Positions 1 to 64,000 of a stretch of 64,000 nt of DNA are shown here, one piece after another. Each line of letters begins with the position of its first letter. Position 1 is the stretch's first letter. The notes below the pieces were generated by a model. It did not search any database. It saw only the letters and a list, made by a program, of their open reading frames with translations, and was not told the DNA's origin. The DNA is from Methanobacterium sp. (GTDB lineage: Archaea > Methanobacteriota > Methanobacteria > Methanobacteriales > Methanobacteriaceae). The stretch is taken from NCBI GenBank assembly GCA_015661405.1, contig JACWMK010000007.1, positions 198-64,197 on the forward strand, written 5' to 3'. The position numbers were made by a program, and so were the translations under genes.

Positions 1-1385
1 ACTGAAGCGAATATAACTAGTTCGGGATTCTTTTGTTCCAAATATTCACTAGTTACTCCATTTTCTGCAATAAATTTATCATTCAATCCACCTAGATCTA
101 AAAAATTCCATCCGGAATAATAAGCTACAGCACCAGCATCTGCGAAGGCAACAGTATAGTTATCATCTGAGAATGGGGAGAGAGCTTTACCTATTGGTAT
201 ATATGAATTGTTAAAGCTTATTCCGTAATCATGTTGGATTTTAAGATCATTTATCCCGTTATAACTTGATAAAACTAACAATATAATTATTATAGCTGAA
301 GTAAGTATAATTCGTTTATTTTTTTCTGAATTTGTATTTTTATTTTTTTCTATTTCATTGAATAATATACTGATAGTTATTCCAAAAGTCAAATAAAACA
401 GTACAAATGTAGGATAAAAAAATCTTTGACTAAAATTCATAAGTGGAGTATTAACATATACTATATTAGCAAAAATGAACATTATTCCTAGAATTAGTAA
501 TAAATATTTAAAATTTTTTAGATTATTATTATTGATTTTAATTCCCTGTTTCTTAAAAAATAACGGGATTACTATGATTAATATAAAAGGTATTAAGTAA
601 AATAGGGCGTTTAAGAATTCAATTGGAAAAGTTATTCCATATACTATTTTTACCAAAAATGGTAACGGGAATAATGCATGGAAATATGAAACACGAAACA
701 CGTTGTAAATAATAATGGGAATTATATATAAAACCAAAATTGGTAAAAAGGAAGTTAAGTTGATTGAATTATTAATTTTTTTAATAGAAATATAAATAAG
801 TGACATTATCAACGCTAAAGATATCAATACTCCTTCCGGTCTAGTTAAGCTTAATAGAAGAGCTGATAATGCGAATAACCAAATAAACTTTGAACTAGGA
901 GATATAATTATCTGCCATGCACAATACATCACTCCCAATAATAGAAATGAGTAAAACATTGTTTCTAATCCAGAAACAGCATGAATAGCAGTATAAGGAT
1001 TAATGAGGAGAAAAATAGAACTCACAGTAAATGCGATGAGTGATTTTTTTCTATCTTTAAAGAAGTCATTTGTTATGAACCAAAATAAGAGAATAATCCC
1101 TAAAGCTGAAAATAATCCAATTACTTTTGTTGAGAATACAGGATTAAATTTAAAGAGGAATAAAAAGGATATTATTAAAATCCATAGAAAATTGGTATAC
1201 CCTTCAACCGGTGGTTGACTAATATTCCATACTACTCCAAATCCATTAGCCAGATGCTCACTATACCTAAAGGATATAAATGCATCATCTACAGTAAAAT
1301 TCCACACATATACTAACATCAAAATAAATAGTATAACAGAAACAAAAATACCAATAATACAAATATTTTTAGTATTTAATTCCAT
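1..1385 (-). CDS. Polytopic membrane glycosyltransferase, GT-C fold (ArnT/PMT-like). Partial: the 3' end runs off the window.
   Basis: My own reverse-strand translation from the ATG at 1385 gives MELNTKNICIIGIFVSVILFILMLVYVWNFTVDDAFISFRYSEHLANGFGVVWNISQPPVEGYT..., followed by many hydrophobic helices and no stop before position 1. The DDAFISFRY-type first-loop motif is typical of GT-C glycosyltransferases. It is absent from the ORF track because it is truncated. Confidence 0.6.
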   Translation of the reverse strand, partial: MELNTKNICIIGIFVSVILFILMLVYVWNFTVDDAFISFRYSEHLANGFGVVWNISQPPVEGYTNFLWILIISFLFLFKFNPVFSTKVIGLFSALGIILLFWFITNDFFKDRKKSLIAFTVSSIFLLINPYTAIHAVSGLETMFYSFLLLGVMYCAWQIIISPSSKFIWLFALSALLLSLTRPEGVLISLALIMSLIYISIKKINNSINLTSFLPILVLYIIPIIIYNVFRVSYFHALFPLPFLVKIVYGITFPIEFLNALFYLIPFILIIVIPLFFKKQGIKINNNNLKNFKYLLLILGIMFIFANIVYVNTPLMNFSQRFFYPTFVLFYLTFGITISILFNEIEKNKNTNSEKNKRIILTSAIIIILLVLSSYNGINDLKIQHDYGISFNNSYIPIGKALSPFSDDNYTVAFADAGAVAYYSGWNFLDLGGLNDKFIAENGVTSEYLEQKNPELVIFAS

Positions 1386-1653
1386 AAATCCCTTTATTAA
1401 ATAATTCCTTATAAATCTTGCTATATTCTTTTTTATAAGCCCTTGAAAATTATTTATATCCATTTTTACAGGTGAAGTTAAATAAAAGTTAAAATGCGTT
1501 TTGTAATAAAATAGTTTAAAATGTATTTTATGAATTTGACTATAAAATTTCAATTAATAATAATTGTTTATATTCAATATGAGTTATATTAATTTTAATT
1601 TAAAATTAGTTTCATCCACTTTTATAATATTATTCATTAAAAGAGAAATTAAT

Positions 1654-3888
1654 ATGTCTAGAAAGAAGTTATTAACACAACTAGCCATAATATCAGCAAT
1701 ATTCCTCTTAGGATTTTTGATCAGGATAGATTCAGCATATATTCCTGGAGTACCTGCAGATGAAAAATCATTTTATGAGGATGCAAACAATCTTCCTTAT
1801 ATGTATGAGCTGGATTCTTATTATAACTATCGTTTAACAGATAATTTTATTAATCATGGTTATATGGGGGATACTATAATTAACGGTACTGATTGGGATT
1901 TACATTCCTATTATCCTCCAGGAGTACCTCTTGATTATCCCCCGCTTATTGTTTACTTATCAACTATTGCTTATTATCTAGTTAACTTATTCAGCAGAAC
2001 ATCCCTCCTTACCGTAGTATTCTGGTTGCCAGCATTTATAGGGCCGTTAAGTGGTGTGATTGCTTATTTACTAATGAGTAGATTTACAAATATTTATGGT
2101 GCTTTAGCTGCTGGAATTTTTGCTGTGACGGTACCTATTTTTGTTTTTAGAACGATAGCAGGATTCTTTACCACAGATATGTTCATTGTTTTTTTCCCGC
2201 TTTTAATTACATTATTTTACATAGAAGCTGTAAATAGTATTAATATAAAAAATAAGGTTCTATTAGCAATTATGGCGGCTTTTTCCATGTTCTTATTTGC
2301 TATGGGGTGGATTGGCTGGACATACCAATTTTATTTGATGATAATCTTCACTACATTCTATATTATAGGATTAAAACTGAAGGGGGATAATATACGAAAT
2401 TTAACCATAGTATTATTGACATTTTTTTCAGGTACACTATTACTGATTTATATTTTTATGGGAAAATTAAGTATCATTAATCTTTTTATGGATCCTTTGG
2501 AACTTTTATTGATATCCGGCACCCAAAATCCGTGGTATGATTGGCCTAATTTATATACTACTGTTTCTGAATTACAAAGGCCTTCTATGTTAATGATTAT
2601 TTCCGGATTGGGACTTGTATCAATTGGGGGTATTTTAGGTCTTTTCTGGATGTTTAGGGTTATGATCAATGATGTACTTAAAAAACGATTCTTAAAGGTT
2701 TTTTTCTATTTTTCTAGTTTTTTGGACATTGATTGGGTTTGTTTCACTTTTGGAAGGAGCTAGATTTATGATGTTGTTAGTATCACCCATGGTTATCAGT
2801 TCTGGAATCCTTATAGGCATAGTCGTAGGTTATCTTGATTTCCTTAAAGGTAGTAAAAATTTTCCAATATTTAAAAGAAGACCAGAATTTTTAACTGTGA
2901 TTGTTATTTTGATCATAATCTGGATAACTGTTCCTTCAGTTTTTTCTCTTGAGAAAACATTTTCAACCATGATTCCTTTAGCTAACGATGATTTAAGCAA
3001 TGCATCACAATGGATTAAAGAAAACACATCAATAAATACTGTTATAATATCTGATTGGAGTTATGGGCATTATTTCACTGCAATGGCTGATCGTCCGGTT
3101 ATTATGGATGGGAGAATGGGGTACATTGAAACATTACCTACAAGAAATTTTGATCCCACCGCTTATCCATTTGGTGATCAATCTCCAGGTATTTCAAGGG
3201 TTTACTGGGTTGATCATGCATTTTCAACGACAAATGAAAGTTTATCAGTTGGTATTTTCCAAATGTTATCTACTAGTGGAGATTTGGCTTATTTAACCTT
3301 GAATAATTATACTCACAATACTTCTCAAAGTGTAGAAATTTTAAATAATGTTTTGGGTGTTAATAAGAGTGTAGCTGGGATCATTTGAGTTATAGTCAGG
3401 CTTATACTATTTTGGAATATACTCATCCGGATAATGTACAGCCTTTTGTTGTAGTAACCACTTATGGAATGATGAATGAAGGTGGGAATATTTTTGAGTT
3501 TGGAGAATGGAATTTTAAAACAGATCAGGGATTGAATAGCACTTATTCTTTGGGTGAAATGAGTGTGAATAATGGATTTTTGGATAGTAATAATGGAGTT
3601 CATATGGATTTGCAAAATGAGAATATAACTTGGAATGGTAAAATACCATATTCTTTAGTTACTGTTACAAATGGAAAAATAGAGCAGCGTTATCTTGATG
3701 AAAATAGTAATTTTTCAATATTATTATTCATGGATGATAATGAATCTATTGTTATGGATAAACAATTTGATAATTCACTTTTTACTAAAATTATACTTGA
3801 AAAAGGTAATAGTTCTTATTTCAAACCAGTTTATAGTAATGATAATGTGGTGGTTTGGGAATTGAAATCAAATATTAATGATTCTTAA
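1654..3888 (+). pseudogene. aglB: AglB/STT3 archaeal oligosaccharyltransferase split into three frames by two frameshifts.
   Basis: The track ORFs 1564-2763 (frame 1), 2729-3388 (frame 2) and 3385-3888 (frame 1) together read as one STT3-like protein. It has an N-terminal multi-TM region (MSRKKLL... from the ATG at 1654), a WWDYG-type motif variant (DWSYGHYF) in the middle piece, and a soluble C-terminal domain. The frame switches fall at a T7 run (2699-2705) and a T3 run (3384-3386). Confidence 0.75.
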
Positions 3889-3977
3889 GGAAAGTAGTTT
3901 ATATAGAAAAATAGTGTTTATAATCCTTTAATGTTAAAATATTTCTTATTTAAAAAAAAATGTGTATAGTGGAAAGT

Positions 3978-4151
3978 TTATAGTCTGTTTATTGTTGTGT
4001 CTCTGGCGGTGTTTACTACAGTAGTGACATTACCTGCAACAGAGTTAGCTACATTTAACACCATAATTCCGACTACTATCACAAGTACTATCAAGCCACC
4101 TATTAATAAGATCATCTCTGCGCTTATCTGTGCTTTATCATCAAGATACAT
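3978..4151 (-). CDS. Class III signal peptide (archaeal type IV pilin-like) small protein, 57 aa.
   Basis: My translation gives MYLDDKAQISAEMILLIGGLIVLVIVVGIMVLNVANSVAGNVTTVVNTARDTTINRL. It has a short charged leader, a Q-x-S-x-E-x-x-x-L-type motif and a hydrophobic helix. It is below the ORF-track size cut-off. Confidence 0.6.
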   Translation of the reverse strand: MYLDDKAQISAEMILLIGGLIVLVIVVGIMVLNVANSVAGNVTTVVNTARDTTINRL

Positions 4152-4187
4152 CTGCTTTCCACTAAAATAATTTAAGTTATTATTTAA

Positions 4188-4335
4188 TTATACACTGGCT
4201 CTGACATTGTTTATGTCTGATGATGCACTTAAAGAGGTGTTAGTATTGAAGTAAGCTCTGTAGATCAGTAATGCGGCTATGGCTATGACGATTACTCCTC
4301 CAAAAAGTAAGATGTATTCAGCTGCTCCTTGTCCA
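4188..4335. repeat. Direct repeat copy 1 (about 145 bp, near-identical to 4518-4665).
   Basis: By-eye alignment of 4191-4333 against 4521-4663 shows only scattered mismatches. It covers the mature part of the two pilin-like paralogues, and identity drops in the leader-coding part. Confidence 0.8.
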
Positions 4336-4358
4336 CCTTCATCTTTTACGATATCCAT
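4188..4358 (-). CDS. Class III signal peptide (pilin-like) small protein, 56 aa, paralogue A.
   Basis: My translation gives [63 protein letters not shown] Shine-Dalgarno-like sequence lies upstream. Confidence 0.6.
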
Positions 4359-4517
4359 TTTTTTTATTCCTCCAAAAATTTTTTTAGGAATTTAAAAGAA
4401 TTCCATTATAAACATTTACAATCACTTATATAAAGATTTATGTTTCAGATTGAGTTCAGTTGAACATTAATTATTTTAAATAGAAAACATCATTAAATAG
4501 AGATGTTTTTACATGAA

Positions 4518-4665
4518 CTATACACTAGTTCTGATATGACTTATGTCTGATGATGCACTTAAAGAGGTGTTAGTATTGAAGTAAGCTCTGTAGATTAATA
4601 ATGCAGCTATGGCTATGACGATTACTCCCCCAAAAAGTAAGATGTATTCAGCTGCCCCTTGCCCC
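4518..4665. repeat. Direct repeat copy 2 (pairs with 4188-4335).
   Basis: Same alignment as for copy 1. Confidence 0.8.
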
Positions 4666-4688
4666 TTTACATCATTTATAAATTTCAT
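4518..4688 (-). CDS. Class III signal peptide (pilin-like) small protein, 56 aa, paralogue B.
   Basis: My translation gives [56 protein letters not shown]. An AGGAGGGG Shine-Dalgarno-like sequence lies directly upstream. Confidence 0.6.
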
Positions 4689-4728
4689 TACATCCCCTCC
4701 TATAATATTTACTTTATTATTAATATTG

Positions 4729-4738
4729 TATATATAAA
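4729..4738 (-). promoter_or_regulatory. Candidate archaeal TATA box for pilin-like paralogue B.
   Basis: The reverse strand reads TTTATATATA about 41 nt upstream of the ATG at 4688. This fits a TATA box roughly 25 nt from the transcription start plus a short Shine-Dalgarno-containing leader. Confidence 0.35.
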
Positions 4739-4857
4739 TGCAAGTAATTTTTTTATTATTCTATATTTTAAAAATTTTTTTTCACAATAATATAGTATTT
4801 ATATAGTTCTTTGTGCAAAATATCACACATTAAATAATCAAATTGAGGTAATCTTTT

Positions 4858-5430
4858 ATGCCCAGAAATTACAAGTTGAAGGAATTAATCTTAGAATCTT
4901 TGGATGAAAGAGAATTATCTAAGAAAGAACTTTTAGATCATATAATAAAAAAATCTGATACTAATATTTCAGATAAAACTTTTAACGAGTCATTAATGAA
5001 TTTATTGAAGGATGGAAAAATCTGTATGATTGGTTACGATTTCGACGTTTATCATGGTGTTAAACGAATTCAATCCATAAGACCTGATGGAATCATATTT
5101 AGTATAGTTAAAACTGATTTTTTTGAAATTGAAACTCTCATTAAAAAGTTAGATGGTTCAGAAGAAGAGGTTAAAAACTCTTCTTTTAAAATTAAAAGAA
5201 TTTTCAGAAATAAAATTAGGGAATTACAAGAAAACGGAGTGACTCTAGACAGTGGAGGTGCTGACACTCTTTTTAATAGAATAATTTATTACATTGATTC
5301 TCAGCCAGATAAACAGAAGAAAATATTAACCACTAAATTTGCATGGAGTTTAAGTGATGTTGAGGGAGAAGACGGATTTCTAGAGGACATTTTAAATTAT
5401 ATCAAAGTTCAAGGAATACTAGGAATTTAA
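4858..5430 (+). CDS. Hypothetical protein, possibly with an N-terminal winged-helix-like domain.
   Basis: A 190-aa ORF with a GAGGT Shine-Dalgarno sequence upstream. I recognise no family motif. Confidence 0.45.
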   Translation: MPRNYKLKELILESLDERELSKKELLDHIIKKSDTNISDKTFNESLMNLLKDGKICMIGYDFDVYHGVKRIQSIRPDGIIFSIVKTDFFEIETLIKKLDGSEEEVKNSSFKIKRIFRNKIRELQENGVTLDSGGADTLFNRIIYYIDSQPDKQKKILTTKFAWSLSDVEGEDGFLEDILNYIKVQGILGI

Positions 5431-5797
5431 AAATTTCAAAAAAATCAATTGATTTTAATCCAATATCAATTATTAATATTAAATTTTAACTCCCCTAATA
5501 CATTTTAATCTTTTTATAGGAATTAAGTTAATACGAAGACTATTATAAATAAAATTTTAAAAAAACATCCCGGAATACCTTTTTTTATATATCAAATCCT
5601 TCAAAAAAAGTTAATTTGAATTTAATGAATTTATTTTTTAGAAATATGTTTTAAGCGTTGAATTTACAACAATGATAATCCTACACATATGAATATGATG
5701 GTGATGATGAAGTAGAGATCATATGAATTAATAGAGGATAAGGGAAACCTTTATTATTTATAAAAATCCATAACATATTAATATTTGGAGGCAAAAG

Positions 5798-6988
5798 ATG
5801 TTCAATTTAATCATTACAATTATTGGTGTGTTTCTGCTTATTATAGGGTTTTATTTAATGTCTTTCGGATTTTCAACTCCACCTAACAGTTTATTTTTCT
5901 TTTTAGGGTTATGTATAGCTGTTTTTGGACTTATACTAGTAGTATTCTTTGTTAGTGGAGTTGAAACTTCTGGAAGAAGCTCTCCAATTCCAGGAAATGT
6001 ATCCAAAACAGAATCTAATAATAATCCTAGACCCAAACAGATGAAAATAGAGAAAATGGTTCCTATGCAAAATAAAAAAGAAGCTACTTTGGATAATATT
6101 AAGAAAACAATTAAATCAGAAGAACCAATTAAGCCAAAACCAAGAATTATTAATCCAAAAAAAGCTGAGCATCCTGAAAAACCTACTAAGCAAAAACCAA
6201 GTATTATGAATACAAAAAAAACTGAGCATCCTCTTGTCAACCAAAAATCTTCTAAAACTGAAGGAAAAACAGAATCTAAAGAGGAAAAAACCAAAAATAA
6301 TGAGCTTGCAAAATTAAATAAAACTGATGAATCAGAATCTACTCAAATGAAACCAATAAAAAAAATTCCTAAAAAGCCAGATATGACCAAATTAACTTCC
6401 ATGCGGCATGAAAAGGATGATGATTACGTTAAAAAAAGATTAGATCGTTTAAAGGCAAGTTACATTGAAAATGCTGAAGATATTGAAAGCATTATAGATG
6501 AACGATTAGATTCATTCAAGGGTACATTAGGCAAACTCAAATCAGAGTCTAAAGAACCAGGAATAATTTGGTCATTTGATGCTGATGATGTTAAGGAAGC
6601 TATGGTAGATACAATTTCTAAAACTAATAATAGATTATTAATGATGTATCCTTGGATTAGGAATATAGATGTTAGTACCTTAAAGAAATTCATGGAAACT
6701 GACAGTTGCATTATCATACAGGAGGCTAGTTTAGATGATGATGCTTCAGTAGAACTTTTAAAATTGTTAATAGATAAAAAGGTTAAAATAAGAACTATGC
6801 CACATGTTCACACCATAGCTATAGTTTCCGATAATAAAAATGGGTTAATAATATCCACTGATCCCATATATGATAGTTACGAAGTAGGTGTAATTTATAG
6901 GGATCAAAAGTCAATAGAAGAAATAGAGAGATTGTTTAAAGATGCATGGAGCATTTCTCAAGATATTGACTTGGAGATTAAATCATGA
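5798..6988 (+). CDS. Membrane-anchored protein with a Lys/Pro/Glu-rich linker and a C-terminal globular domain.
   Basis: A 396-aa ORF with a GGAGG Shine-Dalgarno sequence. It has two N-terminal TM helices, then a low-complexity K/P/E region containing an imperfect 39-nt repeat (6137-6175 and 6194-6232). The C-terminal half is structured. Its stop overlaps the next start (ATGA). Confidence 0.55.
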   Translation: MFNLIITIIGVFLLIIGFYLMSFGFSTPPNSLFFFLGLCIAVFGLILVVFFVSGVETSGRSSPIPGNVSKTESNNNPRPKQMKIEKMVPMQNKKEATLDNIKKTIKSEEPIKPKPRIINPKKAEHPEKPTKQKPSIMNTKKTEHPLVNQKSSKTEGKTESKEEKTKNNELAKLNKTDESESTQMKPIKKIPKKPDMTKLTSMRHEKDDDYVKKRLDRLKASYIENAEDIESIIDERLDSFKGTLGKLKSESKEPGIIWSFDADDVKEAMVDTISKTNNRLLMMYPWIRNIDVSTLKKFMETDSCIIIQEASLDDDASVELLKLLIDKKVKIRTMPHVHTIAIVSDNKNGLIISTDPIYDSYEVGVIYRDQKSIEEIERLFKDAWSISQDIDLEIKS

Positions 6989-7683
6989 TAATTAAGTGGC
7001 TTGGACATTCCGCATTTCAGATTATCACTAATTATAACCTTAAAATTCTCATAGATCCATTTATAAGCAATAACCCTACTTCACCTTTAACTGCAGAAGA
7101 GTTAAATGCTGATTTAATTCTGGTAACTCATGGGCATCAGGATCACTTTGGGGATACTATGGAAATAGCTAATCGAACTGGTGCTCTTATAATTGCAAAT
7201 CATGAAACTTCAATTTTTCTTTCAAAACAGGGTTTAAATACTCAGGGAATGAATATTGGAGGTTCCATGGATGTTCAGGATATTGAAGTTACAATGGTGA
7301 ATGCTAATCATTCTTCCGGATTGGATTTTATGGATGAAACTGCTGATGGCGGAATAGCCTGCGGGTATATATTAAAACTCGAAAATGGTAGGAAAATCTA
7401 TCACTCAGGAGATACTGGAATATTTGGCGATATGAAAATGGTTATAAGGGATATTTATCAACCGAATATAGTATTGCTGCCTATAGGGGATCTTTATACT
7501 ATGGGTATTGAAGAGGCAGCTATTGCTGCGGATTGGATTTCACCAGAAGTTTTAATCCCTATGCATTATAATACTTTCCCTTTAATTGAGCAAAATCCAT
7601 TGGAGTTTGCTGAGATGGTTGAATCCTTGAATCCTAATATTAATGTTGTGATTATGGAGCCGGGTGAATTTTACGAGGAATGA
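6985..7683 (+). CDS. UPF0173-type metal-dependent hydrolase (metallo-beta-lactamase fold).
   Basis: The N-terminus MIIKWLGHSAFQI and the motif VTHGHQDHFGD (HxHxDH) are typical of this family. Confidence 0.85.
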   Translation: MIIKWLGHSAFQIITNYNLKILIDPFISNNPTSPLTAEELNADLILVTHGHQDHFGDTMEIANRTGALIIANHETSIFLSKQGLNTQGMNIGGSMDVQDIEVTMVNANHSSGLDFMDETADGGIACGYILKLENGRKIYHSGDTGIFGDMKMVIRDIYQPNIVLLPIGDLYTMGIEEAAIAADWISPEVLIPMHYNTFPLIEQNPLEFAEMVESLNPNINVVIMEPGEFYEE

Positions 7684-7697
7684 TGTAGTTGGTGAGC

Positions 7698-8330
7698 ATG
7701 CCTAGATTTTTAAAACGGAAATTTTTCAAAGACTTAATTAATAAGCTCTTTGGAAATGATAAAAAACTTAAAATAGGATTTTATGGTCATCCTAACTCTG
7801 GTAAAACTACTTTAGCTAATCGGATGACTAATGATTGGATTGGTAAACCTATTGGTTTAGTTTCAGAGATTCCCCATGAAACTAGAAGGGTTTATCGTCA
7901 GGAGCATGTTACTTTAAGTCATGATGATCTGGAATTGGATTTCGATATTATTGATACTCCTGGAATAGCCACTAAAATTGATTATAAAAATTTCCTTGAA
8001 TTTGGCTTATCTGAAACTGAAGCTAAAGAGAGGGCTAAAGAAGCTACTAAAGGTATTATTGAGGCTATTAAATGGTTGGATGATGTGACTGGTGTTTTAT
8101 TAGTTATTGATTCAACTAAGGATCCTTTGACTCAGGCCAACATCACTATAATGGGAAATCTTGAGGCACGTAAGATTCCATTTATAATTGTGGCTAATAA
8201 AATTGACCTTCCTGAGGCTTCTCCTGATAAAATTCACTCAGTATTCCCTCAGCATACGGTGATACCCATTTCTGCTTTGCAAGGTGAACATATAAGCGAT
8301 CTTTATCAAGCTATGGTAGATAAATTCTAA
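7698..8330 (+). CDS. Small GTP-binding protein (P-loop GTPase).
   Basis: It carries G1 [10 protein letters not shown]3 DTPG and G4 NKID motifs. The ATG at 7698 lies in frame with the track ORF that starts at 7689. Confidence 0.8.
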
Positions 8331-8372
8331 TAATATGGGATTAAATAAGTTTTTTTTTGAGGTTAAAAAAAT

Positions 8373-8753
8373 ATGGATGCTAATACGAATGGTTTGAAAA
8401 TGGATTTCCTATCATCATCTATGCTTAACTCAAGTACTAGTATGGAGAAAATTTCCATGATAGTGAATAGAGTAAAAAATGGAGATTTAGTGGTTATAGA
8501 AGGAGGATTAACTCCTGAAGAAGAAGCGGAGCTCATTGAGGCCACTATGAGGGAAATAGATGTAGATAACTTTATGGGAATCGATATTTATACACTGGAA
8601 AAGGATAAAAAATCTTTTTTCGGACTTTCAAAAAGTAAAATCGTAGGTATAACCATTATTGGTCCGGCTAATGTAATGAAGGCTGTTAAGAAAAAATCTA
8701 ACTTCCTCTCCATGATAGCTAACCTCGGTGATTTGAATGCATCGATGCATTAA
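8373..8753 (+). CDS. Conserved archaeal protein of unknown function (DUF2073-like).
   Basis: A 126-aa ORF immediately after the GTPase. The family name is from memory of this conserved archaeal triad and was not searched. Confidence 0.55.
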
Positions 8754-9033
8754 ATGCCACTCTGAATTTGAAGGTTCAGAGGATATTATTCAGAATGGAT
8801 GTCCAAAATGCGGTAGTAAATTCTTTGAGTACACTCATCACGGTCAAGTTAAAGGAATAAAAGAGAGTAAAGGTGATTCTGTAGAAACTATAATGATAAA
8901 AGAGAATGGCATTTATGAAGTTAATTTATCCTCATTGATGGAGGATGATTCTATTATAATCTCAGATGAAGAGGGGAAATATTTAATTGATATAAATTTT
9001 TTATTAAAGAAGAAGTTAAGAGAGAAAAGATAA
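8737..9033 (+). CDS. Zn-ribbon protein (DUF2072-like).
   Basis: [11 protein letters not shown]...GCPKCGSKF gives two CxxC pairs. Its start overlaps the previous gene by 17 nt. Confidence 0.65.
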
Positions 9034-9065
9034 ACCTATAAAAAAATGTTGAAATTTTTTAGATT

Positions 9066-11060
9066 TTATTGTTTATTAAAATATTTTAAACTCTTCAAAT
9101 CTCTCTCGTTAACAAAATCACATTTTCCTGATGGTAAAACTCCTATGACATCATCAAGAGTTAAAAAGTGTTCTTTATTAATACGTTTTAAAATTTCCCT
9201 AGAAATTTCCTCTTTTTTAGTGTAACCGGGTTTTATAATTACATAATTATTAGTATATTTCTCTAAGGCCTTGGTTGGGCCAGCCATTATTCTTTCACCT
9301 TCGTAATCAACTATGCCCACTGCAATTAAAAGTGGAACACCTCTAACATAATTGCGGGCACCACGGATTATAAAAGCTCCTTTTGCAACGAATTCACCTG
9401 ATTGGGGAGTTTTAGAGACTTGCTCAGGATTCACCCAGTAAACATCTTGAGATCCAAATCCTTTGGACCATGCACTGGAGAAGGAAGCTGCCATAACTGC
9501 AGCTTCATTGATAGTGTTTTCTGGTATCTCTTTTCCATTACTTTTTATAACCACAGATGGGGCGCCGTGAATATCTGAGTGCAGATAAATATCATTGTTT
9601 TCTAGGTAATGCTTCACTATTGTTTCATTAGTAGATGCATCTCTACCACCTATCACTAGTAATCCATCAGAGGATAAAAACCAGCGAAGCTTTTCAAACC
9701 ATTTAAGCTCTTTTTTAATCCTTCTTTCTGGGACAATGATTTGCTCTAGTGCAACATCTCTCTTATTTTTAGCTTTATTTATCTCCTTTAATGTTTTTTC
9801 AATAGCAATATAAACTCCTTTGATCTTTCTTTTTGCTTTTTTACCTTTATTATAATAAATTTCAGTATTTTCAGGGATACTTAGATGAGAATCAATATTT
9901 ATCCGGTTATCCTCTAAATTCAAGGTGATGCTGCCTAGTTTATCGATGGATTCTATGATATCTAACCCGTCTGTCTTATTTTTTTTACCATTCTTAATTA
10001 TTTTAATGATTTCCAACCATGAATATCTTTCTCGGGCATCATTTATGATATCTAGGATATTCTGCACTTTTTGATAATTAGAGTAAAGTAAATCACCCTT
10101 TATTTTGGATTCCTTCACGGTTTTTTCAAATTTCTCTAAGGTTTCTCTTTGTATTCTTAGTCTTTTTTCATATTTCCCGACTTCAGCTTCCCAAATACTC
10201 TCTTGGACATTTATTATGTCTTCTCCTACTATGCTACTATAGAATTCATCAGCAGCTTCATTGTAACTGGGAAATGATTTTTTTTGATAATCATTATAAA
10301 TCTGAAGGTTTAAGGGTAGTACATCATTTTTACTATTTGTAACTATTTGTGGATTGAATTCTTCAGCTTTAAGGGGATTGAAGACTTGAAGCATAGCCTG
10401 ATAAATGGAATTTAATTCATTCTCTTCAACTTCTGCTGCTTGTTTTTTCTTGGGTACTTCGGCTCTTAGAACTATTTCTTCAGCGTAAAGCCCGCCAAAA
10501 CCACTTTTTGCAAGGGTTCTGATAATATCAGTATCGGAATTAGTGAATAATTCAGTTATATCTTCTTTTTTTACTTTAAGTGGGTTAATTCCTCTTTCTG
10601 GTGGGTATTTATATTCTTCTTTGGAGGATATCCTACGATTCTCCCATAACTTGCGTTTCAATGGTAGAATGATTTGACCTTCTTCATCCAAAAGTATTAT
10701 ATTGCCTTTGGAGAAAAGTTCTATAATAAGTTTATATTTGTGTTCCTTCTGGAATTCTATTTCAATGATACGGTCAAAATGGTGTTGGTGTACATCACTC
10801 ACTATTGCACCTTTAAGGTATTTACGCAGAAGCATTGGGAAATTAGGAGGCATTTTTGGATTTAAAGGTGGGAAATGAGTTAAATGTACTCTTAATCCGG
10901 CTTGGAACACTACATCAGCCCTTCCTTCACCCGGAACATGAAATCTTATCAATACGGTGTCTTTGGTTGGTTGATAAGCCTTTTGGAAGCGAGCATCCAT
11001 TAATGATTTCTTTAATTCACTGCAAATTGCATAAACATCAACATTGGACATAGCTTTCAT
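9066..11060 (-). CDS. NFACT-family protein (Rqc2/Tae2/FbpA homologue; ribosome quality control).
   Basis: A 664-aa ORF with an N-terminal NFACT-N-like region, a long coiled-coil middle section and a C-terminal DUF814-like region ([17 protein letters not shown]). Confidence 0.8.
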
Positions 11061-11124
11061 ACATCATCCTCATTTATATTATATATCTAACATACATTAA
11101 TTAAGGAACTGGAGGAAAAAATTT

Positions 11125-11412
11125 ATGGAAATTGAGGTTAAGTTAACATCTGTACATGTTATTGTTGCTATAATAACAGGTTACATTTCATTTTATATTT
11201 CAAGTGGATTAATAAGTGGTGTAGGTAAAAACGAGTATTTAGCAATTTTGATAGGATTAGTAATCCTTTATATTACTGGCCAAGCATCTGAAAGAGCTTT
11301 TGGTAAGGAAAAAGTGGGCGGCCTCAAAGGATGGTTCTTAAGTGGAATAATACCATTCTTCTTCGTATGGGTGCTGACTTGGACTCTTCTTATGAATTAT
11401 TATTTGATTTAA
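11125..11412 (+). CDS. Small membrane protein with three predicted TM helices.
   Basis: A 95-aa hydrophobic ORF with a GGAGG Shine-Dalgarno sequence upstream. Confidence 0.5.
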   Translation: MEIEVKLTSVHVIVAIITGYISFYISSGLISGVGKNEYLAILIGLVILYITGQASERAFGKEKVGGLKGWFLSGIIPFFFVWVLTWTLLMNYYLI

Positions 11413-11533
11413 AATTTTATTACATAAATTTCTAATTTTTTTTTAAAGTTAAATTTGATTTTAAATCGTACTAATAATATTAAAATTGCTCTTCCATTTA
11501 CTATCTAATTTTTATATTTTTATATTTTTTTCT

Positions 11534-13366
11534 TTATATTGATGTACCATAGAAAATCCATATAAAAGCAAATACAAGGGCTAATACAAACACTAATGGA
11601 GCAAAAAATTTACTTACAGCTACAATAGAACTTATGGTTGTCACTAATTCAGTGGCATGAGTAGGGCCTAAAGTTTTAATATCATTTATTTCAGCCACTT
11701 TAACCCCTGCTTTTACAGGCTCCAAATCATCAATAGCATTTTTAGTACAAGTAATTATCGTGTTAATTATTTCATCCTGCATTTTATTACCTACCGGATT
11801 ATGACCACCTGAAAGGGTGTTTACATAATGTGTGTCTGTAGTCATTACTTCAACACAATCCAAGTCAACCTCAGATTTGACAGACTTAATTATCTTTTCC
11901 CTGAAACCAATAATCATATTATTAGCATCTAAAAGTATATATGCAGTTTTTTGATTACCACCTACCTCTACTACCATTACCTTTACTCCACTTTGACCTA
12001 TACCTTGCTCTTTAGACATATCCTCCATTGAGTCGTTGCAGCATCCTACCCTAATAACCTGTTTGTCTTCATTTTTACCCAATTTTTGCACTGCATCAAG
12101 TAGCTCGAAAACCTCCTTATTACCGGGAAGTATTCTACCACCATCTCCTTTAAAACTATTATGGCAATCAACCATCACTACATTGTCCGTACAGGTAGAT
12201 CCTTTTGCAGCGTTCATAACGGCTAATCCTACACCGAAATCGATGTCATCAAAACCTTTAGGTGAAAAAGTTGCCAGCAACACTAAATTATTACCGAAAT
12301 ACTGGGCACCAATTTTTGCTCCTTGATGCTTCACTCTCTGGAATGCACTGGCATATTCAGAGTAATCCATATCTTTAAGGGAATCTTTTATCACTTTTTC
12401 GATTTTACTTATCTCTCTGGAGGCCACTGGATTAAAATCATGTGTAGATGGGCCGTGTGATACCATAGTGAAAGTGTTAAATCTATTTGCCAATATGGTG
12501 GGCATGTTACCACCTCCAATATCTCCTACAGGGCCTGGATGAACACAGGGAGATAAAAATATGGCTTTTAAATCATTTTCTCCTTTGAAACTAAGGATGC
12601 CTACTATTGTTTTTATGGATTCTCCCATATCCTCAAAGATGGATTCCATGGCTTGTGAACCTTCACTCATATGGGATAGGAATAAACTTAAAAGTTCTAA
12701 TGCACCCACTCCGAGATTTTTTCTCATAGGTGATTCTATAACAACTACAAAAGAGAATATTGCTAAAACCAGTATTAATGAAGCTATGATGATTTTAAAG
12801 AGTACAGCAATTATACTGAATTCCCCTAAATTAGTAGTTATACTTGTTAGAAAAACAATTACCATAACCATGCTCAATATTAAAGCTGGTTGTGTAGCGG
12901 CTACAACAACTGATGATAAGAGACGAATATTAGAAGTGCCAAAAATTACTATTGTTCTGAAGGCGAATACTATAGCGCAGCCATAAATAATAGCGTCTAT
13001 TGTATAGTTGTAGATTGAGAAATGTGATACTAAACTCCCTACAACGTAGGTTATAGCCACCATTATCATTGATATTAAGGCTAAAAACATAGATTGCTTC
13101 ATTTTCATGTGCCGACCATCTAACACTTTAACAAATGTGGGGGTTATAGCGCCAGCCATTATTGACATCAAACCGAATATTAGGAAACCCGCAGATCCAC
13201 CATAGACTATACTTGATAGAATATTAGAACCTGTTTGGGGTTCAATCAAAAATGCAGTAAGACCGATGATAAAACTTAAAAATACTATAATAAAAACAGA
13301 AATATGTGTTTCAGGTAAAGTTACCAGGTATTTAGTGAGATCAGTAAGATTTTCTGATGTGGACAT
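11534..13366 (-). CDS. Large polytopic membrane protein with a cytosolic domain (DUF2070-like).
   Basis: It has a multi-TM N-terminal half, a soluble C-terminal half and a final TM helix. I prefer the ATG at 13366, which has a GAGGA Shine-Dalgarno sequence 8 nt upstream, over the TTG at 13381. The family name is from memory. Confidence 0.55.
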
Positions 13367-13626
13367 GATTTTATTCCTCAAATTTAAAGTTAAATAATTT
13401 ATTTATAAATTTTAATATCATTACAATAAATATAGAACATTTATATTATTAACAAATAAAAATCTAAACTATTTTTTTAATATATATCATATTATAGAGT
13501 AATCAAAATTATTCTAATGTAGCTATAGTTTTTAAAGCTTTATAAGTTTTATAGTCATAACTTAAAAAGGAATTATTTTCAATAGATTTTAAACTCAAAA
13601 AACATCTTTTTCGAGGTGGTGCATAA

Positions 13627-14430
13627 ATGTTAAAGGGAAATTACTATGAACAGATGAAAGAAAAGTATCCTCTAGAGGGATTCATTGATACTCATCTACA
13701 TACTAGTCCAGATGTGAAACCTCGCATCTTGAATGATGTCCAAGCGGCTTTTATGGCCTCAAAGGAGAAGATGGGTGGCATTATTTTAAAATCTCATGTA
13801 GAATCTACAGCCGGTAGAGCTAGATTGACTGAGATGGTAACTGGAATAAAGGTCATTGGCGGCTTAACATTGAATAGTAGTGTTGGGGGATTGAATCCTG
13901 CTGCGGTTGAAGCTTCAGCTTTGATGGGTGGCAAAATCGTTTGGTTTCCCACTACTTCTCATAGTGTGTTGAATTTGGATTTAGAGCTGATTGAGGATAT
14001 ACTTCACTTAATTGTCCAAAATGATCTGGTTTTAGCCACTGGTCATTTAAATCCTGCAGAGATTTTTGAATTGTTAGATATGGCTCATAGTATGGGAATC
14101 TGGAGAATACTCGTTAATCATCCCTTTACTCGGGTAGTGGGGGCTAATATTGATGAACAGAAAGAAATGGCTCGATACGCTTATTTGGAGCATTGTTATG
14201 TAGCTTGCATGGATAATCATGATAAGATAGATCCTGAGCTGATTTCACAGGGAATAAAAGATATAGGATCAGATAAATGCATAATGGCCACTGATTTCGG
14301 GCAATCAAATAATCCCTATCCTGTGGTGGGGATGAAAATGTTTGTAAATAAAATGATGGATTTAGAAATTTCAATAGATGATATAATTATAATGTGTAAA
14401 ATTAATCCATTCAAATTATTTTTTGAATAA
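13627..14430 (+). CDS. Amidohydrolase/TIM-barrel-type metal-dependent hydrolase-like protein.
   Basis: It has an N-terminal DTHLH (HxH) motif, later KSH and NHP motifs, and a GAGGTGG Shine-Dalgarno sequence. Confidence 0.5.
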   Translation: MLKGNYYEQMKEKYPLEGFIDTHLHTSPDVKPRILNDVQAAFMASKEKMGGIILKSHVESTAGRARLTEMVTGIKVIGGLTLNSSVGGLNPAAVEASALMGGKIVWFPTTSHSVLNLDLELIEDILHLIVQNDLVLATGHLNPAEIFELLDMAHSMGIWRILVNHPFTRVVGANIDEQKEMARYAYLEHCYVACMDNHDKIDPELISQGIKDIGSDKCIMATDFGQSNNPYPVVGMKMFVNKMMDLEISIDDIIIMCKINPFKLFFE

Positions 14431-14603
14431 GAACGATTTATTTATGAGATAAATCTTAAAAAATATAATAAAATTTTAATTTCTATTATAAGAGTAAAGC
14501 TTTCTCAGTATATTTTATTCTTAAAATTCATAACTTATAAATAGATGAAATAAATCTTATAAAAAATTAGATAGTAATTATACTATAGATATGAGATAAA
14601 ACG

Positions 14604-14951
14604 GTGAAAAATATTATGAAAAACGATAAGAAATCTACAATTAATGAAGAACTCCTTTCAAGAATGGAACAATTCAAAGAGGCGACAATAGATCAGGAAA
14701 AAAGAATAGAATTAGAAAATAATATATTAGGTTCAGAAGTGCTCATCAGATTTGAAATATTTCTTCCATCAAAAAGTCCTGAAAAATTTTCAGACGGTAT
14801 TTTTCTTTATATGAATGATTCTGGTGATATAGTGGATGCTGAATATTATATAAGAGATTCAGATGATATTACTATAGTTGGCTTGGAAGCTGATGATTTC
14901 AAAGTTGTTAAAGAACTTTTTAAAGATTCCTTCTCATTAGAAATAGAATAA
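14604..14951 (+). CDS. Hypothetical acidic protein.
   Basis: A 115-aa ORF with no recognisable motif. An alternative ATG lies at 14616. Confidence 0.35.
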   Translation: MKNIMKNDKKSTINEELLSRMEQFKEATIDQEKRIELENNILGSEVLIRFEIFLPSKSPEKFSDGIFLYMNDSGDIVDAEYYIRDSDDITIVGLEADDFKVVKELFKDSFSLEIE

Positions 14952-15447
14952 AACATATAATTTCTTTTAAATTCAATATTTTTTTTTTAAATTAAATATT
15001 ATTCATTAATTCTATAAAATTAATAGAATTTAATTTATAGATAACGTATAAAATTCAATAAGTAGCCTATTATAATCAGAAAAATAGATTTAACTGCGTA
15101 AAATATTTTCGTAAAAAAAAACACTAATAAAAATCCTAAATAAGATTAATCTCGCTACGTGTTTGTCAACAGTTATATAGGTCATGATACACATAAAATA
15201 CAATTAATATTAAATAATGTAGAAAAATTAGGCCTCATTAATTCCCTTCTTAAACAACCCCGATTTAGAAACTTAAACAACTTCAAGAATACTATAAATA
15301 AAATTTTTAGAAATTATTTATAAGATATCATACAGTAACTTAGGGTTGACATTCCAATTACAAGTTAATATTTCTTTATAACAATTTTAAGGGCCTATAT
15401 TTCATCATAATTTACAACAATTGCAACGATCAAATGGAGATTAAAAA

Positions 15448-15954
15448 ATGCGTAGTTTTGAAAGATTAAGTTCTCTGAAGGATTATATACCACTTAAAAG
15501 AGGAGAATCTGGAGGAAAAAATATTGGACTTTTAGTTGATGGACCCAACATGTTAAGAAAAGAATTCAGCCTTAATCTTGATTTAGTAAGGAAAATAGTA
15601 TCAGAATATGGCAACATGAGAGTTGGAAAAGTTCTTTTAAACCAATATGCTTCAGATAAACTGATAGAGGCAATAGTTAATCAAGGATTCACTCCTATTG
15701 TGGTAGCTGGTGACACAGACGTTTATATGGCAGTTGAAGCAATGGAATTAATATATAATCCTAATATTGATATTATCGCCCTTATGACTCGTGACGCTGA
15801 TTTTTTACCAATAATTAATAAAGCAAAAGAAAATGGTAAAGAAACCTTAGTTATAGGTGCAGAACCAGGATTCAGCGCTGCATTACAAAATTCAGCAGAT
15901 AATGCAATCATATTAAAGGCTGAAAATAATAAAGAATCCAAAAAACATGATTAA
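15448..15954 (+). CDS. NYN/LabA-like domain protein (TIGR00288-like, predicted RNase fold).
   Basis: GLLVDGPNM near the N-terminus and the later GDTD and TRDADF acidic motifs are typical of NYN/PIN-like domains. Confidence 0.7.
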
Positions 15955-16020
15955 AAACAAAAAGAATAATAATTTTTTATAAACTTTAATTTAAAATTTA
16001 TTATAAGGACTCATAAAATA

Positions 16021-17181
16021 ATGCTATTAAAATCTAGCCTTGATGAATTAAAAAGAAGAGAGGCTGCATTAAACATAATTAATTCCAAGATCAAAGCAAG
16101 GAATAGATCACACCTATATGATCTCACTGGTCTTTCTGGGGGATTCCCCATAAAAAAAGAAGATATTGATCTTCTAGAAACATATGCCGGATCAGCAATT
16201 TTTGAAGAAGAAATACAAATTCAGGGAAGAAAACATCTTGGCGGAAACAAAATTCTAGCCCTAAATAGAACTAGCTCAGGAATTTTAGCATCCATAATTG
16301 CATTAGTAAAACCAGATGAAGAAGTGGTACATTATCTAACCCAATTACCTTCTCATCCATCTATTCCACGGAGTACAAAACTAATAAGAGCAAATTATCG
16401 TGAATTTAATAATTTAAATGAATTTGAAATAGGAAATAATACATCTCTTGTTATAATAACCGGTTCAACTATGGATCATGAAGTTTTGAGTGAGGAAGAA
16501 TTTTTAAGGATAATTGAAATTTCCAAGTCAAAAAATGTGCCAGTTTTGGTTGATGATGCATCCGGAGCGAGATTACGGACTGTAATTTACCATCAACCTC
16601 GTGCAATGGACATGGGTGCAAATTTGGTTATCACCAGTACTGATAAACTTATGGATGGTCCTAGAGGCGGTTTAATGTCTGGAGATGCGGATTTAATTGA
16701 TTTAATAAAATCGAAGGCACATCAATTTGGTTTAGAAGCTCAAACACCTTTAATTGCAGGTATGGCAAGGGCTTTAGAAGATTTCAATCCAGAACGAATT
16801 CTTAAAGCTCAAGACGAAAGGAAAGGAATATATAAAAATTTAATAAATGATTTGAAAGAAATTAATCTAACTCCTACAGGTTTCATGCTATCTGCTGAAG
16901 GCTTGATGAAAGAATTGAAATATTTGAATGTTACACACTCTTTAAGTCCGAAAGAAGCTGCAAATATTTTAGCTATGATTCTTTTAAGGGAATATAACAT
17001 AATAACTATTCCTGCAGTAGGTATGCCCGGTGCTTCACCAACTATTAGAATTGATCTAGCATCAAAGGATGCAGAATGTTTAAATCAAAATTATATTATT
17101 GATGCATTTAAGGAAAGTCTTTTAAGACTTAAAGAAATAATTGATGATAAAAAAATTTGCAGAAAAGTATTGTATGACTAA
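16021..17181 (+). CDS. PLP-dependent enzyme of unknown function (MJ0158/UPF0425, SelA-like fold).
   Basis: A 386-aa ORF. The TSTDKLMDGPRGG motif matches a PLP-lysine context. The family assignment is from memory of the methanogen-conserved TIGR03576 group. Confidence 0.65.
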   Translation: MLLKSSLDELKRREAALNIINSKIKARNRSHLYDLTGLSGGFPIKKEDIDLLETYAGSAIFEEEIQIQGRKHLGGNKILALNRTSSGILASIIALVKPDEEVVHYLTQLPSHPSIPRSTKLIRANYREFNNLNEFEIGNNTSLVIITGSTMDHEVLSEEEFLRIIEISKSKNVPVLVDDASGARLRTVIYHQPRAMDMGANLVITSTDKLMDGPRGGLMSGDADLIDLIKSKAHQFGLEAQTPLIAGMARALEDFNPERILKAQDERKGIYKNLINDLKEINLTPTGFMLSAEGLMKELKYLNVTHSLSPKEAANILAMILLREYNIITIPAVGMPGASPTIRIDLASKDAECLNQNYIIDAFKESLLRLKEIIDDKKICRKVLYD

Positions 17182-17251
17182 CAATCATTAAAATTATATT
17201 CTTTTTTTGGTTACTATTTTCCAAATTTTTTTATAGGAGAATTTTTTTTTT

Positions 17252-18268
17252 ATGATTGAAATTGATGGATCCTATGGTGAAGGGGGAGGAGCTCTTTTAC
17301 GTATATCAACAGCTCTTTCAGCTTTGACAGGTAAATATGTTCACTTAACTAATATTCGAGCAAATAGACCTAAAAAAGGCCTTATGCCTCAACATTTTAC
17401 GGCTTTAAAAGCGATGGCACAGCTTACCCATGCTTTTCATGAAGGACTCAAAATAGGATCTAATGAAATTTTATTTTATCCAAGTAATCTTCAAGGTGGT
17501 GAATATCATCTTGATATAGGTACAGCTGGTAGCATAACACTGCTTCTGCAATCATTCATGATTCCTGCGGCTTTTGCTGATTCTCCTGTAAAAATCACAC
17601 TCAGGGGCGGTACTGATGTGAGATGGTCTCCTCCAGTGGATTACTTCATTAACGTGACTTGCCCTTTATTGGAATCTATTGGTTATCATTCAAAAATAAA
17701 TCTAATTCAAAGAGGACATTATCCAATGGGGGGTGGATTACTAACGGCAAAAATAACTCCAATTAAGAAATTAAAACCATTTAATCTTCAGAAACTACAA
17801 CTAGATTATATAAAAGGTATATCCCATGCAGTTAAATTGCCTGAAAATATTGCCATAAGGCAAGCTAAAAGTGCAGAGAAATTTCTTTTAAAAGAAGGGT
17901 ATGAATCAGATATTAAAATTCAACATTCAAATCATGAGTTAGGTCCAGGATCAGGTATCGTTTTATGGACAGAAGGAAAAAGCAGAGTTGGCGGGAGTTC
18001 CATCGGGCAACCGGGTAAAAAGGCAGAATTAGTGGGACAAGAAGCAGCTAAAGAACTTCTTTATCATATATCAAGAAAAGCAGCACTTGATAAATATATG
18101 GGTGATCAGATCATCCCATATATGGCTTTAGCCGGTTATTCCCAGATAAAAACTGCAGAACTTACTCAACATACCCTAACCAATATATATGTTACTGAGG
18201 CGTTCATTAAAAAAGAATTTAAAGTAGAGGGAAAATTAGAGAATAAAGCTATCATACGAGTTGATTAG
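17252..18268 (+). CDS. rtcA: RNA 3'-terminal phosphate cyclase.
   Basis: The N-terminus MIEIDGSYGEGGGALLRISTALSALTGK and a length of 338 aa are characteristic of RtcA. Confidence 0.9.
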   Translation: MIEIDGSYGEGGGALLRISTALSALTGKYVHLTNIRANRPKKGLMPQHFTALKAMAQLTHAFHEGLKIGSNEILFYPSNLQGGEYHLDIGTAGSITLLLQSFMIPAAFADSPVKITLRGGTDVRWSPPVDYFINVTCPLLESIGYHSKINLIQRGHYPMGGGLLTAKITPIKKLKPFNLQKLQLDYIKGISHAVKLPENIAIRQAKSAEKFLLKEGYESDIKIQHSNHELGPGSGIVLWTEGKSRVGGSSIGQPGKKAELVGQEAAKELLYHISRKAALDKYMGDQIIPYMALAGYSQIKTAELTQHTLTNIYVTEAFIKKEFKVEGKLENKAIIRVD

Positions 18269-18389
18269 ATTCGAGATTGAGATATATAAATTAATTAGTG
18301 ATTTTGAAATTTAGATTAAATTTTTATTTCACAAATTTAGTTGAATCAATATTAATTTAATTAAAAAAAAATAATTTTTTAATAAATAT

Positions 18390-19370
18390 TTATTTCTTTT
18401 CTTTTCGATTGATGTGAATACACTCTCCAGATATAACTTTCTTAAGATTACCATTATCCATTTCCAGAACAAGTCTACCATTCTTACTTATACCAACAGC
18501 TTCTCCTCTTACAACGCCGCCTTTTCTATGTAACTCAACATATTTACCAACTGTTCCTGATAAATTGCGCCATTTATTAAGTATGAATGGGAAGTTACCT
18601 GTTTTAAATTCATTGTAATTATCTTCAAAGTTTTTTAGGAATTTTTGTATCAGTTCAGCTCCTCTTATTTCTTGTTCCAATTCTGCTTGGAGCGAAGTTG
18701 CAGTGTCACTTAGTTCTGGAGGAATATTTATATTAAGATCAATTCCAATGCCAACTAGAACATATTCTACACCGATAATTTTTGTTTTTACTTCTGTTAA
18801 TATTCCACTAACTTTTTTGTTGCCTATCAATATGTCATTAGGCCATTTTATTTCCACATCTAAATTACATTCTTGAATTAATGTTTCTGCAACTGCAACT
18901 CCAGTTACAAGTGTTAATTGAGGTGCTTTGTTAGGTTCCACATCTGGCCTGAGAATTATGGTCATCCATACTCCACCTGATGGTGATATCCATTTTTTCC
19001 CCCCACTAGCCTTACCACTACGTTGTCTTTCAGCTAAAACAATTGTACCCTCTAATGCACCTTCATCAGCAAGCTTTCTGGCTACTAAGTTAGTTGAATC
19101 TACTTCTTTATAGAAATAGATTTTTTTTCCCATATAACTGGTTTGGAGATTACTTCTAATTTCATACGGAAATACAATTTTGGTTTCAGTTAAACGATAA
19201 CCTGATTTTAGAGTATCAATAGGATATCCTTCTTCTATTAATGATTGAATTTCATCTGAAATTTCTGTTTTTGAAATATCAATTTCAATTTCAATATCAT
19301 CAAGAGAAATATAATCTCCTTTTCTTTTAAAAAGAACATTTAATATTTGGTCTTTACTCATTTGAGTCAT
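18390..19370 (-). CDS. birA: Bifunctional biotin-[acetyl-CoA-carboxylase] ligase and repressor-type protein.
   Basis: It has an N-terminal HTH region followed by a biotin ligase core (SGGVWMTIILRP, KWPNDIL). The ATG at 19370 has a GAGGG Shine-Dalgarno sequence. The track ORF start at 19385 would overlap pycA. Confidence 0.85.
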   Translation of the reverse strand: MTQMSKDQILNVLFKRKGDYISLDDIEIEIDISKTEISDEIQSLIEEGYPIDTLKSGYRLTETKIVFPYEIRSNLQTSYMGKKIYFYKEVDSTNLVARKLADEGALEGTIVLAERQRSGKASGGKKWISPSGGVWMTIILRPDVEPNKAPQLTLVTGVAVAETLIQECNLDVEIKWPNDILIGNKKVSGILTEVKTKIIGVEYVLVGIGIDLNINIPPELSDTATSLQAELEQEIRGAELIQKFLKNFEDNYNEFKTGNFPFILNKWRNLSGTVGKYVELHRKGGVVRGEAVGISKNGRLVLEMDNGNLKKVISGECIHINRKEKK

Positions 19371-19371
19371 C

Positions 19372-20862
19372 TTACTTTCCCTCATTTTTTTTAATGGATT
19401 GATTCATGTAAATTGATACCGCTGCTGATACTGCAGCTACTTTTTTAGAGGGTAAAAATGTAGATTTAAGGCGTGTTTCCATTTCTTTATCTTCTTCTAT
19501 AACCTTCAACATGTTATCCATGATCTCATTTTTATACTGATCTACAAAATGAGTGTGAAGTTTACCCTCCTGGAAATGGGGACTAGCCATCATAGCTTTA
19601 TCGAAAGGTATGGTTGTTTTCACTCCTAATATTATATACTCGGAAAGAGCCCTTCTCATACGACTTATGGCTTCTTCACGGTCCCTTCCCCAAACAATTA
19701 GCTTGGATATCATAGAATCATAATAGGAAGGTATTGTATAGTTATTATAAACTCCACTATCCACTCTTACACCTAAACCGCCTGGAGAACGATATCCTGT
19801 TATTTTACCGGGATTAGGAGTGAAATTATTAAGAGGATCTTCTGCATTAATTCTACATTCAATGGCATGCCCATATACTCTTACTTTATCTTGAGGACAG
19901 CATAATTCTTCTCCACAAGCAATTTTTATTTGTTGCTTCACAATATCAATACCTGTTATTGCTTCAGTTATGGGATGTTCCACTTGTACACGAGTGTTCA
20001 TCTCTAGAAAATAGAAATTTCCATTAGAATAGAGGAACTCAACTGTACCAGCATTAGTATAACCTATAGAAGAGGCAGCATGTACTGCTACAGAACCCAT
20101 CTTTTCCCTGAGTTTTTTGGTCATGATCGGTGAAGGTGCTTCTTCAATAAGTTTCTGATTTCTTCTTTGGATGGAGCATTCCCTTTCAGCTGCATGTATG
20201 ATATTATCATGTTCGTCTGCAAGTATTTGGAATTCAATATGTCTAGGTTCCTGGATGTATTTTTCTAAATATACTGTTGCATCACCGAATGCTGATTTTG
20301 CCAGTGATTCAGTGGATTCTATGGCTCTTAAAAGTTCATCTTCTTCCCATATGATCCGCATACCGATACCACCACCACCTGCAGATGGTTTTAACATGAT
20401 GGGATAACCTATGGATTCAGCCATTTTAATTGCTTCTGAAGAATTTTTTATTCCTTTTTCTGTTCCTGGCACTATGGGAACACCTGCATTTTTCATCAAC
20501 TTTCTAGCAGCTATTTTACTACCCATAGCACTTATAACTGATGATTTAGGTCCTATAAGTTTAATGCCATGTTTTTCGCATTCTTTTCCAAGATTAGGAT
20601 TTTCCGCTAAAAATCCATAACCCGGGTGAATGGCTTCAGCATCGTACTTTTTTGCTGCATTAATAATCTTATCAATGTTCAAATAGCTTTTAGCTGGAGC
20701 TGATTCTCCAATATTGTGTGCTTCATCGGCATATTTAGCAAAAAGTGAATTTTTATCTGCATCAGAGTAAATGGCTACAGTTCTAACTTCTAATTCTTTG
20801 CAAGCCCTCATTATTCTGATGGCAATTTCGCCTCGATTAGCAATTAATATCTTTTTGAACAT
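19372..20862 (-). CDS. pycA: Pyruvate carboxylase subunit A (biotin carboxylase, ATP-grasp).
   Basis: MFKKILIANRGEIAIRIMRAC..., a GGGGIGM glycine loop, and EMNTRVQVEHPITE are present. A 496-aa protein adjacent to birA fits the arrangement in methanogens. Confidence 0.9.
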   Translation of the reverse strand: MFKKILIANRGEIAIRIMRACKELEVRTVAIYSDADKNSLFAKYADEAHNIGESAPAKSYLNIDKIINAAKKYDAEAIHPGYGFLAENPNLGKECEKHGIKLIGPKSSVISAMGSKIAARKLMKNAGVPIVPGTEKGIKNSSEAIKMAESIGYPIMLKPSAGGGGIGMRIIWEEDELLRAIESTESLAKSAFGDATVYLEKYIQEPRHIEFQILADEHDNIIHAAERECSIQRRNQKLIEEAPSPIMTKKLREKMGSVAVHAASSIGYTNAGTVEFLYSNGNFYFLEMNTRVQVEHPITEAITGIDIVKQQIKIACGEELCCPQDKVRVYGHAIECRINAEDPLNNFTPNPGKITGYRSPGGLGVRVDSGVYNNYTIPSYYDSMISKLIVWGRDREEAISRMRRALSEYIILGVKTTIPFDKAMMASPHFQEGKLHTHFVDQYKNEIMDNMLKVIEEDKEMETRLKSTFLPSKKVAAVSAAVSIYMNQSIKKNEGK

Positions 20863-21097
20863 TTGTATCTCATCTTTAATTTAATTTTTAAGTTATATTT
20901 AAATTCAAAAATTGATTTAACTTTAAATTTATCTTATAATTATAAATTTTTATTTAATAATTTTATATATCTTTTCTTCATTAAATATTAATATTAAAGT
21001 AATCTTTAACTGTTGATTGGTTGAATTTATAACTATTTAAGAATTTACTCATTCATAAATAAGGATAAATAAATTGATAAAAAAAGATTTTAATATA

Positions 21098-21721
21098 ATG
21101 ATCACTAAAAAAATACAGTTGGAGATGGCTATAGAATCCATTCCACCACATCCCACTCCTAAAGTAGATTTAGAACAATACAATACACCAGCAAAAATCG
21201 CTGCTGATGTACTATGGAATGCGTTTACATTGGGTGATATTGAAGGATTAAAAGTGGTTGATTTAGGAACTGGCACAGGTATATTTGCCATTGGCGCTGC
21301 TCTTTTGGGTGCATTAGGAGTGGTGGGTATAGATTTTGATCCTCAGGCGGTGAAAATTGCCCGTGTAGAGGCATCTAAAAGGGGATTAGAAGATTTAACT
21401 AGATTTATTTCAGTTAATGTTAAAAGTTTTGATGAAAAAGCAGATACTGTGATACAGAATCCTCCATTTGGGGTTCAGAGAGCCCATCATAAAGAAGCTG
21501 ACCGGTTATTCATGAGTAAATCGCTCGAAATTGCTCCAGTTGTATATTCATTTCATATGTTCCAGACTGAGGATTTTGTCAAACGATTTTTCCAATCTTT
21601 GGGTGGTTTAATTACTCATAAATTTTATTACAGTTTTCCCATTCCACATATCTATAATTTTCATCAAAAAGAGGAAGTTAGTGTTGATGTAGTAGTTTTA
21701 AGAATTGAAAAGTTAGAATGA
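21098..21721 (+). CDS. SAM-dependent methyltransferase with an NPPFG motif (predicted RNA/N6-adenine-type methylase).
   Basis: VDLGTGTGIF (motif I) and IQNPPFG (motif IV) are present. The ATG at 21098 is in frame with the TTG at 21074. Confidence 0.7.
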   Translation: MITKKIQLEMAIESIPPHPTPKVDLEQYNTPAKIAADVLWNAFTLGDIEGLKVVDLGTGTGIFAIGAALLGALGVVGIDFDPQAVKIARVEASKRGLEDLTRFISVNVKSFDEKADTVIQNPPFGVQRAHHKEADRLFMSKSLEIAPVVYSFHMFQTEDFVKRFFQSLGGLITHKFYYSFPIPHIYNFHQKEEVSVDVVVLRIEKLE

Positions 21722-21879
21722 ATTAATTAGCTTTTTTAAACTTATATACTATTTTTGAATGAAAACTATTCATATTGAATGGAAAATTTACAAATTCTTA
21801 TTTTTTGTAAAAATAGTATTCAGAATAAATATACATAATTAATATACATATAAATGTATAGTATAATAGACTATTAAAG

Positions 21880-22692
<813 letters not shown>

Positions 22693-22761
22693 AATCGAAT
22701 ATTTAAACAGAATAACTCGTATATAATTTGTAAACTTGTGAATTAAGGAGGTAAATTTTAA

Positions 22762-23772
22762 ATGAGTAGACATCACCAACCCAGAAAAGGATCAATAGCA
22801 TTTAGTCCTAGGAAAAGAGCAGCCAAGGAATCACCCAGAATAAGATCTTGGCCAGAAACAGATCAAACCGGACTTCTGGGATTTCCTGGTTACAAAGTGG
22901 GAATGACCCACGTCACCATGATTGATTCGACGAAAAACTCACCTACTGAGGGGATGGAGATTTCGTCACCGGTAACCATACTTGAAACACCACCCGTAGT
23001 GGCAATGGGAATCAGAGCTTACAGGAAAGACACTCGTGGACTTAAAACCATGAGCGACATTCTAGCTGGAGACTTGGATGAAGACCTAAAAAGAAACATA
23101 ACTTTTCCTAAAGAAAATGATGTTGAAACTAAATTAAATGAACTAAAAGAAAAAATAGATGAAATAGAAGATATAAGGGTTATAGTTCATACTAAACCTC
23201 GACTCGTCAGTATTCCTAAAAAGAAACCAGACATCGTGGAATGTGGAATCGGTGGAGTTAACTTAGAAGAAAAACTAGATTACGCTATAAGTGTACTGGG
23301 AAAAGAAATAAATAATAATGATACATTCGCTGACGGAGAACATGTTGATGCTATAGCCATCACTAAGGGTAAAGGATTTCAAGGCCCAGTTAAAAGATTC
23401 GGAGTCAGAATACAATATGGAAAGTCTGCAAGAAGTAGTAAAGAAAGAGTAGTTGGTTCTATAGGTCCATGGACACCATCAAGAACCATGTGGACTGTTG
23501 CAATGGCAGGTCAAATGGGTTATCATAAAAGAACAGAATATAACAAGAAAATACTTAAAATAGGCAACGAATCTGAAACAGAGGATATAAATCCTGCTGG
23601 TGGTTTTGTAAAATATGGTTTAGTCAAGAATAACTATGTGATGGTGAAAGGCTCTATTCCTGGACCTTCTAAACGTTTAGTGATTCTAAGAAAAGCAGTT
23701 AGACAACAGGGTAAACATAATGATCCTGTTCAAATATCTCATATAAGCATAGCTTCTAAACAGGGAGTCTAA
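22762..23772 (+). CDS. rpl3: 50S ribosomal protein L3 (uL3).
   Basis: MSRHHQPRKGSIAFSPRKRA..., a GGAGG Shine-Dalgarno sequence, and first position in the conserved operon. Confidence 0.95.
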   Translation: MSRHHQPRKGSIAFSPRKRAAKESPRIRSWPETDQTGLLGFPGYKVGMTHVTMIDSTKNSPTEGMEISSPVTILETPPVVAMGIRAYRKDTRGLKTMSDILAGDLDEDLKRNITFPKENDVETKLNELKEKIDEIEDIRVIVHTKPRLVSIPKKKPDIVECGIGGVNLEEKLDYAISVLGKEINNNDTFADGEHVDAIAITKGKGFQGPVKRFGVRIQYGKSARSSKERVVGSIGPWTPSRTMWTVAMAGQMGYHKRTEYNKKILKIGNESETEDINPAGGFVKYGLVKNNYVMVKGSIPGPSKRLVILRKAVRQQGKHNDPVQISHISIASKQGV

Positions 23773-23846
23773 AAACTTGTATAATTCTTATTCTAATTTC
23801 AAAAATTGTAACAATAATTATAATGGACTATTTAGAGTGATTTAAA

Positions 23847-24644
23847 ATGGAGAAAATCAAGATTTATTCATTAGAAGGTGAAGTAATAGGTGAAATTGAA
23901 CTTCCTGAAATATTCATGGAAGAATTCAGACCTGACTTAATAAAAAGGGCAGTTATATCTTCACAAACAGCTAAAATTCAGCCATGGGGATCAGATCCAA
24001 TGGCAGGAAAACGTACAACTGCAGAATCATTCGGTGCAGGCCGAGGGGCAGCTATGGTTCCCAGAGTTAAAGGATCAAGACATCCAGCAGGATCTAAGGG
24101 AGCTTTTGTACCTCAGGCAGCTGGAGGTAGAAGAGCCCACCCACCAAGGGTAGATAGGATTATTCATGAAAAGATTAATAAAAAGGAAAGGAGATTAGCC
24201 ATAAGATCAGCAGTAGCCGCCACAGCTAAACCTGAAATAGTTGAACAAAGAGGCCATTGCATAGAAAATTTACCTCAAATACCTTTTATAGTCGATGATG
24301 AACTTTCTAAAGTCAAAAAAACTAGTGAAACTAGGGAAATTTTCAAAAAACTTGGAATAATGGATGATGTAGTTCGAGCTAAATCTGGCCGTACTATAAG
24401 GGCTGGAAGAGGTAAAACTAGGGGACGGAAATATAAATCACCTAAAGGTCCATTATTAGTAGTTGGAGAAGATAAAGGGATTAGTAAAGGTGCTAGGAAC
24501 CATCCCGGTGTGGATATTGTAGTAGTCAATAATTTAAATGCTGAACTACTTGCTCCAGGTACTCATCCTGGTAGACTCACCATTTATACTAAATCAGCCA
24601 TAGAGAAATTAGGAGAGCTATTTAAAAGTGAAGTGGGTGTATGA
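23847..24644 (+). CDS. rpl4: 50S ribosomal protein L4 (uL4).
   Basis: Supported by operon position and sequence ([12 protein letters not shown]...). Confidence 0.93.
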
Positions 24645-24907
24645 AGATGGATCCGTACTCAATAATTATGAAACCTCATTTAACAGAAAAAAGTATGAAT
24701 GCTATTGACAAAAATAATGAACTAACCTTTGTGGTTAGAAGAAATTCCCGTAAACCCCAAATAAAAAGTGCATTTGAGGATCTTTACGCGGTTAAGGTGG
24801 AAAGTGTTAATACTCAGATTAATACACGCGGAGAAAAATTGGCTTATATTAAACTTGAAGCAGAGCATAGTGCAGAAGATATAGCTGTAAAGATGGGTAT
24901 ATTCTAA
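24641..24907 (+). CDS. rpl23: 50S ribosomal protein L23 (uL23).
   Basis: ATGA overlap with rpl4. The sequence includes [10 protein letters not shown]. Confidence 0.92.
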
Positions 24908-25103
24908 ATGGGTTATTATAAAACTTAATTTAATTGATTAAGTTGATTAAAAATTTCAATCAGGATTTATATTAATAATATATAACAAATTATTAAAAAT
25001 AAATTTAAGGTCAAAAAATTGGTAAAGTTTTAGTCAAGTTTTCATAGGGATAAACAGTTATGATAATCCAATCATAAAATTTGCCCATAGGAGGAATATT
25101 GAA

Positions 25104-25829
25104 ATGGGAAAACGGTTAATAATTCAAAGGAGAGGAAGAGGAACTCCGACTTATAGGAGTGCATCACACAGATTTAAAGGTAAAATTGCCTATAGATCCT
25201 ATGATGATATAGAAAAAGAGGGCAGTATCAAGGGAAAAGTCATTGATATACTACATGATCCCGGAAGAAGCGCCCCATTAGCTATGGTAAAGTTTGAAAA
25301 TAATGAAAAAAGACTTATTTTAGCACCTGAAAGTATAAAAATTAATGATGATATTGCTTGCGGAATTTCAGCACCCATAAGTCCTGGAAATTCATTACCA
25401 TTGGCTGAAATTCCTGAAGGAACTCCTCTTTATAACTTAGAGAAATTTCCAGGAGACGGTGGTAAATTCGTCCGAGCTTCTGGAACTTACGCTTCTTTAA
25501 TCACACATGATGTAGGTAAAGCTATTGTAGAATTACCATCAGGTGAATTAAAGGCATTCAACCCCCGCTGCAGAGCTACTGTAGGTGTAGTAGCAGGTGG
25601 AGGAAGAAAAGAAAAACCATTCCTTAAAGCAGGGAACAGACACTACGCCACGAAAGCTAAAGGTATAAAAAGCGTTGGTGTGAGAGGAGTGGCTATGAAT
25701 GCAGTGGATCACCCGCACGGTGGTGGAAACAGGCAGCATCCTGGAAAACCAACCACAGTATCCAGACATGCACCACCAGGTCGAAAAGTAGGTTCTATTG
25801 CAGCTAAAAGGACAGGTAGAAGGAGATAA
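25104..25829 (+). CDS. rpl2: 50S ribosomal protein L2 (uL2).
   Basis: MGKRLIIQRRGRGTPTYRS and the NAVDHPHGGG motif are present. Confidence 0.95.
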   Translation: MGKRLIIQRRGRGTPTYRSASHRFKGKIAYRSYDDIEKEGSIKGKVIDILHDPGRSAPLAMVKFENNEKRLILAPESIKINDDIACGISAPISPGNSLPLAEIPEGTPLYNLEKFPGDGGKFVRASGTYASLITHDVGKAIVELPSGELKAFNPRCRATVGVVAGGGRKEKPFLKAGNRHYATKAKGIKSVGVRGVAMNAVDHPHGGGNRQHPGKPTTVSRHAPPGRKVGSIAAKRTGRRR

Positions 25830-25966
25830 ATCAAAAATACAGATAAATTTCCTAAAACTCTTTAAAATAAATCTTAAAATCTAATAAAAAGAGAATAAAG
25901 AGTTTAAAATAGAATTAGAATAGAAATTAATATTAAAAAAAAAGATTGTAACAAGGAGGAGACTAA

Positions 25967-26377
25967 TTGGCTAGAAAAGAATTTAATTATCGCGGTTATA
26001 CGCTAAAAGAATTACAACAAATGCCTCTGGATAATGTAATCCAGCTATTCCCATCCAGACAGAAAAGATCCCTAAAAAGAGGGTTTCTTCCCAGGCAGAA
26101 GAACGTTTTAGAAAAAATAAGAAAGCTCAAAAAAATGGGAAATCAAGGTGGAAAACCTCAAATAATCAAGACTCATTGTCGGGATATGATAGTACTCCCA
26201 GAAATGGTGGGAATGACTTTTGGAATCTACAACGGCAAAGAATTTATTGAAGTCAACATCCAACCTGAGATGATTGGTAGTTACTTCGGTGAATTTTCAG
26301 TAACCAGACAAAGAGTTCAGCACGGAGATCCAGGTATGGGTGCAACTAGGTCGTCCATGTTCGTGCCTCTAAAATAA
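25967..26377 (+). CDS. rps19: 30S ribosomal protein S19 (uS19).
   Basis: TTG start with a GGAGGAG Shine-Dalgarno sequence. The sequence includes GIYNGKEF...[10 protein letters not shown]. Confidence 0.92.
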
Positions 26378-26390
26378 GGAGAAATTTAAC

Positions 26391-26855
26391 ATGGCTAAAA
26401 TCAAATATGCTTACAATGAAGAGGAAGAAGAAAAAACAGCAAAGTCAATTGGAAGATCCCTTAAAATATCTCCCAAACACGCTATCGAAATATGTAATGC
26501 TATTAGGGGAATGGAACTTGCTGAGGCTAAAGATTATCTGGACGATGTAATTGAGATGAGAACACCAGTACCGTTTAAAAGACATAATAAAAAAGTAGGG
26601 CACCGGAGAGGTCTCGAAGGATGGCCTACTGGTAGATATCCAGTTAAAGCAGCTGCGCATATATTAGATGTATTAATAAATGCTCAAGCCAATGCTGAAT
26701 ACCAAGGATTGGACACTGAAAACTTGAAAATTCAACACATATCCAGCCATAGGGGAATTATAATACGAGGATGGACTCCTCGTGCTTTTGGAAGAGCAAG
26801 TCCATTCAACACACCAACCACACATATACAAGTAGTACTAGAGGAGATTCAATGA
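26391..26855 (+). CDS. rpl22: 50S ribosomal protein L22 (uL22).
   Basis: Supported by operon position and sequence ([17 protein letters not shown]). Confidence 0.92.
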
Positions 26856-27913
26856 TTGAAAAGGATTTTGTAACAGAAGGACTTAAAAGAACGAGAATCG
26901 ACGAATTTCTGCAGAAAGAACTCGAAAGAGCAGGGTATGGTGGAATGGAGATTCAAGTCACCCCACTGGGAACTATGGTTGTAGTTTATGCAGAACGTCC
27001 AGGTATGGTTATTGGAAGAGGAGGAAAAACCGTCCGTAACATAACCCAGAATCTTAAATTAAACTATGAATTAGAAAACCCCCAAGTTGAGGTTAAAGAA
27101 GTTGAAGTACCTGAATTGAATCCTAAAATAATGGCTCATAAAATTGCAGCCATGCTACAAAGAGGTATGCACTTCAGACGAGTAGCTTACACTGCACTTA
27201 GGAGAATAATGGGTGCTGGAGCACAGGGTGTGGAAGTTACCATCTCTGGTAAAATTAGAGGTTCCAGATCAGCAGTTGCCAAGTTTTCTGATGGATATAT
27301 CAAAAAATGTGGAGAACCGGCCACCAGATTTGTGAGGGTAGGATTTGCCACAGTTCAACTTAAACCCGGTGTTCTAGGAATTTATGTTAGAATTATGCCA
27401 CCAGATATTGTTTTACCTGACAAAGTAGATATTTTAAAAGTTGAAATTGAAGAATCATCTGTTGATACTCTGGTAGAAAACATTGAGGAAGAATCTACTA
27501 ACTCTACTGTTGTGGAAGTCGAAGTAGAAGAGTCTTCTAAACCTACAGAAATACTGGATGAAATCACTGAAGAATCTGAGGATGAGTCTGAAGAAGTGAA
27601 GGATGAATCTGTGGAATCTGAGGATGAGTCTGAAGAAGTGGAAGATGAATCTGTGGAATCTGAGGATGAGTCTGAAGAAGTGAAGGATGAATCTGTGGAA
27701 TCTGAGGATGAGTCTGAAGAAGTGGAAGATGAATCTGTGGAATCTGAGGATGAGTCTGAAGAAGTGGAAGATGAATCTGTGGAATCTGAGGATGAGTCTG
27801 AAGAAGTGGAAGATGAATCTGAGGATGTATCCGAAAAAGTAGAAAATGAATCTGATTCGGATGACAAGACTAATGAATCAAAACTTGAACCAGAAGAAGA
27901 ATCTTCAAATTAA
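26852..27913 (+). CDS. rps3: 30S ribosomal protein S3 (uS3) with a long acidic tandem-repeat C-terminal extension.
   Basis: The ATG at 26852 ([19 protein letters not shown]...) overlaps the rpl22 stop. The KH domain core is followed by a roughly 140-aa E/D/S-rich tail. Confidence 0.9.
27572..27823 (+). repeat. Tandem repeat, 6 x 42 bp, in frame inside rps3 (unit ESEDESEEV[K/E]DESV).
   Basis: The unit gaatctgaggatgagtctgaagaagtgRaRgatgaatctgtg starts at 27572, 27614, 27656, 27698, 27740 and 27782. The copies are near-perfect. Confidence 0.9.
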
Positions 27914-27980
27914 ATATGGATAAAAGAGGTAAATTCATTAAATTGAGATTCACAATTATAAAAAAAGGATGTATAAAAAA

Positions 27981-28187
27981 ATGGTAATACTAAGAAGTAG
28001 AGAAATTAGGGCAATGGAGATAGTGGAAATCCAGAAGAAACTGGATGAGCTCAAGGCAGAATATGCTAAAAATATTTCAAAAAATGCTGCTGCTGGAGTA
28101 TATGATAATCCCGGTAAAATTAAAGAACTCAAAAGAACTATTGCTCGCGTTCTTACCATAATAAATGAAAAAACGAAGGAGAACTAA
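27981..28187 (+). CDS. rpl29: 50S ribosomal protein L29 (uL29).
   Basis: [28 protein letters not shown] matches the usual L29 N-terminus. An in-frame ATG at 27969 is an alternative start. Confidence 0.9.
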
Positions 28188-28192
28188 AATCG

Positions 28193-28531
28193 ATGACAGT
28201 CTGTGAGATATGTGGCCTTCCTAAAGAACTCTGCGTATGTGAAGAGATAGCTAGGGAAATTCAAAAAGTTAAAGTCTACACAGTCAGAAGAAGATTCGGG
28301 AAACTCATGACCATAGTAGAGGGGATTGATGAGCACGATATCGATATAAAAGAACTGACAAAGGAACTAAAAAATAAATGTGCTTGTGGGGGAACTGCTA
28401 AGAATGGCCAAATTGAACTTCAAGGGGATCATAAAAGAAAGGTCAAGGAAGTTCTAGCAAATATGGGCTTTTCATCAGATACAATTGAAATCAAAGATAG
28501 AGATGAAAGAAGAAGTAGAAAGAGACGTTAA
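28193..28531 (+). CDS. Translation initiation factor aIF1 (SUI1 family).
   Basis: [15 protein letters not shown] Zn-knuckle-like N-terminus, followed by a SUI1 core (KLMTIVEGI...ELQGDHK). Confidence 0.88.
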
Positions 28532-28593
28532 TAAAAAATAATCCTTTTTGAACCTCATTTATATTAATCCTAATCATTTATAATGAAAAAATC

Positions 28594-28875
28594 ATGATTA
28601 CACCACAGAACATATTCCGGCACGAGTTTATAGGACTGCAAGTTAAAGTTGCCGATAGCTCACATATAGGATTTAAAGGAATAAAAGGAAAAATTGTTGA
28701 CGAAACCAAAAATACCATTAAAATAGAGGATGATGAAGGGAATGAAAAAATCATCCCAAAAAAAGTGGTAACACTACATTTAAATTTATCCGATGGTAGT
28801 AAAATCGAAATAGATGGTAAAATAATCGTTGCCCGTCCTGAAGATAGGATTAAAAAAAGATTTAGAAAACATTAA
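28594..28875 (+). CDS. rnp1: RNase P protein component 1 (Rpp29/Pop4).
   Basis: A 93-aa ORF reading ELIGLQVKVADSSH...GKIVDETKNT, in the conserved position between SUI1 and rps17. Confidence 0.85.
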   Translation: MITPQNIFRHEFIGLQVKVADSSHIGFKGIKGKIVDETKNTIKIEDDEGNEKIIPKKVVTLHLNLSDGSKIEIDGKIIVARPEDRIKKRFRKH

Positions 28876-28963
28876 TTACAACAATAGCTTTTGTCGATTT
28901 TAAAAAAAAATAATGAATTATAATTGATTAAAACTAATTTGAATAGTAAATATGGTGATATTA

Positions 28964-29287
28964 ATGATTGGCATTGACGTTACAGAACCAAAAACAAAAT
29001 GTGATGATCCAAACTGTCCTTTTCATGGAAGTTTACCTGTAAGAGGGCAAATATTAGAAGGAATAGTAACCAGTGACAAGGCTGAAAGGACTATCACTGT
29101 AGAAAGAAGTTTCTATAAATTCATCAGTAAATACGAAAGATATGAAAAAAGAAAATCAAAAATAAATGCACATAAACCCGACTGTATAGAATTGAATATC
29201 GGTGATGCAGTGAAAATTGCAGAATGCAGATCTCTAAGTAAAACTAAACATTTCGTAGTAATAGAGGTCAAGGGAGATAAAAAATGA
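28964..29287 (+). CDS. rps17: 30S ribosomal protein S17 (uS17).
   Basis: The ATG at 28964 is preceded by a GGTGA Shine-Dalgarno sequence. The sequence includes [17 protein letters not shown]. Confidence 0.92.
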
Positions 29288-29682
29288 AGGCACTTACATC
29301 TAACGTTGCAAAATCACTCCCTATAGGTGCTAGATTACAGTGTGTGGATAATACTGGTGCCCGAGAAGTAGAAATAATATCAGTTAAAGGATACAAGGGT
29401 GTTAGAAGAAGATTGGCCAGTGCTGGTGTAGGTGACATGATTGTGATCTCAGTTAAAAAGGGTAATGTTGAAATGAGGAGAGAAGTCACAACTGCAGTTG
29501 TAGTTAGACAGAAAAAGGAATTTAAAAGAGCAGATGGTCTTAGAGTAAAATTTGAAGATAATGCTGCAGTAATAATAAGTCCTGAAGGAGCTATTAAAGG
29601 TTCTGAAATAAGAGGACCAGTGGCTAAAGAAGCCGCTGACCGATGGCCTGCCATAGGGAGTGCTGCAAGCATAATAGTTTAG
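29284..29682 (+). CDS. rpl14: 50S ribosomal protein L14 (uL14).
   Basis: ATGA overlap with rps17. The sequence includes [17 protein letters not shown]. Confidence 0.95.
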
Positions 29683-29747
29683 AATGATCAGATTAGATCA
29701 TTCAAAAAGAATAATTTAATTATAATTACTAATTAAGGTGATTAAAT

Positions 29748-30101
29748 ATGTCAAAACAGCCAAGAAAGCAGAGAAAATTCCTCTATAATGCACCTTTACA
29801 TGTGCGTCATAGATTAATGAGTGCTACTCTCTCTGAAGAGCTTAGAGAAAGATATGGAATAAGATCTCTTCCCGTGAAATCCGGAGATACCGTCGAGATT
29901 ATGCGAGGAGATTTCAGGGAACATGAAGGAAAAGTGGAGAAAGTAGATCTAAAAAACTATCGACTTATGATTGAAGGTGTTTCAGTGCAGAAACCGGATG
30001 GAAATAAAGTTTATCACACAGTTCACCCTTCAAATATAATGATAGTTGAATTAGATCTAGATGATGAAGAAAGAAACGAATTAATAGAGAGGAAGGGATA
30101 A
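29748..30101 (+). CDS. rpl24: 50S ribosomal protein L24 (uL24).
   Basis: [10 protein letters not shown]..., a KOW motif, and operon position. Confidence 0.93.
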
Positions 30102-30103
30102 AA

Positions 30104-30829
30104 ATGGCCATAATGGGTTCAAGAAAACATCTTAAACGATATAAAGCTCCTGAAAACTGGCCAATTCACCCTAAAGAGTATAATTGGACAGTTAAAACAA
30201 ATCCGGGACCTCACTCTTTAGATGAATCAATACCTCTTTTAATTATAGTTAGGGATGTATTAAAAGTAGCAGATACAGCAAGAGAAGCTAAAATAATAAT
30301 AAATAAGGGATATATTTTAATTGATGGACGAGTGATAAAAGATTACAAATTCCCAGTAGGATTCATGGATGTAATCGAAATACCCAAATCTTCAAAAGTA
30401 TACCGAGTGCTTCCAGATGAGAAAGGACGATTAACACTCCATCCCATATCCTCCGAAAACAAAGAATTCAAACTATGCCGTATTGAAAATAAAACTACAA
30501 CCAAAGGCGGTAAAACACAGTTAAACCTCCATGATGGTCGAAACCATCTATCTGAGGATGAACTTAAACCAGCTGATGTTATAATGCTCAAGATTCCTGA
30601 ACAAGAAATTCAGGATCACATAAAATTTGAAAACGGTACAGTAGGTCTTATAACTGGCGGTAAACATATAGGGGAAATTGGTAGCATTAAAGAAATAACC
30701 ATCACTAAATCATCCATGCCAAATACCGTAGTAATAGAAGGTGAAGGAAAAACATTTCAAACCCTAAAAGACTATGTTTTTGTTTTAGGCAAAGATAAAC
30801 CTATTATTTCACTTCCAGGAGGTTCTTAA
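30104..30829 (+). CDS. rps4e: 30S ribosomal protein S4e (eS4).
   Basis: [17 protein letters not shown] is present. Confidence 0.93.
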
Positions 30830-31336
30830 ATGAATCTAATGGAAGAAGTGAAGATAGCAAAAGCTACCATAAATATTGGTGTAGGTGAAGGCGGAGAAAA
30901 ACTTGCCAAAGCCGAAAAACTTTTGACGAACATCACCAATCAGAAACCCGTTCGTACTTATTCTAAAGTTACTAATCCTGAATTTGGAATTAGAAGAGGT
31001 CAACCTATAGCTTGCAAAGTTACTTTAAGGCATGAAAAAGCATATAATGCTGTTAAATTGATTTTGGATGGTGTAGGTAATAGACTTAAATCTAGTCAAT
31101 TTGACAGTCAAGGTAATGTTTCTTTCGGAATAGAGGAACATATAGAAATCCCTGGAATGCGATACGATCCAGACATAGGAATATTTGGGATGAATGTTTC
31201 AGTGACCTTTGAAAAACCAGGTTATAGAATAAAAAGAAGGAAAATTCAACGTAAAAAAGTTCCCACAAAACATCAGGTCGCCACTGAGGAGACCATACAG
31301 TTTATGCAGGACAAATTTCAAATTGAGATAGAATAG
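30830..31336 (+). CDS. rpl5: 50S ribosomal protein L5 (uL5).
   Basis: [12 protein letters not shown] motif and operon position. Confidence 0.93.
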
Positions 31337-31344
31337 GTGATAAT

Positions 31345-31488
31345 TTGCCAAGAAAATATGGAAAAGCATCAAGAGAATGTAGAAGATGTGGGGATCATTC
31401 AGCCCTAGTAAGAAGATACGGGCTTATGTTATGCAGACAATGCTTCAGAGAACTCGCATCAAAAATTGGATTTAAAAAATATAATTAG
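31345..31488 (+). CDS. rps14: 30S ribosomal protein S14 type Z (uS14), 47 aa.
   Basis: My translation from the TTG at 31345 gives (M)[46 protein letters not shown]. It has a CxxC...CxxC zinc motif. It is below the ORF-track size cut-off. Confidence 0.9.
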
Positions 31489-31500
31489 AGGTGCTAATTT

Positions 31501-31893
31501 ATGACTCTTATGGATCCTCTGTCAAATGCTCTTACAAACATGCGTAACAACGAAATGCAGGGAAACAAGAGATGCACTATCTCTCCAGCATCAAAAATGA
31601 TTGGTCATGTTCTAAGAACCATGCAAAAAGAAGGATATATTGGTGAATTCGAGTTCGTGGATGATGGTAAGGCAGGACAATTCATAGTTGAATTAGAAGG
31701 TAATATAAACAAATGTGGTGTTATAAAGCCTAGACACGCCATTAAAAATGATGAATTTGAAAAATTTGAAAAAAGATATCTACCAGCCAAAAACTTTGGT
31801 GTGATAATCATGACAACTCCTCAGGGAATCATGACTCACAAAGAAGCAAAAGATAAAGGCATTGGTGGTAGGCTTCTGGTATATATTTATTAA
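31501..31893 (+). CDS. rps8: 30S ribosomal protein S8 (uS8).
   Basis: [15 protein letters not shown] and operon position. Confidence 0.94.
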
Positions 31894-31904
31894 GGTGATA
31901 AAAA

Positions 31905-32441
31905 ATGGCTCAAGCAGTAGTGATTCTTAGGGAAGAAATCCCTATACCCGGGGGTATAGAAGTAAACATCACTGATGAGGTGACTGTTACTGGATCGAAG
32001 GGTGAGCTTAAAAGGAATTTTAAGCAAAGAGCAATTAAAATTTTGAAAGACGATGGAAATATAATTTTAGAAGCTCAATTCCCTAAAAAAAGAGATAAAG
32101 CCATGCTGGGAACTATAAAATCCCACATAACTAATATGATTATAGGTTTAACTGATGGATTTACTTACAAAATGAAGATTGTTTACGCTCACTTTCCAAT
32201 GACTGTAAAAGTCACTGAAGGTAAAGTTATCATCGAAAATTTCCTTGGTGAAAGACATCCACGGACAGCTAAAATTTTAGGAAATACAAAAGTCCAGATT
32301 AAGGGTGATGAAGTTATGGTAAATGGTGTTAACAAAGAAGATGTGGGACAAACAATGGCTAACATTGAACAGGCCACTAAAATAAAAGGTAGGGATCCTA
32401 GGGTATTCCAGGATGGAATATACCTTGTAGAAAAACTTTAA
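31905..32441 (+). CDS. rpl6: 50S ribosomal protein L6 (uL6).
   Basis: Supported by operon position and sequence. Confidence 0.93.
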   Translation: MAQAVVILREEIPIPGGIEVNITDEVTVTGSKGELKRNFKQRAIKILKDDGNIILEAQFPKKRDKAMLGTIKSHITNMIIGLTDGFTYKMKIVYAHFPMTVKVTEGKVIIENFLGERHPRTAKILGNTKVQIKGDEVMVNGVNKEDVGQTMANIEQATKIKGRDPRVFQDGIYLVEKL

Positions 32442-32453
32442 GGTGATCCAAAA

Positions 32454-32789
32454 ATGAAAAAACCACATTTTAAACGACAGGAATGGCACAGATACAAAAA
32501 ACTTGGGGATAAATGGAGAAAAGCCCGGGGAAAAACCAGTAAAAGAAGAAGATATGAGGCGCGGAAACCAGCGATGCCTACTATTGGTTACGGATCTCCC
32601 AAAAAAACTAGAGGACTACATCCTTCAGGATATCAGGATATTCTGATTTCTAACATGAGGGAACTAGAAAGCTTAAATTCAGAAACCCAGGCAGGAAGAA
32701 TCAGTTCCAAAATAGGTAAAAGGAAAAAAATAATAATGCTTGAGAAAGCACAGGAACTAAAAATTAAAATTCTGAATAAAGGACTATAA
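32454..32789 (+). CDS. rpl32e: 50S ribosomal protein L32e (eL32).
   Basis: FKRQEWHRYKKLGDKWRKARG is present. Confidence 0.9.
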   Translation: MKKPHFKRQEWHRYKKLGDKWRKARGKTSKRRRYEARKPAMPTIGYGSPKKTRGLHPSGYQDILISNMRELESLNSETQAGRISSKIGKRKKIIMLEKAQELKIKILNKGL

Positions 32790-33044
32790 ACAGGCAAATT
32801 TATTACATTGTCTAAAAAATGCACATCATCGAAAATCTGAGATGAGAGCAGCCAAAAAATTAAATAGAATTTATATGAATGGATGTAAAGATTTGCATCA
32901 TAATTTTTAATCCTAAAAATATTGTGAACCATGAAATATTAATTAAACGAGGAAACTATTGGTTTCAAAATTTTAGGGATGTATAAAAAAAATATTTTGA
33001 TCAACCAAGTTTTATATTTGGTTGATTGAGAGGGAGGTTTCTTT

Positions 33045-33491
33045 ATGAATCTTACTACTCAAAAAAGATTAGCTGCAGATATACTCAAAGTAGGAGTAAA
33101 CCGGGTTTGGATAGATCCTGAAAACATAGAGGAAGTATCACGGGCTATAACTAGAGAAGGGGTAAAACAACTTATAGATAATAAGATTATTATAGCCAAA
33201 CCCCAGCAGGGTATAAGCAGTTACAGATCAAAGAAAATTGCAGAACAAAAAAGGAAAGGAAGAAGGAAAGGTCGCGGTAGTATAAAAGGAGCTAAAGGTG
33301 CTAGAAATCCTAAAAAAAAAGCTTGGATGACTACTATAAGGGCTTTAAGGAAAGATTTAAAAGGTATGAGGGAAAACCGGGATATTAATAGAACCACCTA
33401 CAGGAAACTTTATAGAATGGCTAAGGGTGGTGCATTCCGAAGCAAATCTTACATGAAAACCTACGCTAGGGATCATGACCTTCTAAGATAA
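33045..33491 (+). CDS. rpl19e: 50S ribosomal protein L19e (eL19).
   Basis: MNLTTQKRLAADILKVGVNRVWIDPE is present. Confidence 0.93.
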   Translation: MNLTTQKRLAADILKVGVNRVWIDPENIEEVSRAITREGVKQLIDNKIIIAKPQQGISSYRSKKIAEQKRKGRRKGRGSIKGAKGARNPKKKAWMTTIRALRKDLKGMRENRDINRTTYRKLYRMAKGGAFRSKSYMKTYARDHDLLR

Positions 33492-33510
33492 AAAAAGGGG
33501 ATTTTATAAA

Positions 33511-34095
33511 ATGGCACATGGATCAAGATATAAATTAGCATTTAAAAGAAGAAAAGAAGGAAGAACAAACTACAACGCCAGATTAAAACTTGTAGCTTTA
33601 GACAATTCCAGAATGGTAGTAAGGATTACTAATCAACATGTAATATCCCAAATAATAAAAGTCAATTCCAAAGGAGATGAAACTCTAATTTCAGCTAACT
33701 CTAAGGAACTGGAAAAATTCGGATGGAAGGGTAATGGAAAAAACACCTCTGCAGCTTATCTCACCGGGTTTTTATGTGGAAAAAAATCTTTAATAGAGGG
33801 AATAAACGAGGCAACATTAGATATAGGTTTAAAATCATCCATCAGGGGTTCAAAAGTATTTGCAGTTCTTAAGGGAGCTGTAGACGCCGGACTTAATATA
33901 CCGCATAATGATAAAATTTTACCTGATGATGAAAGAATTAACGGCACTAAATTAGCTGAATACACTAAAAACCTCAACGATATTGAACTTAAACAAAAGT
34001 TTTCACAGTATTTAGAGAAAGGTCTTTCACCTATAGACCTACCTAATCACTTTGAAATGGTTAAAAATAAGATTGAAACCGAGGTAGCATCATGA
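33511..34095 (+). CDS. rpl18: 50S ribosomal protein L18 (uL18).
   Basis: [18 protein letters not shown] is present. Confidence 0.93.
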
Positions 34096-34733
34096 GTAAC
34101 GAAGAATGGGAGCCTAAAACAAATCTGGGACGTATTGTAAAGGAAGGTAACATAACAGATATAGATGAAATTTTTGAGAAAGGCCTTCCTATAATGGAAC
34201 TGGAGATTGTAGATGCATTACTACCAGATCTAGAAGAAGAAGTAATGGATGTTAATCTTGTCCAGAGAATGCATAAATCTGGTCGAAAAGTAAATTTCCG
34301 TGTTATAGTGGCTGTAGGTAATAAAAATGGTTATGTTGGTTTAGGTCAAGGTAAAGCCAAAGAAGTAGGTCCAGCCATACGTAAAGCCGTTGATGATGCT
34401 AAATTTAATATAATAAAAGTTAGAAGAGGCTGCGGTGATTGGGGTTGTGTTTGTGGAAAGGAACATACTGTACCATTTAAAGTAGAAGGAAAAGTTGGAA
34501 GTGTAAGAGTAACTCTTATGCCAGCTCCTGGTGGAGTGGGACTAGTTTTAGGAAACGTGGGTAAAACCATACTCAGACTAGCTGGTATAGATGATGTATG
34601 GTCTCAAACTCGAGGTCAAACTCAAACCACAATAAACTTTGCAGGAGCAGTTTTCACTGCCCTGAAGCATCTGAGTACAGTTAAAGCAAATAAATCAGAC
34701 CTTGAAAATCTTGGAGTGGAATGTACTTATTAA
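34092..34733 (+). CDS. rps5: 30S ribosomal protein S5 (uS5).
   Basis: ATGA overlap with rpl18. The sequence includes [20 protein letters not shown]. Confidence 0.94.
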
Positions 34734-34799
34734 TCCATAAAATAAACTTCACAGAATTTTATAGAACCCAATTGAACATATTTATAAGGTGATAAAAAA

Positions 34800-35255
34800 A
34801 TGATTGCAGCCATAAGAATAAGGGGCAGAACCGGCTTAAAAAGAGAAATAGAGGATACCATGAAGATGTTACGGCTTACTAGAATAAATCATGCCGTTAT
34901 ACTTGATGAAAATCCTAATTATCAAGGAATGCTCCGGAAGGCAAAAGATTATATAACTTGGGGTGAAATCCGAGAGGACACCATAATTAAGGTTATAAGT
35001 AAAAGAGGAAAACTTCCCGGCGGAGCCCAAGTTACAGAAGAATATTTAAAAGAGAATACTAATTACTCTTCTATTGAAGAACTTTCCAAAGCAGTGCTTG
35101 AAGGTGCGAAATTAGAAGAATCTGGTGTAAAACCTATTTTTAGACTACATCCTCCCCGTAAAGGTTATGAAAACGTTAAAAAAACCTATAATGAAGGCGG
35201 AAGTTTAGGATACCGTGGAGAAAATATAGAAGAACTTATAAATAAAATGATTTAA
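34800..35255 (+). CDS. rpl30: 50S ribosomal protein L30 (uL30).
   Basis: IRIRGRTGLKREIEDTMKMLRL is present. Confidence 0.92.
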   Translation: MIAAIRIRGRTGLKREIEDTMKMLRLTRINHAVILDENPNYQGMLRKAKDYITWGEIREDTIIKVISKRGKLPGGAQVTEEYLKENTNYSSIEELSKAVLEGAKLEESGVKPIFRLHPPRKGYENVKKTYNEGGSLGYRGENIEELINKMI

Positions 35256-35372
35256 ATAATCTAAAAATTTCTGATCCAAAAGAAAAGAAATAAAAATTAT
35301 ATTAAAATAATTATATAATGAAAAAGAGGGCATCAGAAATTAAACTTAAAGTTTAAAAGGGTTTGATCACGA

Positions 35373-35810
35373 ATGATAAGAAAAACTAAAAAAATATGTA
35401 AAATGAGAGGCTCAAGAACCGTGGGAGGAGGCTGCTCCAAGATGAGAAGAGGAGCAGGTCACCGTGGTGGAAGAGGAATGTCCGGAGGTCACAAACACAT
35501 GTGGACTTGGATAGTTAAATATGATCCTAAACATTATGGAAAATACGGTTTCAAAAGACCTCAAAAAACTATCACAAGATTTAAAACAGTAAATCTTGAT
35601 TTCATAGATGAAAAAGCAGCAGTATTGATTGATAAGAATTTAGCAACCCAAGAAAATGGAATTATAGTGATAAATGTAACCGAGTTGGGATATAATAAAG
35701 TATTAGGAAATGGTAGAATCACCCAACCACTCATAATTAAATCACCTAAATTTTCACAAACAGCATTAACTAAGATTGAAAATGCTGGTGGAGAAGCAGT
35801 CATTATTTAA
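35373..35810 (+). CDS. rpl15: 50S ribosomal protein L15 (uL15).
   Basis: RGAGHRGGRGMSGGHKH is present. Confidence 0.92.
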   Translation: MIRKTKKICKMRGSRTVGGGCSKMRRGAGHRGGRGMSGGHKHMWTWIVKYDPKHYGKYGFKRPQKTITRFKTVNLDFIDEKAAVLIDKNLATQENGIIVINVTELGYNKVLGNGRITQPLIIKSPKFSQTALTKIENAGGEAVII

Positions 35811-35895
35811 AATATTTAATTTGTAAAGAATCAAATAATTTAATTTAAGATTAGACTGTTATAATTTATATTTTCAAAGTAAGGAGTGAAACCAT

Positions 35896-37233
35896 TTGAT
35901 TGAAAAGCTGGAGCCTATTTTTTCTCTCATACCTCAGGTTAAATCACCGGAATATAGGGTTCCATTTAGGGAAAAGCTTAAATGGACGGGAGTAATCCTT
36001 GTATTATATTTTATACTTGGAGTAGTAACTTTATATGGTCTAAGCCCAACTGCTGTAGACACATTTGGAGGACTTCGGGCTGTATTGGCTGGTAGTTTTG
36101 GTTCTATAATAACTTTAGGTATAGGACCCATAGTTTCAGCATCCATTATATTACAGCTATTAGTTGGTGGAAAAATTATTGATTTAGATCTCAGCCAACC
36201 AAGAGATAAAGTTATATTCCAGGGAACTCAGAAACTCCTTGCAATCATATTTACAATATTTGAAGCTGCAGTATTAGTTCTCAGTGGTGCACTACCTCCC
36301 TCAGACCCCTCATTCACAGGGATATTACTACTACAAATCGTCATTGGAGGAATACTCATTATATTCCTGGATGAAGTTGTATCTAAATGGGGATTCGGAA
36401 GTGGTGTTGGATTATTCATTGCAGCAGGAGTGGCTCAAACAATCATTGTAGGGACATTTAATCCTCTCTCATCACCAACAACTCCGGGAGTACCTGCCGG
36501 AGCACTACCTCACTTTATATACACATTAACTACAAGTTCGCCTGATTTAAGCCTTCTTATACCTGTGTTTGCGGTTATAGTAGTATTCGCAATAGTTGTT
36601 TATGCCGAATGTATGCGGGTAGAGATACCAGTATCTTATGGTGGTGTTAAAGGAGCACGTGGAAAATATCCTCTTAGATTCATATATGCTAGTAATATGC
36701 CGGTTATATTAACCAGTGCACTTCTATTGAATGTGCAGCTTTTCGCACAAATGTTCCAAAAACTAGGATTCCCCATTTTAGGTACAGTCACTAATGGAAA
36801 AGCAATAAGCGGATTAGCATTACTACTCACATACCCTACAGTTAGTACTATCTTCACCAATCCCTTGGAAGTAATAGTATTTGGAATAGTATTTGTAGCG
36901 TCCTGTATACTATTCGCTTGGCTATGGGTTGAATTGAGTGGAATAGGCCCTAAACAGGTTTCAAAACAGTTATATCAAATGGGAATGCAGATTCCTGGTT
37001 TCAGAAGTAGTAGAGGACATTTCGAGAGAATTCTCCAAAAGTACATACCAGCAATAACCATAATGGGTGGTGCTTTTGTAGGTTTCCTAGCTTTCGGGGC
37101 AGATCTGACAGGAGCTCTTGGTGGAGGTACTGGTGTTCTGCTTACTGTAGGTATAGTATATAGATTATACGAAGAATTAGCACAAGAACAAATGATGGAT
37201 ATGCATCCTATGCTTAGAAAATTTTTGGAATGA
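35896..37233 (+). CDS. secY: Preprotein translocase subunit SecY.
   Basis: TTG start with an AGGAGTG Shine-Dalgarno sequence. It is a 445-aa, 10-TM protein in the conserved position after rpl15. Confidence 0.94.
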   Translation: MIEKLEPIFSLIPQVKSPEYRVPFREKLKWTGVILVLYFILGVVTLYGLSPTAVDTFGGLRAVLAGSFGSIITLGIGPIVSASIILQLLVGGKIIDLDLSQPRDKVIFQGTQKLLAIIFTIFEAAVLVLSGALPPSDPSFTGILLLQIVIGGILIIFLDEVVSKWGFGSGVGLFIAAGVAQTIIVGTFNPLSSPTTPGVPAGALPHFIYTLTTSSPDLSLLIPVFAVIVVFAIVVYAECMRVEIPVSYGGVKGARGKYPLRFIYASNMPVILTSALLLNVQLFAQMFQKLGFPILGTVTNGKAISGLALLLTYPTVSTIFTNPLEVIVFGIVFVASCILFAWLWVELSGIGPKQVSKQLYQMGMQIPGFRSSRGHFERILQKYIPAITIMGGAFVGFLAFGADLTGALGGGTGVLLTVGIVYRLYEELAQEQMMDMHPMLRKFLE

Positions 37234-37280
37234 CAATAAAAATTATAGAATAATATTAAAATTCAAGAGAGGATTTATAG

Positions 37281-37838
37281 ATGAAAGTGGTCGTAGTAGC
37301 TGGAATTCCGGGTTCGGGCAGTACAACAATTTTGGAGAATGCATTGGAAAACTTGGAGTATACACATGTTAATTATGGTGATGTGATGCTACTTATAGCT
37401 CAAGAAATGGGATTAGCGGATGATCGAGATTCTATAAGAAAATTATCTCCTGATGTGCAGAAGGAAATTCAGCGAAAGGCTGCAAAAGATATAAAAGAAA
37501 GGTCAAAGGAAAGTAATATAATTGTAGATACTCACTGCACAATCAAAACACCTCATGGTTTTTTACCAGGACTTCCTAAATGGGTGCTTGAGGAATTACA
37601 ACCAGATCAATTTGTCTTGATTGAGGCAGATGGTGACGAGATTATTTTACGAAGAATCAATGACACATCCAGAATTAGGGATGTGGAGAAGCTTAAAGAC
37701 ATCGATCTTCATCAGCAAATGAATAGGGCAGTTTCAATGGCTTACGCTGCTTTAACTGGTGCAACCGTTCAAATAATTATGAATCATGATAATCAATTGG
37801 ATGAATCTGTTGAGGAAATTATTAGAACGCTTAAATAA
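37281..37838 (+). CDS. adkA: Adenylate kinase, archaeal type.
   Basis: MKVVVVAGIPGSGSTT P-loop and the position after secY. Confidence 0.9.
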   Translation: MKVVVVAGIPGSGSTTILENALENLEYTHVNYGDVMLLIAQEMGLADDRDSIRKLSPDVQKEIQRKAAKDIKERSKESNIIVDTHCTIKTPHGFLPGLPKWVLEELQPDQFVLIEADGDEIILRRINDTSRIRDVEKLKDIDLHQQMNRAVSMAYAALTGATVQIIMNHDNQLDESVEEIIRTLK

Positions 37839-37906
37839 AATTATTAAATTAAAAAAATTATAAAAACTGAAAACTATAACATTTTTATGATAAGAGGTAA
37901 TAAAAA

Positions 37907-38491
37907 ATGGCGATTCAAATTTTAAATCAACTCCTGAATCCAGTGTTAACTCCTTTACTTCACTTAGTTAATGATCCACATAATCCTGCATTTGCATTAA
38001 TGATAGGAGTTTTTATAATAGCCACTATAGTAGCTTTTATAATTACTATGGCTAATAAGCTATTAGTAGATCAGGATCGATTACAGTTTTTACAAAAGGA
38101 AATGAAAGTATTCCAACAGGAAATGATGCAAGCCCAAAAATCAGGCGACCCCAAAGTTATGGCGGATGCTAAGAAAAAGCAATCTGAATTCATGGATATT
38201 CAGAAAGAGATGATGTTCAATTCATTCAAACCTATGATAGTTACTTTTGTACCTATCATAATCGTATTTTATTGGATGGCGCAGAATCCAGCTGTAACAC
38301 ATTTTTATGTGTTACTACCTGCATTAGCCTATTATGTATTACTCGTGCCAATATTCCACATGTTTTACCATCCTTCTGCTTTCGTGCCCCATAATGTTAT
38401 GGCTATTGAATGGTTAGGTTGGTATATCCTATGTTCATTTGCCATGTCTTTAATATGGAGAAAATTTTTGGGACTTAAAGGAGCGATGTAA
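37907..38491 (+). CDS. DUF106/EMC3-TMCO1-like membrane protein (archaeal Oxa1/YidC-superfamily insertase homologue).
   Basis: A TM helix, a coiled-coil (KEMKVFQQEMMQAQKSGD) and two further TM helices, in the conserved position after adk in Euryarchaeota. Confidence 0.75.
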   Translation: MAIQILNQLLNPVLTPLLHLVNDPHNPAFALMIGVFIIATIVAFIITMANKLLVDQDRLQFLQKEMKVFQQEMMQAQKSGDPKVMADAKKKQSEFMDIQKEMMFNSFKPMIVTFVPIIIVFYWMAQNPAVTHFYVLLPALAYYVLLVPIFHMFYHPSAFVPHNVMAIEWLGWYILCSFAMSLIWRKFLGLKGAM

Positions 38492-38521
38492 TAAAATATT
38501 AAGTTTAAGAGGTGTATTATA

Positions 38522-38788
38522 ATGCCAGCATTAAGATATAGATCTAGATCGTATAAAAGAACTTTTAAGAAAACTCCCGGAGGAGTTACGGTATTACATT
38601 ATAAGAAGAAGAAACCATCCAAACATTTATGCGCGGATTGTGGTAAATTACTTCATGCAGTTCCCCGGGCAAGACCGTATCAAATAAGAAAACTTCCAAA
38701 ATCAAAGAAAAGACCTAATAGGCCATATGGTGGATATCTCTGTTCAGAATGCGCCCGTAAAATATTTAAAAGAGAGGCCAGATCCTGA
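38522..38788 (+). CDS. rpl34e: 50S ribosomal protein L34e (eL34).
   Basis: [17 protein letters not shown] and a CxxC...CxxC motif are present. Confidence 0.9.
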
Positions 38789-39306
38789 TGATTATAACCA
38801 TCGGCGGATTAGCTGGAAGTGGTACAACTACAGCATCAGAAATCCTGTCTAAGAAGATGGGAATTCCTTATCTTTCAGCAGGGGATATATTTCGTCAGAT
38901 GGCAGCCGAATGTAATATGACTATATTAGAATTTAGTAAATATGCTGAAGATAACTTAGATATTGATCGTGAAATAGATCAAAGACAAGCTCAAATAGCT
39001 AGTGAAAGTGAAGATCTGATTGTAGAAGGAAGGCTTTCCGCATATTTTGTAGAAGCGGATCTTAAAGTTTTTTTCACAGCCCCATTAAGTGTTCGTTCTG
39101 AACGGATCAGTAGAAGAGAAAATAAACCTTTAAATATTGTAGAGAAAGAAGTTTTAGAGAGAGGAAAAAGTGAGGCTAGACGTTACCAGGAATTACATGG
39201 AATTAATATTAATGATTTTGAGATTTATGATCTTATCATAAAAACTAATAGTTTCCATGCTGAAAGCGTCACTAAAATTATATTAACAGCAATTGAGGTG
39301 ATTTAA
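38788..39306 (+). CDS. cmk: Cytidylate kinase, archaeal type.
   Basis: [16 protein letters not shown]-loop. The start overlaps the rpl34e stop. Confidence 0.88.
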   Translation: MIITIGGLAGSGTTTASEILSKKMGIPYLSAGDIFRQMAAECNMTILEFSKYAEDNLDIDREIDQRQAQIASESEDLIVEGRLSAYFVEADLKVFFTAPLSVRSERISRRENKPLNIVEKEVLERGKSEARRYQELHGININDFEIYDLIIKTNSFHAESVTKIILTAIEVI

Positions 39307-39537
39307 ATGCCAGCTATAGAAGTTGGAAGAGTTTGTATTAAAATTGCAGGAAGAGAATCCGGCGAAAGATGTGTTATTGTAGAGATTATAGATGATAAAT
39401 TTGTAGAAGTGGTAGGTAAAACCATAAAAAACAGAAGATGCAACATTAAACATTTAGAACCAGTGGATCAAGTAATTGGAATAAAATCTGATGATGTTGA
39501 AATAGTGAAAAAAGATTTAGAATCCATTTTAGCATAG
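39307..39537 (+). CDS. rpl14e: 50S ribosomal protein L14e (eL14).
   Basis: IEVGRVCIKIAGRESGERCVIV (KOW-like) is present. Confidence 0.88.
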   Translation: MPAIEVGRVCIKIAGRESGERCVIVEIIDDKFVEVVGKTIKNRRCNIKHLEPVDQVIGIKSDDVEIVKKDLESILA

Positions 39538-39614
39538 AAACAACAGAAATACAAAAAAAAATGATTTTTTATGAATTATAAAGTTAAAATTGTATTTATT
39601 GTAAGGTTTTATTG

Positions 39615-40577
39615 ATGGTAGAACTCCTCCACAAGGCTGATGGTGAAACAAACCCCGAATATGGTTGTCCACCTGATGAAAGATCTATAGAGGAACATAT
39701 TTCTAAAGGTATTATCAATTTAGATAAACCATCAGGTCCAACCTCTCATGAAGTAGATTCCTGGGTTAAAAAAATACTTAACGTTGATAAAACAGGTCAT
39801 GGGGGGACTTTGGATCCTCGAGTTACTGGTGTGCTTCCAATAGGTATTGATCATGCAACTCGAGTTATTGAACTTCTGCTTCAGGCTCCTAAAGAATATG
39901 TATGTCTTATGAGACTGCATGAAGAGGTTGATGACTGCAGTATAGCTCGTATACTTCGAGAATTCCAAGGAAAAATATTTCAAATTCCACCAGTTAAATC
40001 AGCAGTTAAAAGAGAATTAAGAGTACGTAGGATATACTATGTTGATCTGCTTGAGATGGAGGGACAGAATGTTCTTTTCAAAATAGGCTGTGAAGCAGGA
40101 ACTTATATAAGGAAATACTGTCATGATATCGGTGAAGCATTAGGATCCGGTGCACATATGGCTGAGCTTCGTAGAACAATTGTAGGTACATTCAGGGAGG
40201 ATAAAACCATTAAAACCTTACAGGATTTAACTGATGATTATTGGCAGTTAACTGAGGAAGGTGACGAATCAGCTTTAAGAAGTACTATACTCCCTATGGA
40301 GAAAGCAGCATGTCACCTGCCTAAGTTAGTGGTTAGAGACTCTGCAGTTGATGCTTTATGTCACGGTGCTGATCTGGCTAGTGGAGGAATCTTATCTCTT
40401 ACATCAAATATTGAAAAGGGATCAATTGTTGCCCTACAGACTTTGAAGGGTGAGTTGATAGCAGCTGGGGAAAGCCTCTATAATTCTAGTGAAATATGCG
40501 AGAAAACTAAAGGTATAATGGTGGATATAAAAAAGGTTTTTATGGAACCTGGAACATATCCAAAGATGTGGAAGTAA
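39615..40577 (+). CDS. truB: tRNA/rRNA pseudouridine synthase Cbf5 (TruB family, H/ACA RNP catalytic subunit).
   Basis: INLDKPSGPTSHEV...GHGGTLDP catalytic Asp motif and a C-terminal PUA domain. ATG at 39615. Confidence 0.92.
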   Translation: MVELLHKADGETNPEYGCPPDERSIEEHISKGIINLDKPSGPTSHEVDSWVKKILNVDKTGHGGTLDPRVTGVLPIGIDHATRVIELLLQAPKEYVCLMRLHEEVDDCSIARILREFQGKIFQIPPVKSAVKRELRVRRIYYVDLLEMEGQNVLFKIGCEAGTYIRKYCHDIGEALGSGAHMAELRRTIVGTFREDKTIKTLQDLTDDYWQLTEEGDESALRSTILPMEKAACHLPKLVVRDSAVDALCHGADLASGGILSLTSNIEKGSIVALQTLKGELIAAGESLYNSSEICEKTKGIMVDIKKVFMEPGTYPKMWK

Positions 40578-40690
40578 AAACTCGCTCTTTAAATATGACT
40601 TCCAAAATTATTTGAACCTTAAATCCGGATGTAGCTTAACCTTATTATGAATGATGTTTAAAATTCATGAATAGATTTAATTCTACTTAT

Positions 40691-40775
<85 letters not shown>

Positions 40776-40869
40776 TTTCAAAATACATATATTTAATAAT
40801 AAACATATATTAAGAGAATGAATTTAATTAAATCCTTTGTAAACAGTGGAAATTTGGAGGTTAATTAGT

Positions 40870-41328
40870 ATGGATGAAGAATTTAAACATATGGTCCGTA
40901 TAGCACGGAGAGATTTGGATGGTAATAAATCAATCGTAAATGCCCTTTCAGGTGTAAAAGGCGTGGGAATTGCATTATCAGGGGCTTTATGCACGTCTAT
41001 GAATTTAGATTTAAATCAAAAAATTGGATTTTTATCTGATGATAAAATAACTGAAATTGAAGGTGCAATGAGGGATCCTAAAAAATTCAATCTACCGGAT
41101 TGGATGTTAAACCGACGTAATGATTATGAAACTGGTGAAACAGTTCATCTTATAGAATCAGACTTAATGATGCGTCTTAGAGATGATCTGAATCGAATGA
41201 AAAAAGTTAGAAGTTATAAAGGTAAAAGGCATGAAGTAGGATTACCCGTAAGGGGTCAAAGAACAAAATCCACCTTTAGAAAAGGTACATCAGTTGGAGT
41301 TAGGAAAAGAAGAGCAAGGCAAGTATAA
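40870..41328 (+). CDS. rps13: 30S ribosomal protein S13 (uS13).
   Basis: The ATG at 40870 is preceded by a GGAGG Shine-Dalgarno sequence. The sequence includes [14 protein letters not shown]. Confidence 0.93.
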
Positions 41329-41351
41329 ACTTATTATAGGAGAAATTTATT

Positions 41352-41876
41352 ATGGGACATCCAAGAAAATCAAGGAAAAAATATGATACACCATCTCACC
41401 CCTGGAATGCGGATAGGATAAAAGCAGAAAATAAATTAACTGTGAAATATGGACTTAAAACTAAGAAAGAAATCTGGAAAGCTGAAACAATGGTTAAAAG
41501 GTATAGGAGGGATGCTAGGCAACTTCTAGGTATGTCTAGTGAACATAATCCTGCTGAAAGGAATCAGCTTTTAAGCCATCTGATGAGATTAGGTTTTTTG
41601 GGACAAGAAGCTAAATTAGAGGATGTATTAAACCTCACCACAGAAGATGTGCTCCGAAGAAGATTACAAACTATGGTACATCAGAAAGGACTAGCTAACA
41701 CTGCAAAAGAATCTAGAATTATGGTGGTACATGGACACATAGCTCTTAATGGTAAAAAAATAGATGCACCTAGTTATCTAGTTAAGCATGGCGAAGAGGA
41801 TCTTATAGGATTTTATGAAGGTTCCGTAATGGAAAAGTATCATAAAGATCAGGTTTCTAAGGCAGATAGTAAATAG
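41352..41876 (+). CDS. rps4: 30S ribosomal protein S4 (uS4).
   Basis: [18 protein letters not shown] is present. Confidence 0.94.
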
Positions 41877-41936
41877 AATTTATAAGAAAAATCAGAACAA
41901 TATATAATATTATCAAAATAATTTAGGTGAAATTTA

Positions 41937-42329
41937 ATGGCTGAAAATGAAAAATGGGGTGTAGCTAACATATACTCCTCTTTTAATAATACTATAATCA
42001 CAGTAACTGATCTGACTGGAGCTGAAACCATTACGCAATGGTCTGGTGGTAAAGTAGTAAGAGCAGATAGACAAGAATCATCACCCTTCGCAGCTATGGA
42101 GGCTGCTTCTAGGGCAGCAGATGATGTAAAAGAAAAGGGAATAATAGGATTGCACATCCGAGTAAGAGCACCCGGTGGAAACGGTCCCAGAACACCCGGA
42201 CCCGGGGCTCAGGCCACTATCCGAGCTTTAGCTAGGGCAGGCATACGAATTGGTAAGATAGAAGATGTAACTCCAATACCTCATGATGGTACCGGAAGAC
42301 CAGGAGGTAAAAGGGGGAGAAGGGTCTAA
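41937..42329 (+). CDS. rps11: 30S ribosomal protein S11 (uS11).
   Basis: [22 protein letters not shown] is present. Confidence 0.94.
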
Positions 42330-43115
42330 ATGAATATAGACATTAAAACTAAAGATGAGCAAAATATCATACTAATAATAGAGGGTGTAGATGTACCATT
42401 TATAAATGCATTGCGAAGAATCTGTATGGTTGAAATTCCCACCATGGCAGTCGAGAATGTTGAAATATATAAAAATGATTCACGTATATTTGATGAAGTT
42501 TTATCACATAGATTAGGTTTAATCCCACTCAAAACTGATCTGGATTCAATTACACTAAGAGAAGAGTGTGATTGTGAAGATCACTGCACCAGTTGTAGTG
42601 TTTCACTTTTACTTAAGGAAACGGGTCCTAAAGTAGTTTACTCTGGAGATCTTACTTCACAGGACTCCAAAATAGTTCCGGTTCATGACAGAATTCCACT
42701 GTTAAAGTTAAGAGATGGAGAAGAAGTGGAATTAGAGGCTATAGCGCAATTAGGAATTGGTTTAGAACATGCTAAATGGCAGCCTACTACTACTTCTGCT
42801 TATATGTACTACCCCGTAATAACTATTGATTCAGAAAAATGTGAAGTATGTGCAAAATGTGCTGATGAATGCCCTCGGGGAGTTTTACAGTTTGATGAGA
42901 AGGAGAATAAGATAATTGTATTGGATCCTGAACAATGTACAATGTGTAAAACTTGTTCTAAGGATTGTGAACCTTCAGCAATAACTGTAGAAGGTAGAGA
43001 GGATAAATTCATATTTAAAATTGAAACCGATGGATCATTATCTCCAGAAGAGGTAATAACAACTGCATGTGATATTCTAGCTCAAAAATCTGATAAAATA
43101 TTAACCTTCAAATGA
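42330..43115 (+). CDS. rpoD: DNA-directed RNA polymerase subunit D (Rpo3) with a ferredoxin-like Cys-cluster domain.
   Basis: The position after rps11 is conserved. [12 protein letters not shown] and [13 protein letters not shown] clusters are present. Confidence 0.92.
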
Positions 43116-43134
43116 AAAGGAGTATGTTATAAAG

Positions 43135-43494
43135 ATGATAATACAAAAGACCAACCCCAAGCTCACAGGACTCATAAATAGTCTTAAAGAAAACTCATAT
43201 CAGAAAGAAGCACCCATCTGGAAGGATGTATCCAGAAGACTTGAAAGGTCAACTAGAAGGCAGGCTGAGGTTAATTTATCTCAGTTAAACCGTTACACAT
43301 CCGTTGATGAATTAGTTTTGGTGCCTGGAAAAATTTTAGGAAGCGGTGTACTGGATCATAAGATTCAAGTAGCGGCTTTGAGTTTCTCTAGTTTGGCGAA
43401 AGAGAAAATAGAAACCGCTGGTGGCGAATGCCTCACTATAATTCAACTTATGGAGAGTAATCCCAAGGGCAGTGGTGTAAGAATAATAGAATAA
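43135..43494 (+). CDS. rpl18e: 50S ribosomal protein L18e (eL18).
   Basis: Supported by operon position and sequence. Confidence 0.88.
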
Positions 43495-43530
43495 AAAAAT
43501 GTTTTTCATATTAATAAGGGTAAGGTGTAT

Positions 43531-43958
<428 letters not shown>

Positions 43959-44018
43959 TTATATTTAACTTAGATAATTATAAAATTAAAATAAAAAAAT
44001 TTATGGTAGTGTTTAATA

Positions 44019-44420
44019 ATGAAGAAGGTAATTCATACAAGTGGAAAGAGGAAAACATCAATAGCTAGGGGTAGATTCCGTGAAGGAAAAGGTCGAGTGA
44101 GAATAAATAAACGACCTGTAGTATTATACCAACCGGAATTAGCTAGACTCAAAATAAATGAACCACTCGCATTAGCAGGTAAACTAACTGAAAATGTGGA
44201 TATAGACGTTAGAGTTGTAGGTGGAGGAGTAATGGGTCAAGCTGAAGCCGCGCGAATGGTTATAGCTAAAGGATTAGTCCAATGGACTAGTGATATGGAT
44301 TTAAAAGAAAAATATGCTCAGTATGATCGAACTATGTTAGTAGGTGACCCTCGACGTAGTGAACCTAAAAAATATGGTGGAAGAGGAGCTAGAGCAAGAA
44401 GACAGAAAAGTTACAGGTGA
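44019..44420 (+). CDS. rps9: 30S ribosomal protein S9 (uS9).
   Basis: [13 protein letters not shown] at the N-terminus and a C-terminal RRQKSYR. Confidence 0.93.
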
Positions 44421-44450
44421 AACAATTACCAATTTTAAAGATGATTTATT

Positions 44451-44617
44451 ATGATTCCAATAAGATGTTTAAGCTGCGGTAAAGTTGTATCCGGTTATTA
44501 TGAGGAATATAAGAAAAGAACAGAGGATGGGGAAAATCCTAAAGATGTTCTTGATGATCTTGGACTTAACAAATATTGCTGTAGAAGAATGATCATAGCT
44601 CATGTTGAAGTGTGGTA

Positions 44618-44618
<1 letters not shown>
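44451..44618 (+). CDS. rpoN: DNA-directed RNA polymerase subunit N (Rpo10), 55 aa.
   Basis: My translation gives MIPIRCLSCGKVVSGYYEEYKKRTEDGENPKDVLDDLGLNKYCCRRMIIAHVEVW. It is below the ORF-track size cut-off. Confidence 0.92.
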
Positions 44619-44795
<177 letters not shown>

Positions 44796-44886
44796 CTTTT
44801 AATTTAAACTTTAATAGGATATATTTTATTCAAAAAAAAATAGAGGAATAAAAAAAAAGAAATTAATTTTATGGAAGAAGATTATT

Positions 44887-45084
44887 ATGGTTGTTAAAAA
44901 AAAGGTTACCCCAATAAAACTTACTAGATTTGAAAAAGCACGATTAATTGGTGCCAGAGCTCTTCAACTTTCATTAGGTGCGACTCCATTAGTGGATATT
45001 TCAGCTTCTATTGATCCCGTTGATATTGCTACTTTAGAATTAAAGGAGAATGTAATACCATTAAAAGTAGGTGTATTAGATTAA
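44887..45084 (+). CDS. rpoK: DNA-directed RNA polymerase subunit K (Rpo6).
   Basis: [21 protein letters not shown] is present. Confidence 0.9.
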
Positions 45085-45190
45085 TAAAAGTAGTTTAAAT
45101 ATAGATTGTAATTAAAATAATTATTAAGTTATTAAAATCCAAATAACCCTAAATCAAACCACTATTTTTTTTCCTAAAAGAGGTGTTTTT

Positions 45191-46447
45191 GTGGATAGTA
45201 TTATTGAAGACGTACGTGTAAGAAAGATATTGGATAGTAGAGGAAACCCCACCGTGGAAGTGGATGTAATCACATGGAATGGTTTTGGAAGGGCTGCAGC
45301 TCCCAGTGGGGCTAGTACTGGAGCTCATGAAGTTGTTGCATTCCCTGCTGGTGGAGTTAACAAAATAATTGGTGAGGTTGAGGATATAATCTCATCAGAA
45401 CTCATTGGAATGGATGCCGAAGATTTAAATGAAATAGACATGGTCTTAAAGGAGATTGATGGAACCGAAAATTTATCGTCTATAGGCGGTAACACTACAG
45501 TAGCAGTTTCTATGGCAACAGCAAAAGCTGCAGCTTCATCTTATAACATGCCGCTCTACCGCTTTTTAGGGGGGAACATGCCAACTGAAATACCATTTCC
45601 CTTAGGTAACATGATTAATGGAGGAGCACATGCTGGGCGTAATGCTCCGGACATTCAAGAATTCTTAGTAATTCCTGTAGGTGCTGAAAATATAACTGAA
45701 GCAGTATTCACTAACGTTAACGTGCATAAAAAAATCAGAGAATTAATCCAGGCCAAAGATCAATCTTTTACTGGTGGTAAAGGTGATGAAGGGGGATGGG
45801 CTCCCAATCTTACCAATGAAGAAGCTTTAGAAATTCAAGTTAAAGCCTGTCAGTTTGTAACTGATGAAACAGGGGTGGAAGTGAAACCATCTATGGATTT
45901 TGCTGCTAGTGAAATGTGGGATCCATCCAAAGAAATGTACGTTTATCAAAGAGAAGGTGTAGAAAGGTCCACGGGCGAACAGGTTGATTTTGTAGAGGAG
46001 ATCATAGATAACTATGGATTTTTTTTTGTAGAGGATCCTATTCGTGAAGATGATTTTAAAGGATTCACGGAACTTACCAGTAAAGTGGGTAAAAAATGTA
46101 TCATCTGTGGAGATGACATTTTTGTAACTAATTCGGAGTTATTACAAGAGGGCATTGATAATCATGCCGCTAACTCAATTATTATAAAACCTAATCAAAT
46201 TGGTACACTAACTGATACTTATAATACCATTGAATTGGCTCGAAATAATAAATACGTGCCTGTTGTTTCGCATCGTTCTGGTGAAACTACTGATGAGACG
46301 ATAGCTCACCTGGCGGTTGCATTTTCCTGTCCGATCATTAAAACAGGTGCCGTGGGCGGTGAACGTATAGCTAAACTCAATGAACTCATTAGAATAGAGA
46401 AAGAAATCAACAATGTTAGTATGTCTAATATTGGTAAATACCGCTAA
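45191..46447 (+). CDS. eno: Enolase (phosphopyruvate hydratase).
   Basis: GTG start with a GAGGTG Shine-Dalgarno sequence. The sequence includes [14 protein letters not shown]...SHRSGETTD. Confidence 0.95.
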
Positions 46448-46536
46448 AACTTTTATTTACTAAATATATCCAAATGAAATGTCTAAAATATTTTTTATAA
46501 TTTCATTTTGGTTGAAAATTAAATTTATAAAGGGAG

Positions 46537-46734
46537 ATGAAAATGGTTAAAATAACTTTAGATTATGAAAAATGTGAAGGTGCAGATTGTGCGGAATGTG
46601 TAGATGTATGTCCTATTGAAGTTCTCATTATTGACGGGGAGAATATTGTTATAAGAGATGTAGATGAATGCATTTTGTGCGAGGTTTGCATGGGCGTATG
46701 TCCTAATGGGGCAGTAAAAGTGGAGGAAGATTAA
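46537..46734 (+). CDS. 2x[4Fe-4S] ferredoxin, 65 aa.
   Basis: Two cluster motifs are present: CEGADCAECVDVCP and CILCEVCMGVCP. Confidence 0.85.
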   Translation: MKMVKITLDYEKCEGADCAECVDVCPIEVLIIDGENIVIRDVDECILCEVCMGVCPNGAVKVEED

Positions 46735-47043
46735 ATAGGTTTAAAATTTTCCTTAAATGTTTCCATTATTTTATCAGAATAATAATATCTAAAATAAAAA
46801 AAAAAATATAATAAAAAATTTTTTTTTAGATAATCATAAATTTCGATTATAAAAATAAAAAAAAATAGATTAAACTAGTGATGCTTACTCTTATAAAAAT
46901 AATTTCAAGTTTTTAGAATGTTTTAATCCCTTTAATAACTTTAATAGAATTAGGGGGAGATAAAATTCTTAGAAATTTAATTAGGAGAAGAATTTTTAAA
47001 GTTTAAATAAAACTAGTTTAAAAATGTTTAAGTTTTAAATGAG

Positions 47044-47649
47044 GTGATAAGTTTGTCAGAACTTTTAATTCCATTAGATAAATATTTAGCAGCTGGTTTA
47101 CACATCGGCACTCAACAGAAAACTAAGGATATGGAGCGATATATATATAGGGTAAGATCAGACGGTCTTTATGTATTAGATGTTAGAAAAACTAATGACA
47201 GAATAACCGCGGCAGCTAAATTCCTGTCTAAATTCGACCCGGATGATATTTTAGTAGTTTCCACTCGACAATATGGTCAAGCACCGGTTAAGAAGTTCGG
47301 TGAGGTTACTGGCGCACGCACCATTCCTGGAAGATTTATCCCCGGTACACTCACTAATCCTTCTTACGCTAAATTCATAGAACCCAAAGTAATACTTGTA
47401 ACCGATCCTCGATCAGACTCTCAGGCTATAATAGAAGCAAGACAGATAGGAGTACCAGTGGTAGCATTATGTGATACAGAAAATCTCCTAGGAAATGTGG
47501 ACATAGTAATACCCGTTAATAACAAAGGTAGAAAAGCCATTGCACTAGTTTACTGGCTCTTGGCACGCCAAATGTTGAGGGCGAAAGGAATATTAAATGA
47601 AGACCAGGATCTAGATATTGAACCTACAGATTTCGAGCTAAAAATATAG
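47044..47649 (+). CDS. rps2: 30S ribosomal protein S2 (uS2).
   Basis: [20 protein letters not shown] is present. The in-frame TTG at 47053, downstream of a GAGGTGA Shine-Dalgarno sequence, may be the true start. Confidence 0.92.
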
Positions 47650-47728
47650 ATTAATAATTTTATAAATAGGATTTTTAAATAGGTTTTAAATGAAAAAAAA
47701 ATTTTTTGAAGAGGACAAGTGATTTTTC

Positions 47729-48583
47729 ATGATAAGAAAACCTACAGTAGCAGGAACTTTTTATGAAGGAGATGCTGATTCTTTAAATAGAAGAATAGAA
47801 TGGTGTTTCCAACATCAATTAGGACCTGGACGAATTCCAGATCATTTAGGAAATAAAAGAGAATTAAAAAGTGTTATAGCACCACATGCGGGATACCTTT
47901 ATTCAGGACCTGTAGCTGCTCATTCTTATGCTAAAATAGCAGAAGATGGTTTGCCTGAAACCTTTATAATACTCTGTCCCAATCACACTGGTATTGGCTC
48001 TAGCGTCTCTACTATGGTGGAAGGCTCATGGCAAACTCCATTAGGTTTAGTGGAAATTGATAATGAATTTGTAGAAGAATTAATTCATCAAGCACCAATT
48101 ATAGATTCAGAACCTTCTGCACATTTACAGGAACATAGTTGTGAAGTCCAATTACCATTCTTACAATACTTAGCTCAAAGATGGAATAAGGATTTTCAAA
48201 TAGTGCCTATATGCATGTGGATGCAGGATCTGGAAACTGCAACGGAAGTAGGTGCATCTATAGCTGAAACTAGCAGGAAACTGGGTAGAGATGTATTGAT
48301 AATTGCAAGTACTGACTTCACACATTACAAACCTCAGGAAATAGCCGTAAATAATGACCGGCAGGTTTTAGACGCTATTAAAAAATTAGATGAAAAATTG
48401 ATGATTAAACGTGTAAATGAATTAAACATTACCATGTGTGGATATGGACCAGTCGCAGCTGCTTTAGTAGCCTCAAAATTATTAGATGCTAAGAAAGTTG
48501 AAATATTAAAGTATGCAACTAGTGGTGATATCACTGGTGATAAAACCGCCGTAGTTGGATATGCTTCAGCTATGATTCTATAA
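47729..48583 (+). CDS. MEMO1-family protein (AmmeMemoRadiSam system protein B, UPF0103).
   Basis: [11 protein letters not shown]...[17 protein letters not shown] is present. Confidence 0.85.
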
Positions 48584-48756
48584 AAAAAAATAAAAATTAA
48601 AGATTTAATTATGGAGTCAATTAATACTTCAAAACATTTTAATATAGGACTTAAATATTAACAATCTTATTTGTTTCAAAAAAATTTCTTATAAATATTA
48701 AAAATTTTTATAATTGAATCCAGATTTCATTTAAAGCATCTGGAGGTAAATTCCAA

Positions 48757-49743
48757 ATGCATGTTATAGCATCTGCACCGGGTAAGGCCATTCTTTTTGG
48801 AGAACATGCTGTAATTTACGGTAAACCTGCTATAGCAGTTGCTATTGATAAAAAAGCTCGAGTGAAAATTCGTCAAAGAATGGATTCAAAGACACATGTC
48901 GAGGTGCATGGGCTGGGTATTTCAGAATACCTAGAACTTGAAAATGATGTAGTACAAGAGAAAGATAACAATAAAGGAATTTTGGATTACATTTCCAAAT
49001 CATTAGAGAAAGTAAATCAACTAAGTGAATTAAAGAAGCAGAATGGACTTGATATAATTGTGGATTTAGAGATACCCATCGGGTCTGGTTTAGGGTCATC
49101 TGCAGCGATTACTGTCGCTACCATCACTGCACTATCATTTTATAATAAATTGGAATTAAAAAAAGATGAAATTGCAAACTATGCTCATCAGGTAGAGTTA
49201 AATGTTCAGGGCGCAGCAAGCCCCATTGACACCACATTAAGTACATATGGCGGTGTTATCTACCTATCCCGGAATTCTGAGGAAATAACTCATCTACCTT
49301 TAAATTGGAATCCCTCTTTGATTATAGGGTATACTGAAAGAGAAAGTAATACTGGTAAATTAGTTGAATCAGTTCGAATTAAAAAAAAGAGTTATCCATC
49401 TATAATTAATCCTATACTCGATTCAATTGAACAAGTAACTGAAACTGCCAGAGAAGCTATTATTTGTGAAAATGCTGAGATTCTAGGTGAACTTATGAAT
49501 ATTAATCATGGTCTTTTAGATGCATTGGGAGTGAACACTCCAGAATTATCTCGTATGGTTTATTTAGCTAGAAAATCAGGAGCAATTGGTTCTAAGATCA
49601 CTGGTGCTGGAGGTGGGGGTAGCATCATAGCTTATTCACCTAATAAAATAAAGGAAGTTCTTAGAGAGCTTCAGCGGGTGGAAAATGCTTTTATCATTAA
49701 ATTATCAAGTTTAGGTGTTCAAATGGAAGTGGGAAGAACTTGA
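48757..49743 (+). CDS. mvk: Mevalonate kinase (GHMP kinase).
   Basis: SAPGKAILFGEHAVIYG and IPIGSGLGSSAA motifs are present. Confidence 0.92.
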   Translation: MHVIASAPGKAILFGEHAVIYGKPAIAVAIDKKARVKIRQRMDSKTHVEVHGLGISEYLELENDVVQEKDNNKGILDYISKSLEKVNQLSELKKQNGLDIIVDLEIPIGSGLGSSAAITVATITALSFYNKLELKKDEIANYAHQVELNVQGAASPIDTTLSTYGGVIYLSRNSEEITHLPLNWNPSLIIGYTERESNTGKLVESVRIKKKSYPSIINPILDSIEQVTETAREAIICENAEILGELMNINHGLLDALGVNTPELSRMVYLARKSGAIGSKITGAGGGGSIIAYSPNKIKEVLRELQRVENAFIIKLSSLGVQMEVGRT

Positions 49744-49761
49744 AAAGGAGGATATAAATTT

Positions 49762-50565
49762 TTGATAATCTTAAAACTTGGCGGTAGTATTATAACTAAA
49801 AAAGATGCTGCAACTCCTACTTTGGATAATAAGAATTTAGCTAGAATCGCTCAGGAAATATCAGAATCCTCCTATGGAAAACTTGTAATAGTGCATGGTG
49901 CTGGATCTTTTGGACATCCTTTCGCTAGAAAGTATGATATTGGTGATGAAATTAGAGATGACCTAGATTTATGGAATAAGATGTTGGGATTTTCTATTAC
50001 TCAGCATGGGGTTAAGGAATTAAATGGTTTGGTTTGTGAATATTTAAGGATACATGGCGTTTTATCAGTATCGTTACAGCCTTCATCGTTCATCTTAACT
50101 AAAAATAAAAGAGTATATTCTGCTAGTTTGGATTTAATTAGTAAATATCTAGAGTTAGGTTTTGTACCTGTGATCTATGGGGATGTAGTACTTGATCTTG
50201 ATGAATCTATTAAAATGGCAGTATTATCTGGAGATCAAATCGTTAAATATTTAGCAGAGAATTTAAGGCCAGAAAGAGTTATAATGGGTTCTGATGTGGA
50301 TGGAATATATAATAAGGATCCGAAAATAAATCCAGATGCAGAGTTATTAGAAGTGGTAACCTCTAGTGAACAGATAGAATTAATAAAAAATACTCAAACA
50401 ATAGACGTGACTGGGGAAATGAGGGGGAAACTCACTGAACTCCTGGAACTTGCAAATATAGGGGTTGAATCTGAGATTATTAATGCGAATAAGTTTAATA
50501 TTATAAAAAACGCCTTAAATGGTGAGAAAGTAATTGGAACTTTGATTAAAAAAAATAATTTTTAG
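49762..50565 (+). CDS. Isopentenyl phosphate kinase (amino acid kinase fold).
   Basis: TTG start with an AGGAGG Shine-Dalgarno sequence. ILKLGGSIITKK...VHGAGSFGH is present, and it sits between mvk and fni. Confidence 0.88.
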   Translation: MIILKLGGSIITKKDAATPTLDNKNLARIAQEISESSYGKLVIVHGAGSFGHPFARKYDIGDEIRDDLDLWNKMLGFSITQHGVKELNGLVCEYLRIHGVLSVSLQPSSFILTKNKRVYSASLDLISKYLELGFVPVIYGDVVLDLDESIKMAVLSGDQIVKYLAENLRPERVIMGSDVDGIYNKDPKINPDAELLEVVTSSEQIELIKNTQTIDVTGEMRGKLTELLELANIGVESEIINANKFNIIKNALNGEKVIGTLIKKNNF

Positions 50566-50578
50566 AAGGTAATAAAAA

Positions 50579-51637
50579 ATGATTTCAGATAGAAAATTAG
50601 AGCACCTGTGGCTATGTAAACACTGTGATGTAGAACATAAGCATAAAAAAACAGGATTTGAAGAAATAGAATTAATTCATAAAGCTCTTCCTCAAATTAA
50701 CAAAGAAGAAATTAATATAACCACTGAGTTTCTCGGTAAAACATTGGAAGCGCCTATAATTATCACGGGGATGACTGGAGGTCATCCGGCCAGCTTGTCT
50801 ATTAACCGTGAGTTAGCTCGGGCTGCGGAACAGCTTAATATAGGATTGGGTATGGGAAGTCAGCGAGCTGCTATTGAAAATCCGAAGTTAAGATCAACTT
50901 ATACTGTGATGAGGGATGAAGCTCCATCTATTTTCTTAATAGGTAATATTGGCGCCCCTCAGATTGAATATGCTGAGGAAGCAGCTGCTATGATGAATTT
51001 AGATGCTTTGGCTGTTCATCTTAATCCTTTACAAGAAGCTATACAACCAGAAGGAGATGTAAATGCTTCAAACTATCTTCAATATGTAGGTGAAGCTTCC
51101 AAAAAACTGGATATACCTATAATAGTTAAAGAAACTGGGGCTGGTATTAAGAGGGAGGATGCTATTGCATTAACAAAAGCTGGTGCAGCTGCTATAGATG
51201 TGGCTGGTGCTGGTGGGACCAGTTGGGCTGCTGTTGAAACATATCGTTCGAAAGACCCTTATATGGGGAATCTATTCCGTGATTGGGGAATACCCACAGC
51301 TGTAAGTACTGTGGAAGTGCTTCAATCAGTAAATGTACCCATCATATCATCTGGTGGAATTAGAAATGGATTGGATGCTGCAAAAGCATTAGCTTTAGGT
51401 GCTGAAGCAGTGGGATTAGCTTTGCCAGTTCTTAAAGAAGCTTATATGGGATATGAAGCAGTTAAAATTAAGATCATGAAATTCATAGAGGAACTTAAAG
51501 TAGCCATGTACTTAGTGGGAGCATCAGATATATCTGAACTCAGAAAATCAGATTTATTAATAATGGGAAAAACTAGGGAATGGCTTAAGTCAAGGGGGAT
51601 TAATACTGAAGAATATTCTAGGAGATCACAGCTATGA
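50579..51637 (+). CDS. fni: Type 2 isopentenyl-diphosphate delta-isomerase (FMN-dependent).
   Basis: RKLEHLWLC..., MTGG and [10 protein letters not shown] motifs are present. Confidence 0.92.
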
Positions 51638-52983
51638 GTGTTGAAGTAATAGCCGTTGGCGGATATGAAGAAGTAGGTAAAAACATGTCCGCAGTTAAGG
51701 TTGGGGAAGATGTAGTGATATTTGATATGGGAATTCACTTAGATAGGGTTCATATCCATGAAGATACTGATATGGCGCGGATGCATAGTTTAGATTTGAT
51801 TGAGAGGGGTATAATACCTGATGATACCTTGATGAAGGATGTGGATGGTAAAGTTAGAGCCATAGTATTTACACATGGACATCTGGATCATATTGGGGCG
51901 GTTGGTAAATTAGCCCATCGTTATGAGGCACCTATAATTGGGACACCATATACTATGGGTTTAATTGAGCGCACTATAAAGTCAGAGCGGAAGTTTAAAG
52001 TCACTAATCCACTGCAGGTTTTAAATCCCGGGGAAAAAATTCAAATATCTCCAGATATGACCTTAGAATTTGTTAGAACGACTCATAGTATACCTCATAC
52101 TGTGAATGCAGCAATACACACTTCTGAAGGTATTATAGTATACGCGAATGATTTCAAGTTTGATAATCATCAGATGATTTCTGAACCTCCGGATTATCAT
52201 CGTTTAAGGGAACTTGGAAGGAAAGGAGTCTTAGCTCTTATTGTGGAAACCACTAGAATGACTGAGGAGAAGCAAGTTAAAACTTATTCCGAGAAAGTGG
52301 CTCGTATCGCTTTACAGGATGTTATGGAACAAGCTCTGACGGAGAAGGAAGGCATGCTTATCACCACATTTTCATCCCATATAGAACGTATCCAAGCTAT
52401 CTGTAATATAGCCAAGCGTAGTGATAGACAAATATTATTATTAGGAAGATCGATGGAGAGGTTCGGTAGTATAGCTGAATCTATGGGTCTTTTAAATTTA
52501 CCACCTACCGCAAGTCTTTATGGGAGTCCTAAGGCGGTTAATCGTGCATTGGCCAGGGCTGAGGAGAAACGAGAGGATTACTTATTAGTTACAACCGGAC
52601 ATCAGGGTGAACCTGATGCATTGCTTCCACGTATTGCTAATGGAAAAACTAATTTTAAAGTGAGAAGAGGAGATAATGTCGTTATATCAGCACCTATAAT
52701 ACCAGCTCCAATGAATGTTGCGAATCGTAATATTATGGAAAGAAGACTTAAAACAAGTGGCGCCAGAATATTTCCTAATTTGCATGTTTCTGGTCATGCT
52801 GGACGAGAGGATCACAGGGACTATATTAGAATGCTTGATCCCATGCATATTATTCCGTCTCATGGAGATTTGGAAATGTTAGCAGCTTATACTGAAATGG
52901 CTGAGGAGGAAGGATTCAAGATGGGTAATAATATCCATATACTGCGTAATGGACAGGCACAAGTTTTCAATGGAGGGATCTAG
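51634..52983 (+). CDS. Archaeal RNase J (beta-CASP metallo-beta-lactamase ribonuclease).
   Basis: ATGA overlap with fni. It has the [10 protein letters not shown] (HxHxDH) motif, beta-CASP motifs and a late SGHAGREDH. Confidence 0.88.
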
Positions 52984-52987
52984 TAAT

Positions 52988-53974
52988 ATGAACGTTTTAG
53001 AATTACTCAAGAAATATTCAACTGAAGTTGACCTTGAAATAGGGAAGGCTCTTGACACGGTTGATCCAGAAGAACTTCATGATGCGTCAAAACATCTCAT
53101 AAAAGCTGGTGGAAAAAAGATCAGACCATCATTAGTACTTTTAAGTAGTGAAGCAGTGGGTGGTAGTTTAGAAGGAGCTTTAAAAACTGCTGCTGCTGTT
53201 GAATTAATTCATACTTTCTCATTGATTCATGATGATATCATGGATCAAGATGAAATGAGAAGGGGAATGCCATCAGTTCATACCATATGGGGAGAGCCCA
53301 TGGCCATTTTAGCAGGTGATATAATCTTCTCTCTAGCTTTTGAGTTGGTTACGCAAACCCATAATGAAGATATACCATCAAAAAGAGTTGTCGAAGCTTT
53401 GAGAACTGTTGTGGATGCTTGTATAAAAATTTGTGAAGGCCAGGCTTTTGACATGTCATTTGAAGGTAACTTTGATGTTCAGGAAGAAGAATATATGAAT
53501 ATGATCTACAAGAAAACCGCTGCTTTAATAGCTGCCGCTACCAAAGCAGGTGCGATACTGGGTGGAGGTTCAAAGGAACAAGTTAAAGCACTTGCAGAAT
53601 ACGGAAGACTCATAGGGATGGCTTTCCAGATACAAGATGATTATTTAGATGTGGTTAGTGAAGAGACTGACATAGGTAAACCAGTGGGTAGTGATATAGT
53701 GAAGGGTAAAATGACTTTGATGGTAGTTCATGCTTTATCCAAAGCTTCAGTAGAAGATAAAGAAGCTTTAATATCCATACTAAAGGAAAATAATGAAAAA
53801 AATGTGGAGAACGCTATTAAAATCTTCGAAAAATATGGTTCCATTAATTACACTCATAACATCGCTCTGGAAAACGTGCAGAAAGCTAAAGAACTCTTAG
53901 TTATAGTGGAAGATTCGCCTTCCAAGGAAGCTTTGATTTTACTTGCAGATTTCGTACTGCAGCGTAGTCATTAA
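52988..53974 (+). CDS. idsA: Short-chain (E)-prenyl diphosphate synthase (GGPP/FPP synthase type).
   Basis: The ATG at 52988 ([10 protein letters not shown]...). Two Asp-rich motifs are present, [10 protein letters not shown] and IQDDYLD. The longer track ORF from 52949 overlaps RNase J and is unlikely. Confidence 0.9.
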
Positions 53975-54080
53975 ACAAATTTTTTAATAATTTTTACATA
54001 TTTAAAAAAAAAGATGGTAATAAAGCTTTATATTTAGAATTAAAGTTTATTTGAGTAATTTATTTGTTAAGTGATTTATT

Positions 54081-55763
54081 ATGGAAGATCAACTTAAAAA
54101 ACTCATATATAAATATGCACTTTTAAATGCTGTAAAGCATAAGGGACATGCCCAGCGTGGTGCCGTGGTGGGTGTAATTATGGCGTCTCACCCTGAATTT
54201 AGAAGTGAAGCTCAAAAAGTTATTAAACTCACTACGGAAATCATAGAAGAAGTTAATGCACTGACTTTAAAAGATCAAAATATTGAAATGAAAAATAAGG
54301 GGATTCATGAAATAGTTAAAGAAAGAAAAACTGAAGAGAAAGGATTAGTTGATCTTCCACATGTTGAAGGTGAAGTTGTCTTAAGATTTGCACCTAACCC
54401 TAGTGGACCTCTACACATTGGTCATGCACGTGCTGCTTTTTTAAATCATGAGTATTTTAAACGTTACGGTGGAAAATTAATCCTCAGATTAGAGGATACA
54501 GATCCACGTAGAGTAGATCCTAAAGCATATCAAATGATAGAGGAAGATTTAACTTGGCTTGGGGTGAAATGGGATGAGAAGATAATTCAAAGCAACCGCA
54601 TCAATCTTTATCATCAATACGCTGAAAAACTTATTGAACTCGGTCAAGCTTATATGTGTACCTGCCCTGGTGATGAATTCAAAAGATTGAAGGATCAGTC
54701 TCAAGCATGCACTTGCCGAGATTTATCAATTAATGATAACCTAAAACTCTGGAAAGAAATGCCATTTATGAGTGAAGGTGAAGCAGTTCTACGTGTTAAG
54801 ACTGATATAAATCATAAAAATCCTGCTATAAGAGATTGGGTGGCTATGCGAATAGTGGATTTTGAACATCCGCGTATTGGCACTCAATATAATGTTTACC
54901 CTATGATGAATTTCGCAGTTACAGTGGATGATCATTTACAGGGGATCACTCATGTATTACGAGGAAAGGATCATCTTGCAAATAGTGAAAAACAGAAATA
55001 TCTTTACCATCACTTTGGATGGACTGTCCCTGAATTTATTCATTATGGTCGGCTTAAAATGGAGGATGTTGCATTAAGCACATCCCAAGCTCGTAAAGGT
55101 ATAAATGATGGTGTTTACACTGGTTGGGATGACCCACATTTAGGTACATTAAGAGCAGTTTCCAAACGTGGAATAAGAAAGGAAGCCTTAGAGGAGTTAA
55201 TGTTAGAAATAGGAGTTAAAATAGCAGATACAACTATTACTTGGAAGAAGATTTATGGTTTAAATCGTAATGTACTTGAAGAAGAGGCTAACCGTTACTT
55301 TGCAGTGTTCCATCCACGGAAAGTGGTTATAAAATACTTACCTGGATCATTTAAAGGAGTAATTAAAAGACTTAAACATCCTGATTTCCCAGATCGAGGA
55401 TATAGAATGTTACCATTTGACGGAATAGTTTATTTAGATCAAATTGATTTGAATAATAATGAAAACAAAGTTTTAAGACTAATGGATTCTGTTAACATTA
55501 TATTTAAAGATGGAGGAATTACTTTTCACAGTTCCTCATTAGAAGATGCTCGAAAATTTAATGCTCAAATTGTGCAATGGGTGCCAGCCACATCATCAAT
55601 AGATGTGGAATTAGTAATGCCTGATAATTCAATTCTTAAAGGATTAGCTGAATCTTCAATTGAAGAACTTAAACCCAACGATGTGGTGCAACTAGAACGG
55701 GTTGGATTCGCTAGGTTAGATGAAATACAACCTAAAAGAAAATTCTACTTTGCCCATAAATAA
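54081..55763 (+). CDS. gltX: Glutamyl-tRNA synthetase, archaeal type.
   Basis: PNPSGPLHIGHARAA (HIGH motif) and the class I core. Length 560 aa. Confidence 0.93.
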   Translation: MEDQLKKLIYKYALLNAVKHKGHAQRGAVVGVIMASHPEFRSEAQKVIKLTTEIIEEVNALTLKDQNIEMKNKGIHEIVKERKTEEKGLVDLPHVEGEVVLRFAPNPSGPLHIGHARAAFLNHEYFKRYGGKLILRLEDTDPRRVDPKAYQMIEEDLTWLGVKWDEKIIQSNRINLYHQYAEKLIELGQAYMCTCPGDEFKRLKDQSQACTCRDLSINDNLKLWKEMPFMSEGEAVLRVKTDINHKNPAIRDWVAMRIVDFEHPRIGTQYNVYPMMNFAVTVDDHLQGITHVLRGKDHLANSEKQKYLYHHFGWTVPEFIHYGRLKMEDVALSTSQARKGINDGVYTGWDDPHLGTLRAVSKRGIRKEALEELMLEIGVKIADTTITWKKIYGLNRNVLEEEANRYFAVFHPRKVVIKYLPGSFKGVIKRLKHPDFPDRGYRMLPFDGIVYLDQIDLNNNENKVLRLMDSVNIIFKDGGITFHSSSLEDARKFNAQIVQWVPATSSIDVELVMPDNSILKGLAESSIEELKPNDVVQLERVGFARLDEIQPKRKFYFAHK

Positions 55764-55797
55764 AAAAAAATATATAATTCTTTTCATACTTTATATT

Positions 55798-55950
55798 TTA
55801 ATTTTTCTTCTTTTTCTTAGATTTTATTTCAAATTCTCTGATTTCACCCATTTTAGGTTTTAAATCTTTTTCAGCTTCCTTTTTAATCATTTTATTAATT
55901 TTTTTTCTTTTATCTTCATCTATATTTACTTTACCATTATCATAAGTCAT
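55798..55950 (-). CDS. Possible small basic protein, 50 aa.
   Basis: My translation gives MTYDNGKVNIDEDKRKKINKMIKKEAEKDLKPKMGEIREFEIKSKKKKKN. It is Lys-rich, I recognise no homology, and it could be a chance ORF in AT-rich DNA. Confidence 0.25.
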   Translation of the reverse strand: MTYDNGKVNIDEDKRKKINKMIKKEAEKDLKPKMGEIREFEIKSKKKKKN

Positions 55951-56108
55951 ATTATTAACCAACTAGTTTAAGATTTATCATAAAACGATATTCGGATATC
56001 TCTTTTTTATTTTTCTACAATCAACAAATTATTTCCATTTTTTTATTTAAATATAATAGGACATATTGAACTATTACTAATCTATAATTACATATTAATA
56101 AAGAATAG

Positions 56109-56985
56109 TTAAATTAGATTAGGAAAACTAGTCAACGCTGCAAGTATGCTAATAGCCGCCACTGATACAATGGTTAGTCCAGCAATCCAATTGAATAATC
56201 AACTATTCACATATTCGCCCATAATTTTCGGATTATTAGTAATCCTTAACACGTAATAAACGAAAACTGGTAATGTAACTCCAAGTATAACCTGACTATA
56301 AAACAAAATACCTAATAAAAGATTCATTGGAATTAAGATGATGACTAAAGCACCTACAATTAAAATAATCAAAAACAAACTATGGAACATTGGTGCCTCT
56401 TTGAAGTTTGAAGTGAATACCAGCCTCAAATCCTAAACTCTCACAAATGGGGAAAACTGTAGATAAAGGTAGAATACACAATGCGAAGAGACTAGCGTTT
56501 AGGAAGCCGAAAGCAAATAATAAACCTGCATACTTACTGGCTAATGAGATTAAAGCTTTAATTATAGTGGGTACATCAGTGACGGTTATTCTGGCGGTGA
56601 ATATGGTTGCGGCACATGCCACTATAATGAACCATGCTACAAAATTCGTGAGAAAAGCACCGAAAATAGCATCGAATTTACCATAAACCAAGTTCTTAAT
56701 GGATATATGTTTCTCTGCTGATATGCTTTGAATGTAAAAAAGCTGCCAAGGAGCTATAGTTGTACCCACCAACCCTACAATAAAAACTAGATATGTAGAA
56801 TTCCATCTAAAACTTAGAGGTAGAATGAATTACTTAAGGCAGCATTCCAATTGGGATGTGATAATAATGCTGCTAAGATATAACTAATGTTAAGAAAACC
56901 TTTTCAACCCTCCGATAACTACTTTTAATCACGAGTAACCATACCACTAATGCGGCTAGAGGCACCCCCAATTAATGTAACGTGT
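56109..56985 (-). pseudogene. Decayed, 5'-truncated paralogue of the NRAMP-family gene at 59895-61157.
   Basis: The track fragments 56380-56772 and 56199-56429 align with the intact protein (VGTTIAPWQLFYIQ... against IGTTIAPWQMFYIQ...). My translation of 56773-56985 recovers IPLAALVVWLLVIKSSYRRVEKVF... and ILAALLSHPNWNAAL in different frames. An in-frame TGA interrupts GEYVNS*LFNWIAGLT. There is no equivalent of the first roughly 150 aa. Confidence 0.85.
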
Positions 56986-57347
56986 CAACAGTTTAAACTC
57001 GTTTTATTAACCGATCCTGCCATAAATTATGCCTCAGAATTCAGAATATCTATTTACAAAAAAAACTGTTTATACAGAATAATCAAATTACATTTCATTT
57101 ATTCTAGAAATCAAAGATTACTATTTTAAAGCACTATTTTTTTTTAAAATTAAAACTTTATCTATAAACTATATTTAGAGTTTTTTTGCATAATTTTTCC
57201 ATTTTTTGAAAATAATGATACTATTCAGCGATATTTGGCTTTTGTACAGTTGATAATTAAGGGCAAATTTAATTATCCAGAGTAATTAAGTACAATAAAC
57301 TAGATATAGAATTTATAACATACAAATTCATAATTGAGGTATTATTT

Positions 57348-58244
57348 TTGGATTCAAGAGAAAGGGAAAAACTAGGTAGAAATGCTATAATTGTTGGTAT
57401 TTCTGGAAATGCAATTCTTGCTATTTTTAATTTCATTATAGGTACATTTTCCGGAAGTACAGCTCTTATAGCGGAATCTGCCCACACTTTCGCTGATATT
57501 TTAGACTCATCAATAGCATTCATAGGATTTAAAATAGGACTTAGACCCCCTGATACTGAGCATCCGTATGGATATGGGAGAGCAGAATCTCTAACAGGAT
57601 TAATAAGCGTAATTTTTCTGGTGTTCATTGCTTATGAATTATTATTGGATGTATATAGTAAGCTTTTATTAGGGACAGCATTGACTCCGCCAAATTTCAC
57701 TGCAGCATTAATGGCTTTAGTAGGTATCATTGTCAATTATACTATGACCACTTATATGACTAGAGTTGGCCATGAAATTAACAGTCCAGCCATAACTTCG
57801 GATGCAAAACATCAAAGAGTTGATATATTCACATGTGTTGCCATATTCATTGGTGTAATCGGATCACATCTCGGTGTACCTTTCTTAGATCCTTTGGTAG
57901 CATTAATCATTGTTGTATTAGTATTAAGGACAGCTTTTGAAGTAGCTCGAGATAACATAAATAATATTATAGGAAAAGTACCTTCAGATCATCTTTTACA
58001 AAATATTGAAGTAGCAGCTTTATCAGTTGAAGGAGTTTCCGGAGCTCATTCCATTAAAATAAATTATTTAGGACCTTACGCAACAGTTGATATTCATATT
58101 GAAGTTGAACCTAATTTAACCGTCGTTGAAGCACATAAAATATCCATTCAAGTAGAAAAGAAAATCATTGAACAGGTAGAGATTGTAACTATTGTGAATG
58201 TTCATGTATGCATCACAGGTGAAAAAGGTGTATGCTTAGATTAA
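57348..58244 (+). CDS. Cation diffusion facilitator (CDF) exporter with an HD-HD site A quartet.
   Basis: TTG start. TM2 reads AESAHTFAD and TM5 reads DAKHQRVD (HxxxD twice). A C-terminal cytosolic domain is present. Confidence 0.85.
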   Translation: MDSREREKLGRNAIIVGISGNAILAIFNFIIGTFSGSTALIAESAHTFADILDSSIAFIGFKIGLRPPDTEHPYGYGRAESLTGLISVIFLVFIAYELLLDVYSKLLLGTALTPPNFTAALMALVGIIVNYTMTTYMTRVGHEINSPAITSDAKHQRVDIFTCVAIFIGVIGSHLGVPFLDPLVALIIVVLVLRTAFEVARDNINNIIGKVPSDHLLQNIEVAALSVEGVSGAHSIKINYLGPYATVDIHIEVEPNLTVVEAHKISIQVEKKIIEQVEIVTIVNVHVCITGEKGVCLD

Positions 58245-58525
58245 ATAAGAATTATTATGGAATCACAAATCAATCTATTAACAAAACGCATCTTATAAAA
58301 AAAAATAGAATCTAATAAAGTAAATAATAAAGAATTATATTTAATTAAAAATAATCTCCCAGGATGGGGTGAAAAGTTATGTATCCAAATCGTGTGAAAT
58401 TTGAAAGCTTTCATTATCCTGGAAGAATGACTTTATCAAACTAGATAAACCCACATATTTTTTTTATAATAATTCAATTATATAAATTGAATTGTTCAAT
58501 TTAATGATTAAGAGATGATTTTCTT

Positions 58526-58741
58526 ATGGAAAACAATGAAAAAAATTTAAATGAAGTATATAATAAACTCAAAAATGAATATAAAGGAATTAAAGAGATA
58601 ATTATAGAAAATGAAGTTATCCTGATTTATGCAGATGATGAAATTCTCTGGAAAATATTTGGTGATAATATTGATGATTATAGAAGCATTGAATTCGATG
58701 CAGATACCAATGAATCACATTTCATAAAAATTTTACCATAA
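58526..58741 (+). CDS. Hypothetical small acidic protein.
   Basis: A 71-aa ORF with no recognisable motif. Confidence 0.3.
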   Translation: MENNEKNLNEVYNKLKNEYKGIKEIIIENEVILIYADDEILWKIFGDNIDDYRSIEFDADTNESHFIKILP

Positions 58742-58820
58742 AACCATTTTGAATCCTAAAGCGATAATTTAGTTATAGGGAATAATGAGTTATTAAATAG
58801 TAGATTATTTTATCCTTTTT

Positions 58821-59708
58821 TCAATCAGAACAGTTTTCATCATCATCCATGGGATCTAAATGTACTATTGCTATACTTATAATATCAATTTTTGTGATGA
58901 TAGTTCTTTCAACTTTATGCGCTATTTTATGAGCTTCTCTAAGTGGTAAATCACCTTTCACTTCAACATGAATCTCAACTGATGCATAAGGTCCCATGTT
59001 GTTAACCTTAATATCATGAGCATCATACACACCTTCAACAGAAACGGCCACCGATTTTATATCATTTATAAGTTTTTTAGACGGCACTTTACCCATTAAA
59101 TTATTTATATTCTCCCGAGCAACATCGAAGGCAGTTTTTATAACTAGAACTCCTATTACTACTGCTAAAATTGGATCCAGAATAGGATAACCTAATTGAG
59201 AACCTACAATACCAAAAAAAATTGCAACAGATGTAAATACATCCATCTTCTTCTGATTACCAGTAGCCATTAATATTTGACTATTAATTTCTCTTCCTGT
59301 TTTAAAAAGGTATTTCATTGTAAAATAATTCAAAAAAAAGGCAATAATCGCCATTCCTGCAGCAATCCAGCTGGGAGCTGCTAATGAACCAACCATTAAA
59401 AATTTAGTATAAGCCTCCAGAAATATTTGATAAGCAATAAAGAAAAGAATTAAGGCAATAAACAAGCCAACAAGAGGCTCAATACGTCCATGCCCATAAG
59501 GATGCTCTGCATCTGCCGGTCTCAAACCAACACGAAAAGCCCATAGACCAATTAAATTAGATAAGAGATCACCTGCATTATCCGCAGCTTGAGCTACCAA
59601 AGCAGTTGACCCACTTATTATTCCCACTACAAAATTTAAAATTGTAAGAATAACATTAACTAATATAGCAAATTTATTTGATCTATTCCCTATTTCTTCC
59701 CTATCCAT
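58821..59708 (-). CDS. Cation diffusion facilitator (CDF) exporter with a DD-ND site A quartet.
   Basis: TM2 reads AQAADNAGD (DxxxD) and TM5 reads GNQKKMD (NxxxD). It looks roughly half identical to the CDF at 57348-58244 by eye. Confidence 0.85.
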   Translation of the reverse strand: MDREEIGNRSNKFAILVNVILTILNFVVGIISGSTALVAQAADNAGDLLSNLIGLWAFRVGLRPADAEHPYGHGRIEPLVGLFIALILFFIAYQIFLEAYTKFLMVGSLAAPSWIAAGMAIIAFFLNYFTMKYLFKTGREINSQILMATGNQKKMDVFTSVAIFFGIVGSQLGYPILDPILAVVIGVLVIKTAFDVARENINNLMGKVPSKKLINDIKSVAVSVEGVYDAHDIKVNNMGPYASVEIHVEVKGDLPLREAHKIAHKVERTIITKIDIISIAIVHLDPMDDDENCSD

Positions 59709-59894
59709 GTTTTCTTTTCTTCCCGAACATTTTTGGGCAAGATTAAATCTTTCAGGTTCTTCATTTATCTATTTTTCCTACGAAATCCAATTAATTATTA
59801 GTTATTTAATTCTTTGAAATAGTATTTTTTAAAGTTAGTATAATACATTTAAATATTAAACCTTTAAATTCTCTTCATTCATCTATCATTATTT

Positions 59895-61157
59895 TTATGT
59901 AGGGAGGAATGATGTTAGTACCAGGGCAATACTCAAACCTATTAAAATTGCAATTGTTGTTCCTGCTATTATGTTGAAAAACCTTGAGTTTACATGTTCT
60001 CCCATTATTTTCTTATCATTAATGAGTAGAAGCATAAATATTAATATAAATGGGAGTAATAGGCCATTTGCAACCTGGGAAAAGAACAGTATTGAAAGTA
60101 AAGGTGCATTTGGAATCAAGATGATTATAACTGCCATTACTATAAGCCCGAGATATAGTCCATGGAATATCGGTGCTTCTCTAAATCCTTTGTTAACTCC
60201 TGCCTCAAAACCTAACATTTCACAGACAAAATATGAAGTAGCTAATGGTAAGATGCTTGCTGCAAATAAAGATGCGTTTAAAAATCCAAATGCAAACAAT
60301 ATGCTAGCATAATTCCCAGCGATGGGGGCAAGTGCTTTTGAAATATCTGCAACATTATTAACAGGGATACCATGAGTAAATATGGTGGCTGCGCAGGCGA
60401 TCACTATAAAAAAAGCGATAAAATTCACAGCAAAAGCTCCAAATACGGCATCTATTTTAGAATATTTCAAATTCTTTAAACTTACTCCTTTCTCGACAAT
60501 AGACGCCTGAATGTAAAACATTTGCCATGGAGCTATTGTCGTTCCAATCACCCCTATAACCATAGTAATATAAGCGGTACTTAAACTTAGCTGAGGTAAT
60601 ACAACATTTTTTGCTGCAAGTGCCCAGTTTGGTTGTGCAAGTAATCCGGCTGCAATATATGAAATATAAAGGGCTGATGCTAATAAAAATACTTTTTCTA
60701 CACTTTTATAATTACCTTTAACTATAAGAAGCCAGACAAAAAGCGCAGCAAGAGGTAAAGCAATGATCCGAGGAATATTAAATATCCCCGTACTTACAGC
60801 TACGCCTGAAAATTCGGCAAGTACATTACCGAAATTAGTTGCAAGAAGTGCGAACATCAGTATAACGGTGATTTTAATTCCTACTCTTTCACGGATAAGA
60901 TCTGCAAGTCCTTTTCCAGATACAATACCTAATCTAACACCCATCTCTTGAATAACAGCTAATGCTACGAACATGGGAATAAAAAGCCACATCAGACTAT
61001 AACCAAACTGTGAACCAGCCAAGGAATAAGTGGTGATACCACCAGCATCATTATCCACATTAGCAGTGATTATTCCCGGTCCCATTACACCTAAAAATAT
61101 TACTAAACTTATTATAAATGGGGTTTGGAAGACTCTGCGGAAAACTCTAAGATCCAT
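59895..61157 (-). CDS. SLC11/NRAMP-family transporter with NRMT-type (Mg2+-clade-like) binding-site substitutions.
   Basis: I prefer the ATG at 61157, which has a GAGGT Shine-Dalgarno sequence 7 nt upstream and lies 14 nt after the upstream stop. The track start at 61208 is the alternative. TM1 has DAGG (61038-61049) where canonical MntH has DPGN. TM6 has TTIAPW (60525-60542) where canonical MntH has A..MPH. Confidence 0.85.
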   Translation of the reverse strand: MDLRVFRRVFQTPFIISLVIFLGVMGPGIITANVDNDAGGITTYSLAGSQFGYSLMWLFIPMFVALAVIQEMGVRLGIVSGKGLADLIRERVGIKITVILMFALLATNFGNVLAEFSGVAVSTGIFNIPRIIALPLAALFVWLLIVKGNYKSVEKVFLLASALYISYIAAGLLAQPNWALAAKNVVLPQLSLSTAYITMVIGVIGTTIAPWQMFYIQASIVEKGVSLKNLKYSKIDAVFGAFAVNFIAFFIVIACAATIFTHGIPVNNVADISKALAPIAGNYASILFAFGFLNASLFAASILPLATSYFVCEMLGFEAGVNKGFREAPIFHGLYLGLIVMAVIIILIPNAPLLSILFFSQVANGLLLPFILIFMLLLINDKKIMGEHVNSRFFNIIAGTTIAILIGLSIALVLTSFLPT

Positions 61158-61171
61158 ATCAAAAACCTCTT

Positions 61172-62461
61172 TTATCTTCCAAACATTCTTGGAACTCTTT
61201 TCTTCCAAGCGACAGGTAAAACAATATCCATAGCATCATCAACAGTGATAATACCTTTTAATTTCTGCTCATCCTCAACAACTGGTAAAGCGAGTAAATT
61301 GTATTTAGCGATTTTCTGGGCAACCTCTACTTGATCCTCATTGATGTCAGCTTTTATTATATGGGTGTGCATGTAATCTGTGATCTTTTTATCGGGATCT
61401 GCTAGTAAAATATCTCTTAGAGAAGTCACGCCTACCAAGTTACCATTTTTGGAGGTTATATAAACATAATAAATGGTTTCTACGTCTTTAGCTATTTCGC
61501 GAAGAGATTTCAATACTTCCCTAACTGTTAGATCTTGATCCACATAGGCATATTCGGTGGTCATGATTCCGCCTGCAGTGTTTTCAGGATATTCTAATAA
61601 TTTTCTTAAATCATTAGATTCTTCTGGTTCCATTAAATCCAGGAGTTCCTCAGCTTTTTCTTCGGATAAATCACCAAGTACGTCTGCTGCATCATCAGGA
61701 TCCATTTCATCCAATAATTCAGCAGCACGATGACTGTCCATACCCTCTAAGAGAGAAACCTGCCGTTCAGGAGATACCTCCTCTAAAGTATCGGCCGCTG
61801 CTTCATCATCAAGGGAATTTAAAATATTTATGGATTCATTAATACTTAGTTGATCTACTATTTCTGCTATGTCTGCGGGGTGGAGTTTTTTTATTTTTTG
61901 TTCAGGCACTTTTAATTTCAACTTAGTATAATCCGTATTCAATGTGTCAATATCAGCCCAGGCGATTATATTTTCATTAGATTTTACACCGAATGGTTTA
62001 GCAATACTTTCAACGCCTAATCTTTTTAAAATACCGTAAAATCCAATATCTACACCTATAACATGATAATAACCTTGACTTGGGGATAATTTAATATCAT
62101 TTACTCTTCTTATTTTCTTATCCTCAATATCAACAACTTGTCGATCAAGAACATCTTCTGAAAGTCTTATATCTGATTTTTTAATCTTATATTCGGGTAT
62201 ATCCTTTAACGTACTTTTAAGATTAATTTCACTCCCTAATTGACTTATGTGGGTGTATGGAATACTAATTATTTTTTTATCTGAAGTATTCACAGTTATA
62301 GCTTCTATGATAGGATATGCGGCTTCGGAAGATACTAGAACATCCTTAAGTTTTCCTATTTTTTTTCCGGTGGAATCTATTACTGGTTTTTTAATTAATT
62401 CACTTAGATACAAAGCTTTCACCTCACTATTAATTATTTTTATGGAGTTTTTATTGATCAC
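61172..62461 (-). CDS. Soluble protein with two PRC-barrel domains, an MgtE N-domain and a CBS pair, but no MgtE membrane domain.
   Basis: The GTG start directly abuts the lrp stop. Two PRC-barrel-like segments are followed by an MgtE_N-like acidic helical repeat (DDEAAADTLEEVSPERQVSLLEGMDSHRAAELLDEMDPDDAADVLGDL). Next come the CBS pair and GGIMTTEY. The protein ends at ...KKRVPRMFGR with no TM helices. Confidence 0.8.
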   Translation of the reverse strand: MINKNSIKIINSEVKALYLSELIKKPVIDSTGKKIGKLKDVLVSSEAAYPIIEAITVNTSDKKIISIPYTHISQLGSEINLKSTLKDIPEYKIKKSDIRLSEDVLDRQVVDIEDKKIRRVNDIKLSPSQGYYHVIGVDIGFYGILKRLGVESIAKPFGVKSNENIIAWADIDTLNTDYTKLKLKVPEQKIKKLHPADIAEIVDQLSINESINILNSLDDEAAADTLEEVSPERQVSLLEGMDSHRAAELLDEMDPDDAADVLGDLSEEKAEELLDLMEPEESNDLRKLLEYPENTAGGIMTTEYAYVDQDLTVREVLKSLREIAKDVETIYYVYITSKNGNLVGVTSLRDILLADPDKKITDYMHTHIIKADINEDQVEVAQKIAKYNLLALPVVEDEQKLKGIITVDDAMDIVLPVAWKKRVPRMFGR

Positions 62462-62917
62462 TTATAGGTTGTGGGGCATCACTCCCTCTTTAATGCGTTC
62501 CATTACAATCATCTCTGTTAAATCTTCCACTCCATCCACAGAACGTATTTTATTGTTAACGATGTTATTAAGTTCTTCTAAGCTTTGAGCCCATACTTTA
62601 ATTAGTATATCATATTCTCCGGATATACTGTACACTTCCGAGACTTCTTCAAGTTTAGCTAATTTTAATTCTACACTTCGATGTTTTTCTGACTCGGTTT
62701 GAATAATTATAATCGCTGTGACTTTTAAACCGAATTTATCAAGATCTAATTTTAGAGTGTACTGTTTGATCACATTTTTATCAAGTTTTTTGAGACGATT
62801 TGATATGGTTGCGTCGGGTACATCAATCTCTTTAGACATTTGAGAAAGAGTGATCCTAGCGTTTTTGACCAAAGAATGAATAATTCGCGAGTCTATATCG
62901 TCTAATTCATCATCCAT
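62462..62917 (-). CDS. Lrp/AsnC-family transcriptional regulator.
   Basis: N-terminal HTH ([38 protein letters not shown]) and a C-terminal RAM/ACT-like domain. Length 151 aa. Confidence 0.88.
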
Positions 62918-63283
62918 TTATTTTTCACCACTAAATTGTTTACATTTATTAGTACATTACTTATTATATATAAAATATTGGGAAGATTACCTAGAAAATA
63001 AGTGAAATATTTGGTTAAGTCTTAAAAAAATTACTATATTCACGAAAAGACTACTTTTTTCAATTTTATTTAAAAAAATTTTTTGATTAAAAATTTAATG
63101 GTCTTAAAAGTATCCATTTTTTTAGAATACAACATTTAAAAAATTTTTTTACACTGAACTCTTTTTTTTAATATAAAAAATAAATAACAGATTAAATAGA
63201 ATAAATTATAGCAAAAAAAACTGTGTGTACTAATTTTAGTATCTAAAATTAAAATAATTCAGCTTATTAAATAAAGGAGGATA

Positions 63284-63598
63284 TTGGAATTGGAAAAAAT
63301 TGAACTTAAATATGACAGGATAGAAAGGATAGGTGATGATTACTATTTAGTGTATAGGTCAGACTTCTTTGATGAAATTAAGAGAAATGAAACACCAGAA
63401 AACATTAATCTTCTTAAATATATTATAAGTGGACTTAAAGCTAAAAAGAAGGATTCGTTCTACGACACAGATTTAGAATATAATCCACTACTAAAGGTGC
63501 AGTTTAATTACCAAAAAAATAAGGATGAAGAATCAATCGAGAAAGTAAGAATTGATACTGAAGCATTAATCAATAATATAATAACAGATAAAAAATAA
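63284..63598 (+). CDS. Hypothetical protein.
   Basis: TTG start with a strong AAGGAGG Shine-Dalgarno sequence at 63274-63280. A 104-aa ORF with no recognised motif. Confidence 0.4.
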   Translation: MELEKIELKYDRIERIGDDYYLVYRSDFFDEIKRNETPENINLLKYIISGLKAKKKDSFYDTDLEYNPLLKVQFNYQKNKDEESIEKVRIDTEALINNIITDKK

Positions 63599-63743
63599 AA
63601 TTTAGGTTTGATTTTTAATTTTTTTAGATATAAATTGTTACGAAATTCCTGAAAATATTAGGATTAAGTTAAATAGGATAAGGTATTAAATAATATTAAA
63701 GTTTTTATTAGAATTTAATTTTTTTTACTTGGAGGTGAAATGA

Positions 63744-64000
63744 ATGTCAGAGGATAATATTGTATACATTGGAAATAAACCAGTAATGAACTATGTGTTA
63801 GCTGTCGTAACTCAGATGAATGGCGGATTATCAGAAGTAATGTTAAAAGCCAGAGGCAGAGCTATAAGCAGAGCAGTTGACGTAGCAGAGATTGTACGTA
63901 ACAAGTTTATGAGTGATTTAGAACTTGGAACCATAAACATCTCCACTGAAGAAGTAACAAATAGAGAAGGATCAAATAGCAATGTTTCAGCTATTGAAAT
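63744..64000 (+). CDS. albA: Chromatin protein Alba (DNA/RNA-binding). Partial: it runs off the window.
   Basis: My translation gives [55 protein letters not shown]... A GGAGGTG Shine-Dalgarno sequence lies upstream. Confidence 0.88.

Follow-up and report, generated by a model that had tools for sequence, protein, structure and literature searches.

NRMT transporters and their MgtE-like partners have been described in bacteria from two directions. EleNRMT of Eggerthella lenta (Ramanadane et al., 2022, PMC8806188; PDB 7QIA/7QIC/7QJI/7QJJ) is an uncoupled transporter that carries both Mg2+ and Mn2+, and it is thus without a built-in brake. Functional tests of that protein included residues D55, T224, and Q379, and the consensus given for the NRMT clade is DxxG-TxxA/T (PMC8806188). 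Shin et al. [quoted passage not shown] In the same study, an M-box was found upstream of nrmT operons in many members, not including A. capsulatum. C. acetobutylicum NrmT complemented a need for Mg2+, the A. capsulatum transporter acted mainly as a Mn2+ importer, and a B. subtilis host co-expressing both A. capsulatum genes showed no additional Mg2+ rescue. Transport without a partner has been seen for both EleNRMT and the C. acetobutylicum proteins (PMC8806188, PMC4072509). In MgtE itself, the same cytosolic module closes the channel at high Mg2+ (PMC5882242).

Here, we describe an archaeal instance from a 64,000-nucleotide stretch of Methanobacterium sp. DNA (the window). The locus is a copy of the known two-gene "mgtE-like fragment + nrmT" module and an ordinary member of it. 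An initial sequence-only reading had taken a regulatory partnership between an MgtE-type sensor and an SLC11 transporter to be uncharacterised; the pairing had already been reported by Shin et al. (2014). In the literature that we searched, we found no demonstrated interaction between sensor and NRMT, and no demonstrated gating.

Organization of the Methanobacterium locus

Open reading frames and Pfam searches agree with the sequence-only reading that three genes are packed on the minus strand, encoding an Lrp/AsnC regulator, a soluble PRC + MgtE_N + CBS protein, and an NRAMP-fold transporter (Table 1). That reading had the GTG start of the soluble protein abutting the lrp stop. We found that GTG 62461 is the start of the longest ORF only, and that TTG 62413, 48 nt downstream, is the likelier start. 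Homologues of the soluble protein are 412-416 aa long with N-termini MYLSE or VKALYLSE, and TTG 62413 has GAGGTGA ahead of it with a 5-nt spacer, suggesting that the protein is likely 413 aa rather than 429 aa long. With this start, 48 nt lie between the lrp stop and the soluble-protein gene, so the two genes do not abut; the equivalent junction in M. paludis has a gap of 73 nt. The second junction is as originally described, with 14 nt between the soluble-protein stop (TAA 61174-61172) and the transporter ATG, and a GAGGT inside the gap. Translated from this ATG, the transporter matches the length of its closest homologues.

Table 1. Features of the sensor-NRMT locus and its surroundings, in window coordinates
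Feature	Coordinates	Strand	Remarks
Candidate archaeal TATA box TTTTATATATA	62964..62974	-	~50 nt upstream of lrp ATG; read by eye
lrp ORF	62917..62462	-	151 aa; first gene of cluster
Soluble protein, longest ORF	62461..61172	-	429 aa; GTG start
Soluble PRC + MgtE_N + CBS-pair protein, likely form	61172..62413	-	413 aa from TTG 62413
PRC-barrel 1	62225..62413	-	residues 1-63 of 413-aa form; Pfam E 1.7e-11, AF2, Foldseek
Second, degenerate PRC-like region with helical insert	61964..62173	-	residues ~81-150; sub-threshold Pfam, AF2
MgtE_N helical domain	61580..61885	-	residues 177-278; Pfam E 1.1e-29; equivalents of TtMgtE E59, D91, D95
CBS pair	61217..61567	-	residues ~283-399; two Pfam stretches, E 5.1e-17; equivalents of TtMgtE D247, D250; D226 = Asn
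Basic C-terminal tail LPVAWKKRVPRMFGR	61175..61216	-	where MgtE has the acidic plug helix
GAGGT Shine-Dalgarno-like sequence	61165..61169	-	7 nt 5' of transporter ATG, within the 14-nt gap
Transporter, longest ORF	61208..59895	-	ORF list
NRMT-clade transporter	59895..61157	-	420 aa from ATG 61157
TM1 metal-site motif D37-A-G-G40 (DxxG)	61038..61049	-	Asn of canonical DPGN replaced with Gly
TM6 motif T206-T-I-A-P-W211 (TxxA)	60525..60542	-	Trp at first alpha-6b His position
CDF-family cation efflux transporter	58821..59708	-	Pfam Cation_efflux + ZT_dimer; 186 nt downstream of NRMT

The soluble protein is an MgtE-type sensor module without a pore

Pfam and NCBIfam profiles, comparison with the cytosolic domain of T. 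thermophilus MgtE (2yvy; E 2.1e-45, 38% identity over 228 aa), and Foldseek (E 1e-22 against 2zy9/2yvy) all identify an MgtE_N domain and a CBS pair in the soluble protein. We also confirmed that the MgtE membrane pore is missing. The protein has no PF01769 match and no transmembrane segment (the top 19-residue Kyte-Doolittle mean is 1.12), TIGR00400 reached 201 bits (cut-off 232.75) and aligned over profile positions 24-254 only, and tblastn with MgtE membrane domains detected no pore domain within the 64-kb window. On these grounds, the soluble protein cannot be classed as an MgtE channel.

Of the two PRC-barrels that had been proposed, the first is clear in Pfam and in the AF2 model (block-mean pLDDT ~80-95 over residues 1-80), and Foldseek matched it to MTH1859, the RC H subunit, and CdpB1/2. 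The second falls under the Pfam cut-off, reaching 16.8 bits for PRC (E 0.007) when scanned alone, and was modelled at low to moderate confidence (pLDDT 31-51 in the full-length model and ~56-72 in an N-terminal model) as an incomplete barrel containing a helical insert. For the 172-residue N-terminal model, Foldseek alignments to the PRC-barrel chains of CdpB1/CdpB2 cover 146-154 columns. At the other end of the protein, the basic tail is near-invariant across Methanobacteriaceae and has an AF2 pLDDT of <50.

We compared the soluble protein with the Mg2+ sites of T. thermophilus MgtE (TtMgtE), as taken from PMC5882242. The acidic ligands of Mg4 (D91, D247), Mg6 (D95), and Mg7 (E59) are kept. 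Among the window protein and 51 sensors from the loci described below (n = 52), Asp occupies the D91 position in 43/52, the D95 position in 51/52, and the D247 position in 43/52 sequences, and 38/52 have Asp or Glu at the E59 position. The soluble protein thus retains acidic residues that in MgtE coordinate Mg2+ at the N-domain/CBS interface, and may itself bind Mg2+. In contrast, the Mg5 ligand D226 is Asn in the window protein and mostly Asn across the set, and the plug-helix residues E258/D259 (Mg2/Mg3 sites) are absent, with the basic tail in their place. Since the residues that couple sensor to pore in MgtE (E258/D259, D226) are absent, any output mechanism must differ from that of MgtE. 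The ATP site of TtMgtE is also altered: F227 is Leu and N203 is His in the window protein, and both positions are poorly conserved among the soluble proteins (mostly Leu and variable, respectively).

T. thermophilus MgtE (2YVX/2ZY9; cytosolic domain 2YVY) has the homologous N domain and CBS pair, but not the ~175 N-terminal residues of the PRC-barrel region. A representative search recovered, among the best-scoring relatives, channels of ~600 aa with PRC, MgtE_N, CBS, and pore domains. These PRC-bearing full-length channels (for example P0259, P0273, and P0291) have the same N-terminal domain order and align with residues 1-400 of the soluble protein at 34-41% identity; unlike the soluble protein, they carry PF01769 and an acidic plug helix, EEAxEDI. 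By average linkage, 23 of 25 such channels clustered together, largely apart from the soluble forms. The pore-bearing relatives lend some support to the earlier picture of a "split" system; the Mg2+ gating that was part of that picture is an inference. As pore-bearing MgtE relatives have PRC barrels too, these barrels are not specialised for docking to NRMTs.

The transporter belongs to the NRMT clade

The transporter matches Pfam Nramp at E 2.6e-88. In a phmmer search of the PDB, EleNRMT (7QIA) was by far the best match (360 bits, E 1.2e-106; 42.5% identity over 395 aa), and all other SLC11 structures scored E 1.4e-27 or weaker: 100 bits for 10ky, 84-90 bits for the 414-445-aa MntH entries 8e6i, 6c3i, and 5kte, 44 bits for the 494-519-aa MntH entries 5m87 and 6tl2, and 39 bits for the NRAT 8ont. 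Pairwise sequence scores and motifs thus place the transporter in the NRMT clade and not with MntH, NRAMP, or NRAT, as the sequence-only reading had anticipated.

The motifs bear that reading out, with N-D-A-G-G-I in TM1 and G-T-T-I-A-P-W in TM6. In T206-T-I-A209, Ala is replaced with Thr and the soft Met ligand with Ala, fitting the TxxA/T of NRMTs. DAGG, which was absent from our locus search pattern, is present in 76/81 locus NRMTs plus the window transporter; GTTIAPW served as a search pattern in fetching the loci, so that its conservation among them is circular. Trp and Ile occupy the two alpha-6b His positions (APWQMFYIQ), so neither can take up a proton. Alignment to EleNRMT also showed that the alpha-3 Glu (AEFSG) and the alpha-10 Gln (SQVANG) are retained. 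The DAGG, TTIAPW, and alpha-10 Gln of the window protein match the functionally tested D55, T224, and Q379 of EleNRMT (PMC8806188). By analogy with EleNRMT, the predicted substrates are hydrated Mg2+ and also Mn2+, which the transporter most likely takes in uncoupled from protons and driven by the membrane potential; as a member of the clade, it would also be expected to exclude Ca2+. One relative in the clade, from A. capsulatum, preferred Mn2+ (PMC4072509).

Sensor and NRMT genes are paired across genomes

We scanned GTDB species genomes for NRMT loci and considered as informative those whose upstream sequence extended for 1.4 kb or more (n = 71). An MgtE_N-CBS gene lies directly upstream on the same strand in 52/71 informative loci, so the synteny of the pair is conserved. 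The PRC region is in the same ORF in 51 of these 52 sensors, a membrane domain or transmembrane tail in none (0/52), and the gap to the NRMT gene is often just 4-60 nt. These loci span Omnitrophota, Zixibacteria, Syntrophales, Acidobacteriota, Nitrospirota, Firmicutes, Chloroflexota, Armatimonadota, and Planctomycetota, as well as Methanobacteriaceae and Methanocellaceae. No sensor was found directly upstream in the other 19/71 loci, hence adjacency is not obligatory; four of the 19 have one elsewhere, either 2-3 kb upstream (L059, L069) or downstream (L044, L039). We also compared the distance matrices of sensors and NRMTs and obtained a Mantel r of 0.87 (permutation maximum 0.14, 2000 permutations). 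Together, synteny and correlated distances support the proposal that the MgtE-type module is functionally tied to the transporter. The L056 locus seems to be frameshifted.

Flanking genes and regulatory elements

The lrp product matches HTH_AsnC-type (E 4.7e-09) and AsnC_trans_reg (E 1.5e-19) in Pfam above their cut-offs. Its best NCBIfam matches (LysM, AsnC, LrpA) are all under cut-off, and since no equivalog cut-off was reached, we assign no specific orthologue name. An Lrp gene lies directly upstream of the sensor in six Methanobacteriaceae loci and one Methanocellaceae locus, and in no bacterial locus. M. paludis has the same order, Lrp-sensor-Nramp-CDF. A CDF gene follows the NRMT gene at L001, L004, L007, L009, and L040, and is a frequent but not constant neighbor in methanogen loci. 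For the window CDF protein, only the CDF superfamily model was above the NCBIfam cut-off, with sub-cut-off likenesses to the Fe/Mn/Zn-type proteins MamM, MamB, FieF, and MntE; a CDF gene at this position might indicate a transition metal instead of Mg2+.

A sigma-70 promoter scan has no bearing on an archaeal locus. Rfam gave a single match in the window, a tRNA, and no M-box. Among 11 loci scanned, one, in a Firmicutes MAG (L010), has an M-box riboswitch (132.7 bits) directly upstream of the sensor-NRMT pair.

Discussion

On balance, we lean toward the soluble protein being a detachable, Mg2+-responsive regulatory subunit of the NRMT uniporter within a small metal-homeostasis cluster. High cytosolic Mg2+ (or Mn2+) would clamp the N and CBS domains of the soluble protein together, and the clamped form would inhibit the otherwise ungated uniporter. 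Docking would be on the cytoplasmic face of the transporter, probably via the PRC region, the basic C-terminal tail, or both. In methanogens, the position of the pair behind an Lrp/AsnC regulator, often with a CDF efflux pump after it, would make up the small metal-homeostasis cluster, with a putative role for Lrp.

It is unlikely, in our estimate, that the pair serves chiefly for uptake of manganese or another transition metal, with the MgtE-like protein sensing Mn2+ and the CDF exporter balancing the metal. Such a role would fit an A. capsulatum NrmT-group protein with an adjacent MgtE-like gene, which rescued a Mn2+ defect fully and a Mg2+ defect partly, and whose partner, Shin et al. suggest, may respond to Mn2+ (PMC4072509). 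It would also fit the transport of Mn2+ besides Mg2+ by EleNRMT (PMC8806188), and the CDF gene that follows the NRMT gene in the window and at several methanogen loci, with its likenesses to Fe/Mn/Zn-type proteins. However, the binding-site signature is that of EleNRMT, including T206, and T224 of EleNRMT is needed specifically for Mg2+ (PMC8806188). Furthermore, the M-box over the 55%-identical orthologous Firmicutes pair points to Mg2+, and the acidic sites that are conserved offer hard ligands, like those of MgtE. The window lacks an M-box, which would suit manganese, but archaea are in any case unlikely to carry one.

We likewise consider it improbable that the soluble protein is not a gate, but a cytoplasmic metal buffer or chaperone, or a signalling protein whose output lies elsewhere (Lrp or other PRC-binding partners) and which is co-transcribed for co-expression. 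An alternative named by Shin et al. is "metal chaperone activity", and their co-expression test left transport-dependent growth unchanged (PMC4072509); EleNRMT works alone in vitro (PMC8806188). PRC domains are general protein-interaction modules, consistent with the Foldseek matches to CdpB1/2, RimM, and the RC H subunit, and the plug-helix coupling residues of MgtE are lost. Yet the tight, widespread adjacency and the in-step divergence of the two proteins are better explained by physical partners than by a general buffer. Relatives in which this module is joined in cis to membrane domains argue for control of a membrane transporter as its ancestral task. None of the bacterial loci has an Lrp gene, which excludes signalling to Lrp as the general function. 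We find it barely credible that the adjacency is meaningless and the sensor a decaying remnant of an mgtE that lost its pore. The existence of close pore-bearing relatives and one apparently frameshifted locus (L056) might suggest decay, but the window ORF is intact, mean column identity is 83% over seven Methanobacterium-type sequences, and the sensor is present in 52 of the 71 informative loci across many phyla. In addition, 1488 cluster representatives of the representative library match the soluble protein at E 1e-30 or better; among the best 150 of these, 122 are 351-500 aa long, most aligned end to end, and 25 exceed 500 aa. The conservation data effectively refute a remnant of mgtE.

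A regulatory subunit acting in trans, the reading that we favor, may be set beside described systems. EleNRMT and the window transporter have the same D-x-x-G, T-x-x-A, alpha-10 Gln, and Trp at the first alpha-6b His position, and differ at the second (Asn in EleNRMT, Ile here). The published work on EleNRMT concerned the transporter by itself, and a partner gene did not come up in term searches of PMC8806188; we observed that close Eggerthellaceae orthologues, 91-92% identical to EleNRMT, have a 450-aa PRC + MgtE_N + CBS gene 3-4 nt upstream. CNNM CBS-domain proteins are reported to modulate the TRPM7 channel (J Biol Chem 2025, PMC12547303). Regulation in trans of a different membrane transport protein by a CBS-domain protein from the Mg2+-transport field thus has a precedent, although CNNMs are eukaryotic, membrane-embedded, and non-homologous to the MgtE_N module.

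The systems of Shin et al., the C. acetobutylicum Ca_c0685 operon and A. capsulatum Acp2976/Acp2977, share the gene order and the regulatory hypothesis with the window pair. Theirs are bacterial examples, whereas the window copy is archaeal, has lrp upstream, and is without an M-box; the C. acetobutylicum partner is split in two genes and the window partner is a single gene (PMC4072509). Archaea, PRC barrels, and Lrp are not mentioned in PMC4072509, and we did not find the PRC extension, the basic tail in place of the plug helix, or the methanogen-specific Lrp (often plus CDF) context in the literature searched. Overall, our scan confirms the pairing of Shin et al. and extends it to many bacterial phyla and two methanogen families.

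An lrp, Sensor, and Transporter Gene Cluster

Three successive minus-strand open reading frames (ORFs) fill positions 59895-62917 of the window (see the table). The sequence-only reading had placed an NRAMP-fold transporter closely behind a stand-alone MgtE-type protein, and this junction proved exact: the stop codon (TAA, 61174-61172) of the soluble PRC, MgtE_N, and CBS-pair protein (hereafter, the sensor) is followed by 14 nt that include GAGGT, and then by the transporter ATG at 61157. At 420 aa, the transporter is as long as its closest homologs. The same reading had the lrp stop codon abutting the sensor start; a GTG does abut it, but this GTG is only the start of the longest ORF. Because sensor homologs are 412-416 aa long (N termini MYLSE or VKALYLSE) and a GAGGTGA Shine-Dalgarno sequence lies 5 nt before TTG 62413, the sensor most likely starts at this TTG, with a predicted product of 413 aa and a gap of 48 nt to lrp. 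The gap at the equivalent junction in Methanobacterium paludis is 73 nt, and protein homologs assign the window to Methanobacterium/Methanobacteriaceae. We found no hydrophobic segment in the sensor, and tblastn with MgtE membrane-domain queries gave no match within the 64-kb window, in agreement with the claim that the MgtE pore is missing.

Features of the window and of NRMT loci from other genomes (L-numbers; coordinates within each locus)
Feature	Coordinates	Strand	Details
Window, ORF 1 (lrp)	62917..62462	-	151 aa; Lrp/AsnC family (Pfam)
Window, ORF 2 (sensor, longest form)	62461..61172	-	Pfam PRC E 1.7e-11, MgtE_N E 1.1e-29, two CBS stretches E 5.1e-17
Window, ORF 3 (transporter)	ATG at 61157	-	Pfam Nramp E 2.6e-88
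Window, CDF-family efflux gene next to NRMT	58821-59708	-	presumed TM2/TM5 sites D-N-A-G-D and Q-K-K-M-D, by eye
Window, second CDF-family efflux gene	57348-58244	+	H-T-F-A-D and H-Q-R-V-D, by eye
Window, small ORF	63284-63598	+	104 aa; divergent from lrp, with 366 nt of AT-rich sequence between
Window, small ORF	58526-58741	+	71 aa; flanks the cluster
Window, tRNA-Ser(GGA)	40690-40776		one in the window
L010 (Firmicutes bacterium UBA4049), M-box	4444-4614		RF00380, full length, 132.7 bits; immediately upstream of the pair
L083/L084 (Eggerthellaceae), Rrf2-family gene	6293-6766	-	convergent, after the pair
L085/L086 (Eggerthellaceae), Rrf2-family gene	6445-6918	-	convergent, after the pair
L044, sensor	7167-8447		downstream of NRMT
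L059, sensor	2382-3656		2-3 kb upstream of NRMT
L069, sensor	1590-2972		2-3 kb upstream of NRMT
L039, sensor	2925-3224	-	downstream, opposite strand
L056 (Spirochaetota MAG), sensor	4210-5971		upstream; three overlapping ORFs (PRC only, MgtE_N only, CBS fragment)

Neither CDF gene reached an NCBIfam equivalog cut-off. CDF metal sites are expected to carry His or Asp, and the Gln of the gene next to NRMT is unusual; by eye, the second CDF gene shows the classic HD-HD zinc type. The two small ORFs had no NCBIfam match. All ORFs of 180 aa or longer from 21 to 56 kb lie on the plus strand, and the GC and AT skews both stay positive over 22000-56000; the lrp-sensor-NRMT-CDF cluster sits at the window end, where the strand has switched.

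The Transporter Belongs with NRMTs

In a search of all PDB sequences, the top match of the window transporter was EleNRMT, the Eggerthella lenta NRAMP-related Mg2+ transporter (PDB 7QIA; E 1.2e-106, 360 bits), with 42.5% identity across 395 residues. All other SLC11 structures scored 100 bits or less: 10ky at 100 bits, MntH entries of 414-445 aa (8e6i, 6c3i, and 5kte) at 84-90 bits, MntH entries of 494-519 aa (5m87 and 6tl2) at 44 bits, and the NRAT entry 8ont at 39 bits. We placed the transporter in the NRMT clade by this bit-score gap together with motif tests, in place of an SLC11 tree. Its motifs D37-A-G-G40 and T206-T-I-A209 fit the NRMT binding-site signature DxxG-TxxA/T (Ramanadane et al., 2022; PMC8806188), and the α10 Gln, whose EleNRMT counterpart Q379 is required for transport (PMC8806188), is present, as is the α3 Glu. 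The α6b positions that are His in proton-coupled NRAMPs are Trp and Ile. As far as sequence can tell, the protein carries every NRMT hallmark testable here, and the NRMT assignment made in the earlier reading held.

The Sensor Keeps Interface Ligands of MgtE and Has a Different C Terminus

The profile search proposed for the sensor returned all three expected families (see the table). The sensor matched the cytosolic domain of TtMgtE, the Thermus thermophilus MgtE channel, at E 2.1e-45 with 38% identity; with only profile positions 24-254 matched, it fell short of the cut-off for the full-length mgtE model. An AlphaFold2 model (mean pLDDT 71) was confident at residues 1-80, the MgtE_N helical repeat, and the CBS pair, and Foldseek retrieved MgtE structures with it at E 1e-22. 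When the N-terminal 172 residues were modeled alone (pLDDT 73.5), Foldseek matched the PRC-barrel proteins CdpB1/B2, MTH1859, the reaction-center H subunit, and RimM. Two PRC barrels had been proposed, which is only partly supported: the first is solid, but the second region gave a weak Pfam match (16.8 bits scanned by itself) and low-to-moderate model confidence.

We then aligned the window sensor with 51 sensors of other genomes (n = 52) at the TtMgtE sites defined by Maruyama et al. (2018; PMC5882242). Ligands at the interface of the N-domain and CBS pair were kept: Asp was found at D91 in 43, at D95 in 51, and at D247 in 43 of the 52 sensors, and the E59 position was Asp or Glu in 38. The D226 (Mg5) position was mostly Asn, the substitution used experimentally to disable the Mg5 site of TtMgtE (PMC5882242). 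The sensors lack E258 and D259, the plug-helix ligands of Mg2/Mg3 by which TtMgtE bridges its sensor to its pore (PMC5882242). In the place of the plug helix, Methanobacteriaceae sensors carry a near-invariant basic tail, AWKKRVPRMFGR, and the C-terminal tail has a net charge of +2 or more in half of the sensor family. The TtMgtE ATP-site residues (PMC5529423) were only partly kept, with F227 replaced by Leu and N203 by His in the window sensor and both positions variable across the family; we do not claim ATP regulation as in TtMgtE.

Sensor and NRMT Genes Travel Together

The sequence-only reading knew of no such partnership. The pairing of an mgtE-like gene with nrmT was in fact published by Shin et al. 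(2014; PMC4072509), who noted that the partner often shares a transcript controlled by an M-box riboswitch and speculated that it is a cytoplasmic feedback regulator or a metal chaperone. What stands of the claim concerns the mechanism: we found no later characterization of the partner in the literature searched (subscription-only papers lay outside it), and a term search of the 2022 EleNRMT structural paper (PMC8806188) found no mention of the partner gene.

The proposed co-occurrence check was run with an NRMT alignment against one genome per GTDB species, and the resulting 80 loci were analyzed by six-frame ORFs and window-family HMMs. Upstream sequence of at least 1.4 kb was available for 71 loci, and 52 of these (73%) had a same-strand MgtE_N-CBS gene immediately upstream of NRMT. 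The same ORF contained a PRC region in 51 of these 52 sensors and a membrane tail in none. NRMT loci came from Methanobacteriaceae, Methanocellaceae, and nine or more bacterial phyla. Pairwise distances of sensors and transporters gave a Mantel r of 0.87 (permutation maximum 0.14, 2000 permutations); therefore, the two genes travel and diverge together. A few loci have displaced sensors (L044, L059, L069, and L039; see the table), and the L056 sensor appears to carry a frameshift, which would reflect either a pseudogene or an assembly error.

The feature is real and its domain reading was largely right. The window locus is a typical member of the two-gene system described in 2014, with novelty only in its archaeal context and descriptive details. 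For annotation, a [quoted passage not shown] beside a "Nramp family divalent metal transporter" marks an NRMT system; such pairs are not Mn2+/Fe2+ MntH, and the MgtE-like partners are not channels.

Regulators May Differ among Lineages

The Lrp/AsnC gene was tied to methanogen loci (six Methanobacteriaceae, one Methanocellaceae, and no bacterial locus). No M-box or other riboswitch was found in the window at Rfam gathering thresholds. The Firmicutes MAG locus L010, with an NRMT that shares 55% identity with the window transporter, has a full-length M-box before the pair; no M-box was found in the 10 further loci scanned. In Eggerthellaceae, a convergent gene for an Rrf2-family regulator comes after the pair. 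Each lineage may have taken on a regulator of its own: methanogens Lrp, Firmicutes the M-box, and Eggerthellaceae possibly Rrf2. A CDF efflux gene often follows NRMT (the window, L001, L004, L007, L009, and L040). Bacterial promoter and terminator models, inapplicable to an archaeon, gave promoter-like sites at chance level across 58.2-63.4 kb.

The PRC, MgtE_N, and CBS Module Looks Portable

Beyond an "MgtE N-terminal domain," the sensor almost always bears ∼175 residues of PRC-barrel sequence. PRC barrels are not mentioned by Shin et al. (2014), and we found no paper on PRC barrels together with MgtE in the literature searched. Searching 1.84 billion representatives exhaustively with HMMER, we recovered 12,602 sensor relatives. 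Among the best 150, 122 were 351-500 aa long, most matching end to end, and 25 exceeded 500 aa. All four ∼600-aa relatives tested had an MgtE pore domain, and all eight displayed kept the acidic plug helix EEAxEDI; P0259, P0273, P0291, P0371, and about 20 other search hits represent a subfamily of full-length MgtE channels of this size with the N-terminal PRC extension of the soluble sensors. Average-linkage clustering put 23 of the 25 long relatives together, largely apart from the soluble forms. We had considered a docking role specific to NRMT for the PRC barrels and dropped this strong claim, since pore-bearing MgtE relatives have them too.

Two further relatives, P0369 (749 aa) and P0379 (651 aa), combine PRC, MgtE_N, CBS, and the acidic plug helix with a hydrophobic multi-helix C-terminal domain (residue ∼430 to the end) that is common to both (27% identity, E 7e-11). 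Neither Pfam nor a BLAST comparison with MgtE pores gave a match for this domain, which may be an unrecognized membrane partner of the same sensor. The cytosolic module looks portable because it is fused to an MgtE pore in some relatives and to the unrecognized membrane domain in these two. No sensor-NRAMP fusion was found among the best 150 sensor representatives, the long ones being fusions to MgtE pores or unknown transmembrane domains, and the best 120 matches of either NRMT search showed no fusion partner (only PF01566 by Pfam). To judge from the literature searched, both this modularity and the replacement of the acidic plug helix by a basic tail as candidate output element are new observations.

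A Candidate Brake on an Uncoupled Importer

NRMTs form the fourth class of prokaryotic Mg2+ importers and appear to be uncoupled. Among possible brakes, the conserved partner is the obvious one, unstudied since 2014 in the literature searched. In the mechanism that we consider most likely, NRMT would, by analogy with EleNRMT, import Mg2+ (and Mn2+) without proton coupling; the partner would probably sense cytosolic divalent cation through its conserved acidic N/CBS interface and restrain NRMT at high cation levels. We propose a brake because an uncoupled, potential-driven importer needs one and because MgtE uses the same module in this way. The output element would have to differ from that of MgtE, since the plug helix is replaced; we see candidates in the basic tail and in the PRC region. 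Control of NRMT by an MgtE-type module is a reasonable hypothesis, and the idea of such feedback was voiced in 2014 (Shin et al., 2014; PMC4072509).

The main rivals are a system centered on Mn2+, and a partner that acts as a buffer, chaperone, or signaling protein with no direct gating. The A. capsulatum transporter acted mainly as a Mn2+ importer, and its co-expression with the partner in B. subtilis did not further improve Mg2+ rescue (PMC4072509). The latter result weighs against gating; however, the assay measured only rescue at low Mg2+, so an inhibitor would not have shown. The brake hypothesis is directly testable in an established system, since a 450-aa PRC, MgtE_N, and CBS gene lies 3-4 nt upstream of Eggerthellaceae transporters that share 91-92% identity with the EleNRMT construct.

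A broader reading, which we find on balance somewhat doubtful, is that the PRC, MgtE_N, and CBS module is a portable Mg2+-sensing gate for three kinds of membrane partner. It would act in cis on the MgtE pore of the ∼600-aa relatives and on the unrecognized domain of P0369 and P0379, and in trans on the LeuT-fold NRMT, where the acidic plug helix would have given way to the basic tail as output element. If so, this would be, to our knowledge, the first soluble Mg2+-sensor subunit shown to regulate an SLC11-type carrier, and would explain how an uncoupled Mg2+ uniporter avoids overloading the cell.

The locus itself adds nothing fundamentally new; the comparative data sharpen the question of the brake. 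Like EleNRMT, which is uncoupled and has Trp and Asn at the α6b pair (PMC8806188), the window transporter has Trp at the first position, with Ile instead of Asn at the second. In comparison with TtMgtE, the window sensor keeps the acidic N/CBS ligands but carries a basic tail in place of the acidic plug helix, a combination that hints at where an interaction surface might lie.
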